Source: Clostridia bacterium
GTDB taxonomy: Bacteria > Bacillota > Clostridia > Oscillospirales > SIG627
Length of the DNA: 41,461 bases
NCBI GenBank assembly: GCA_017558945.1
Contig: JAFYTG010000178.1
Location: 1-41,461 of the forward strand
Direction: 5' to 3'
Shown here: one piece after another, positions 1-41,461 of the stretch
How the letters are laid out: each line of letters begins with the position of its first letter
How positions within the stretch are numbered: the first letter of the stretch is position 1
Notes under the pieces: generated by a model
The model's input: only the letters and a program-made list of their open reading frames with translations
What the model was told of the DNA's origin: nothing
The model's database searches: none
Program-made: the position numbers and the translations under genes

Positions 1-125
1 ACAAGAGGCACCGAGTGACGATAATCGCTAATCAACTTATTTACACATAGACACAAATCTATTTTTTGGGGAAAATCTTCATTTTTAGATATACTGATAT
101 ATATAGGATTATTTCTGTAGCCCAT
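1..125 (-). CDS. 5' part of a hypothetical protein that runs off the left edge; paralog of the 332..1528 product
   Basis: Reverse complement of 125..1 reads ATG GGC TAC AGA AAT AAT CCT... = MGYRNNPIYISISKNEDFPQKIDLCLCVNKLISDYRHSVPL, open to the window edge. GGAGG (complement of 134..138) lies 8 nt upstream. The N-terminus matches MGYRNNPIY...ISGDYRHSAPL of the 332..1528 ORF. Confidence 0.6.
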   Translation of the reverse strand, partial: MGYRNNPIYISISKNEDFPQKIDLCLCVNKLISDYRHSVPL

Positions 126-156
126 CACCGTAGCCTCCGTATAATGACTTTAGCTT

Positions 157-185
157 ATTATATAACGATTATGCCTCAAAGTCAA
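157..185 (-). promoter_or_regulatory. sigma-70-type promoter for the leftward paralog
   Basis: On the minus strand: TTGACT (complement of 180..185), a 17-nt spacer, then TATAAT (complement of 157..162). It sits about 30 nt upstream of the ATG at 125. Confidence 0.5.
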
Positions 186-198
186 CAAAAAGCAAAGC

Positions 199-235
199 GT
201 GACATACAATGACACCGACGTGACAAAACGTGACA
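199..235. repeat. four phased (G/A)TGACA direct repeats; candidate regulator-binding array
   Basis: GTGACA 199..204, ATGACA 209..214, GTGACA 220..225, GTGACA 230..235. Start-to-start spacing is 10, 11 and 10 bp. The array lies between the two divergent -35 boxes. Confidence 0.5.
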
Positions 236-271
236 CGTAATATAAAAAACTAACAATTCAACTTGTTTATA

Positions 272-300
272 TTGACTTCATATTCTGTTTAATCTATAAT
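272..300 (+). promoter_or_regulatory. sigma-70-type promoter for the 332..1528 gene
   Basis: TTGACT 272..277, a 17-nt spacer, then TATAAT 295..300. It sits about 30 nt upstream of the ATG at 332. Confidence 0.55.
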
Positions 301-331
301 TAAGATAAGTTGTATAGGAAAGAAGGATAAT

Positions 332-1528
332 ATGGGTTACAGAAACAATCCGATTTATATGTGTACCACCAAAAGCAAATTCGGCTCTTTGGGATATGAT
401 TTTCATTTATCCGTAGACAAGATAAGCGGTGATTATCGACATTCCGCACCGCTCATGCGTGAAATACTTTTTGAATTTTTACAAGGTAAATATATAACGG
501 GCTCTCTGAAAGACCCTCTTTATTTTGGAGGGCAAGACTGTTATGTTTACAAAACCGAAAAATACACACAGACCATATGCAGAGTATCGGACAATTATCT
601 GTACTCCGAATATTTTCTTGATGCATGGAGCAATTATTATTTTGTCGATGTTTTTGATTGCGAGCACTATGACGAGTGTTGCGAAGAAACGAAAATCTGT
701 ACGATTTTTCCGTCAAGCAACGAGCACGATTGGGATGCTATATATAGTGATAAATGCTTTTTCTATTGTTCCGCCCGTGAAGAAAAGCACATCCGGCAGC
801 TTGAAGATATAACAAAGCGGGTAATGAAAGCCGCAAGCAGAGAGCTTCTGCCATCAGATTATGAATATGGCGAATGGGACGGTATCACAATTGAGTCGGA
901 AGAAGCGTGTAACACACCTGACGTTGATGAACAAATAGGGCTGAACATTCGGGATTATCAGCATTTTTCTTGTCAGCCGGGATTTGACAAATATCCGCTA
1001 TACCTTTTTGCTAACGGAAATGGGTTGTCACTTGCCACCTCTCCCGACTGTCAGTATGCGGCATTGAACAGACTTCTTGACGGTGCTTTTTATCGTGGCT
1101 TATCCGAGCATTTTGACGTTTCCTTAGAGCTTGACACGGTAAGCGAGGCGGTATTTGAATTTGCAGGAGAGACCGACAGATGCTACCGTGACGGTAACAG
1201 CCTCATAATACGGCAAATGGATGACTGTATGTTCTCGGATTTTTTGAGAACCTACACAATTGACACGCTTTTCTATACCAAAGGGGATTGGGGCGAGAAA
1301 AAGGAAAATCCTCTTTTCAAGCTTTCCTTTTCTCCTATGGGACTCAACGCAAATCTTATTGCAAATTTTGAGATATACGATAAATCCGTTGTTGACATAA
1401 TAAAGAGCGTTATGACTGATATTGCGGAAAAGTATAAACGCACACTTTATTTTAATGCAAAGCCTCCGCTTACAAAAATACCCGAGGCTGTTACGAATAA
1501 TCCACGTAAGGATTCTAATTTATTTTAA
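332..1528 (+). CDS. hypothetical cytoplasmic protein (398 aa, Cys/Tyr/Phe/Asp-rich); no domain recognised
   Basis: Long ORF with a GAAGGA SD-like element before the ATG, its own consensus promoter, and a terminator right after the stop. No signal peptide or TM segment is visible. A paralog lies at <1..125. Confidence 0.8.
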   Translation: MGYRNNPIYMCTTKSKFGSLGYDFHLSVDKISGDYRHSAPLMREILFEFLQGKYITGSLKDPLYFGGQDCYVYKTEKYTQTICRVSDNYLYSEYFLDAWSNYYFVDVFDCEHYDECCEETKICTIFPSSNEHDWDAIYSDKCFFYCSAREEKHIRQLEDITKRVMKAASRELLPSDYEYGEWDGITIESEEACNTPDVDEQIGLNIRDYQHFSCQPGFDKYPLYLFANGNGLSLATSPDCQYAALNRLLDGAFYRGLSEHFDVSLELDTVSEAVFEFAGETDRCYRDGNSLIIRQMDDCMFSDFLRTYTIDTLFYTKGDWGEKKENPLFKLSFSPMGLNANLIANFEIYDKSVVDIIKSVMTDIAEKYKRTLYFNAKPPLTKIPEAVTNNPRKDSNLF

Positions 1529-1584
1529 ATGATTCGTTCCCTCTCCAACGAGGTGATTTCGTTGTGTTTATGCAAGTCTACTTT

Positions 1585-1621
1585 GACAAAAAACGCCCCA
1601 CTTCACAAGTGGGGCATTTTC
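1585..1621. terminator. bidirectional rho-independent terminator between convergent genes
   Basis: Hairpin GCCCCAC-ttcacaa-GTGGGGC (1595..1615), with an A-run upstream and a T-run downstream. Confidence 0.7.
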
Positions 1622-1622
1622 A

Positions 1623-2294
1623 TTAAAGTATATCGTCAAGGGCGCGCCTCATAACGTCGGTAAAAAGCTCATATCCGTAAGGAGTGAAATGGATTCTGTC
1701 CTCAATGAATATATCCTCTCTCACCTGAGTGTAATCGCCTACCGCACCCTCCTTGAAGTACATAGGCTCTTGACTCACTCGGATGAGTGTCACGTCATCG
1801 TGCGAGTCGGCATACTCCTTCAATCTTTGATTCATTGCATAAACGTGATTAAGCCACAGCCTCCTTGCCTCATCGTCAAAGATTTTAGCATGAGGTCTGA
1901 TATCTGTTACGTAAAGCTTGATGCCGGGCATATCAACCCTTGCATACTCAAAAAATCTTTCCATCAGAAGCATAAGCTCATCGGGAGTGTAAAGAAAACC
2001 TCTGTCGTTTATAAAGGTAGTGAGAACTATTGCTCTCGGCTTCCACGGACGAACGAGTCGGGGATAGTAGTAAAGTGCTTCCTCCATCGTGCTTCCGCCA
2101 AAGCCGTGGTTTACCGCAACCCTCTCTCCGTTTTTGCCGAGAATACATTCCTCCAGAGGCTTGTTGCCGTATTTTTTACTCCAACGGGTAAATCCCGACG
2201 AACCGATGAAAAGTATCTTCCCCTCCTCTATCGGCTCCTTTTCGTATTCAAGAACGGTCTCCTCCAACCGATTCAACTGTACCTTTACAGCCAT
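1623..2294 (-). CDS. SGNH/GDSL-family hydrolase
   Basis: FIGSSGF (block I Ser), GFGGST (block II) and DRIHF (block V D-x-x-H) appear in the expected order. I place the start at ATG 2294 (MAVKVQ...), with AAGGAG 8 nt upstream, rather than at the TTG at 2300 used by the ORF track. Confidence 0.8.
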   Translation of the reverse strand: MAVKVQLNRLEETVLEYEKEPIEEGKILFIGSSGFTRWSKKYGNKPLEECILGKNGERVAVNHGFGGSTMEEALYYYPRLVRPWKPRAIVLTTFINDRGFLYTPDELMLLMERFFEYARVDMPGIKLYVTDIRPHAKIFDDEARRLWLNHVYAMNQRLKEYADSHDDVTLIRVSQEPMYFKEGAVGDYTQVREDIFIEDRIHFTPYGYELFTDVMRRALDDIL

Positions 2295-2450
2295 AATCAA
2301 AGCTCCTTTGACTTAAGATTACAATGATAATAGCATATCAAATTCGGTTTGTCAACTCGTCATAATGGACATTTATAGCACGTTTTAGACTTATTGAAGC
2401 TCACATTTTGCAAAACCTACGATTTATTAATAAAGAGTTCGGGAAAAGAC

Positions 2451-2479
2451 TTGACTTATTTTGCATTTCATTCTATAAT
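2451..2479 (+). promoter_or_regulatory. sigma-70-type promoter of glyQS
   Basis: TTGACT 2451..2456, a 17-nt spacer, then TATAAT 2474..2479. The leader to the ATG is only ~35 nt, so there is no room for a T-box. Confidence 0.6.
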
Positions 2480-2514
2480 AATATATCAACATTAGAAAAA
2501 ACGAGGAAAAGGAA

Positions 2515-3891
2515 ATGAATAACAGCGAAAAGACAATGGAAAAAATCGTTGCTCTCTGCAAAGGCAGAGGCTTCGTATATAGCGGCTCCGAAATCTACGG
2601 CGGTCTTGCAAACACCTGGGACTACGGTCCTCTCGGCGTTGAGTTCAAGAACAACGTAAAGAAGGCTTGGTGGAAGAAGTTCGTTCAGGAATCCAAGTAC
2701 AACGTAGGTCTTGACAGTGCCATCCTTATGAACCCTGAGACCTGGGTTGCATCGGGACACGTTGGAGGCTTCTCCGATCCCCTTATGGACTGTAAGGACT
2801 GTAAGAGCCGTCACAGAGCAGACAAGCTCATCGAGGATTTCAGCGGAGCACCCGCAGACGGTTGGTCAAACGAGCAGATGATGGATTACATCAAGGAAAA
2901 CAACATCGCTTGTCCCGACTGTGGCTCACACAACTTTACCGACATCCGTAAGTTCAACCTTATGTTCAAGACCTTCCAGGGTGTTACCGAGGATGCAAAG
3001 AGCGAGCTTTACCTCCGTCCCGAGACGGCTCAGGGTATCTTCGTAAACTTTGCAAACATTCAGCGTACCTCCAGAAAGAAGGTTCCCTTCGGCGTTGCAC
3101 AGATAGGTAAGTCCTTCCGTAACGAGATTACCCCAGGTAACTTCACCTTCCGTACCCGTGAGTTTGAGCAGATGGAGCTTGAATTCTTCTGTAAGCCCGA
3201 CACCGACCTTGAGTGGTTTGCTTACTGGAAGGATTACTGCGCTAACTTCCTTTACTCTCTCAATATGAAGAAGGAAAACCTCCGTCTCCGTGACCACGCT
3301 AAAGAGGAGCTCTCCTTCTATTCCAAGGCAACGACCGACTTCGAGTACCTCGTCCCGTTCGGATGGGGCGAGCTTTGGGGAATTGCAGACCGTACAAACT
3401 ACGACCTTTCCCAGCATATGAATCACTCGGGTCAGAGCCTTGAGTATTTCGATCCCGAAACCAACGAAAAATATATTCCTTACGTCGTTGAGCCCTCTCT
3501 CGGTGCAGACCGTGTTGCACTCGCATTCCTTTGCGAAGCATACGACGAGGAGGAGATTGCAGAAGGCGACACCCGTGTCGTAATGCGCTTCCATCCCGCT
3601 CTCGCACCCTTCAAGGCGGCAGTTCTTCCTCTCTCAAAGAAGCTTTCCGAAAAGGCTTCCGCTCTTCACGAGGAGCTTTCCAAGAGCTTTATGGTTGACT
3701 ACGACGAGGCAGGCTCTATCGGTAAGAGATATCGCCGTGAGGACGAGATCGGTACTCCCTTCTGTATCACCTATGACTTCGAGTCCGAGACAGACGGCTG
3801 TGTAACCGTACGTGACCGTGACACAATGGAGCAGGTACGCCTTCCCATTGCAGAGGTTAAGGCTTACATCGAATCAAAGCTTGAATTCTAA
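2515..3891 (+). CDS. glyQS: glycine--tRNA ligase (single-chain class II GlyRS)
   Basis: 458 aa. The N-terminus [40 protein letters not shown] and the rest of the protein are typical of Gram-positive GlyQS. Confidence 0.97.
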
Positions 3892-3916
3892 TAATCTGCA
3901 AATAATATAAAAAAAC

Positions 3917-3957
3917 AGGACACTCATTTCCAACGGGAGATGAGTGTCCTTTTTTTC
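3917..3957 (+). terminator. rho-independent terminator of glyQS
   Basis: AGGACACTCAT-ttccaacgggag-ATGAGTGTCCT followed by TTTTTTT. Confidence 0.8.
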
Positions 3958-4000
3958 GTACATATTTATCCGTATAATAGTGGCAAACGGAGGTTTTGAT

Positions 4001-4132
4001 ATGGACGATGATTTTTTTGAATTTTTAATGGTAACGGGTCAGCTTGACTCCGACGGTACGAATGAATCGGGATGCTCAGGATGTCTGACTACGGCCGTAA
4101 TCGGAATTCTTCTGCTGTTATTTTTTATTTAA
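4001..4132 (+). CDS. possible small membrane peptide (43 aa); speculative
   Basis: GGAGG 3990..3994 lies 6 nt before ATG 4001. The product is MDDDFFEFLMVTGQLDSDGTNESGCSGCLTTAVIGILLLLFFI, with an acidic N-terminus and a hydrophobic C-terminal helix. TATAAT is at 3973..3978. The 3' end overlaps the convergent AraC gene by 15 nt. Confidence 0.3.
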   Translation: MDDDFFEFLMVTGQLDSDGTNESGCSGCLTTAVIGILLLLFFI

Positions 4133-4957
4133 CGGCGGATAGTCAAATAGGTTGCCCGAGGAATATTCCGACGGGGTAAGTCCCGTATGCTTTTTGAAAA
4201 GCCTATATCCGTAGGAGACGTCGTAAATGCCCACGCTCTCGCAGGAGACCTTAAAGGAAAGCCCCTTGTTGAGCATAAGCTCGGAAATCGTCTTAATTCT
4301 CTCGGCTGTAACGTATTGATGTATATTAATTCCGTTTGCCGCCTTGAACACCGAATTGAGATAATTCGGTGTTTTCTTCAGATGAGCGGAAATATCCGAT
4401 AAAAGAATTTTCTCGCCGAGATGCTCGGATATATAACGCTTTATCATATAGCTTACAATAGAGGATTTGTTGTCGGTAATGCGAAGCTCGGATAACGCTC
4501 TGAGAATACCAACGGCAATAAGCGAGGCGTGTGCACCTCTGTGCTCACGGGATACGCCTATATCCGAAACGATGGAATAAAGCTCACGCTTTATACGCTC
4601 TGTGACCTCGGAAGCAGGCACGTACAGCGGAAGCACAAGCCCCGCAAAGTCCTCGGGCACATCCTCGGAAAGCGCTGCTGTATAATCCATAATAAGCTGT
4701 ACGCTGCAATGGGAATGAGTCCCCTTATCCGATGAGATTATATTGATGGGATGATTTCGGAAAAGCAAAAAAACGCTTCCCTCCTCGGCAACGAAATTAC
4801 CGCCCCATATCTCGACAGTTATTCTTCCTTTTTTTACATATACTATTTCAAAATTGTCTTCTCGCGGAAAATAGCTGTGATTATAATTCTCCGCCTTAAA
4901 ATGATGAGCAAAGCCTATTTTCGGGAGCTCGTTAAAGTCAAGTAATAGCTTATTCAC
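4118..4957 (-). CDS. AraC-family transcriptional regulator (cupin-like N-terminus plus C-terminal double HTH)
   Basis: The C-terminus ...SDISAHLKKTPNYLNSVFKAANGINIHQYVTAERIKTISELMLNKGLSFKVSCESVGIYDVSYGYRLFKKHTGLTPSEY is a classic AraC HTH region. The gene is divergent from 5082..6011. Confidence 0.9.
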   Translation of the reverse strand: MNKLLLDFNELPKIGFAHHFKAENYNHSYFPREDNFEIVYVKKGRITVEIWGGNFVAEEGSVFLLFRNHPINIISSDKGTHSHCSVQLIMDYTAALSEDVPEDFAGLVLPLYVPASEVTERIKRELYSIVSDIGVSREHRGAHASLIAVGILRALSELRITDNKSSIVSYMIKRYISEHLGEKILLSDISAHLKKTPNYLNSVFKAANGINIHQYVTAERIKTISELMLNKGLSFKVSCESVGIYDVSYGYRLFKKHTGLTPSEYSSGNLFDYPPLNKK

Positions 4958-5022
4958 TATATCACCTCAAGAGCATTTTAACACAAAATCGTTGTTTTGT
5001 CCACATATAAGTGTTTTTTAAA

Positions 5023-5051
5023 TTGCAAAAGGCACGGACTGACATTATAAT
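5023..5051 (+). promoter_or_regulatory. sigma-70-type promoter of 5082..6011
   Basis: TTGCAA 5023..5028, a 17-nt spacer, then TATAAT 5046..5051. Confidence 0.5.
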
Positions 5052-5081
5052 AAATGAAAAATACTGCCCTTGGAGGATAAA

Positions 5082-6011
5082 ATGAATAAAAAGACACTGT
5101 TTTTTATTGACGACGTTATCTGGGTATTCCGTGATCTTACAAGACAAAGACCCGCTTCGCTTTTCGATAATCCGTTTATGAGGCTGTTGCTCGAGCTTCA
5201 CACTCTTTACGGCGTGAAAACACAGCTCAACGTATTTTATCAGACCGACACCTTTTACGGAAACGACCTCTTTACCCTTGACGAAATGACCGATGCCTAT
5301 AAATCGGAATTCGAGGCTTGCTCGGATTGGCTGAAGCTCGGCTTCCATTCAAGGCAGGAATTTCCCGACTACCCTTACATCAACGCAACCTACGAGCATA
5401 TAGCGGAGGACTACGCGCTCATCAAAAACGCGGTTTTACGCTTTGCGGGAGAAAAATCCTTCAGCATATCCACAACTCCTCATTGGAGACCGATAAGCCG
5501 CGCGGCTTGTCACGCGCTTTACGACGGTGGCATCCGTATGATGAGTGCTACCTGCTCAAATTTATCGGCAAACGACACCGACCTATCCCTTTTGCCATAC
5601 GGTCACGCAGGAAGATTTTTACAAAACCGTCAGCCCGAGACCGCTCTTTTCGTAAGAGAATTCGGAGACCCCGCCCTCAAAATATCAATACGCGGCTACA
5701 ATAACATTTCCACCGAGGAAAGCGAGCGCACAAGATACACCTGCGATTACGTCGTTGACGGGGAGACGGGACTCTGCTTCAAGGAGCTTGGAGGCGCACC
5801 CTCTCTCAACGTTGCAACAAAAGAGGAGATCGCCGAGGTATACCCAACTCTCGTTGACAGAGAATTCCTCTGCTACGCCACCCACGAGCAATATTTTTAT
5901 CCCGACTACTACGCATATCAGCCCGACTATCCCGAAAAGCTAAAGCTTGCGGCTAAAATCATTTCGGAAAGCGGCTACGAATACGTTTTCGGCGGAGACC
6001 TCCTAAAATAA
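5082..6011 (+). CDS. hypothetical protein, paralog A of a ~310-aa family; function unknown
   Basis: GGAGG lies 5 nt before ATG 5082 (MNKKTLFFIDDVIW...); the TTG at 5070 in the ORF track is unlikely to be the start. The product is collinear and similar over its whole length to the 9001..9933 product. Shared blocks: FFIDD.IWV.RDL.R.RPAS.FDN.FM, SDWLK..FH..QEFPDYPY.NATY, RFAGEKS, PHW.P.SRA.CHAL, LPYGHA, NRQPET.LF, HEQYFYPDY.AY.PD. Confidence 0.85.
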   Translation: MNKKTLFFIDDVIWVFRDLTRQRPASLFDNPFMRLLLELHTLYGVKTQLNVFYQTDTFYGNDLFTLDEMTDAYKSEFEACSDWLKLGFHSRQEFPDYPYINATYEHIAEDYALIKNAVLRFAGEKSFSISTTPHWRPISRAACHALYDGGIRMMSATCSNLSANDTDLSLLPYGHAGRFLQNRQPETALFVREFGDPALKISIRGYNNISTEESERTRYTCDYVVDGETGLCFKELGGAPSLNVATKEEIAEVYPTLVDREFLCYATHEQYFYPDYYAYQPDYPEKLKLAAKIISESGYEYVFGGDLLK

Positions 6012-6014
6012 ATC

Positions 6015-6044
6015 AAAGGCTACGGTTTTTACCGTAGCCTTTTC
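6015..6044. terminator. bidirectional rho-independent terminator
   Basis: AAAGGCTACGG-ttttta-CCGTAGCCTTT between convergent genes. Confidence 0.75.
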
Positions 6045-6047
6045 GCA

Positions 6048-8786
6048 TCAGAAGGAGCCGTTTCCGTCAAAGGAAAGATAGCAGGTATCGTCACGCACCA
6101 CAAGAAGTATATCGGGCTTAAATTCCTCGACGTATTCGTAAACGGTCTTTATTTTATTGTGTCTTAAATCTATGGCAAGAAGAGAATCAAACGAGGTATA
6201 AAGCAGAGCCTCAAGGGGATTTGAGAAGGAGTCTCCGACTATCATAATATCGGGAAGCTCGGGACGGTTGGTGTGAATATAGGTCTCGGGATTGTCTCCG
6301 CCCATATAGATATAATAGCCGACAGATTTGCTTGTATCCTTGGGAATATAGTGTATCCAGTTGACACGGACACCCTTATCGTAACGCTCAAAGGGAATGG
6401 GATTTATCGGCTCATAGTAGGAAATTTTATCGGGGATGGGATAAATATGGTCTATCGCCAAGGCTCTCGAGCCGTAAAAAACGTTCTCAAGCTCGGTGAC
6501 CTTGAAGTCCTCCTCGGCAAGTCTGCCGTCAGCAAGACCGTCAGCCTCAAGCCTATCCATAATTTCAAGATAGGTCCTGAAGGCACCAAAAACCGTAAAA
6601 TGATGGTCGGTCGGAGAATAATATTTGCGGTAATCCTCCACCTCAAAAATACTTTTCATATTGATATAAGGAATCTCACGCTCATCAAGAGCCTTGTAAA
6701 ATTCCTCCTCGATAACGTCAAGATATTCGCCGTCACAATGGAATTTCTCTGGATAGTCCTCGCGGAGCATTGAATGCTGCTCAGGGACACCGACGTACAT
6801 AACCTTACCGCCGACCGCCTTGCAGGCATCGTTAAGCTTTACGAGCTTATTGCCCATTTTTTCCGCCGCCCAAGCAATTTCCTCACGGGTAATTGAATTG
6901 GGCCAGACACGAGGAAGAAGTGAATTTTTCGTCAGTATGATACTGCCAATCGTAGCACCGTTTTCAATATCCTCATCAATATAATCAAAAACTGCACCCT
7001 CGCTTATTCTTGCGAGGGTGAAGTTAAATACTCTGAGAGTACCGAAGGATTTTGATTTCTTAAGCTTTACGATATACGTTCCCGTTTCGACAGCATCAAA
7101 CTCCGCACAGGTAAAGTCGTTTGCCTTCGAAGCAGAGCCCGTTCCGAATTTTTCCTCGGTTTCAAATATAACGGTATCGTTGCCGTTTGAGTCACGGTAG
7201 GTAACCGAAAGACTTGTGGTGATTGCGCTGTCTGCACCTGCATTGATAATAACTCGGTATTTACCCGTCTTTTCAACGTCAAAGTTATATCTCATAGTGC
7301 AGTTGCCCTTCTGGGTAACGTTTATATACTCGTCATACTTTGAATAATGTCCCGAATTACCTACGGGAGTTATATCCTTTGCGGTAACGGTATAAACGTG
7401 TTCCTCGTCAAATACGACCTCCTCAAACTCGGGTGCGGGAGGAGTTACCTCAACGGTAAGAGGAGTACCCTCAACGTACCATGTTGAAACGGGAGTTACC
7501 GAAACACGCCAGCCCTTTGCGTTAGGCATACCGTAGAAGGCGTGAGAAACCGTGTCAAGCTTATTCAAAATAAAGAAGTCGCTTATAATCTTACTGCTTA
7601 CCAAAATCTCGTCGCTCTCGGTGTCAAACACCTCTATTTTATAGTAACCGACGTAGCTGTCCTCCCCTTCTGCACCTGCAAGTGCGTTGGGGAAGGAAAT
7701 CTCGATTGAGGAATCCGTATAGTCGGAAACCGTAATCTCGGTGCCCTCGGCAAAATAAGGTGCAACGCTCAATTCCTCACGCTTGTCGGTATACTTATAA
7801 ACGTCCGTTGAAACGTCAGTCTTCTTACTTTCCTTTATCATTGCGGGGATATCAAAGGTCCAATCACCGCCCTCAAGATAGGTGGGATTTTCCTCGTCAA
7901 CGTAAAAGCGCTTGAGGGTTACGACGTTGGTCTTATCGTTAACGCTTAAAAGAATAGCCTGAGAAGAAAACTCTCGGTGGTCGGTATCGGCGTAAGCCAT
8001 ACTCTGTCCAACGCTGGTGTAAACCACGCTGGTATAAAGGAAGGTAGCACCGCCGGGTACCTGATATATCGAATGGGGGTCTGAAAGGGTGTAATGGGTA
8101 TGACCGCTGATAACGATAAGTCTCGGCTGACCCTTTATGAATTCCTCAAACTCCTCGGAATGTCTGTCGGAGTTTCTCGAGCTGTTGAGGGTATTATCAA
8201 TAGGATGATGAATAAAGAGGAATACGGGCTTCTCATCACTTTCGGAAAGCGCGTTTTCAATCCTTTCGATAATCCAGGACTCCTGCTCTGTGGTAAGCGC
8301 GCCTGAATAATCCTTCGGAGCCGTGGTGATGAAATGATAGCCGTTCCATACCGTGTCAGCCTGAGTCTCAAGACCCGTCTTTTCACGGAAAAGGTCAATT
8401 GAGGACTGAACCCTTTCGTCCTCACCGACTGCGTTCAAGGGAAATTCGTGGTTACCCATAGCGTAGGCAATCTTACCTGCATCCGAGAGAATATTATATT
8501 TTTCGCTTTCGTTTATAAAATCGTAATTGGGAGTCTTATCCTCGGCGGTATAGAGAATATCGCCAATCAAAACGACGCCGTCAAGCTCCTCACCGTTATT
8601 TGTCAGAGTAAAGAAATTGTCAAGCGTACGGTTGAAATACGCCGCACTGCTGTGGATATCCGCAAACACACCGAAGGTATAATCGTTACCCGGCTCCTCA
8701 GCCTCAGGCTCCTTGGTAGCGTTGTCAGCACAGGATACCAGCATTGCAAGGCATAAAATTAATAAAAGTAAAAATCTAAGCTTCAT
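6048..8786 (-). CDS. multidomain lipoprotein: N-terminal calcineurin-like metallophosphoesterase, central beta-sandwich regions (FN3/CBM-like), C-terminal DHHW/AlgJ-AlgX-like SGNH-fold domain
   Basis: The start is placed at ATG 8786 (MKLRFLLLLILCLAMLVSC|ADN, lipobox LVSC), with AAGGAG upstream. Phosphoesterase motifs appear in order: FADIH, IGDILY, GNHEF, FIHHP, GHTHY. The C-terminus carries YYSPTDHHFTVFGA (a D-x-H motif as in DHHW/AlgJ-type O-acetyltransferases) followed by IVGDSFSN (a candidate Ser). Confidence 0.9.
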   Translation of the reverse strand: MKLRFLLLLILCLAMLVSCADNATKEPEAEEPGNDYTFGVFADIHSSAAYFNRTLDNFFTLTNNGEELDGVVLIGDILYTAEDKTPNYDFINESEKYNILSDAGKIAYAMGNHEFPLNAVGEDERVQSSIDLFREKTGLETQADTVWNGYHFITTAPKDYSGALTTEQESWIIERIENALSESDEKPVFLFIHHPIDNTLNSSRNSDRHSEEFEEFIKGQPRLIVISGHTHYTLSDPHSIYQVPGGATFLYTSVVYTSVGQSMAYADTDHREFSSQAILLSVNDKTNVVTLKRFYVDEENPTYLEGGDWTFDIPAMIKESKKTDVSTDVYKYTDKREELSVAPYFAEGTEITVSDYTDSSIEISFPNALAGAEGEDSYVGYYKIEVFDTESDEILVSSKIISDFFILNKLDTVSHAFYGMPNAKGWRVSVTPVSTWYVEGTPLTVEVTPPAPEFEEVVFDEEHVYTVTAKDITPVGNSGHYSKYDEYINVTQKGNCTMRYNFDVEKTGKYRVIINAGADSAITTSLSVTYRDSNGNDTVIFETEEKFGTGSASKANDFTCAEFDAVETGTYIVKLKKSKSFGTLRVFNFTLARISEGAVFDYIDEDIENGATIGSIILTKNSLLPRVWPNSITREEIAWAAEKMGNKLVKLNDACKAVGGKVMYVGVPEQHSMLREDYPEKFHCDGEYLDVIEEEFYKALDEREIPYINMKSIFEVEDYRKYYSPTDHHFTVFGAFRTYLEIMDRLEADGLADGRLAEEDFKVTELENVFYGSRALAIDHIYPIPDKISYYEPINPIPFERYDKGVRVNWIHYIPKDTSKSVGYYIYMGGDNPETYIHTNRPELPDIMIVGDSFSNPLEALLYTSFDSLLAIDLRHNKIKTVYEYVEEFKPDILLVVRDDTCYLSFDGNGSF

Positions 8787-8942
8787 AATACCACTCCTTT
8801 TCAATACGCCTATTCTATCACAAACCGTATGACAATTCAAGCACTATGTCACAAAAATTGTTTTTTCGTCGATATGAAGACTTCAAAATATGTAAATTTC
8901 CCTCAATATTATGGAATTTTTAACAATATTACATCGGTCGTA

Positions 8943-8971
8943 TTGAAACGGAAATACTTTTGTGCTACAAT
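8943..8971 (+). promoter_or_regulatory. sigma-70-type (extended -10) promoter of 9001..9933
   Basis: TTGAAA 8943..8948, a 17-nt spacer ending in TGC, then TACAAT 8966..8971. Confidence 0.5.
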
Positions 8972-9000
8972 GACATCATCAAATATAAAGGAGTTCATAT

Positions 9001-9933
9001 ATGGAAAAGCTTGCATATTTTTTTATTGACGATACCATCTGGGTAATGAGAGACCTCGCACGCGAAAGACCTGCGTCAATTTTCGACAACGCATTTATGA
9101 AGATGCTCAAGCACGCACACGACGATACGGGACTTACCGTTCAGCTCAACCTCTTTTACAGAACGGACTTCTTCTACGGTGACGACGAGTTTACCCTCAA
9201 GGATATGCCCGACATATACAAGGCAGAATTTGAGGCTAATTCCGATTGGCTGAAGATGGCGTTCCACGCAAAGCAGGAATTTCCCGACTATCCTTATGTT
9301 AACGCAACCTACGATGACCTCAAGAACAACTACAAGGCAATTGTTGACGAGATAATCCGCTTTGCAGGTGAAAAGTCCGTATCTGTCGCACTCTGCCCCC
9401 ACTGGCTTCCCGTAAGCCGTGCAGGCTGTCACGCACTTGCAGACTGCGGTGTTAAGTTCATCACCCCCACTTACGGAACCAGAACGGAATACAACGGCGA
9501 CCAGAGCACACTACCCTACGGTCACGCCCAGAGACTTCTCAACAACCGTCAGCCCGAAACAAAGCTCTTTACGAGAAGATCAAAGGACAAGAGAATTGCG
9601 GCATCCATTTGTGCCTACAATCATCTTGACGAGGCTGAATATTCTTCACTCACCGGAAAGAACGCTTCCATAATTGACGAGGAAACGGGACTTCACTTCA
9701 GACAGATGGGTGGCGGCCCTTGCCTTAACAACAACAACTGTGAGGAAATAAAGGAAACGCTTACTCGGTTTAACAACGAGGGAAGACACTATATAGGCGT
9801 ATGTCTCCACGAGCAGTATTTCTATCCCGACTATTTCGCATATATCCCCGATATTGCGGAAAGAGTATACCTCCTCGGAAAAACACTCACTGATTTCGGC
9901 TTCCGTTGGATAACGGCAGAAGAATTCAAATAA
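9001..9933 (+). CDS. hypothetical protein, paralog B of the ~310-aa family; function unknown
   Basis: AAGGAG lies 7 nt before the ATG. Full-length similarity to the 5082..6011 product (see that entry). Confidence 0.85.
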   Translation: MEKLAYFFIDDTIWVMRDLARERPASIFDNAFMKMLKHAHDDTGLTVQLNLFYRTDFFYGDDEFTLKDMPDIYKAEFEANSDWLKMAFHAKQEFPDYPYVNATYDDLKNNYKAIVDEIIRFAGEKSVSVALCPHWLPVSRAGCHALADCGVKFITPTYGTRTEYNGDQSTLPYGHAQRLLNNRQPETKLFTRRSKDKRIAASICAYNHLDEAEYSSLTGKNASIIDEETGLHFRQMGGGPCLNNNNCEEIKETLTRFNNEGRHYIGVCLHEQYFYPDYFAYIPDIAERVYLLGKTLTDFGFRWITAEEFK

Positions 9934-9947
9934 GAAGGTGACTCTGC

Positions 9948-11246
9948 TTGAAGCCTATTATTAAATCCGAAAATCGTCAGAAATGGGTAAACGTCGCACT
10001 GTGTGCCATGATGATTTTTTTCTGTCTCGGCTTTTGCAGCTCTAACAAGAGTCTATATCTTACTGCTATAACCGAAGCGCTTGACATAAAGCGAAGTGCC
10101 TATTCACTCGCAACGAGCTGTCGCTTTGTAACTACCTCGGTAATCAATATGTTTTTCGGAGCGCTCGTATACAAATTCGGCTCTAAAAAGCTTATAATGG
10201 CAGGATTTGTTTGTCTTATCGGCTCGGTGCTTCTCAACTCGGTGGCAACGAACGTTTATATGTTCTGCGTCAGTGAGGCACTCAGCGGAATTGCATTCTC
10301 CTGGTCGGGTACGGCAATGGTTGGCGCGATCATCAACCGCTGGTGTAAGGAAAACACGGGGACTATAATGGGTGCCGTGCTTTCGGCAAACGGCATCGGA
10401 GGTGCTATTGCCGCGCAGATAGTTACTCCCATTATCTATCAGGAAAGCAACGCCTTCGGATACCGCGACGCTTACCGTCTTATAGCCGTTCTTCTTGCTG
10501 TTGTAGCCGTAATTATGCTTATACTCTTCCGCGACAAATCGCGTGAAGAAATCAACTCACAGCCCGCCAAGGTTAAGAAAAAATACCGAGGCAGAGCGTG
10601 GGTTGGTATTACCTTCAACGATGCGCGGCACACCGCGTATTTTTACGGCGCTGCTGTGTGTATATTTCTGACGGGTATGAGCCTTCACGCGAAGGGAGCG
10701 ATTGCCTCGGCGCATATGCTTGACAACGGTATATCACCCGAGTTCGTGGCACTTGTTGCAAGCATCAGCTCACTTTCATTAACGGGCACAAAACTCCTTT
10801 CGGGATTTCTGTTTGACAAGCTCGGACTCCGAAAAACCATAAGCATTTGTTGTATTGCGGCTGTTATCGGTATGTTCTTGCTTGCGTTTATTACAAATTC
10901 ACCCATCGGTAAGGTATCGGGTATTGCCTACGCAATATTCTCCGCTCTTGCTCTGCCTCTTGAAACCGTAATGCTTCCGCTTTATGCAGGAGACCTCTTC
11001 GGTCAGAAGGCGTACAATAAAATGATGGGACTCTTTATTTCCATCAATACCGCAGGCTATGCGGTGGGCGGTCCGTTTATCAACTTCGGCTTTGAAAAAT
11101 TCGGAAGCTACACGCCTATGCTTATAATCCTCGGATGCATAATGATTGCCGTCCTTGTAGGAATGCAATTCGTCATCACCTCGGCTCATCACGTGCGTGA
11201 TATAGTTATGGCAAAAGCCGAGGAAGAAGGGTTAGCGGAAAACTGA
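9948..11246 (+). CDS. MFS transporter
   Basis: 432 aa with about 12 hydrophobic segments split by a charged central loop (RDKSREEINSQPAKVKKKYRGR). TTG start preceded by GAAGGTG. It begins 14 nt after paralog B, so the two are probably co-transcribed. Confidence 0.85.
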   Translation: MKPIIKSENRQKWVNVALCAMMIFFCLGFCSSNKSLYLTAITEALDIKRSAYSLATSCRFVTTSVINMFFGALVYKFGSKKLIMAGFVCLIGSVLLNSVATNVYMFCVSEALSGIAFSWSGTAMVGAIINRWCKENTGTIMGAVLSANGIGGAIAAQIVTPIIYQESNAFGYRDAYRLIAVLLAVVAVIMLILFRDKSREEINSQPAKVKKKYRGRAWVGITFNDARHTAYFYGAAVCIFLTGMSLHAKGAIASAHMLDNGISPEFVALVASISSLSLTGTKLLSGFLFDKLGLRKTISICCIAAVIGMFLLAFITNSPIGKVSGIAYAIFSALALPLETVMLPLYAGDLFGQKAYNKMMGLFISINTAGYAVGGPFINFGFEKFGSYTPMLIILGCIMIAVLVGMQFVITSAHHVRDIVMAKAEEEGLAEN

Positions 11247-11258
11247 TTTTCATGCAAA

Positions 11259-11298
11259 AAGCGATACTTGGCATTTGCCGAGTATCGCTTGTTTTTTT
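11259..11298 (+). terminator. rho-independent terminator of the MFS gene
   Basis: AAGCGATACT-tggcatttgccg-AGTATCGCTT followed by GTTTTTTT. Confidence 0.8.
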
Positions 11299-11327
11299 AT
11301 AAGAGGTAGACTTTTTTTGAACATGCA

Positions 11328-11350
11328 ATTGCACACGTTTTGTGTGCAAT
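11328..11350. repeat. 9-bp-stem inverted repeat (hairpin or operator-like)
   Basis: ATTGCACAC-gtttt-GTGTGCAAT. It overlaps the short palindrome TGCAATTGCA (11324..11333). Confidence 0.4.
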
Positions 11351-11364
11351 TTCCTATGTTATAA

Positions 11365-11379
11365 GCGGCTGGCAGCCGC
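11365..11379. repeat. perfect GC-rich 15-bp palindrome
   Basis: GCGGCTG-G-CAGCCGC, in an otherwise AT-rich intergenic region. Confidence 0.4.
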
Positions 11380-11500
11380 CGGCAATTCTCGCCTATCTAA
11401 TCTATGCATACACTCAAGCAAAGTAAAACGGCGAGGTCGTATTAAATACAATTTCTCAGTATAAAAAATTCTGTTTTAAAACTGCACGTTATAGCACAAA

Positions 11501-11534
11501 AGCACCCGAATTTTGATAATTCGAGTGCTTTTTT
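11501..11534 (+). terminator. orphan rho-independent terminator with no annotated gene upstream
   Basis: AGCACCCGAATT-ttgat-AATTCGAGTGCT (11 of 12 bp paired) followed by TTTTTTG. It lies ~200 nt after the MFS terminator and ~60 nt before the next gene. Confidence 0.6.
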
Positions 11535-11593
11535 GTTGATTTATATCAAATTATATGTTACAATTGTTCAAAAGATGCAAAAAGGAGAAAGAT

Positions 11594-12313
11594 ATGGATA
11601 AGCTTGCACTTGAATTTCTTGAAACCTGCAACAGCGACAACTGTTGCTTCGACAATCTTCTCGTCCTCCCCGCCGACGGCGACGTGGGATTTGAGGAGTA
11701 TATCGACTATAAGGTTAAAAAAATAATAAAGAAGAAAAATATCTTTTCACCCGCCGACCAGCACAAGCTCGTTCTTGCGTATCCCGAGCCTGATGCTCCC
11801 GACGTTGTTTTCAATCTGTTTTTTGAATCCCCCTCAGTCGTTGCCAAGAACGACCACTTCAGAGGATGCTTCGCAATCGACGTAACCGAGTACCTCGGAA
11901 AAACCAACCATCCTCGCTTCAAGACGCTTTTGAATTATATCGGAACGAATACCGATATTGTTTTCGTGCTTATCGTTTGCACGGATAACGAGCAGTACAT
12001 AATGGATATGCTCAACACCGTCTGCCAGTATGACAAATTCCGTAAGGTTACCATTACTCTTCCTCCGCCCGAATACCTTTGCAAATACACAATGGAGGAA
12101 ATTTCGGACGTAGCCATCGACCTAAAGGAAACCCGTAAAATACTTTTGGGGTACTTCAAGGAGAACAGATACGGCTATGACGTTGCAGAATTTTTGGTAA
12201 TCTATCTGAAGAATGCAGGATATAACGGAGAAACGGAAAATTTAAAGAAGCTTCTTGGCGAATTTGAAAATCCCGCACACGTAACCGTTCAATACAAAAA
12301 GATTGGTTTTTGA
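11594..12313 (+). CDS. hypothetical protein (240 aa), partner of the VirD4-like ATPase; possible degenerate AAA+-like fold
   Basis: AAAGGAG lies 6 nt before ATG 11594 (MDKLALEFLE...); the upstream ATG at 11555 lacks an SD. The gene ends 11 nt before the next one. There is no intact P-loop. See findings for the by-eye resemblance to SpoVK/CbbX-type AAA+ cores. Confidence 0.8.
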   Translation: MDKLALEFLETCNSDNCCFDNLLVLPADGDVGFEEYIDYKVKKIIKKKNIFSPADQHKLVLAYPEPDAPDVVFNLFFESPSVVAKNDHFRGCFAIDVTEYLGKTNHPRFKTLLNYIGTNTDIVFVLIVCTDNEQYIMDMLNTVCQYDKFRKVTITLPPPEYLCKYTMEEISDVAIDLKETRKILLGYFKENRYGYDVAEFLVIYLKNAGYNGETENLKKLLGEFENPAHVTVQYKKIGF

Positions 12314-12324
12314 GGTGATTAGCA

Positions 12325-13878
12325 ATGGCAAGAAAAATTTTACCTAATTATATAAAAAGACACGGCGCAGAATTTGAAAGCATGGAGAATTTCATAAAAG
12401 CCTCCACACTTTCCGACACTACCGCAACCAAGCTTGAAACGTCAGGCGTGCCTATGACAAGGCTCAGCGACAACACCTACGTTACCACAAGAAATGACCT
12501 TCACTGCTTTATTATCGGTGACTCGGGAAGCGGTAAAACGAGACGACTCATACTCCCCACCATACATCTGATGGCTAAGGCCGGCGAATCAATGGTCATT
12601 TCCGACCCCAAGGGAGAGCTTCACAGATACACCGCCGAGATGCTTGAGAACAAGGGATATGAGGTTCTCACGCTCAACTTTCGTAATCCCGAGCAGGGAA
12701 ACAAGTGGAATCCTCTCGGACTTGTAGAAAAGCTTTATCACAAGGGTGACAGAAAATCCATCGACACGGCGTTTATGCTTCTCGGAGACGTTGTTTCAAC
12801 CCTTTCAAACAACATAAAGAGTGAAAAGGACCCTTATTGGAGTATGGCGGCAATCTCCACCATTAAGGGAATTATTGAAATACTTCTCGAATACGGTGAC
12901 GAGGGCAGCCTTACCTTTGAAAACGTATCAAACGTTGCACGAGATATCTTTACCTCCTTTAATTACCCATCGGGACGTGACTTCCGCAACCTCAATGAAT
13001 TTTTCGACTCACTCCCCGATACCTCGTCAATCAAGCAAAATATGTCAACGCTGATGTCTGTAACAAGTGCCAAGACCACCTCGGGCTGTATCATATCAAT
13101 GCTCAACGGTATGCTCTCACTTTACACAAGCCAACAAGCACTTCTCGACCTTTTCTCTGAGTCGGAGATTGACATTGACAGCATAGGCAAAAAGCCCACG
13201 GCTCTCTTCTTTATCCTTCCCGATGACTCGGATGCACTCTATCCTATTGCAACGGTATTCGTAAAGCAGGTATATTCCTCGCTTATAAGTCTTGCGGATG
13301 CTCAGCCCGACGGAGTGCTTCCCAACAGAACCGTATTTTTGCTTGACGAGTTTGCAAACTTTGCAAAAATGGAGGCTATCGGCTCAATGCTCACCGCATC
13401 CAGAAGCCGTGGAATACGCTTTGTTCTGGTTTGTCAGAGTATGGATCAGCTTTCACAAAAATACGGCTTGGACGGCATGGAAATTCTTCTTGCCAATTGC
13501 CGTGCGTGGATATATTTAAGCTGTCGTAACCTTCCCTTTCTTGAACGTCTTGAAAAGCTTTGCGGTGAATATCTCAGCCCGTATACCGGTGACAGACATC
13601 CGCTCATTACGGTTTCCGAGCTTCAACATTTCAATCAGGGCAAGGTGCTTGTGCTAAATGACAGATGCCGTCCTATGATAGGCTATCTTGACCGAGACTA
13701 TTCGGAAATAGACTTCGGAAAGGACGTTAAGCACAAGCTGAAGATTGACGAGCTTATCCCGATAAATCCACGCAAAAAGGAAAGAAATGCGTACGGTCTC
13801 AGATACATTTTCGACCGCATTGCAGAGAAGGACCCTTCCTTCAAGCCCGTTACAAGCAGCAAGCCCTTTGATTTTTAA
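12325..13878 (+). CDS. VirD4/TraG-family (type IV coupling protein-like) P-loop ATPase lacking an N-terminal membrane anchor
   Basis: GAGGTGA SD. Walker A GDSGSGKT at residues 65-72 (12517..12540). Also ALFFILPDD, VFLLDEFANFAKME (Walker B region) and SRSRGIRFVLVCQSMDQLSQKYG, the block order typical of T4CPs. The first 64 residues are hydrophilic. Confidence 0.85.
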   Translation: MARKILPNYIKRHGAEFESMENFIKASTLSDTTATKLETSGVPMTRLSDNTYVTTRNDLHCFIIGDSGSGKTRRLILPTIHLMAKAGESMVISDPKGELHRYTAEMLENKGYEVLTLNFRNPEQGNKWNPLGLVEKLYHKGDRKSIDTAFMLLGDVVSTLSNNIKSEKDPYWSMAAISTIKGIIEILLEYGDEGSLTFENVSNVARDIFTSFNYPSGRDFRNLNEFFDSLPDTSSIKQNMSTLMSVTSAKTTSGCIISMLNGMLSLYTSQQALLDLFSESEIDIDSIGKKPTALFFILPDDSDALYPIATVFVKQVYSSLISLADAQPDGVLPNRTVFLLDEFANFAKMEAIGSMLTASRSRGIRFVLVCQSMDQLSQKYGLDGMEILLANCRAWIYLSCRNLPFLERLEKLCGEYLSPYTGDRHPLITVSELQHFNQGKVLVLNDRCRPMIGYLDRDYSEIDFGKDVKHKLKIDELIPINPRKKERNAYGLRYIFDRIAEKDPSFKPVTSSKPFDF

Positions 13879-13881
13879 AGT

Positions 13882-13926
13882 AAAAAGGCAGAGAATTTTT
13901 CAATTCTCCGCCTTTTCTCTTTTTTC
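13882..13926. terminator. bidirectional rho-independent terminator (ATPase cassette / rpoZ)
   Basis: AAAAA-GGCAGAGAATT-tttc-AATTCTCCGCC-TTTTCTCTTTTTT, with one G.U-type mismatch. Confidence 0.75.
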
Positions 13927-13932
13927 AAGCCC

Positions 13933-14244
13933 TTATTCGTTTAAGGGTGCATCCTCGCCGCCCTCATAGTTTTCTTCAAGAACGGCTGTCTCGTCATCCT
14001 CTCCGTCATCCTCGGAGGGATAAGGATTTACCTCGTATTCACCTGCGTCAATTGCGTGAACCGCGGTCTTTACGGGCTTATCATCGTGTACGGGCTTCTT
14101 TGCCTTTTCGTCTCCTGCTGTAAGACGGTCCTCAAGGTTGTACTCGTCGATAATCTCACGGGCAACCTTTGCGGTTGCAATACAAATCTGGTAACGGTTA
14201 AGTCCGCCTGCGGTAAGCTTTTCAATAGAAGGCTCGTTCATCAT
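13933..14244 (-). CDS. rpoZ: DNA-directed RNA polymerase subunit omega, with a long acidic C-terminal extension
   Basis: PSIEKLTAGGLNRYQICIATAKVAREI matches the omega core. It lies directly downstream of gmk, as in many bacteria. Confidence 0.85.
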   Translation of the reverse strand: MMNEPSIEKLTAGGLNRYQICIATAKVAREIIDEYNLEDRLTAGDEKAKKPVHDDKPVKTAVHAIDAGEYEVNPYPSEDDGEDDETAVLEENYEGGEDAPLNE

Positions 14245-14261
14245 GGCTTTTTATTCCCCTT

Positions 14262-14894
14262 TCAATTATAAAATCTTTCTTTAAGCTTTTCTGAGCTGTC
14301 ACAATATATATCAAGACCTTTAAGGCTATGACCGTTTACAAGCTCGACAATTGCACTCGTTACGTCATTACTGCGATTGTCGAAGTTAATTAAAATATGC
14401 TGATAAAGTCGGGAGTATTCAAGCTCCACCTTGGCTCTTTCAAGCCTCTCGCGGATATCCTCCTCGGTGTTCGTTCCTCTTCCTCTGAGACGTGCCTCAA
14501 GGGTTTCGTAATCGGGGGGTGTTATGAACACTGAAAGAAGGTCTTTCTCGTCGAAGGTGTTCATTACCTGCTCTGCTCCGTCAACCTCAATCTCGAGAAT
14601 GACAACCTTGCCCTCCTCGATAAGACGTTCAACGGGTGCTTTGGGCGTTCCGTAATAGTTTTTGTTGAACACTGCGTGCTCTAAAAGCTCGCCGTTTTCA
14701 ATCATTTCCTCAAAACGCTCTTTTGTTACAAAAAGATAATCTCTGCCGTCAACCTCACCCGCTCTGGGCTGTCTTGTAGTTGCGGAAACAGAAAATCTGA
14801 AGGGCTCAACCTCTCCGCCCTTAAAGCCCGATAAAACGGTAGACTTACCGCTACCCGCCGAGCCTGATACTATCAGTACCTTTCCTCTATTCAT
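14262..14894 (-). CDS. gmk: guanylate kinase
   Basis: P-loop GSAGSGKST, TTRQPRAGEVDGRDYLFV and other motifs. The start is placed at ATG 14894 (MNRGKVLIV...), overlapping the remA stop by 8 nt. Confidence 0.95.
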   Translation of the reverse strand: MNRGKVLIVSGSAGSGKSTVLSGFKGGEVEPFRFSVSATTRQPRAGEVDGRDYLFVTKERFEEMIENGELLEHAVFNKNYYGTPKAPVERLIEEGKVVILEIEVDGAEQVMNTFDEKDLLSVFITPPDYETLEARLRGRGTNTEEDIRERLERAKVELEYSRLYQHILINFDNRSNDVTSAIVELVNGHSLKGLDIYCDSSEKLKERFYN

Positions 14895-15150
14895 CCTCGT
14901 CCTCCTCAATGTCGGTATCGTTCGCAATAGCGTCACGGAGCTTCTGCGGTACTATTTTCGATAAAATCACGTGGTCGGAGTCGGTTATAATTACCGACTT
15001 CGTTTTTTTACCGCCCGAAACGTCTATTACGCGTCCCTCCTCCTTTGCATCCTGCACAAGTCTTTTGACGGGTGCGGTTTCGGGAGAAACTATACATACT
15101 ATTCTGTCGCAGGAAACCATATTACCTGCACCCAACATAAGCATTTTCAT
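14887..15150 (-). CDS. remA: RemA/DUF370-family regulatory protein
   Basis: MLMLGAGNMVSCDRIVCIVSPETAPVKRLVQDAKEEGRVIDVSGGKKTKSVIITDSDHVILS is collinear with B. subtilis RemA. Confidence 0.9.
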   Translation of the reverse strand: MKMLMLGAGNMVSCDRIVCIVSPETAPVKRLVQDAKEEGRVIDVSGGKKTKSVIITDSDHVILSKIVPQKLRDAIANDTDIEEDEDE

Positions 15151-15163
15151 ACAGCTTTTTCCT

Positions 15164-16039
15164 TTACTCTATGTTCTGTATCTGCTCTCTTATCTTCTCA
15201 AGCTCACTCTTAGCCTCAACAACCAGTCTGGTAATTTCAAGCTCGGAGCATTTCGAACCCGTAGTGTTTATCTCTCGGTTTATTTCCTGAACAAGAAAAT
15301 CGAGCTTTTTGCCTATTGCTCCACGGCTCTTCATAATATCACGGAATTGTCGGAAATGGCTTGAAAGTCGGCAAAGCTCCTCATCAACCGCAACCTTGTC
15401 GGCAAATATTGCCACCTCGGTAAGAAGCCTCGACTCGTCAAGTGTCTCTCGTCCGAGAAGCTCCTCGATTCTCTCGCGGAGTCTCTTTTCGTAATTTTCA
15501 ACCGATGCGGGAGAAAGCTTTTCTATCTCGGCACGGATCTCCTCAAGTCTCGTAAGCTTTTCAGCAAGGTCAAGAGCAAGGCTTTCGCCCTCCCTCTCTC
15601 TCATTGCGTCATAATCGGCAAGCGCCTCACGGGTAACACGCATTACCCTTTCGGTAAGCTCGTCCTCATCCTCGGTTGCCGCACGAAGCTCAAGCACCTC
15701 GGGAAAACGAAGAGCACTTGAAACGCCAACGTCGTTCTTTAGTCCGAATTCCTCAACCGCATCGTTCACAGCGGCAAGGTAGCCCTTCAAAAGCTCTCGG
15801 TTCAAAACGACCTCGCCCGTATCTCCCGCAAGCTTACGCACAGTGAGATATACGTCAACCTTACCTCTGGTTATATGCTGACCTACCTCTTTTTTCACTG
15901 CATCCTCAAGGAATGCATAAGCTCTCGGAAGGCGTACGTTTACGTCGAGATATCTGTTGTTAACGCTCTTTAATTCAAAGGTATATTCGTCGTTTTCTAT
16001 CATTACTACGGCTCTGCCGTAGCCTGTCATACTTTTCAT
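15164..16039 (-). CDS. yicC: YicC/YloC-family endoribonuclease
   Basis: N-terminal MKSMTGYGRA and a conserved C-terminal region ...KLDFLVQEINREINTTGSK. Confidence 0.9.
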   Translation of the reverse strand: MKSMTGYGRAVVMIENDEYTFELKSVNNRYLDVNVRLPRAYAFLEDAVKKEVGQHITRGKVDVYLTVRKLAGDTGEVVLNRELLKGYLAAVNDAVEEFGLKNDVGVSSALRFPEVLELRAATEDEDELTERVMRVTREALADYDAMREREGESLALDLAEKLTRLEEIRAEIEKLSPASVENYEKRLRERIEELLGRETLDESRLLTEVAIFADKVAVDEELCRLSSHFRQFRDIMKSRGAIGKKLDFLVQEINREINTTGSKCSELEITRLVVEAKSELEKIREQIQNIE

Positions 16040-16614
16040 TTTATTTTTTCGGTTATCCTTTCATATTCTTCAAGGGACACAAGCATATTAAGTGCGGAAA
16101 GCAAGGCTTTACTACTCATATTTTTCGGAAGTGAAAGCTCCTCGGCAAGTCGTTCACGCCGTGCCTTAGCATCCTCCGTGCCCGAATATCCGTCCGAGTA
16201 AAACCGCTCTCGGCTTATCTGATTGGGTGGCTGATAATCGGGATTTTCAAACCTCTCAAACAGTCCTCGCAAAACCTCAGCCTCAATTCCCTCAACTCCT
16301 AAAAGCCCCTCCTTTGACGGAGCAGCCTTACGCTTTTCCTTGCCCTGAGTCGGCGGAATATAGACGTGCTCAACGTTGCCTCTCGTTATGTTATTGATAT
16401 GGTTGCGTATCATTGCACCGGCAGAATCGCTGTCGGTCACAACGATAAGCCCACGCCTTTCGGCAATAGAGCATAAGAGTCGGCGCTTTTCAAGATTGTT
16501 GAAAATACCAAAACCCTCAAGCGTGATTATTTCGGCATCAAGCAGAGCGTCAAGCTTTATCTTATCGTATCTGCCCTCGCAAACAACCGCCTGAGAAAGC
16601 TTGATTTTTTTCAT
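16036..16614 (-). CDS. Toprim-domain protein (RNase M5-like, DUF4093-type)
   Basis: VVCEGRYDKIKL (Toprim Glu) and LIVVTDSDSAGAMIRNHI (D-x-D). 4-nt ATGA-type overlaps with both neighbours. Confidence 0.75.
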   Translation of the reverse strand: MKKIKLSQAVVCEGRYDKIKLDALLDAEIITLEGFGIFNNLEKRRLLCSIAERRGLIVVTDSDSAGAMIRNHINNITRGNVEHVYIPPTQGKEKRKAAPSKEGLLGVEGIEAEVLRGLFERFENPDYQPPNQISRERFYSDGYSGTEDAKARRERLAEELSLPKNMSSKALLSALNMLVSLEEYERITEKIK

Positions 16615-17684
16615 TTACAGCCCTCCGATGTAAGCTCAACGATAAGAGTACTGACGGCAAGCCGTCTGTCCGAGCCCTCTCCCTTGAGCCTTCTGTCGCA
16701 AAGGTCACACGCATTGATGCTTTTCTGCAATCCCTTGCCCGTGCGGGAGGTAAGAAATCTGTAATACTTTTCCGCCTGCCAATCAAAAATTCCACCAACC
16801 GACAAGGCAGCCTCCTTAGCCCTGACTCCCGACTCCTTTGCAGACCAAAGCACTGCAAGAGTGGTGACCGTCTTTGCAATTGAGGCAAAAACGAGAGCGG
16901 GGTCAAAATTCTGCCCGAGAAGGTTTTCGTACACCGCAACCGCCTTTTGAGCGTTCATTGCAACAATGGCGTCGGTCAGGTCGAAAATCTCGTTTTCTGC
17001 CGACGGCTTAACCATCTCGGAAACCCACTCGCTCGGCACTTCAACAATCTTCTCGAATTTTGCCCGACAAACAAGCTTATCTGCTTCACTCTTAAGTCTC
17101 GTCATAGAATAGTCGCAAAGCTCAATCATTCGGTCAATAGCAACGCTTGTTATCTCAAGGTCCTCGCTTGTGAAAAACTTATCCACCCACGAACGAAGCT
17201 TTTCTATCTTCTGCCTTGGGAACTCAACGAGAAGCACCTCAGCTTCAACGAGGTCTCGGATTATTTTCCTTTCCCTCGTCTTTTTAACAGACAAATCGAG
17301 CTCGTTACCGTAAAAATTAAATATAAGAACGGTATCCTCCGCACGCTTTGAAACAGCCTCAAGAAGAAGCTTTTCCTCCTCTTTTTTCAGAGAAAGAATG
17401 TCAAGACCCGTAACCTCAACCAGCTTGTGAGGTGCCATAACGGGAGGAGTGTCAAGCGCATCGGCAATATCCGACAGAGTGCCGTCCCTTTCAAATTCAA
17501 CCGTTACGAGATTGAACTCTGCCATACCCTCCTCGCGTATCTTGTCCTTCAAAAGCTTGCGGTAGTGGTTTTTGAGAAATTCCTCCTCGCCGTGAAAAAG
17601 GTAAGCGCCGACAAAATCCGTATCAATTTTGGTCTTGAGCTCCTTTATTTCGTCCCTTTCAACGGGCTTGTTATAATACGCCAT
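16611..17684 (-). CDS. holA: DNA polymerase III subunit delta
   Basis: 357 aa. YLFHGEEEFLKNHY near the N-terminus, with typical length and domain layout. Confidence 0.85.
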   Translation of the reverse strand: MAYYNKPVERDEIKELKTKIDTDFVGAYLFHGEEEFLKNHYRKLLKDKIREEGMAEFNLVTVEFERDGTLSDIADALDTPPVMAPHKLVEVTGLDILSLKKEEEKLLLEAVSKRAEDTVLIFNFYGNELDLSVKKTRERKIIRDLVEAEVLLVEFPRQKIEKLRSWVDKFFTSEDLEITSVAIDRMIELCDYSMTRLKSEADKLVCRAKFEKIVEVPSEWVSEMVKPSAENEIFDLTDAIVAMNAQKAVAVYENLLGQNFDPALVFASIAKTVTTLAVLWSAKESGVRAKEAALSVGGIFDWQAEKYYRFLTSRTGKGLQKSINACDLCDRRLKGEGSDRRLAVSTLIVELTSEGCK

Positions 17685-17687
17685 CTA

Positions 17688-18023
17688 TTATGCCATCAAG
17701 CCCGACATAGCGCGACCGCCCATTATGTGAAAATGCAAATGGTGTACGGTCTGGCAAGCATCAGGTCCGCAGTTGGAAACGAGACGGTAGCTGTCAAGTC
17801 CCTCTGCCTTGGCAATTTCGGGAATCTTTTCAAATATTGCGCGGATAACCTCAGAATTTTCCGCGTTTACTCCGTTCAGGGAGTCTATGTGAAGCTTGGG
17901 AATTACGAGAACGTGAACGGGTGCCTGTGGATTGATATCACGGAATGCATACATTACGTCGTCCTCATATACCTTGGTCGAAGGGATAGTGCCCTCAATT
18001 ATTTTACAAAACAAGCAATCCAT
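17688..18023 (-). CDS. HIT-family (histidine triad) nucleotide hydrolase
   Basis: CLFCKII... at the N-terminus and the histidine triad HHLHFHIMGG. Confidence 0.92.
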   Translation of the reverse strand: MDCLFCKIIEGTIPSTKVYEDDVMYAFRDINPQAPVHVLVIPKLHIDSLNGVNAENSEVIRAIFEKIPEIAKAEGLDSYRLVSNCGPDACQTVHHLHFHIMGGRAMSGLMA

Positions 18024-18046
18024 AAATTAATTCCTTTCGCTTATAT

Positions 18047-20665
18047 TTATTTTCCGTAGCGTGCAAAGAACGCAGCCTTTGCCTCGGGAAGCTTTTCGGG
18101 AAGCTTACCGCCCGATGCGGCACTGTCGGGACGTCCGCCACCGCCGCCACCTACGATGGGAGAAATTTCCTTAAGAGTGTTACCTGCGTGCGCACCGAGT
18201 GCAACCGCCTCTTTACCGCAGAATGCCGCAAAGAGTACCTTGCCGTCAACCACGCTGTAAACCACACCTGCAAGACTCGGATACTTATCACGGAGTCTGT
18301 CACTCTCCGAGCGAAGAGTCTGTGCATCCGCGCCCGCTATCTCACCGAAGAGAAGCTTAAGCTCTCCTGCCTCAACGATGGATGCCTCAAGTGCTTCAAC
18401 CGCACGGGAAGCCTCCTTCGCCTGCATTTCGCGAAGCTTCTGAGCTGTTTCCTTAACCTCACGGGTCATAGCGTTTATTCTTTCAACGAGCATTGCACCG
18501 CTCTGTGCCTTTGCGGCGGAAACGGCATCTGCAAGGAGCTCCTCCTTCTCTGCGAGAAGCTCTAAAACTCCCATACCCGTAGTACCCTCAATTCGTCTTA
18601 CACCTGCGGCAACGCCTGCCTCGGAGATAAGCTTGAAAAGTCCTATCTGCGCGGTATTTCCAACGTGAGTACCTCCGCAAAGCTCAACCGATGCATCACC
18701 CATTCTTACCATACGGACAACGCTTCCGTACTTTTCACCGAAGAGTGCGGTAGCGCCCATAGACTTTGCGGTCTCGGGGTCGGTTTCAATAGTCTCGACG
18801 TTATACGCCGACATAATATATTCATTCACAAGCGCCTCTACTCTCGCAAGCTCCTCGGGAGTCGTTGCGGCAAAGTGCTTGAAGTCAAATCTTACGCGGT
18901 GCTCGTCAACGAGTGAGCCTGCCTGCTCAACGTGGTCACCGAGTACGTGACGGAGAGCCGACTGTAAAAGATGTGCAGAGGAGTGGTTACGGGCAATAGC
19001 CTGACGGCGCGCCTTATCGGGACAGGTCTTGACGGTGTCGCCAACCTTAACCTCGCACGAAGCCTCGCACTCATGAAGGAATATGCCCTCACGCTTGGTT
19101 GTTGTAACAACCTTTATATCACCCTTATCGGTAACAATAACACCCTCGTCACCTACCTGACCGCCGCTTTCTCCGTAGAAGGCAGTCTTGTCAAGCACGA
19201 TAACCGCATCGCCCTCGCTGACCGACTCAACCTTTTCACCGTCAACGATAATAGCGATGACCTTTGCCTCGGTCTCAAGAGCGGTGTAGCCGACAAACTC
19301 GGTCGCAGGAGTACCCTCAAGCACGTTGACCGAGGTGCTGTCCCATCCGCCGCCTGCCTTACGTCTCTCTCTTGCTCTCTGCTTCTGCTCAAGCATAAGT
19401 GCGTCGAAGGCATCGGTATCAACCTCAAGACCTGCTTCAAGAGCAATCTCCTTGGTTATATCGAGCGGGAAGCCGAAGGTATCGTAAAGCTTGAACGCAT
19501 CCTCACCCGAAAGAAGCTTCGCACCGTCTTTTTTAGCCTTCTCGGTCATCTCGGCAAGCTTTTCAAGACCTGCGTCGATGGTAGCGGCAAAGCGCTCCTC
19601 CTCAAGTGAAAGTATCTTTTTAACGTAATCAGCCTTTTCAAAAAGCTCGGGATATGCATTCTTGTTACAATCAATTACAACGTCGCAAAGACCTGCAAGG
19701 AATGCCCCCTCAATTCCGATAAGTCTTGCGTGACGGCAAGCACGTCTGATAAGACGGCGAAGCACGTAGCCTCTGCCCTCGTTTGAAGGCATAACTCCGT
19801 CGGCAATCATAAAGGACGAAGAACGGATGTGGTCGGTGATAATACGAATGGAAACGTCATTCTCATACTTGTCACCGTAGTTCTTGCCCGAAAGTGAGCA
19901 AACGGTATCGAGAATACGGCGCACGGTGTCAACCTCAAAGAGATTGTCAACGCCCTGCATTACGCAGGCAAGACGCTCAAGTCCCATGCCCGTATCAATA
20001 TTCTTCTGTGCAAGCTCGGTATAGTTACCCTTACCGTCGTTGTCAAACTGGGAGAATACGTTGTTCCATATCTCCATATATCTGTCACAGTCACAACCGG
20101 GACGGCAATCGGGAGAGCCACAGCCGTACTTTTCTCCACGGTCGAAGTATATCTCGGAGCAGGGTCCGCAGGGTCCGCTTCCGTGCTCCCAGAAATTATC
20201 TGCCTTGCCCATCTTAACAACACGCTCGGCAGGTACGCCAACCTCTTTTATCCAGATATCGTACGCCTCGTCATCCTGCTCGTATACGCTCGGCCAAAGA
20301 AGGTCCGCGGGAATCTCGAGAGTTACTGTGAGAAATTCCCACGCCCAGAAAATTGCCTCTCTCTTGAAATAATCTCCAAAGGAGAAGTTGCCAAGCATTT
20401 CAAAATAAGTACCGTGACGCGCGGTCTTGCCTACGTTGTCAAGGTCGGGTGTTCTGATACACTTCTGGCAGGTAGTAACTCTGTTACGGGGAGGCTCCTT
20501 CGTGCCTTTAAAGTAGGGCTTGAGAGGTGCCATACCTGAATTTATAAGAAGCAAGGAGTTGTCATTCTGAGGAATCAGCGAAAAGCTGGGAAGACGAAGA
20601 TGTCCCTTTCCTTCAAAGTATGACAAGTATTTTTCACGAAGCTCGTTAAGTCCTGTCCATTTCAT
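18047..20665 (-). CDS. alaS: alanine--tRNA ligase
   Basis: Typical AlaRS sequence throughout (e.g. FEMLGNFSFGDYFK, the editing-domain HSSAHLL motif, C-terminal GGGGGRPD). The start is placed at ATG 20665 (MKWTGLNELREKYL...), with GAAAGGAAA upstream. Confidence 0.97.
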   Translation of the reverse strand: MKWTGLNELREKYLSYFEGKGHLRLPSFSLIPQNDNSLLLINSGMAPLKPYFKGTKEPPRNRVTTCQKCIRTPDLDNVGKTARHGTYFEMLGNFSFGDYFKREAIFWAWEFLTVTLEIPADLLWPSVYEQDDEAYDIWIKEVGVPAERVVKMGKADNFWEHGSGPCGPCSEIYFDRGEKYGCGSPDCRPGCDCDRYMEIWNNVFSQFDNDGKGNYTELAQKNIDTGMGLERLACVMQGVDNLFEVDTVRRILDTVCSLSGKNYGDKYENDVSIRIITDHIRSSSFMIADGVMPSNEGRGYVLRRLIRRACRHARLIGIEGAFLAGLCDVVIDCNKNAYPELFEKADYVKKILSLEEERFAATIDAGLEKLAEMTEKAKKDGAKLLSGEDAFKLYDTFGFPLDITKEIALEAGLEVDTDAFDALMLEQKQRARERRKAGGGWDSTSVNVLEGTPATEFVGYTALETEAKVIAIIVDGEKVESVSEGDAVIVLDKTAFYGESGGQVGDEGVIVTDKGDIKVVTTTKREGIFLHECEASCEVKVGDTVKTCPDKARRQAIARNHSSAHLLQSALRHVLGDHVEQAGSLVDEHRVRFDFKHFAATTPEELARVEALVNEYIMSAYNVETIETDPETAKSMGATALFGEKYGSVVRMVRMGDASVELCGGTHVGNTAQIGLFKLISEAGVAAGVRRIEGTTGMGVLELLAEKEELLADAVSAAKAQSGAMLVERINAMTREVKETAQKLREMQAKEASRAVEALEASIVEAGELKLLFGEIAGADAQTLRSESDRLRDKYPSLAGVVYSVVDGKVLFAAFCGKEAVALGAHAGNTLKEISPIVGGGGGGRPDSAASGGKLPEKLPEAKAAFFARYGK

Positions 20666-20804
20666 AATATATTTCCTTTCATTGCATTTGCACAATCGTT
20701 TTACAAAGCATTTTACTCTATTTTACATTATACCCATATCCGTACGCTCCGTCAAGAAAACGGGCAAAATTACCTTAAAATTTTTATACTTTCTTTATAC
20801 CAAG

Positions 20805-20845
20805 CCAAAAAATAACTGCCTCCGTGACGGAAGCAGTTATTTTTA
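20805..20845 (-). terminator. rho-independent terminator of pgsA
   Basis: On the minus strand: ATAACTGCTTCCG-tca-CGGAGGCAGTTAT followed by TTTTTT. Confidence 0.7.
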
Positions 20846-20850
20846 AGCAA

Positions 20851-21423
20851 TTATTTCTGTGGGTCAATGTATTTCCAATAAGCCTTGAAATATTCAAGTC
20901 CCGACCAAAGAGTAAGAAACGCTGTTACAGCCATACCTATATAGGACAGTATCCACATATCCCAGATGATTCCCTCAAGAAGAAATACGCAGATAGAAAT
21001 GGACTGTGCCATAGTCTTACACTTACCGAGCCAGCTTGCAGGAACTACGACTCCGCTGTTTGCAACGACGAGTCTTATGGAGGTAATACCAAGCTCACGG
21101 AATATAACTATAACGGTAACCCATACCATAAATGGTCTGAGTACCTCGTTTGCAACCGTGATACAAATAAGTGTTCCGATAACCATAAACTTGTCGGCAA
21201 CGGGGTCCATAAACTTACCAAAATCGGTAATGAGATTATATTTGCGTGCAATCTTTCCGTCGATGAAATCCGTAACTGCCGTAAGAATGAAAAGCAGTGT
21301 GCATACGATTGACTGAATGACGGGATTGTATCCGCTGAGTGCGGGATACATAATAAACACCATAACGACGGGTACAAGGCAAAGCCTTAAAACCGTCAGC
21401 TTATTGGGTAAATTTAATTTCAT
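20851..21423 (-). CDS. pgsA: CDP-diacylglycerol--glycerol-3-phosphate 3-phosphatidyltransferase
   Basis: CDP-alcohol phosphatidyltransferase motif DFIDGKIARKYNLITDFGKFMDPVADK. Multi-TM protein of 190 aa. Confidence 0.92.
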   Translation of the reverse strand: MKLNLPNKLTVLRLCLVPVVMVFIMYPALSGYNPVIQSIVCTLLFILTAVTDFIDGKIARKYNLITDFGKFMDPVADKFMVIGTLICITVANEVLRPFMVWVTVIVIFRELGITSIRLVVANSGVVVPASWLGKCKTMAQSISICVFLLEGIIWDMWILSYIGMAVTAFLTLWSGLEYFKAYWKYIDPQK

Positions 21424-21449
21424 TTTCTCATTTCTCCTTGAAATTACTC

Positions 21450-22781
21450 TTATACCTCTTTACCGATAAGGTCATAATCGGAAACCTCGGTAATTTTTAC
21501 GTTTACAAACTCTCCGTCACGAACTCTGTGACGGGCTGAAAAATAAATTTTCGAGTCTATTTCGGGGGCGTCTGCCTCACTTCTGCCGTAATAAATCTCG
21601 GCAACCTTATCATACCCCTCGCAAAGAACCTTTACGGTCTTATTGAGAAGCGCCTCGTTTTTCTCGGCGTGTACGATATACTGCGCCTCCATTATACGCT
21701 CACAGCGGGACTCCTTGAGCTTTTTGGAAACCTGCTTGGGCATTGAATATGCAGGAGTGTTTTCCTCTCTTGAATAAGCGAACGCACCGAGTCTGTCAAA
21801 CTTCGTTTCCTTAACGAAGGTGAGAAGCTCGTCAAACTCCGCCGCCGTCTCTCCGGGGAAGCCCGTGATTACGGTGGTGCGCAGAGTGATGTCGGGCATT
21901 GCCTCGCGAAGTCTGTTCACAGCAGACACTATTGTCTCACGTCCTCCGCGTCTGTTCATACGCTTCAAAACGTCCTCGTTGATATGCTGAATGGGCATAT
22001 CTATGTATTTCGCAATACAATCGTACTTTTTCATAACCGCTACGAGAGAGTCGGTTATCTTATCGGGATAGCAATAGAGAAGTCTTATCCACTCAAAGCC
22101 ACACTCCTTGTCGGTGGCAAGAGCCTCAAGAAGCTTATCGAGACTGTATTCCCCGTAAATATCCTCACCCCAACGAGTCGTATCCTGAGCAACGAGGCAA
22201 AGCTCACGCACGCCCATTGAGTAAAGCTCACGCGCCTCCGCCATAATATCGTCAAGCGCTCTCGAGCGGAAAGCGCCTCTTATATCGGGAATTGCACAGT
22301 AAGCGCAACGGTTGTCACAGCCCTCTGCAATTTTAAGATATGCGGTATAATCGGGAGTGGTGACCACCCTCTCACCGCCGAGAGCAAGACACTCGGTAGG
22401 CTTGATGTTTTTATATCTTTCGCCATCGGAAACCTTTTTTACCGCCTCAACGATATCTCCCTCGGCACCTGCCGAAACGATACCGTCTGCCTCGGGAAGT
22501 GACTTTTCAATCTCTTCGGCATAACGGGTTGCAAGGCATCCCGTAACAACTATTCCCTTCAGGTTGTGATGCTCCTTAAGATATGCAAGATCTAAAATAT
22601 AGTCGATAGACTCCTGCTTCGCGCTTTCTATAAACGCACAGGTGTTGACTATCATTACGTCAGCCATATGATCCTCGGGAACTATCTCGAAGCCTGCATC
22701 TATGAGTTTTTTTAACATCACCTCGGTATCGCAAGTGTTTTTGGGACATCCGAGTGATACGAATCCAACCTTTGTTGCCAT
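21450..22781 (-). CDS. rimO: ribosomal protein S12 methylthiotransferase RimO (radical SAM MTTase)
   Basis: N-terminal KVGFVSLGCPKN, radical SAM CDNRCAYC and a C-terminal TRAM-like region. The start is ATG 22781 (GGAGA 5 nt upstream) or, alternatively, ATG 22793. Confidence 0.9.
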   Translation of the reverse strand: MATKVGFVSLGCPKNTCDTEVMLKKLIDAGFEIVPEDHMADVMIVNTCAFIESAKQESIDYILDLAYLKEHHNLKGIVVTGCLATRYAEEIEKSLPEADGIVSAGAEGDIVEAVKKVSDGERYKNIKPTECLALGGERVVTTPDYTAYLKIAEGCDNRCAYCAIPDIRGAFRSRALDDIMAEARELYSMGVRELCLVAQDTTRWGEDIYGEYSLDKLLEALATDKECGFEWIRLLYCYPDKITDSLVAVMKKYDCIAKYIDMPIQHINEDVLKRMNRRGGRETIVSAVNRLREAMPDITLRTTVITGFPGETAAEFDELLTFVKETKFDRLGAFAYSREENTPAYSMPKQVSKKLKESRCERIMEAQYIVHAEKNEALLNKTVKVLCEGYDKVAEIYYGRSEADAPEIDSKIYFSARHRVRDGEFVNVKITEVSDYDLIGKEV

Positions 22782-22782
22782 A

Positions 22783-23376
22783 TTATTCTCCATCCAATAC
22801 GCTTGAAATTACAGACGTGGAAAAGCCTCTTGCCTGAAGCTTACGGAAAAGCAGTGCACGCTCCTCATCGGGATGCTCGTCGCAAAAAGCTCTTGCAAGC
22901 TCCTCCCAATCGGGAGACGCCTTATAAAGAGCCTCGTCGATATCCTCGCTACGAAAGCCTCTCTCTCGCATTGCAGAGCGTATCTTATACTCTCCCCAAA
23001 GCTTTGAACAAGCGTTTTCAACGAAGCGCGCCGCATAAGACTTATCGTTGATAAATCCTGCACGCTCAAGCCTGTCTACGATATACTCAACCTCGATTCT
23101 ATCGGGATAAATATCAAACATTTTTTCTCTCGTTATTCTGCGAACGAGAGCGTTTCTCGTGATATTGCCTGCGGAAATCTTTTTAACCGCGCTCTTCTTT
23201 ATCTGTCGTCGTATTGCCAACTGAACAAGCTCCTCCGAGTTGCGTATCTCGTCTCCGGGCATAAGGCTTGAAAACAGTTTTTCATAGTCCTTTTCCCAGA
23301 TGGGATACTCTCCCTCGTCGGTAACGATGGCAACATCCTTAGTGAACTCTTTTCTGTATGCCTTCTTGAATCTCAA
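22783..23376 (-). CDS. recX: RecA regulator RecX
   Basis: It lies immediately (3 nt) downstream of recA. Helical-repeat sequence includes IVDRLERAGFINDKSYAARFVEN. Confidence 0.75.
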   Translation of the reverse strand: MRFKKAYRKEFTKDVAIVTDEGEYPIWEKDYEKLFSSLMPGDEIRNSEELVQLAIRRQIKKSAVKKISAGNITRNALVRRITREKMFDIYPDRIEVEYIVDRLERAGFINDKSYAARFVENACSKLWGEYKIRSAMRERGFRSEDIDEALYKASPDWEELARAFCDEHPDEERALLFRKLQARGFSTSVISSVLDGE

Positions 23377-23379
23377 TTT

Positions 23380-24519
23380 TTATCCCTCGAAATCTTCATC
23401 AAAAATATCGTCGTCATCATCGTCCTCGTCAAGTCCGTTGATGGTACCTGCGGCAATCTTATCTGCAAGGTCCTTGCCCTCTGCAAGAATCTTGGACTTG
23501 ATCTCCTCGCGGATATCGGGATTGAGCTTCAGGAATTCCTTAGCCTTCTCCTTACCCTGACCGAGTCTCATATTGCCGTAAGCAAACCACGAGCCACTCT
23601 TCTGCACGATGTCAAGAGCCTCACCGATATCGATAAGCTCACCGTCGGAGGAAATACCCTCGCCGTAAAGCATATCAAACTCTGCCGTCTTGAAGGGAGG
23701 AGCAACCTTATTCTTAACGACCTTACACTTGGTATGGTTACCGATAATGTCGGTCTTTTCCTTTATCTGCTGACCGCGACGGACGTCAATACGCACGGAT
23801 GCGTAGAACTTAAGCGCCTTACCGCCCGTGGTAACCTCGGGGTTACCGTACATAACGCCAACCTTCTCACGAAGCTGGTGGATAAATAACACAACGCAAC
23901 GGCTCTTGGAAATCGCGCCTGCGAGCTTTCTGAGTGCCTGAGACATAAGTCTTGCCTGAGCGCCGACAGCCGACTGTCCCATATCACCGTCAATTTCAGT
24001 CTTGGGAACGAGAGCTGCAACAGAGTCAATGATTACGACGTCAATTGCATCGGTTCTTACAAGCGCCTCGGCAATTTCGAGTGCCTGCTCACCGTAGTCG
24101 GGCTGGGATACGAGAAGCTCGTCGATGTTAACACCGATAGCCTTTGCGTATACGGGGTCAAGTGCGTGCTCTGCATCAATAAATGCCGCAGTTCCTCCAA
24201 GCTTCTGTGCCTCTGCCGCAATGTGAAGTGCGATAGTGGTCTTACCTGAGCTTTCAGGACCGTATATTTCTATAATTCTTCCTCTGGGAATACCGCCTAC
24301 TCCGAGTGCGAGGTCAAGAGAAAGTGAGCCCGTCGGAATAACCTCAACCTCCATTGAAGGAGCGTCTCCAAGCTTCATTACAGTTCCCTGACCGTACTTT
24401 TTGCCAAGTGCGGCAATCGCCTTATTTCTCGACTGTTCCTTCGTTTTTGCTATTTCCTCGGAAGAAAGATTGTCAAGCTCGAGCTTTTCAAAGCCCTTTT
24501 TATCTACCTTTTTTGCCAT
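23380..24519 (-). CDS. recA: recombinase RecA
   Basis: [16 protein letters not shown] (Walker A), [22 protein letters not shown] and an acidic C-terminal tail. Confidence 0.98.
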
Positions 24520-24574
24520 TGTGTAACCTTCCTTTCAATATCGCCGTCCCTCAAAAAGAGGGACAGCTGATCAA

Positions 24575-26779
24575 TTATTTATTGAGACAACGTCTTGTAT
24601 AATCAATATTTACAAGCTTTTCAACAAGATTCTGACGTGAGAAGTTATAATGGTTACTTGCCTCAAAGCCAATTCTCGAATCCTTGGACTGAACACGGAT
24701 AGCGTTGATGGTGTTAGCCTCTTCCTCATCAAGCGCCTGCATCATAACCTGCATAACGTCACGGTTGCCGTCGATTACCTTTTCACCGTCGAGCATTGCG
24801 TTACGCGCTCTGACGAAACGGGTAAGATGAAGAACGGACTCGAAGTGTACGAGCGTACCCTTTGCACAGCTCTTGAACTCCTCAAACTCATCACTTGTAT
24901 CCGCACAAGCATCAAGAAGCTTGACAGCCTCACGCCATGGCTCAACGACAAGTCGCATCTGTCTCTCGAATACGTCCTCGGCATATTCTGCGCTCCACGC
25001 ATCAACCGAGTCAAAGGAGATGCCGACCATTGCACCGCGTCTGCCCGTCTTTTCGGTATAGAACACCTGTCTCGGACCCGAGGTTAAGGGAGCCACGTAT
25101 ACGACGGAGCAGGAGAAGGGGAACTGTCGGAAGGCGTCCGACATAATTCTCTGCGCCTTTTTCACGGTATCGGCACAGCCTGCACCAAACACCTCGTCAA
25201 TCATTTCGTCAACGCAGCCATCGAGTGAATATTTGCCGTCAAAAATACCCGAAACGAGCGAAAGCGTGGGAGAAGGAGCACCGCCAAGCGTCCAGGAAAG
25301 CATCATATGACGGATTCCCTCATTCTTGAGATTTACCGCGTGCTCGGCAACAAGGTCGAATACGGGAATATAAGGGACACCGGAGCATTCCCAGGTGTTA
25401 TTGAACTGCACCTTTGCACAGCACTCGTGACCGTGCTTCTTTGCAAGATTCCAATTGTTCTTTGCCCACTCACCGGGACCGGGGTTAGACATTGAATAGT
25501 CAACGATGTCAACGGATGCACCCTTATTTATCTTGATATGAGTCTCGCTCGTTGACTGGAAGATAATTCCTTCGTCAAGAAGCTCGATAACCTTTTCAAC
25601 TCTGTCATCGGGCCATCCCCAAACCCAAGCAATTCCACGGGCGTCGGGATTGGCACGCTTAGCACCTCTGTAAAGGAGGTTATTAACCTCTGCAAGTACC
25701 TCGGGAACGCTACGCTGTGAGCAACGGGGACAGTTACAGTTGTCCTCGTTGGTATGAGAATAGCAGTTAGTGGGGTTTTCACTTCTTGTGATAGTGAAGA
25801 AGCCCGCGAGTCCATCTACCGCCTTAAAAAGCTGATAAGCACCGTTTTCAAGATACTCCTGAACCTCGGGAGTAGAGGTACACAGACAAGCCATACCCTT
25901 ATCCTCGACAGTTCTGCCCTTAATTTCGGGATGCTTTTCAAATACCGACATAGGCATCCAGCGAGGCTCGTTGAAGTAAAGATAAATTCCGATGCCGTAC
26001 TTTGCCGCACGGTCAACGAGCTTCTTAAGATTCTTCTGACGAATCTCCCAGCCTGCCGACATTTCGGGTGCAAAGGGATAAGGAACGAGCTGATAGAGAA
26101 CGCCCTGCATCCATACACCGTTAACACCGTATTTTGCATACTCCTCAAGGAGCTTATCGGGGAAGGGATCGAGAGTTTCGTCTATCAGGGGATCTCCGTA
26201 AAGTGCGAAATATGAATATATAAACTTCATATCCTTACCTGCGAAGGTGGGATAAGGAGTGGTAATGGGAGATGCGGGCTTATAATAATTTCTTGCAAAA
26301 TCAAAGGCTGTATCAGGAGCGTTTCCGATCTTCTCCTCAATATCCTTCAAAAGCTTTGCAAGCTCACGGGTTTTCGTAGCTTCTTCCTCGGTAAGAGGTC
26401 TCCAATAGCACTGTGTACCCTCTGACTTAAAGCTGATCTTATGGTCGAGGAAGTCATCCTCACGAAGCATTATTTCATATTCCTCTGCGGAAATACCGAG
26501 AAGGGTACACTGCTGAGGCTTGGAAAGAATGTGCCAGGTATCACGGACGGTGGTTATGTAGCCACGGCGTCTCCATTCGGGGTCTATCTTCTTATCGGGG
26601 TCAAGTCCCATAAGCTCCCAAGAGGCACGGATATCCTCGGGAGTCGCTTCAAGCACCTCTGCAAGCTTCTCTGCGGAATACATTCCCCAGGTTCTGAAGA
26701 GGACTGCCTGATATTCGGTCGGAAACCATAGATTTCGAATTTTGGGATCGACTACTGTTTCTTTGTAAACGTGTGCCAT
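24575..26779 (-). CDS. hypothetical cytoplasmic 734-aa protein; possible TIM-barrel glycoside-hydrolase-like enzyme (low-confidence function)
   Basis: AAGGAG lies before ATG 26779. No signal peptide. There are two tandem ~45-aa helical N-terminal modules, then alternating beta/alpha-like segments (GVNGVWMQGV, GIGIYLYFNEP) and a Cys cluster NCYSHTNEDNCNCPRC. Confidence 0.8.
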   Translation of the reverse strand: MAHVYKETVVDPKIRNLWFPTEYQAVLFRTWGMYSAEKLAEVLEATPEDIRASWELMGLDPDKKIDPEWRRRGYITTVRDTWHILSKPQQCTLLGISAEEYEIMLREDDFLDHKISFKSEGTQCYWRPLTEEEATKTRELAKLLKDIEEKIGNAPDTAFDFARNYYKPASPITTPYPTFAGKDMKFIYSYFALYGDPLIDETLDPFPDKLLEEYAKYGVNGVWMQGVLYQLVPYPFAPEMSAGWEIRQKNLKKLVDRAAKYGIGIYLYFNEPRWMPMSVFEKHPEIKGRTVEDKGMACLCTSTPEVQEYLENGAYQLFKAVDGLAGFFTITRSENPTNCYSHTNEDNCNCPRCSQRSVPEVLAEVNNLLYRGAKRANPDARGIAWVWGWPDDRVEKVIELLDEGIIFQSTSETHIKINKGASVDIVDYSMSNPGPGEWAKNNWNLAKKHGHECCAKVQFNNTWECSGVPYIPVFDLVAEHAVNLKNEGIRHMMLSWTLGGAPSPTLSLVSGIFDGKYSLDGCVDEMIDEVFGAGCADTVKKAQRIMSDAFRQFPFSCSVVYVAPLTSGPRQVFYTEKTGRRGAMVGISFDSVDAWSAEYAEDVFERQMRLVVEPWREAVKLLDACADTSDEFEEFKSCAKGTLVHFESVLHLTRFVRARNAMLDGEKVIDGNRDVMQVMMQALDEEEANTINAIRVQSKDSRIGFEASNHYNFSRQNLVEKLVNIDYTRRCLNK

Positions 26780-26835
26780 AATGGATTTCTCCTTTTAGTC
26801 ATTAATTATAATAAGTCGCCTTTGGCAACTAAGTT

Positions 26836-27630
26836 TCAGGATATTACGACAACCCTCGGGTTACGGCATAGGTCGTACACCGTCTCGGATTTCGGATAAA
26901 TTTTTTTCAAATCCTCCGCCTGAGACGAGCCTATTTCAAAAAGCATAATACCCGTATGCTTTTCAAACAGACGGTAAAATATCAATCCATCCTCCCCTCC
27001 GTCAAGTGCAAGTGACGGCTCATAGGCTACGTTCATTGGAATTTTCGTCATTTCAAGAGAGGTAAGATACGGAGGATTCATAATAAGAGCGGTGTGGTCG
27101 GGAAGCTCGCTTATCGGACGGCTCAGGAGGTCAAATTTCAACAGTCTGCATCTGTCAAGGACTCCAAGCACCCTTGCGTTTTCCTCGGCTGTTTCAAGCG
27201 CTGTGTCGGATATATCAACGAGCGTTGCGGTGGTATCGGGTCTTTCAAGGAGCACCGATATTCCGAGGCATCCGCTACCCGTACACAAATCAAGAAAATG
27301 CGAGCCTTGAGGTATACGCTTCACAGCCTCCTCTACCAGCGTTTCGCTGTCCCGTCGAGGAATTAAAACGCCCTCTCGAACGGTAAAATCCGACTTGTAA
27401 AAGCGTGCCTTACCTACGATATACTGAAGCGGATAGCCGTTGACGGCTTTTTCAAAGGCTTCAAGCACACACTCTCTCTGCGGTGACGTGAGAGCAGGAA
27501 GTATTATAGGGTCAAACTCCACCCCCTGCCACTCGGCAAGATAGGAGAGTGCCTCGCTTAAGGCAAAGCTTTCACGGGCAAAGTCCGATTTATTATAAAG
27601 CTCTCGGCATTTGCCGATAATCTCATTCAT
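26836..27630 (-). CDS. prmC: release factor glutamine N5-methyltransferase
   Basis: SAM motif LDLCTGSGCLG and catalytic NPPY (IMNPPYL). The start is placed at ATG 27630 (MNEIIGKCREL...), overlapping the upstream stop (ATGAATGA). Confidence 0.9.
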   Translation of the reverse strand: MNEIIGKCRELYNKSDFARESFALSEALSYLAEWQGVEFDPIILPALTSPQRECVLEAFEKAVNGYPLQYIVGKARFYKSDFTVREGVLIPRRDSETLVEEAVKRIPQGSHFLDLCTGSGCLGISVLLERPDTTATLVDISDTALETAEENARVLGVLDRCRLLKFDLLSRPISELPDHTALIMNPPYLTSLEMTKIPMNVAYEPSLALDGGEDGLIFYRLFEKHTGIMLFEIGSSQAEDLKKIYPKSETVYDLCRNPRVVVIS

Positions 27631-28618
27631 CCTCTTTGTCTTCAGCCTTTTCGGGAAGCTCAATTCCCTCAAAAACCGTCTCGGGAGGATAAGTGTCGGG
27701 AAGTGCCATCTTGAGCGCAACGATTGCGCACTCGATTTCCTTATCGTCAGGCTCACGGGTGGTAAGTCTCTGTACCCATTTACCCGGAGCGGTGAGAGCG
27801 TTTATGATAACGCCGTCGTGAGTGCCTGCGAAAATGGTTATTTCATAGCCTATTCCGACAACCACGGGAAGTATAAGAAGCTTTACAAGCACACGGAGGA
27901 TGAGACTGTTCCACAGACTTGCGGGAAGACAAGCCGAGGTGAGAATTCCTATAAACATCATTACGAACAAAAGACTCGTTCCACATCTCGGATGAAAGCG
28001 CGACTGTTTTTTTACGTTTTCAACCGTCAAGGGAAGTCCCTCTTCGTGACAGAAGATGGATTTATGCTCTGCTCCGTGATACTCAAAGGTACGGCGGATA
28101 TCGGGCATAAGTGCAACGAGTGCGATATACGCTATAAAAACACCTATCTTTACAACGCCCTCAAGCACGCTCTTTGAAATATGCGAAAGCTCAAAAACGT
28201 AGGTGTCGATAAGCTTCGAAATCCCCATAGGAAGCCAGAAGAACAGAACCACGGCAAGAAGCACTCCGAGAATCGAGCCAAGTCCTGCGGCGATTGCTAA
28301 AATACTCTTACCAAAATGCTTTTCAAGCCACTTTTCAAATTTACTCGGCTCCTCCTCTATGCCCTGCGCCTCAGCCGAAAAGGTGAGTATGGACATTGAC
28401 ATTATAAGAGTCTCAATGAAATTCACAAAGCCTCTTACAATGGGAAGCTTGAGTATTTTATATTTCTTTGTAACAGAGGTGAATTTACGCTTTTCGGTGG
28501 TAATACCTCCGTCCGCAAGACGTACTGCGGTGCAAACGTTTTCACCGCTCTTCATCATTATTCCTTCAAGCACCGCCTGACCGCCTACACGGGTTGCGGC
28601 ACAAACCTTCTTTTTCAT
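27623..28618 (-). CDS. DUF1385-family membrane protein (commonly paired with prmC)
   Basis: GGQAVLEGIMMK near the N-terminus, YHGAEHK, and several TM segments. Confidence 0.85.
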   Translation of the reverse strand: MKKKVCAATRVGGQAVLEGIMMKSGENVCTAVRLADGGITTEKRKFTSVTKKYKILKLPIVRGFVNFIETLIMSMSILTFSAEAQGIEEEPSKFEKWLEKHFGKSILAIAAGLGSILGVLLAVVLFFWLPMGISKLIDTYVFELSHISKSVLEGVVKIGVFIAYIALVALMPDIRRTFEYHGAEHKSIFCHEEGLPLTVENVKKQSRFHPRCGTSLLFVMMFIGILTSACLPASLWNSLILRVLVKLLILPVVVGIGYEITIFAGTHDGVIINALTAPGKWVQRLTTREPDDKEIECAIVALKMALPDTYPPETVFEGIELPEKAEDKEDE

Positions 28619-28629
28619 AGCTGCTCCTA

Positions 28630-29160
28630 TCAGTTAAATGTGAATTCCTGAACTATTTTATCAATGCTTTCCTTATGAACGTCGAAATAATCGGGAGTTG
28701 AGGTATAGGTCAAAATGTAAATACAGCCGTCACGGTGAAGGGTAAGTATCTGCATAAACTGATATCCGACTCCTCCAACCTCAGCCTTGAAAACTATACG
28801 GCGGGCATCGTTTCCGTCAAGCTCGGTCTCAGTGAAATCCTCAACTATTTCCATACTTGTAAAATTCTGCTGAAATCTCGTTTTATATTCACCGTCAAGA
28901 TATTCGGTAAGGGTTGTAAACTCACGGGGAAGCTCAAACGCCGTAACCGAAACGTTTGTCTTATCCTCCTCGGAAACGTGTGCGGAAACCATTCCGTCGT
29001 TACGGTCGATTATCCATCCCTCGGGAAGATAAAGCTTGTAATCAACGGCGGTATTCTCCTCGTAAAACATTCCGTCGGGCGTATCACTCTTCTCCTTCTT
29101 ACACGAAGATACGGAAAATACGAGTATTACGGCAATGAACAACAATGCAATTTTTTTCAT
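28630..29160 (-). CDS. hypothetical lipoprotein
   Basis: MKKIALLFIAVILVFSVSSC|KKEK signal peptide plus lipobox. 176 aa with no recognised domain. Confidence 0.8.
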   Translation of the reverse strand: MKKIALLFIAVILVFSVSSCKKEKSDTPDGMFYEENTAVDYKLYLPEGWIIDRNDGMVSAHVSEEDKTNVSVTAFELPREFTTLTEYLDGEYKTRFQQNFTSMEIVEDFTETELDGNDARRIVFKAEVGGVGYQFMQILTLHRDGCIYILTYTSTPDYFDVHKESIDKIVQEFTFN

Positions 29161-29240
29161 TTTTTCTCCTTTTCGGTTTCAAGTGCATAACAATACTATT
29201 CTACATTACAGTATAACATATAAATATTAAAATATCAAGT

Positions 29241-29270
29241 AAAAGGAACGGCTTTTTAGCCGTTTCCTCA
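29241..29270 (-). terminator. rho-independent terminator after the cysE-cysS-radical SAM unit
   Basis: On the minus strand: GGAAACGGC-taaaaa-GCCGTTCC followed by TTTT. Confidence 0.6.
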
Positions 29271-29348
29271 AACTTTTTCACCTCACCGTCACCAACGGAT
29301 GCAAAATCAAGAAGCACTGTACGAAGAACAAAGAAAAAAGGAATGCCT

Positions 29349-30326
29349 TCACACTCCTTTTATCTTAAGTCTTATTCCGTATTTATTTTCAAGATAGAGC
29401 TTATTTTCACGTTGAAAGCCAACGCTTACCGAAATTTCTCGGGATGGCACGGAAATAAGTACGGTATCCCCCTTTTCGAATGGGATTTCGTAAAGCCTTT
29501 TCTCAAGCTCGTCACGCTTATCACGGGACAAAACCCTCTCGCCCATTGCCTCGTCGTAAACACTGACCGAATCCTCTCCGCGCACTCCGTCGGTTGAGCA
29601 AAGACCTATTCTCAAAACCTTGACTCCCGCCTCCTTGAATACTCTGTATACAGCAAGAGTACGCTCAACGCTCTCCTCGAGAGACAGAGGCTTGAATTCA
29701 CCGCTCTCGCACAGAGCCTCGAGATCCGTATCGCGAAAAACTACGGTGGGATATATTCTTGAGCTTACCGCACCGCATTCAACTATCGTCCGCGCGGTCT
29801 GAATTTCACTCTCGGCAGACGCCGAGTACATTCCCGTCATCATCTGTCCCGTCAACCGAAAGCCGTGCTCTGCAACACGCTTCATTGCGGAAATTGCCGT
29901 CTCGGCATTATGTCCCCGTGCGTTTTTCAAAAGCACCGTATCGTCGGTTGACTGTATTCCAAGCTCAACGTCCTTGACGTGATGGCGCGACAGTATATCA
30001 AGTATTTCCTCACCAACCGCATCGGGACGGGTGGAAAGCCTCACGCTGTCAACGAGTCCCTTTTCCACATAGCTGTCGGAAATTTCAAGGAGATAGAGCA
30101 TAAGCTCACGCTCAATGGCGGTAAAGCTTCCGCCGAAAAAGGCTATCTGCACGTCACTTCCCGAAGGAATCGTGGATAGGCAGGTGTCTATTTCCTCTCT
30201 TACGCTATCAGGGTTAAAGCGTGCCTTACCCGAAATTTTTCTCTGATTGCAGAACAGACAGGTGTTCGGACAGCCCTCGTGTGGCACGAAAACGGGAATG
30301 GAATAATGCCTTACACTCTTTTCCAT
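29349..30326 (-). CDS. radical SAM protein (ELP3-like Fe-S oxidoreductase family)
   Basis: VFVPHEGCPNTCLFCNQ carries the CxxxCxxC motif. The gene overlaps the cysS 3' end by 16 nt. Confidence 0.85.
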   Translation of the reverse strand: MEKSVRHYSIPVFVPHEGCPNTCLFCNQRKISGKARFNPDSVREEIDTCLSTIPSGSDVQIAFFGGSFTAIERELMLYLLEISDSYVEKGLVDSVRLSTRPDAVGEEILDILSRHHVKDVELGIQSTDDTVLLKNARGHNAETAISAMKRVAEHGFRLTGQMMTGMYSASAESEIQTARTIVECGAVSSRIYPTVVFRDTDLEALCESGEFKPLSLEESVERTLAVYRVFKEAGVKVLRIGLCSTDGVRGEDSVSVYDEAMGERVLSRDKRDELEKRLYEIPFEKGDTVLISVPSREISVSVGFQRENKLYLENKYGIRLKIKGV

Positions 30327-31726
30327 TTCGTACCGCCGGCAGTATCCTCAAGGATAATTCCCTGAGCCTTAAGCTCGTCACGGATTCTGTCAGCCTCGGC
30401 AAAATTCTTTTCCTTCTTTGCGGCGGCTCTCTGTGCATTAAGCGACTCTATCTTTGCCGCAAATTCATCGTTTTCAGCAGGCTCTTCAGCGTTGTTAAGC
30501 TTTTCCGCCTCCTCAATGAGATTGAGAGAGAGAACCTTGTCATAGTCTGCGATAAGCGCAAGCTTGGTTGCATCGTTTGTATCAGCCTTGAGAGCGTTGT
30601 AAAGTGCCGTTACGGCAAGGCTGGTGTTGAGGTCGTTATCCATTGCCTCAACAAAATCACGCTTCAGCTCCTCAAGCTTTGCATTGTCAACCTCTCCGTT
30701 CTTGTCAAGCTTTGCGATTCTTGCAAGAAGCTTATCCCATGCCGCTTTGGCATTGTCAAGATTTTCCCAGGTAAATACAAGGCTCTTTCTGTAATGTGAC
30801 TGCAAGCAGAAGAATCTGTAAACAAGGGGATTGTAGCCCTTTTCCTCGAGAAGTGAAACGGTGAGGAATTCACCCTTTGACTTACTCATCTTACCGTCGT
30901 TTGTATTAAGATGGAGAACGTGGAACCAATAGTTACACCACTTGTGTCCAACGTAGGCTTCACTCTGTGCGATTTCGTTAGTATGGTGGGGGAAGGCATT
31001 GTCTATACCGCCGCAGTGAATATCAAGATATTCTCCGAGATGCTTCATGGAAATACATGAGCATTCAATGTGCCATCCGGGATAACCTACTCCCCAGGGG
31101 CTGTCCCATTTAAGCTCCTGATCGTCAAACTTGGACTTGGTAAACCAGAGAACGAAGTCAGCCTTGTTTCTCTTGTTGTCATCCTTTTCAACACCCTCGC
31201 GGACACCGTCCTGAAGATCCTCCTCCTCAAAGTTGTTAAAGAGGTAATACTGCTTGAGCTTTGAGGTGTCGAAATAGATGTTTCCGCCTGCTTCGTATGC
31301 GTAATCCTTTTCAATAAGATTTTCGATAACCTTGATGAATTCATCGATACATCCGGTTGCAGGCTCAATTACCTCGGGAAGCTTGATGTTGAGCTTACCG
31401 CAGTCCGCAAAAAAGGCATCCGTATAGAACTTTGCAATTTCCATAACGGTCTTCTTTTCACGCTTTGCACCCTTGAGCATCTTATCCTCGCCCGTATCTG
31501 CATCGCTTGAAAGGTGTCCAACGTCGGTGATGTTCATAACACGCTTAACGTCAAGACCCGTGTAACGAAGATACTTTTCAAGCACGTCCTCCATAATGTA
31601 GGTGCGAAGGTTTCCGATATGTGCAAAATGGTAAACCGTAGGACCGCAGGTATACATTGACACCTTGCCCGGCTCGTGAGGAATAAATTCGTCCTTTGTT
31701 CTTGTGAGTGAGTTGTATAATTTCAT
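30311..31726 (-). CDS. cysS: cysteine--tRNA ligase
   Basis: MYTCGPTVYHFAHIGNLRTY (HIGH region) and KMSKSKGEF (KMSKS). Confidence 0.97.
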   Translation of the reverse strand: MKLYNSLTRTKDEFIPHEPGKVSMYTCGPTVYHFAHIGNLRTYIMEDVLEKYLRYTGLDVKRVMNITDVGHLSSDADTGEDKMLKGAKREKKTVMEIAKFYTDAFFADCGKLNIKLPEVIEPATGCIDEFIKVIENLIEKDYAYEAGGNIYFDTSKLKQYYLFNNFEEEDLQDGVREGVEKDDNKRNKADFVLWFTKSKFDDQELKWDSPWGVGYPGWHIECSCISMKHLGEYLDIHCGGIDNAFPHHTNEIAQSEAYVGHKWCNYWFHVLHLNTNDGKMSKSKGEFLTVSLLEEKGYNPLVYRFFCLQSHYRKSLVFTWENLDNAKAAWDKLLARIAKLDKNGEVDNAKLEELKRDFVEAMDNDLNTSLAVTALYNALKADTNDATKLALIADYDKVLSLNLIEEAEKLNNAEEPAENDEFAAKIESLNAQRAAAKKEKNFAEADRIRDELKAQGIILEDTAGGTKWKRV

Positions 31727-31744
31727 AATAAATCCTTTCGTTTT

Positions 31745-32386
31745 TTAATTTTTTGATTCCGTGTTACTTGCGTCTTCCAATTCCTTGATTCTTGTCTCCA
31801 TAAGCTCAAGCTGATGCCTCAATCTGCAAAGCTCTGTGGAAACAGGGTCGGGAATATGAATCTGGTCCATATCCTCCTTTTTACCGCCGCGGCGTACGAT
31901 TTTTGCAGGAACGCCCACCGCCGTACAGTCATCGGGAATTTCGTTAAGCACTACCGCACCGCTGGCAATTTTTACGTTGTTTCCAACCTTGAAGGGACCG
32001 AGCACCTTTGCACCCGCACCGATAAGCACGTTGTTTCCGATAGTCGGATGGCGCTTACCCGTATCCTTACCGGTACCGCCAAGAGTAACCCCCTGATAAA
32101 TGGTACAATCATCGCCAATTTCAGTAGTTTCTCCGATTACAACTCCTGTGCCGTGGTCAATAAAAAGCCCCGTACCGATAGTAGCGCCGGGATGTATTTC
32201 AATGCCGGTCAGAAATTTTGCAAATTGGGAAATTGCACGGGCGATGAAAAACAGATGCGCCTTGTAGAAAAAGTGTGATATTCTGTAATATATAAGAGCG
32301 TGAAAGCCCGAATAAAGAAAGAATATCTCAAGATACGAGCGTGCCGCAGGGTCACGTCGGCGTATAGCCTTAAGGTCCTTAATCAT
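31745..32386 (-). CDS. cysE: serine O-acetyltransferase
   Basis: RDPAARSYLEIFFLYSGFHALIYYRISH plus left-handed beta-helix hexapeptide repeats (IHPGATIGTGLFIDHGTGVVIGETTEIGDDCTIYQGVTLGG). The start is placed at ATG 32386, with GGAGGA upstream. The ORF-track extension to 32497 would run into the T-box terminator. Confidence 0.93.
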   Translation of the reverse strand: MIKDLKAIRRRDPAARSYLEIFFLYSGFHALIYYRISHFFYKAHLFFIARAISQFAKFLTGIEIHPGATIGTGLFIDHGTGVVIGETTEIGDDCTIYQGVTLGGTGKDTGKRHPTIGNNVLIGAGAKVLGPFKVGNNVKIASGAVVLNEIPDDCTAVGVPAKIVRRGGKKEDMDQIHIPDPVSTELCRLRHQLELMETRIKELEDASNTESKN

Positions 32387-32441
32387 ATATCCTCCAAAAG
32401 CTTCCTTATATAGTATATTATATACATCAAATTGGGTAAAT

Positions 32442-32656
32442 AAAAAAGCCTCTTGCAAAAATGCAAGAGGCGCTCTGTGGCGCGGTTCCACTCTCATTTA
32501 TAACTTTCAACTCAGACTTGTATCACTATGCGGGCGCACGTTCAAAGGGCGTTGTGTCAAGCGGCTCTCACCTACCCGCTCTCTCTGTTGACCTTAACCT
32601 ATCTACTCTTCCCGAATACGCTTAAAGCGTACCTGAACAGTCTTAATATTTAACTT
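32442..32656 (-). promoter_or_regulatory. T-box leader (tRNA-sensing riboswitch) controlling cysE-cysS
   Basis: On the minus strand: the conserved T-box sequence GAGAGTGGAACCGCGCC (complement of 32479..32495), directly followed by the terminator GCCTCTTGC-attttt-GCAAGAGGC plus TTTTTT (32442..32471). Upstream there are Stem-I-like AGAGA/AGTAG elements and a candidate UGC (Cys) specifier at the complement of 32536..32538. Confidence 0.85.
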
Positions 32657-32662
32657 GCTCAC

Positions 32663-32691
32663 ATTGTAACACACAAAACGGCTTCCGTCAA
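32663..32691 (-). promoter_or_regulatory. sigma-70-type (extended -10) promoter of the T-box/cysES unit
   Basis: On the minus strand: TTGACG (32691..32686), a 17-nt spacer ending in TGT, then TACAAT (32668..32663). Confidence 0.6.
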
Positions 32692-33003
32692 GCATTAAGC
32701 GGCACGAAATTTCGTATTGTATATTTTTGATTTTTAACAACCGATTGCACAATATGTTGTGTTTTTTTCGAAAAAACTGTGAACTTTTCCCTATTTTGTA
32801 TTCTCTTTAACTCATTTTTCAATCGCACACCCAAAAAGTTTTAGCAAGTTGCTCAATAAAATTAATAACTTTTTGTGCATTTTGCAAAACTCCCAAAAAT
32901 TGATTTACGATTTTTCGAACAATTTTGTTCTTTAAACCGAAAAATTTTGTATTTTTGACAAAAAAGACAGATTTTTTAAGAGCCGTTTTTTAAAAACACC
33001 GAT

Positions 33004-34716
33004 TTGATTTTTAAAAAGCTTTGTGGTATACTCTCACTGTATTATGGAAAATTTGCGGAAAGGAGGCTTAGCCCGACGGATCACCGTATAATTATTGAAA
33101 AACTGAATACCTTTATCTGCGACGCTAAGGCTTCCGTTTCATCGAAAAAGGAGGGCATTTCGGATTACAGATTCTGCCGCGATGCAGGTCTTTCCCCGAT
33201 TGACTCTCTGTTCTATTCCATCTATAATAAGGCGTGTAACTCAAACGAAAGAGCGCGCATCATTTTAGAAAAGCTTTCAAAGCCTCTCAGCCGTCTTTCA
33301 AGCACCGCAAGAGGTCACGAAAGACATGAAAAGATAGGTCTTTTCTCTGATTCCTCGCTTATGATAGTATCGCGTGCCCTCAGCTTTGTTAAAAAGCGTG
33401 CGGTATATGTCGTTGCAATCGGACTTGCCTTGACTCTCGGCTTTATGGTAGCGTCAAACAATGCCACTCAGCCAAGCCTTGAGGTTTTCGTAAACGGCGT
33501 ATCTATCGGTGCAGTCGAAAGCGGAGAAACGGTTGGCAGAGTTTTAGGTCAGGTTGAGCAGAGAATTACCGACGTCACAGGTGTTTGCTACGATCTCCCG
33601 TGCACGATTTCATACAAGCTTACATCAGGCAAGACCTCTCTTGATGACGGAGAGCTGTTCGCGGCACTCAACTCCTACTCTCAGGATGAAACCTGTCAAG
33701 CATACGGTCTTTACATTGACGAAAACGAAATTGCCGTAGTTTCCAATCGACAGGATATAACCTTCGTAATTTCCACTCTTGAGGCTCAGCATCTTGCCTT
33801 GACGGGCGAAAACGCTCACATTGCCAACAAGATTGAAATTCGATTTGAAGAATACGCAAGCAGCAAGGTAATAAACCGCGCTCAGCTTATGGAAAAGCTT
33901 ACCGCTATACAGACTGAAGTCACCGAGGAAAAGCCCGTGCTTCTTGCACCTGCGGCTCCCTCCGAGGAGCTTATCCTCACAGAGACCGACGGCGATATTT
34001 CGACTAACATTGCGCAATCACTTGGTATGGAAAAGATAAACTCCGTCGTCATCACCTATGAGGCAATCGATTACGAAACGAACAGAGAATGGGTAGATTA
34101 TCCCACACGTTACCTTGAAGACAGCTCACTGTACAAGGGGCAGACGAGAGTTTCTACCTACGGACGTCGAGGACTTGCAGACATAACCTACGCCGTATCA
34201 ATGATCGAAGGCGAGGAAAGCTCAAGAGTCGAGCATTCAAGAAGCTACATATACGAGCCTGTTACCGAGGTCGTAAGAGTCGGTACACGCGCCCTTCCCG
34301 AAACGCTTTCAGAGGAGATAAACGAGGGCAAATATATGATTTACCCCGTTGTAAACTTCCGTCCCTCCGATAAATACGGCTACCGTACCATTGGCGGTAC
34401 AGGCAGCTTCCATTACGGATTCGATATGGCGGCAAACTACGGCACGTCAATTTACGCCGCGGCATCGGGTAAGGTAATCTTTTCGGACTATAACGGCTCC
34501 TTCGGTTACTGTGTTAAGATTGAGCATTCCGACGGCACCGTTACCCTATACGCTCACTGCAGTAAGCTTCTGGTCAAGGTTGGCGACGAGGTAACTCAGG
34601 GAGAGGTTATTGCTCAGGTTGGTAATACGGGATATTCGCTTGGTAATCACTGTCACTTTGAGGTAATTGTTGACGGAAATCGAGTTGACCCCGAGGATTA
34701 TATTTATACCGAATAA
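33004..34716 (+). CDS. membrane-anchored peptidoglycan hydrolase with G5 and M23 (LytM) metallopeptidase domains
   Basis: M23 motifs HYGFDMAA and GNTGYSLGNHCHFEV. G5-like region YGRRGLADITYAVSMIEGEE...VTEVVRVGTR. TM anchor AVYVVAIGLALTLGFMVA. The start is uncertain: TTG 33004 (no SD) or ATG 33364 (MIVSRALSFVKKR..., also no SD). Confidence 0.85.
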   Translation: MIFKKLCGILSLYYGKFAERRLSPTDHRIIIEKLNTFICDAKASVSSKKEGISDYRFCRDAGLSPIDSLFYSIYNKACNSNERARIILEKLSKPLSRLSSTARGHERHEKIGLFSDSSLMIVSRALSFVKKRAVYVVAIGLALTLGFMVASNNATQPSLEVFVNGVSIGAVESGETVGRVLGQVEQRITDVTGVCYDLPCTISYKLTSGKTSLDDGELFAALNSYSQDETCQAYGLYIDENEIAVVSNRQDITFVISTLEAQHLALTGENAHIANKIEIRFEEYASSKVINRAQLMEKLTAIQTEVTEEKPVLLAPAAPSEELILTETDGDISTNIAQSLGMEKINSVVITYEAIDYETNREWVDYPTRYLEDSSLYKGQTRVSTYGRRGLADITYAVSMIEGEESSRVEHSRSYIYEPVTEVVRVGTRALPETLSEEINEGKYMIYPVVNFRPSDKYGYRTIGGTGSFHYGFDMAANYGTSIYAAASGKVIFSDYNGSFGYCVKIEHSDGTVTLYAHCSKLLVKVGDEVTQGEVIAQVGNTGYSLGNHCHFEVIVDGNRVDPEDYIYTE

Positions 34717-34721
34717 ATTCC

Positions 34722-34752
34722 AAAGCCTATGCTTTTTAGCATAGGCTTTTCT
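34722..34752 (+). terminator. rho-independent terminator of the M23 peptidase gene
   Basis: AAAGCCTATGC-ttttta-GCATAGGCTTT followed by a T-rich tract. Confidence 0.75.
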
Positions 34753-34830
34753 CTTTGTTCTCGTCACAGTCCTTTTTATTGTAATCAAGTGTGCTATATT
34801 TATAACAGTAAACACAAAGAGGAGAAATAT

Positions 34831-35412
34831 ATGGAAAATTTATGGAGATATGCAGTTGTAGGCAACATAAAGAAATCACGCATCGACGAAAACGGGATTT
34901 TAAGATACGGAACATCCGCCTTCAAGGGAGGTACAAGGGTATATATTTACGGACGGAAATGGGACGAACGCCTGACGGAGAATAACAAGACCGACATTTT
35001 CGTCGTCGGATTGAGCAGGGGCAGAAGCTACTATGCATGCAGCGTGCCCATAGATTTGATTGATAACGTAAGAGTCGCCCGAGTATATTCCACAAAGCTT
35101 CTTGAAATAATGTCCAATCACGAATTTTCAGACGGCTGGTGGGGAAGCTCTCAAGAGGAAAGGCGCGATGCATACGCTTTCGTAAAAAATGGAATGACAA
35201 GTATAAATCAAAGTACTGAAGGAGGTATGATAATGCAGGAGGAAAAGAAATTCCCGACACCGTCAACACCGAAAGCCGAGGAGGAGAAGTTGTCTCCCGA
35301 AGAGAAAGAACGAATCCGAAACGCATTTCGGAAAAAATTAAGGAAATATTACACAACAGGCACAATGTCATTCGAGCACAAGCTGGGAATGGACAAGAAA
35401 GAGGACGAATAA
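34831..35412 (+). CDS. hypothetical protein (193 aa) with a Lys/Glu-rich C-terminal tail
   Basis: GAGGAG lies 7 nt before ATG 34831 (MENLWRYAVVGNIKK...); the ORF-track start at 34729 lies inside the upstream terminator. No domain recognised. Confidence 0.75.
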   Translation: MENLWRYAVVGNIKKSRIDENGILRYGTSAFKGGTRVYIYGRKWDERLTENNKTDIFVVGLSRGRSYYACSVPIDLIDNVRVARVYSTKLLEIMSNHEFSDGWWGSSQEERRDAYAFVKNGMTSINQSTEGGMIMQEEKKFPTPSTPKAEEEKLSPEEKERIRNAFRKKLRKYYTTGTMSFEHKLGMDKKEDE

Positions 35413-35510
35413 AGCAAAGGACAAAACGCATAAGATATTGACATTGCGATGTTTTTGATGTATACTTTCGGAAAAGATTTATTCCCACAACTTACAAGGA
35501 GAATTATAAA

Positions 35511-36260
35511 ATGAGAATAAAGCATAACGGAAGGCTTACGGTTGCAGCACACAGAGGAGATTGCTACAACTGTTACGAAAACACAATGCGGGCATTCGAG
35601 GCGGCAATAAGAGCAGGCGCTGCAATGATCGAAACCGACCTGCACCTTACAAGCGACGGAGTGATAGTTTTGATTCACGACCACACCCTCGACAGAACAA
35701 CCGACTCAACCGGTCCGGTATGCGACAAGACGCTCGCAGAGATTAAAAAAATAAACGCAGGCGACAAATATCACTTCGACGCCATTCCCGAGCTTGAGGA
35801 GCTTTTAAGACTTGCCTCCGAAAATAACGTAATGCTCAACCTTGAGTTCAAGGAATATTACAGTGAAGAAAATGAGGCACGATGCATAAAGTGTATTGAG
35901 GATGCTCTTGCGCTTGTGGAAAAGTACAATATGACCGATAAGGTGATAGTAAACAGCTTTGATGCGTGGATACTTGAATACGTTTACAAGCACTACGGCA
36001 AGAAATATATGCTTCACGGCTTTTACCCCTATTCCATTATGCAAAACGTTACTCTCAATCCCGAGGAATACTTGTATTGCGCCTGCATTTTCGAGAACGG
36101 CAACAAATCGTATTATGACTACCTGAATTCAAAGGGCATTGAGCCCTGGATAGGTGCAGGAGTTACACAGCGTGACAAACTTCTCATCTGCATTGAATAC
36201 GGGGCAAGGCTTATCACGACAAACAATCCGTCGGATGTAATATCAAAGCTGAACGGTTAA
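35511..36260 (+). CDS. glycerophosphodiester phosphodiesterase family protein
   Basis: AAHRGDCYNCYENTMRAF, ETDLHLTSDGVIVLIHDHTLDRTTD and LNLEFK are typical GDPD motifs. Confidence 0.9.
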   Translation: MRIKHNGRLTVAAHRGDCYNCYENTMRAFEAAIRAGAAMIETDLHLTSDGVIVLIHDHTLDRTTDSTGPVCDKTLAEIKKINAGDKYHFDAIPELEELLRLASENNVMLNLEFKEYYSEENEARCIKCIEDALALVEKYNMTDKVIVNSFDAWILEYVYKHYGKKYMLHGFYPYSIMQNVTLNPEEYLYCACIFENGNKSYYDYLNSKGIEPWIGAGVTQRDKLLICIEYGARLITTNNPSDVISKLNG

Positions 36261-36316
36261 AGAAAAATTGAGTCAAACACTTAAGCCGAAGGGAACCGAA
36301 CGCTTAAACATATGTT

Positions 36317-36349
36317 AAAAAGCAAGAAAGAAAATCTTTCTTGCTTTTT
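36317..36349. terminator. bidirectional rho-independent terminator
   Basis: AAAA-AGCAAGAAAG-aaaat-CTTTCTTGCT-TTTT between convergent genes. Confidence 0.75.
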
Positions 36350-36356
36350 AATACGC

Positions 36357-37220
36357 TTATACGCGAAACTCAACGGGCGAGAAGCCCGTTTTTCTTTTGA
36401 ACGCCTTTGAAAAGTGCGAAATGTCGCAAAAGCCTGTCATTACGGCTATTTCACTGACTGCAAGGTCGGTGGTCTGCAACAGATTGACAGCCTCGTTTAT
36501 GCGATAATCCTGCAAATAATTATACACCGTTTTACCCGTATGCTGACGGAACAGCGTATTAAGATAATTCGGATGATAGCCAAAGCGCGCGCCGAGGTCG
36601 GCAAGGGTTATTCGCGTGGCGTAATTCTCACGGATAAAATCAATAAGAGAAGCAGAAACCTCCTCCGACCTACACCCGCCGCTACCGTGACCCGCTCTCA
36701 AAAGCACACGGGTCAAAAGAATCAAAAGAAGTGAGGAGCACCTTATCTCAAACCAAGCCTCCTGCCTTTCATACTCGTCGTTTATATCCCTGAGCAACGG
36801 ATAGACCGAGTTCATTTTTTCAAGCAGCAAGGGGCTGTTAAGCTCGACGGCATCGGTGACGGAAACGGGCGAAAGTATATCGGATACGTTAAAGCATTCC
36901 TTTTTTACGGGAGGAATGGGAGTCGAAAGCGCACTTGCACTATCGGTATAATCAAAATTGAGCGCAAGAAAGCTCATCGGGTCACTTAGGTCAGGATGAT
37001 AGGAATAGGCAATTCCATGAGGAATAAGCAAAAGGCTTCCGCTTTCTACCGAATGAAGCTCGCCCTCTATCTCAAACTCTCCTCTTCCGCCTACGCAGTA
37101 AAACAAACGGCAATCAACCGCGCACTGCTCGCCCTTAAGCTTTCGGTAGTCACGGGTAGTTACATATCTTGAATATCTTACAAACGGACGAAGCTCACTA
37201 AGCTTTATATCAACGCTCAT
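36357..37220 (-). CDS. AraC-family transcriptional regulator
   Basis: Cupin-like N-terminus and a C-terminal double HTH (ITLADLGARFGYHPNYLNTLFRQHTGKTVYNYLQDYRINEAVNLLQTTDLAVSEIAVMTGFCDISHFSKAFKRKTGFSPVEF). Divergent from 37336. Confidence 0.9.
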   Translation of the reverse strand: MSVDIKLSELRPFVRYSRYVTTRDYRKLKGEQCAVDCRLFYCVGGRGEFEIEGELHSVESGSLLLIPHGIAYSYHPDLSDPMSFLALNFDYTDSASALSTPIPPVKKECFNVSDILSPVSVTDAVELNSPLLLEKMNSVYPLLRDINDEYERQEAWFEIRCSSLLLILLTRVLLRAGHGSGGCRSEEVSASLIDFIRENYATRITLADLGARFGYHPNYLNTLFRQHTGKTVYNYLQDYRINEAVNLLQTTDLAVSEIAVMTGFCDISHFSKAFKRKTGFSPVEFRV

Positions 37221-37335
37221 CTCAACCTCAAAATCTTTATTTTTTACAAATTATACTTATTCTTATACATTGAGTTTATCACACAAGAGAGTTAAAATCA
37301 ATATATAAATCAATGTTTTTTAACGGAGGCAAGAT

Positions 37336-38781
37336 ATGATTGAAAGAAAGACAGTAAGAGGTGCAAAAATAGGCACGTTTGCCGTTGCGCACGTAACATA
37401 TTTTTCGCAGTTTGAAGGACTTGAAGAGTCTCTTCTCGGCTATCACGCCGAGTTTATCAAAAAGCTTAAGAAAAACGGCGTAGAGGTTGTTGATATCGGA
37501 ATGGTGGACACCTCAGAAAAGGGCTTCGAGGCTTGCGAAAGGCTCAACGCAGAGGGCGTTGACCTCATTATGTGCAATATGATAACCTATGCGACAAGCT
37601 CGGTTTTTGCTCCCGTAATCCGTGATTGCAAGGCGCCTATGATACTCGTTGCACTTCAGCCTCTTTCGGGGCTTGATTACAGCAAGGCTAACACCCGTAT
37701 GCAGCTTGAAAACGACAACATTTGCTCCGTGCCCGAATTTATCGGCGTTGCCAACAGACTCGGCAAAAAAATATACGACGTTATAATCGGTACGCTTTAC
37801 AATGATACAGACTCCGAAAAGGAGCTTTCGGATTGGTGCGATATTGCAAAGGTTTTACACGCGCTTAAGGGCGCACGAATAGGACTTATGGGTCACGTTA
37901 TGGAGGCGATGTACGATATGCACGCCGACCCGACCGCAGTATTTTCCGCCTTCGGCGTACACGTCCCGCTTCTCGAGGTTGACGATTTAATAAAGCTTTA
38001 CCGAGAGCTTGACGAGGATGCCGTCAAGGAAAAGCTTGAGCTCATCGACCGCGAATTTGATATGCCCGAGCCGGTCTCCGACCCCGTTACCTCAAAGCTT
38101 ACCGACGAGGACAAGCTTCAGGCGGCGAAAAGTGCCGTGGCGCTCGACCGCTTCGTAGAAAAATACAACCTTTCGGGTCTTGCCTACTACTACGAAGGCG
38201 AGGAAAACAGTCTTCACAGACTCGTATCAAGCACTCTTATCGTCGGAAACTCGATACTCAACGCTCAGGGCATTCCCATGTGCGGAGAATATGACGTCAA
38301 GACCTGCATTGCAATGCTTATAATGGACAGTCTCGGAATTGGCGGAAGCTTTGCCGAATTTCATCCGTTTGACTTCAGCGAGGATTTCATTCTCGTGGGT
38401 CATGACGGACCACATCACCTTGCGGTAGCAGAGGGCAAGCCTATACTCCGCTCGCTCAAAAAGTATCACGGCAAGCCCGGTCACGGCGCATCGGTTGAGT
38501 TCAAGCTCCGTGAGGGCGACATAACTCTTATGGGAATTACACAGACCGCAGACGGACGCTTCAAGATTGTGGTCGGCGAAGGAATTTCCAAAAAGGGACC
38601 CATTCCTCCGACGGGCAACACGAATACGAGAGCCTTCTTTGAGCCTACCACAAAGGAATTCGTTAAGAAATGGGTAATGGAGGGTCCCACCCATCATTAC
38701 GCACTCGGCGTAGGTCACAAGGCGGAGGTCATTGCAAAAATTGCCGACGTGCTCGGTATAGAATGTGTAATAGTGAGGTAA
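37336..38781 (+). CDS. L-arabinose/L-fucose isomerase superfamily protein (substrate unknown)
   Basis: 481 aa, collinear by eye with AraA-type isomerases: N-terminal Rossmann-like part, MCGEYDVKTC (compare FAGEGDWKTA in E. coli AraA), GGSFAEFH (compare TSFMEDY) and LVGHDGPHH. Confidence 0.8.
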   Translation: MIERKTVRGAKIGTFAVAHVTYFSQFEGLEESLLGYHAEFIKKLKKNGVEVVDIGMVDTSEKGFEACERLNAEGVDLIMCNMITYATSSVFAPVIRDCKAPMILVALQPLSGLDYSKANTRMQLENDNICSVPEFIGVANRLGKKIYDVIIGTLYNDTDSEKELSDWCDIAKVLHALKGARIGLMGHVMEAMYDMHADPTAVFSAFGVHVPLLEVDDLIKLYRELDEDAVKEKLELIDREFDMPEPVSDPVTSKLTDEDKLQAAKSAVALDRFVEKYNLSGLAYYYEGEENSLHRLVSSTLIVGNSILNAQGIPMCGEYDVKTCIAMLIMDSLGIGGSFAEFHPFDFSEDFILVGHDGPHHLAVAEGKPILRSLKKYHGKPGHGASVEFKLREGDITLMGITQTADGRFKIVVGEGISKKGPIPPTGNTNTRAFFEPTTKEFVKKWVMEGPTHHYALGVGHKAEVIAKIADVLGIECVIVR

Positions 38782-38785
38782 ATAT

Positions 38786-41119
38786 ATGCTTAAAAACATA
38801 ACGCTCGAAATGAGCTTAAAGCCCTTTAAAAAGACAAGCCCCGAATACATAAAAGAGGTTTGCAGAACGGTTTTTAACGATTGGAAAAGACTTATCGACA
38901 AGTTCGAGGGTGTCAGCATTATGCTGTGGACAGCCGACGGAAGCGAGCTTCTCGACTACACGGGAGAGCTTGACGAAAGCTTTGAATGGGGAAAGTGGGG
39001 AGGAACTGCCAACCCTATCACAGCTCCGAATCCCGAAGCCAGAGGTCTTTACCGAGGTCGCCGTTTGTATATGGAAAATCCTCCGATAATGACCTATCGT
39101 ATTTTAAAAAATATCGTTTCGGAGCTTAAGCGAATCGGAAAGGAAGCATTTCCTCAAAAGACTATTCGCGTGGGAACGACGTTCGATCCCGGTCCCGAAT
39201 TTGCCGTATCCGATTTTAAATACAAAAGGCACAATGAGGTCTGCCGTGGAACTGCAGACGTTTTCCATATGATATGTGCTCACGACGTTCTCAACGGGGA
39301 CGACCACAAGTACGCAGCATATCCCGACGGAATCCCCGACCAAACGCCCTTCGGCACGTTTTTAGGCAAGCAATCCGAGATTTTTATGACGGATATGGGC
39401 TTTGATTTCATCTGGCTTTCAAACGGTATAGGCTTCGGAAGCGATACCTGGAGCCCCGTAGGTGAAATTTTTGACGGAACGGATTTTCACATTGAAAATT
39501 TTGAGAAGGTAAAAAAGAGGGTATACGAATTCTGGGAGCTTTTCACAAAGGAGTGTCATTATCCCGTTGAGACGCGCGGAACGAATATGACGATGGGCAT
39601 CGACCTTTCGACCGACGGCGTACCGCTCCGTGATATTTACGATAAATTCGATATACTTCCTCCCCCAAACTCTCCTTGGGCAGCTATAAACTTTGACCTC
39701 GGAATTGAGCTTTCGGGATATATGTCGAGAATTGCTCACGTGCCGAGTGACAAATATATGTTCCGCTATTATCTGCACGACCCGTGGTGGCAAAACTCCC
39801 CCTGGTATGACAGATATAACTCCTTGCCTCACGATATATATCTCCCCCTTGCCTGCTCAAGAATTGACGGCGATGGCAATGTCAAAAATCCAACTCATAT
39901 GAGTATTCTGTCAATTGACAACACACGTGGAAATATGCCGGAGGCTTGCGTGGTTGAACCGTTACCTCATTTTCTGCGAGCTCTGAAGGAATGTCCCGAC
40001 AGACCTGCGCCAATCGTGTGGGCATATCCCTTTGACGAATATTCGGACGCCAACAGCGAGGCGGACGTGAGAAGGATATACGCCGAGGAATTCTTTATGC
40101 GAGGCGCAATAAACTGCGCTTTACCCGTGGCAAGCGTTATTTCAACCGCCAATTTCACAACCTGCAACAAGGACATTTTCAAGAGTAGCGTTATCGTCAC
40201 GCCCGTGCCGAGAAAAAATTACCCCTTTGAGAAGAATATAATCGACTACGCCAAAAACGGCGGAAGGGTTATTTTCTACGGCACCACAGAATTTGCAAGC
40301 ACCGAATTTTTAAGTCTTTTTGGCATAAAGCATACCGACGGTGTTTTCGGTGACCTTGATTACGTGGTTGAAGGAAAGGTGCAAAAGCCTTTGTTCCACG
40401 ACCCGAGAGTTGCCGCCGGAGAAATTATTGAGACGGCAGATGATGGAGTCTTTGCAACCGCAAACGGAAGAGCCGTTGCAATTCAGAAGGGTAACGCCTT
40501 CTGGGTAAGAGGATGCCTTAGCACAAAAAGACTTCCAAGCTCTCCCTTAAAGCCCAAAACTCTCGACCTTGCCTTTGGTGAGGATATTATGCTGACCGCT
40601 CTTGCAAGAATCGGCTACGCCATCGAAATAGACAAGGAGCTTCAACGTCCCGTCTTCACCCTTCACCGTCACAACAACGCATATATTTTTACCGAGTACA
40701 GCCATTGTGCCGTAGGAAAAACGAGAATGAGATTTCCATTCGGAATTCCCGTATTCAACGCCTGCGACGTAAAAATTGCCGACGGTATGGGCGAATACCA
40801 CTTCCCAAGATTTATGCGCGCCGAATGCCGAGTGTTTGTCGAGCAGGAGGCAGGAATTGTAACGGTTGCAGAAGAGCCTCCCGTAAGCTTCGAGCATCGC
40901 CGTATGATTCGCGTCAAGGGTCTGAGAAACGCAACGGTAAGAATTCTTGCCGAGGATTATTGCCGTGATAATTTCAAGGTGACGTTCTCCGAATGGTACG
41001 ATATCCTCTGCGGTACACCCGCTGAGGGCGAGTTTATCACCATAGGCAATGATACCTTCTTCGAGGCTCGCAACGTCACGGGTCACCTTCTTATCTCAAT
41101 GCCCGAGAAAGAACAATAA
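38786..41119 (+). CDS. hypothetical cytoplasmic 777-aa protein, operonic with the isomerase; possibly a carbohydrate-active enzyme (function not recognised)
   Basis: It starts 4 nt after the isomerase stop. No signal peptide or TM segment. A terminator follows. There are TIM-barrel-like strand motifs (DMGFDFIWLSNGIGFG) but no family I can name. Confidence 0.8.
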   Translation: MLKNITLEMSLKPFKKTSPEYIKEVCRTVFNDWKRLIDKFEGVSIMLWTADGSELLDYTGELDESFEWGKWGGTANPITAPNPEARGLYRGRRLYMENPPIMTYRILKNIVSELKRIGKEAFPQKTIRVGTTFDPGPEFAVSDFKYKRHNEVCRGTADVFHMICAHDVLNGDDHKYAAYPDGIPDQTPFGTFLGKQSEIFMTDMGFDFIWLSNGIGFGSDTWSPVGEIFDGTDFHIENFEKVKKRVYEFWELFTKECHYPVETRGTNMTMGIDLSTDGVPLRDIYDKFDILPPPNSPWAAINFDLGIELSGYMSRIAHVPSDKYMFRYYLHDPWWQNSPWYDRYNSLPHDIYLPLACSRIDGDGNVKNPTHMSILSIDNTRGNMPEACVVEPLPHFLRALKECPDRPAPIVWAYPFDEYSDANSEADVRRIYAEEFFMRGAINCALPVASVISTANFTTCNKDIFKSSVIVTPVPRKNYPFEKNIIDYAKNGGRVIFYGTTEFASTEFLSLFGIKHTDGVFGDLDYVVEGKVQKPLFHDPRVAAGEIIETADDGVFATANGRAVAIQKGNAFWVRGCLSTKRLPSSPLKPKTLDLAFGEDIMLTALARIGYAIEIDKELQRPVFTLHRHNNAYIFTEYSHCAVGKTRMRFPFGIPVFNACDVKIADGMGEYHFPRFMRAECRVFVEQEAGIVTVAEEPPVSFEHRRMIRVKGLRNATVRILAEDYCRDNFKVTFSEWYDILCGTPAEGEFITIGNDTFFEARNVTGHLLISMPEKEQ

Positions 41120-41154
41120 CGTCGCAGACGATATATTGAGCTTGTTACAAAGCA

Positions 41155-41194
41155 AAAGGAAATGGGAGACACAAAACCTGTCTCCCATTTTTTA
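41155..41194 (+). terminator. rho-independent terminator of the isomerase / 777-aa operon
   Basis: AATGGGAGACA-caaaacc-TGTCTCCCATT followed by TTTTT. Confidence 0.8.
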
Positions 41195-41199
41195 TGCAA

Positions 41200-41461
41200 T
41201 ATAACTTATATCTTTTAATCCTTCGTTACGGCTTCGCATTGTTTTTGCAAAGAGAAGCAAGCAATACGAGGCAAAAAGAAGTAGGCATACCGAAGGAATA
41301 CTTACGTATTTCGAGGCATACATATCTTGTTTTTACGCAGTATAACTTTTATATCCTTTAATACTCCATATTACGGCTTCGCACTGCTTTTGCAAAGAGA
41401 AGCAAGCAATACGAGGCAAAAAGAAGTAGGCATACCGAAGGAATACTTACGTATTTCGAGG
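41200..41461. repeat. tandem direct repeat (~145-bp period, at least 2 copies, truncated by the window end)
   Basis: A 91-nt core at 41226..41316 recurs at 41371..41461 with only 2 substitutions (GCATTGTTTTTGC vs GCACTGCTTTTGC). The ~25-30 nt before each core are also related (ATAACTTATATCTTTTAATCC vs ATAACTTTTATATCCTTTAATAC). Confidence 0.85.

What the first reader, a model, noticed from the sequence alone, without database searches (positions are those of the whole stretch)
11594..13878. Stand-alone two-gene cassette: an apparently soluble VirD4/TraG-like ATPase plus an unknown partner, with no conjugation or secretion genes
Seen in sequence: 12325..13878 encodes 517 aa with Walker A GDSGSGKT at residues 65-72. 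It also has the Walker B region VFLLDEFANF and the block SRSRGIRFVLVCQSMDQLSQKYG. I recognise that motif order from type IV coupling proteins (VirD4/TraG/TrwB, FtsK-HerA superfamily). Canonical T4CPs begin with a membrane anchor before the P-loop. Here the 64 residues before the P-loop are hydrophilic, so the protein looks soluble. It sits 11 nt downstream of a 240-aa ORF with its own SD. Rho-independent terminators bracket the pair (11501..11534 and 13882..13926). The unit is wedged between an MFS transporter gene and the convergent core rpoZ-gmk-remA operon. Nothing else in the 41 kb looks conjugative: I see no relaxase, VirB4, pilin, integrase or transposase. By eye the cassette is more AT-rich than the adjacent core genes. 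Inference: it is unlikely to act as a T4SS component here. FtsK/HerA-type hexameric translocases paired with a single partner recur in anti-phage systems such as Sir2-HerA and DUF4297-HerA. An uncharacterised defence or DNA/protein-translocation module is therefore a reasonable hypothesis.
Basis: partly seen in the sequence, partly recalled or inferred. Interest (0 to 1): 0.82.

Follow-up and report, generated by a model that had tools for sequence, protein, structure and literature searches.

The report
Soluble coupling-protein ATPase with IGF-tailed partner
A gut Clostridia chromosome carries a long-resident, selected two-gene unit, a membrane-free relative of conjugation "coupling" ATPases plus an inactive AAA+-like partner ending in a ClpP-docking-type IGF tail, which in other genomes sits at the front of undescribed operons with a ClpP protease and two NACHT/STAND sensors.

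Summary
11594..12313 (239 aa) and 12325..13878 (517 aa) form a self-contained operon, and the 20 larger ORFs scanned across the 41 kb are core or metabolic genes, none conjugative. The ATPase is a T4CP-fold protein (Pfam 1.7e-44; best structural matches Cagβ and TrwB) with intact catalytic motifs and no membrane anchor.

New here: the partner is a CbbX/SpoVK-type AAA+ fold lacking the Walker A lysine. It ends in a disordered linker plus an invariant hydrophobic-Gly-Phe/Tyr tail, found in 152 of 162 relatives against 5% of control windows. The partner is followed by the ATPase in every locus with readable downstream DNA, down to about 25% partner identity. The partner was not found in the plasmid, phage or viral collections.

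Most loci continue with a ClpP paralog, a STAND NTPase, a YbjN-like protein and a NACHT NTPase. This system has no PADLOC model and I found no paper on it.

The window holds a stand-alone version: dN/dS about 0.05, normal GC3, and still beside rpoZ in a 73%-identical relative. It is neither an ICE remnant nor a HerA-effector pair.

Best reading: a soluble translocase with an adaptor, probably working with ClpP in trans. The function, defence or regulated proteolysis, is untested.

The parts
11501..11534 (+). Upstream hairpin followed by a U-run; insulates the cassette from the MFS gene. A first terminator lies at 11259-11290.
   Evidence: RNA fold -15.9 kcal/mol, z -6.4, 0 of 200 shuffles as stable; the 11259-11290 terminator was found by the scan.
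11536..11564 (+). Promoter-like site: TTGATT, 17 nt, TACAAT with an extended -10 TG.
   Evidence: Consensus scan, 9 of 12 matches. The count in the region equals the shuffle expectation, so this is weak evidence on its own.
11582..11587 (+). Shine-Dalgarno AAGGAG, 6 nt before the partner's ATG.
   Evidence: Read from the sequence.
11594..12313 (+). Partner gene, 239 aa: CbbX/SpoVK-type AAA+ fold (alpha/beta domain plus lid) without a Walker A lysine (PADGDVGFEEY in place of GxxGxGKT).
   Evidence: AF2 pLDDT 87.8. Foldseek hits ORC, RuvB, ClpA, Vps4 and RFC at about 1e-4. Profile against PDB: best hit CbbX, E 0.018. No Pfam, NCBIfam or PHROG family. Alignment A1.
12266..12310 (+). Partner C-terminal tail: disordered linker (residues 225-236) followed by KK-I-G-F. 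The IGF codons are 12302-12310.
   Evidence: pLDDT below 50 for residues 230-236. G238 is invariant. The motif occurs in the last 14 aa of 152 of 162 relatives against 5.3% of control windows.
12312..12318 (+). Shine-Dalgarno GAGGTGA overlapping the partner's stop codon; 11-nt gap to the ATPase start (translational coupling is likely).
   Evidence: Read from the sequence.
12325..13878 (+). Soluble T4CP-like (VirD4/TraG/TrwB-fold) ATPase, 517 aa.
   Evidence: Pfam T4SS-DNA_transf 1.7e-44, TraG-D_C 1e-19, TrwB_AAD_bind 1.7e-17. AF2 pLDDT 86.9. Foldseek Cagβ 3e-19, TrwB 6e-15. No hydrophobic segment.
12517..12540 (+). Walker A GDSGSGKT (residues 65-72).
   Evidence: G65, G68, G70, K71 and T72 are invariant in 26 homologs.
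12718..13194 (+). All-alpha domain inserted in the nucleotide-binding domain (about residues 132-290). In T4CPs this is the substrate or regulator-binding domain.
   Evidence: Helices 132-287 in the AF2 model. Foldseek alignments span 455-533 columns against Cagβ and TrwB.
13333..13362 (+). Walker B VFLLDEFANF (residues 337-346).
   Evidence: E342 is invariant and D341 is at least 90% conserved.
13399..13467 (+). SRSRGIRFVLVCQSMDQLSQKYG block (residues 359-381) holding conserved Arg and Gln residues.
   Evidence: R360, S361, R362 and Q371 are invariant. The block aligns with the TrwB equivalent.
13882..13926 (.). Bidirectional terminator shared with the convergent rpoZ (13933..14244, minus strand).
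   Evidence: Fold -18.5 kcal/mol on the plus strand and -24.8 kcal/mol on the minus strand, z about -6.3.

Best explanation
The two genes encode one cytoplasmic machine. One component is an active ATPase derived from type IV coupling proteins, which are ring-forming (hexameric) translocases. The other is an obligate, catalytically dead AAA+-fold partner of the CbbX/SpoVK type. The unit is not part of a conjugation system. It is the stand-alone form of the module that heads an undescribed operon family in gut and rumen Clostridia: partner, ATPase, ClpP paralog, STAND NTPase, YbjN-like protein, NACHT NTPase.

Proposed mechanism:
- The partner assembles with the ATPase and controls or positions it.
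- The partner's flexible C-terminal basic-x-Ile-Gly-Phe tail acts as a docking peptide of the kind Clp ATPases insert into the hydrophobic pockets of ClpP.
- The ATP-driven translocase is thereby coupled to a ClpP ring. That ring is the operon's own paralog where present, and the housekeeping ClpP in trans in this genome.
- Captured substrates (protein, or a protein-DNA complex recognised through the all-alpha domain) are then degraded or remodelled.

Shown: folds, motifs, strict pairing, operon architectures, purifying selection, synteny.
Inferred: ring assembly by the ATPase, the physical complex, the target of the tail, the substrate, and the biological role. I think an anti-mobile-element or anti-phage role is likely for the large loci, and a constitutive or differently regulated role for this copy.
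For: ATPase identity and integrity.

No membrane anchor.

Partner fold and loss of the P-loop lysine.

Tail motif: present in 152 of 162 relatives, with 89 at the extreme C-terminus and IGF the commonest form. Control windows show 5.3%.

The same basic linker plus IGF tail occurs in 57 of 57 active AAA+ proteins of about 690 aa from the same clade, but in only 5 of 57 other SpoVK-like proteins. One such protein sits beside a ClpP-bearing module in L008.

IGF loops are the established ClpP docking element (PMC9035409).

A ClpP paralog with the catalytic Ser and His motifs visible in its sequence and about 50% identity to the S. aureus ClpP core follows the ATPase in L001-8, L012, L013, L016, L018-20, L030 and L031.

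Pairing holds in every locus with readable downstream DNA, including remote partners P0173, P0237 and P0199.

Paired ATPases score 212-271 bits with each other, against 70-131 bits with ICE or plasmid T4CPs.

The partner is absent from PLSDB plasmids, GenBank phages and IMG/VR. The closest plasmid ATPase is about 30% identical.

Functional and vertically kept: dN/dS is 0.051 and 0.058, with dS like the flanking genes; GC3 is normal; the unit lies beside rpoZ in a 73%-identical relative.

Stand-alone two-gene forms recur independently in L032/33, L034 and L037.
Against: No ClpP gene lies in the window, and the rest of the genome is unseen.

ClpP is absent from several full loci (L015, L017, L029) whose partners still carry the tail. 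The tail could therefore dock on the ATPase itself or on another ring.

No complex prediction or experiment was possible.

The IGF element sits at a C-terminus here, not in an internal loop as in ClpX, ClpA and ClpC.

T4CPs are known as DNA and substrate receptors, not as ClpP partners.

The genomic contexts are mixed. Some are defence-like and many are housekeeping. The biological role is open.
Confidence: 0.5

Rival explanations
1. A DNA-directed defence or exclusion module that does not involve ClpP. The soluble T4CP-like ring loads on invading DNA or relaxase-DNA complexes, much as HerA-type rings act in Sir2-HerA or DUF4297-HerA. The partner regulates ring assembly, as CagZ does for Cagβ. 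Its IGF tail plugs into the ATPase rather than into ClpP.
For: The pairing is universal while ClpP is optional.

The best structural match is the Cagβ-CagZ regulatory complex.

The large loci carry two STAND/NACHT NTPases. They can sit beside a type I R-M shufflon, beside type III CRISPR-Cas, or inside an ICE as cargo.

The long-form ATPase shares a domain of about 130 aa with the NACHT protein at 40% identity. This suggests recruitment by a sensor.
Against: This copy has no sensor and no effector.

It has stayed next to rpoZ across relatives only 73% identical, with core-gene-like dN/dS and GC3. That is unusual for defence cargo.

There is no PADLOC model except a generic mad8 P-loop hit at 1e-9.

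This reading does not explain why the same tail is kept on active AAA+ relatives.
Confidence: 0.28
2. A lineage-specific housekeeping function in DNA handling, such as chromosome segregation, sporulation or repair, carried out by a soluble FtsK/HerA-superfamily motor and its adaptor.
For: Stable core-chromosome position and strong purifying selection.

Another two-gene copy lies directly after parA-parB.

T4CPs bind DNA (established knowledge of TrwB).
Against: The distribution is patchy, with about 260 partner representatives among 1.84 billion proteins.

The module is often linked to NACHT/STAND and ClpP genes, and one copy is ICE cargo.

Some contigs carry two copies.

No DNA-processing partner gene is conserved beside it.
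Confidence: 0.1
3. A decayed remnant of an ICE or plasmid, or an orphan coupling protein that lets a chromosomal segment hitch-hike on another element's T4SS.
For: The NCBIfam model 'VirD4-like conjugal transfer protein, CD1115 family' is passed formally, at 261 bits against a cutoff of 250. The public annotation reads 'type IV secretory system conjugative DNA transfer family protein'.
Against: No membrane anchor.

No relaxase, VirB4 or integrase among the ORFs scanned in the window, and none in most related loci.

dN/dS of about 0.05 and a constant 517-aa length across the full-length members of the cluster argue against decay.

Real T4CPs share only 25-31% identity.

The same NCBIfam model scores a genuine ICE T4CP lower, at 245 bits, so it does not discriminate.

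The partner was never found on plasmids.
Confidence: 0.04

Closest known systems
Type IV coupling proteins (TrwB of R388, VirD4, H. pylori Cagβ, Legionella DotL)
   Same: The nucleotide-binding domain with Walker A and B and the Arg/Gln block, plus the inserted all-alpha domain. Pfam T4SS-DNA_transf, TraG-D_C and TrwB_AAD_bind all match, and these proteins are the best Foldseek matches.
   Different: No N-terminal transmembrane anchor. No T4SS or relaxase nearby. A separate clade, sharing 25-31% identity with plasmid or ICE T4CPs. Always preceded by the pseudo-AAA+ partner.
Cagβ-CagZ (PDB 8dol): a T4CP ATPase regulated by a small protein encoded next to it
   Same: A T4CP-fold ATPase with a dedicated small partner. 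It is the top structural match for the ATPase.
   Different: CagZ belongs to a membrane-bound secretion system. The partner here has an AAA+ fold with an IGF tail; from my own knowledge, not checked here, CagZ is a small helical protein that does not share that fold. No interaction has been tested.
Clp ATPase-ClpP proteases (ClpXP, ClpAP, ClpCP)
   Same: An AAA+-fold protein bearing a flexible hydrophobic-Gly-Phe element, encoded in many loci two genes before a ClpP homolog. IGF loops dock into the ClpP H sites (PMC9035409).
   Different: The AAA+ fold here has lost the Walker A lysine. The motor would instead be an FtsK/HerA-superfamily ATPase. The tripeptide is C-terminal rather than in an internal loop. 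The ClpP paralog's first 20 or so residues (which I infer to be the axial-loop region) do not align with canonical ClpP. No ClpP is encoded in this window.
HerA-effector defence pairs (Sir2-HerA, DUF4297-HerA)
   Same: A two-gene unit with an FtsK/HerA-superfamily ring ATPase and one partner.
   Different: The ATPase is of the T4CP clade, not the HerA clade: Pfam DUF87 only 0.037, Foldseek HerA 1e-8 against Cagβ 3e-19. The partner has no enzymatic effector domain. No PADLOC hit.
CbbX / SpoVK / EccA-type AAA+ (Pfam AAA plus AAA_lid_6)
   Same: CbbX is the partner profile's best PDB sequence match, from the post-Walker B region into the lid. A remote partner matches the N-terminal half of an AAA plus AAA_lid_6 protein carrying the same IGF tail. 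A loose parallel, from my own knowledge: the type VII secretion system pairs EccA with the FtsK-like EccC.
   Different: The partner has a single domain and is catalytically dead. The CbbX match is weak (E 0.018). No secretion apparatus is present.

Membership tests
Type IV coupling protein (VirD4/TraG/TrwB) | FtsK/HerA-type nucleotide-binding domain with Walker A and B. | tested here: met
   Pfam T4SS-DNA_transf 1.7e-44. Motifs are invariant in homologs. TrwB alignment.
Type IV coupling protein (VirD4/TraG/TrwB) | All-alpha domain inserted in the nucleotide-binding domain. | tested here: met
   The AF2 model has helices 132-287. Foldseek full-length matches to Cagβ and TrwB, TM about 0.6-0.7.
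Type IV coupling protein (VirD4/TraG/TrwB) | N-terminal transmembrane anchor. | tested here: not met
   Maximum 19-aa hydropathy 1.21. The ICE T4CP control reaches 2.47 at residues 1-30.
Type IV coupling protein (VirD4/TraG/TrwB) | Encoded with a relaxase and T4SS (VirB4) genes. | tested here: not met
   None among the 20 ORFs scanned across the 41 kb (about a dozen further ORFs were not scanned). None in L004, L030, L032 or L034. In L002 the ICE has its own separate T4CP.
Type IV coupling protein (VirD4/TraG/TrwB) | Couples a DNA or protein substrate to a secretion channel. | not testable with these tools
   Needs conjugation or secretion assays.
NCBIfam NF045973 (VirD4-like, CD1115 family) | Score above the curated cutoff of 250 bits. 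| tested here: inconclusive
   261.3 bits, covering profile positions 17-358 of 442. Sister proteins score 251 and 249.8, and a genuine ICE T4CP scores 245. The model does not separate the two groups.
HerA-effector defence pairs (Sir2-HerA, DUF4297-HerA) | HerA-clade ATPase. | tested here: not met
   Pfam DUF87 E 0.037, below cutoff. Foldseek HerA 1e-8 against T4CPs at 3e-19 to 4e-10.
HerA-effector defence pairs (Sir2-HerA, DUF4297-HerA) | The partner is an enzymatic effector (Sir2 NADase or nuclease). | tested here: not met
   The partner is a pseudo-AAA+ fold with no Pfam, NCBIfam or PADLOC family.
MADS (PADLOC mad8) | A mad8 homolog within a mad1-mad8 operon. | tested here: not met
   Only a 1.1e-9 hit spanning the P-loop domain. 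No other mad genes are present. MADS is an 8-gene operon (bioRxiv 10.1101/2023.03.30.534895).
Clp ATPase-ClpP type protease | Flexible [LIV]-G-[FL]-type tripeptide on the ATPase-side component. | tested here: met
   KKIGF lies at the end of a disordered linker. The motif is conserved in 152 of 162 relatives.
Clp ATPase-ClpP type protease | An active AAA+ unfoldase carries the tripeptide. | tested here: not met
   The partner lacks the Walker A lysine. The active motor would be the T4CP-like ATPase.
Clp ATPase-ClpP type protease | A ClpP partner is present and bound. | tested here: inconclusive
   A ClpP paralog lies in cis in many related loci. It is absent from the window and from L015, L017, L029, L032 and L034. 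Binding cannot be tested here.

The most novel reading that the evidence does not exclude
The pair is the core of a new class of ATP-dependent protease. The motor is not an AAA+ protein but a soluble T4CP-derived (FtsK/HerA-superfamily) ring. A ring of dead AAA+ adaptor subunits plugs it into ClpP through C-terminal IGF tails. In the large loci this machine would be the executioner recruited by NACHT/STAND sensors through a shared C-terminal domain. It might capture what T4CPs naturally recognise, namely incoming relaxase-DNA complexes or phage proteins, and destroy it.
Probability: 0.2. Interest if true: 0.9.

Novelty: new variant of a known kind. Interest (0 to 1): 0.66.

Why it matters
T4CPs are known only as membrane-bound gatekeepers of type IV secretion. 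This is a coherent, selected clade that has lost both the membrane anchor and the secretion system. In their place it has a dedicated pseudo-AAA+ partner with a ClpP-docking-type tail.

In most genomes it heads an operon with a ClpP paralog and two NACHT/STAND NTPases. That operon is absent from PADLOC, and I found no paper on it in the library searched.

If the tail does dock ClpP, ClpP would gain a non-AAA+ motor, and bacterial NLR-like systems would gain a proteolytic effector complex.

The stand-alone copy in this window gives the simplest two-protein version to test.

Tried and rejected
- Conjugative remnant or orphan T4CP. Rejected on the missing anchor, missing conjugation genes, purifying selection, clade separation and absence from plasmids.
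- Phage origin. The partner has no hit in GenBank phages or IMG/VR. PHROGs gives only a P-loop-level terminase hit at 5e-4.
- MADS or another known defence system. Only a generic mad8 hit. The STAND, YbjN-like and ClpP components have no PADLOC hit.
- Horizontal-import signal. GC and GC3 are not anomalous.
- RNA elements in the flanks. No Rfam family reaches its threshold.
- Assigning the partner to a named family. No Pfam or NCBIfam hit, even for 56 remote relatives. hhalign against the 689-aa AAA+ protein of L008 was weak, at 14% probability.
- Literature. Six full-text searches found no description of a soluble T4CP with a ClpP and NACHT system. The eLife 2020 survey of conflict systems mentions only inactive FtsK domains.
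- Complex modelling of partner with ATPase, or of the tail with ClpP. Not possible with the single-chain structure tool.
- The first 25-kb-contig pattern made me suspect a small plasmid or phage genome. The contexts showed chromosomal or ICE loci instead.
Full report
OBSERVATION

The ATPase (12325..13878, 517 aa) carries GDSGSGKT at residues 65-72, VFLLDEFANF at 337-346 and the SRSRGIRFVLVCQSMDQLSQKYG block at 359-381.

The partner starts at ATG 11594, after AAGGAG. It is 239 aa, and this start matches the N-termini of 21 homologs. The gap between the genes is 11 nt, with a GAGGTGA ribosome-binding site overlapping the partner's stop codon.

Both flanking hairpins fold far better than shuffled sequence, with z about -6.3. 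The downstream hairpin works on both strands and is shared with the convergent rpoZ.

No 19-residue window of the ATPase exceeds a Kyte-Doolittle mean of 1.21. A real ICE coupling protein fetched later reaches 2.47 at its N-terminus.

Pfam scans of 20 larger ORFs across the window, 10 on each side of the pair, gave tRNA synthetases, RecA, a MiaB-type radical-SAM enzyme, HolA, YicC, an AraC regulator and an MFS transporter. Nothing was conjugative or integrative, and no ClpP was found. About a dozen further ORFs of at least 120 aa were not scanned, and five of the 20 had no Pfam hit at 1e-5.

The one soft point is the AT-richness. Overall GC is slightly low (0.433 and 0.458 against 0.473 +/- 0.023). 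GC3 is average or above.

THE TWO PROTEINS

The ATPase matches Pfam T4SS-DNA_transf (1.7e-44), TraG-D_C and TrwB_AAD_bind. Its AlphaFold model has pLDDT 86.9. The best structural matches are H. pylori Cagβ in the Cagβ-CagZ complex (3e-19), then TrwB (6e-15) and DotL (4e-10). HerA and VirB4 follow at 1e-8 or weaker. The catalytic residues are invariant across 26 homologs.

The ATPase formally passes the NCBIfam model 'VirD4-like, CD1115 family' at 261 bits against a cutoff of 250. Sister proteins score 250-251 and a genuine ICE T4CP scores 245, so the model does not discriminate.

The partner has no Pfam, NCBIfam or PHROG family. Its AlphaFold model (pLDDT 87.8) is an AAA+ alpha/beta domain plus lid. 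Foldseek hits ORC, RuvB, ClpA, Vps4 and clamp-loader subunits at about 1e-4.

The P-loop position reads PADGDVGFEEY, with no lysine in any homolog. A profile of 56 remote relatives finds CbbX as its best PDB match. That match is weak (E 0.018) but co-linear from the post-Walker B region into the lid.

The last 15 residues are a disordered linker followed by KK-I-G-F.

THE TAIL

A profile search of 1.84 billion representative proteins found 261 relatives of the partner.

- Of 162 relatives of at least 140 aa, 152 carry hydrophobic-Gly-Phe/Tyr/Leu within the last 14 residues.
- In 89 of them the motif is the very C-terminus.
- IGF is the commonest form (70 cases), and it is usually preceded by Arg or Lys.
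- The same pattern occurs in 5.3% of control windows from the same proteins.
- Two of the ten exceptions end in what look like translated sequencing-adapter peptides.

The same basic linker plus IGF tail ends all 57 of 57 members of a related family of active AAA plus AAA_lid_6 proteins of about 690 aa. Only 5 of 57 other SpoVK-like proteins have it. One member of that family sits between two partner-ATPase modules in L008.

A flexible IGF element is what Clp ATPases use to dock into the hydrophobic H sites of ClpP (PMC9035409).

CONSERVATION OF THE PAIR AND ITS CONTEXTS

In every fetched locus where DNA downstream of a partner gene is readable, the next gene is a T4CP-like ATPase. These loci are the window, L001-L035, L037 and L038. 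The rule holds for partners as remote as P0173, P0237 and P0199, whose partners share 26-27% and whose ATPases share 30-33% identity with the window.

Paired ATPases score 212-271 bits with each other across that divergence. They score only 70-131 bits with ICE or plasmid coupling proteins.

The partner has no tblastn hit in PLSDB plasmids, GenBank phages or IMG/VR. The closest plasmid ATPases are about 30% identical Bacillus conjugative T4CPs.

Three architectures recur.

1. Full loci: partner, ATPase, ClpP paralog (sometimes missing), a STAND NTPase of about 836 aa, a YbjN-like protein, and a NACHT NTPase of about 1100 aa. Examples are L001-3, L012, L015-19, L030, L031 and, in a different gene order, L029.
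2. Three-gene loci: partner, ATPase and ClpP among metabolic genes (L004-7, and the first copy in L008).
3. Two-gene stand-alone loci: the window, its 95-97% identical sister MAG (L011), L037, L032/33 (directly after parA-parB) and the remote L034.

The ClpP paralog shows the catalytic Ser (GMAASMG) and His (IHQP) motifs in its sequence and is about 50% identical to the S. aureus ClpP core. Its first 20 or so residues, which I infer to be the axial-loop region, do not align.

Long-form ATPases (about 835 aa; 60 of the top 120 homologs exceed 720 aa) carry a C-terminal domain of about 130 aa. It is 40% identical to the C-terminus of the NACHT protein of the same operon. This suggests homotypic recruitment. 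The window's short form lacks that domain.

Neighbourhoods of the large loci include a type I R-M with an S-subunit shufflon (L001), a MobP3 ICE that carries the system as cargo beside its own T4CP (L002), and a type III CRISPR-Cas locus (L038). Others are plain housekeeping regions (L030).

None of the accessory proteins has a PADLOC model. Six literature searches found no description of the system.

STATUS OF THE WINDOW'S COPY

Against the sister MAG, dN/dS is 0.051 for the partner and 0.058 for the ATPase. dS is 0.27-0.38. The flanking core genes show dN/dS 0.04-0.18 and dS 0.13-0.42.

All eight full-length members of the 90% identity cluster are 511-517 aa; the other three are fragments of 259-274 aa.

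A relative only 73% (ATPase) and 71% (partner) identical has the same two-gene form. It is also convergent with an rpoZ gene that ends in the same ...EGGEDAPLNE peptide.

The unit is therefore an old, vertically inherited, functional resident of this lineage. It is not a decaying import. The upstream side is variable: L011 has an extra 3.6 kb holding an AraC regulator and a 603-aa ORF that I read, untested, as a glycoside hydrolase, placed between the MFS gene and the cassette.

INTERPRETATION

What is shown:
- a non-conjugative clade of soluble T4CP-fold ATPases;
- obligate pairing with a dead AAA+ adaptor bearing an IGF-type tail;
- frequent extension by ClpP and NACHT/STAND genes;
- selection and synteny of the stand-alone copy.

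What is inferred:
- the two proteins form a complex;
- the tail docks a ring, with ClpP the best candidate and the ATPase itself the main alternative;
- the machine translocates and degrades or remodels a captured substrate.

A defence role is reasonable for the large loci. For the window's copy it is neither supported nor excluded. I give the ClpP-coupled reading about 0.2 in its strong form. I give the broader statement, a non-conjugative translocase plus adaptor module of this new operon family, about 0.5 as a full mechanism. The identity and pairing parts of it are near certain.

SCORES

Novelty: a new variant of a known kind, namely an exapted coupling protein with a new partner family.

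Interest: 0.66. The finding is real. Its function remains inferred.

Noticed in passing
window 11302-11364; L011 6131-9771: The sister MAG has an extra 3.6 kb between the MFS gene and the cassette, holding an AraC-type regulator and a 603-aa ORF that I read, untested, as a glycoside hydrolase. In the window the junction carries a strong hairpin (11325-11352; -16.3 kcal/mol, z -4.1). So the region upstream of the cassette is an indel hotspot.
   Followed up: partly
L002 11789-12175 and L002 19263-19643: The C-terminal extension of long-form ATPases shares a domain of about 130 aa, at 40% identity (E 1e-28), with the C-terminus of the NACHT protein of the same operon. This looks like a homotypic adaptor domain. 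The window's ATPase lacks it.
   Followed up: partly
L008 7078-9147 and homologs P0303-P0422: A family of active AAA plus AAA_lid_6 ATPases of about 690 aa ends, in 57 of 57 cases, with a basic linker and IGF, like the partner. Other SpoVK-like proteins do not (5 of 57). Their N-terminal half resembles the partner.
   Followed up: partly
L001 1-7000: A type I restriction-modification locus with several S-subunit genes and a tyrosine recombinase (a phase-variable shufflon) lies directly upstream of a full system.
   Followed up: no
L038 1-7200: A type III CRISPR-Cas module (Cas10/Cmr2, RAMPs, Cas6) lies just upstream of a partner-ATPase pair. The contig ends right after the ATPase.
   Followed up: no
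L002 3414-8769 and 19941-22505: A full system rides as cargo in an ICE that has a MobP3 relaxase, a Toprim protein and its own 633-aa T4CP. It is followed by an M50-like membrane peptidase and a VWA plus PP2C pair that I read as TerY-like, a resemblance recalled from memory and not tested.
   Followed up: partly
L008 11528-13053; L032 6996-7418: Small coiled-coil proteins with a single membrane helix sit next to ClpP-less copies of the pair: one tail-anchored protein of 116 aa and one N-terminally anchored protein of 140 aa. They could be membrane tethers.
   Followed up: no
L002 12524-13111 and equivalents: The operon's ClpP paralog keeps the catalytic core, about 50% identical to S. aureus ClpP. 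Its first 20 or so residues, which I infer to be the axial gating loops, do not align.
   Followed up: partly
P0143, P0225 (public protein clusters): Two partner relatives end in ...GRASCRERV and ...CLLYTSRCV. I take these to be translated sequencing-adapter sequence, i.e. assembly artefacts in the public data.
   Followed up: no
window 332-1528, 5070-6011, 9001-9933, 24575-26779, 38786-41119: Five sizeable ORFs (398, 313, 310, 734 and 777 aa) have no Pfam hit at 1e-5.
   Followed up: no
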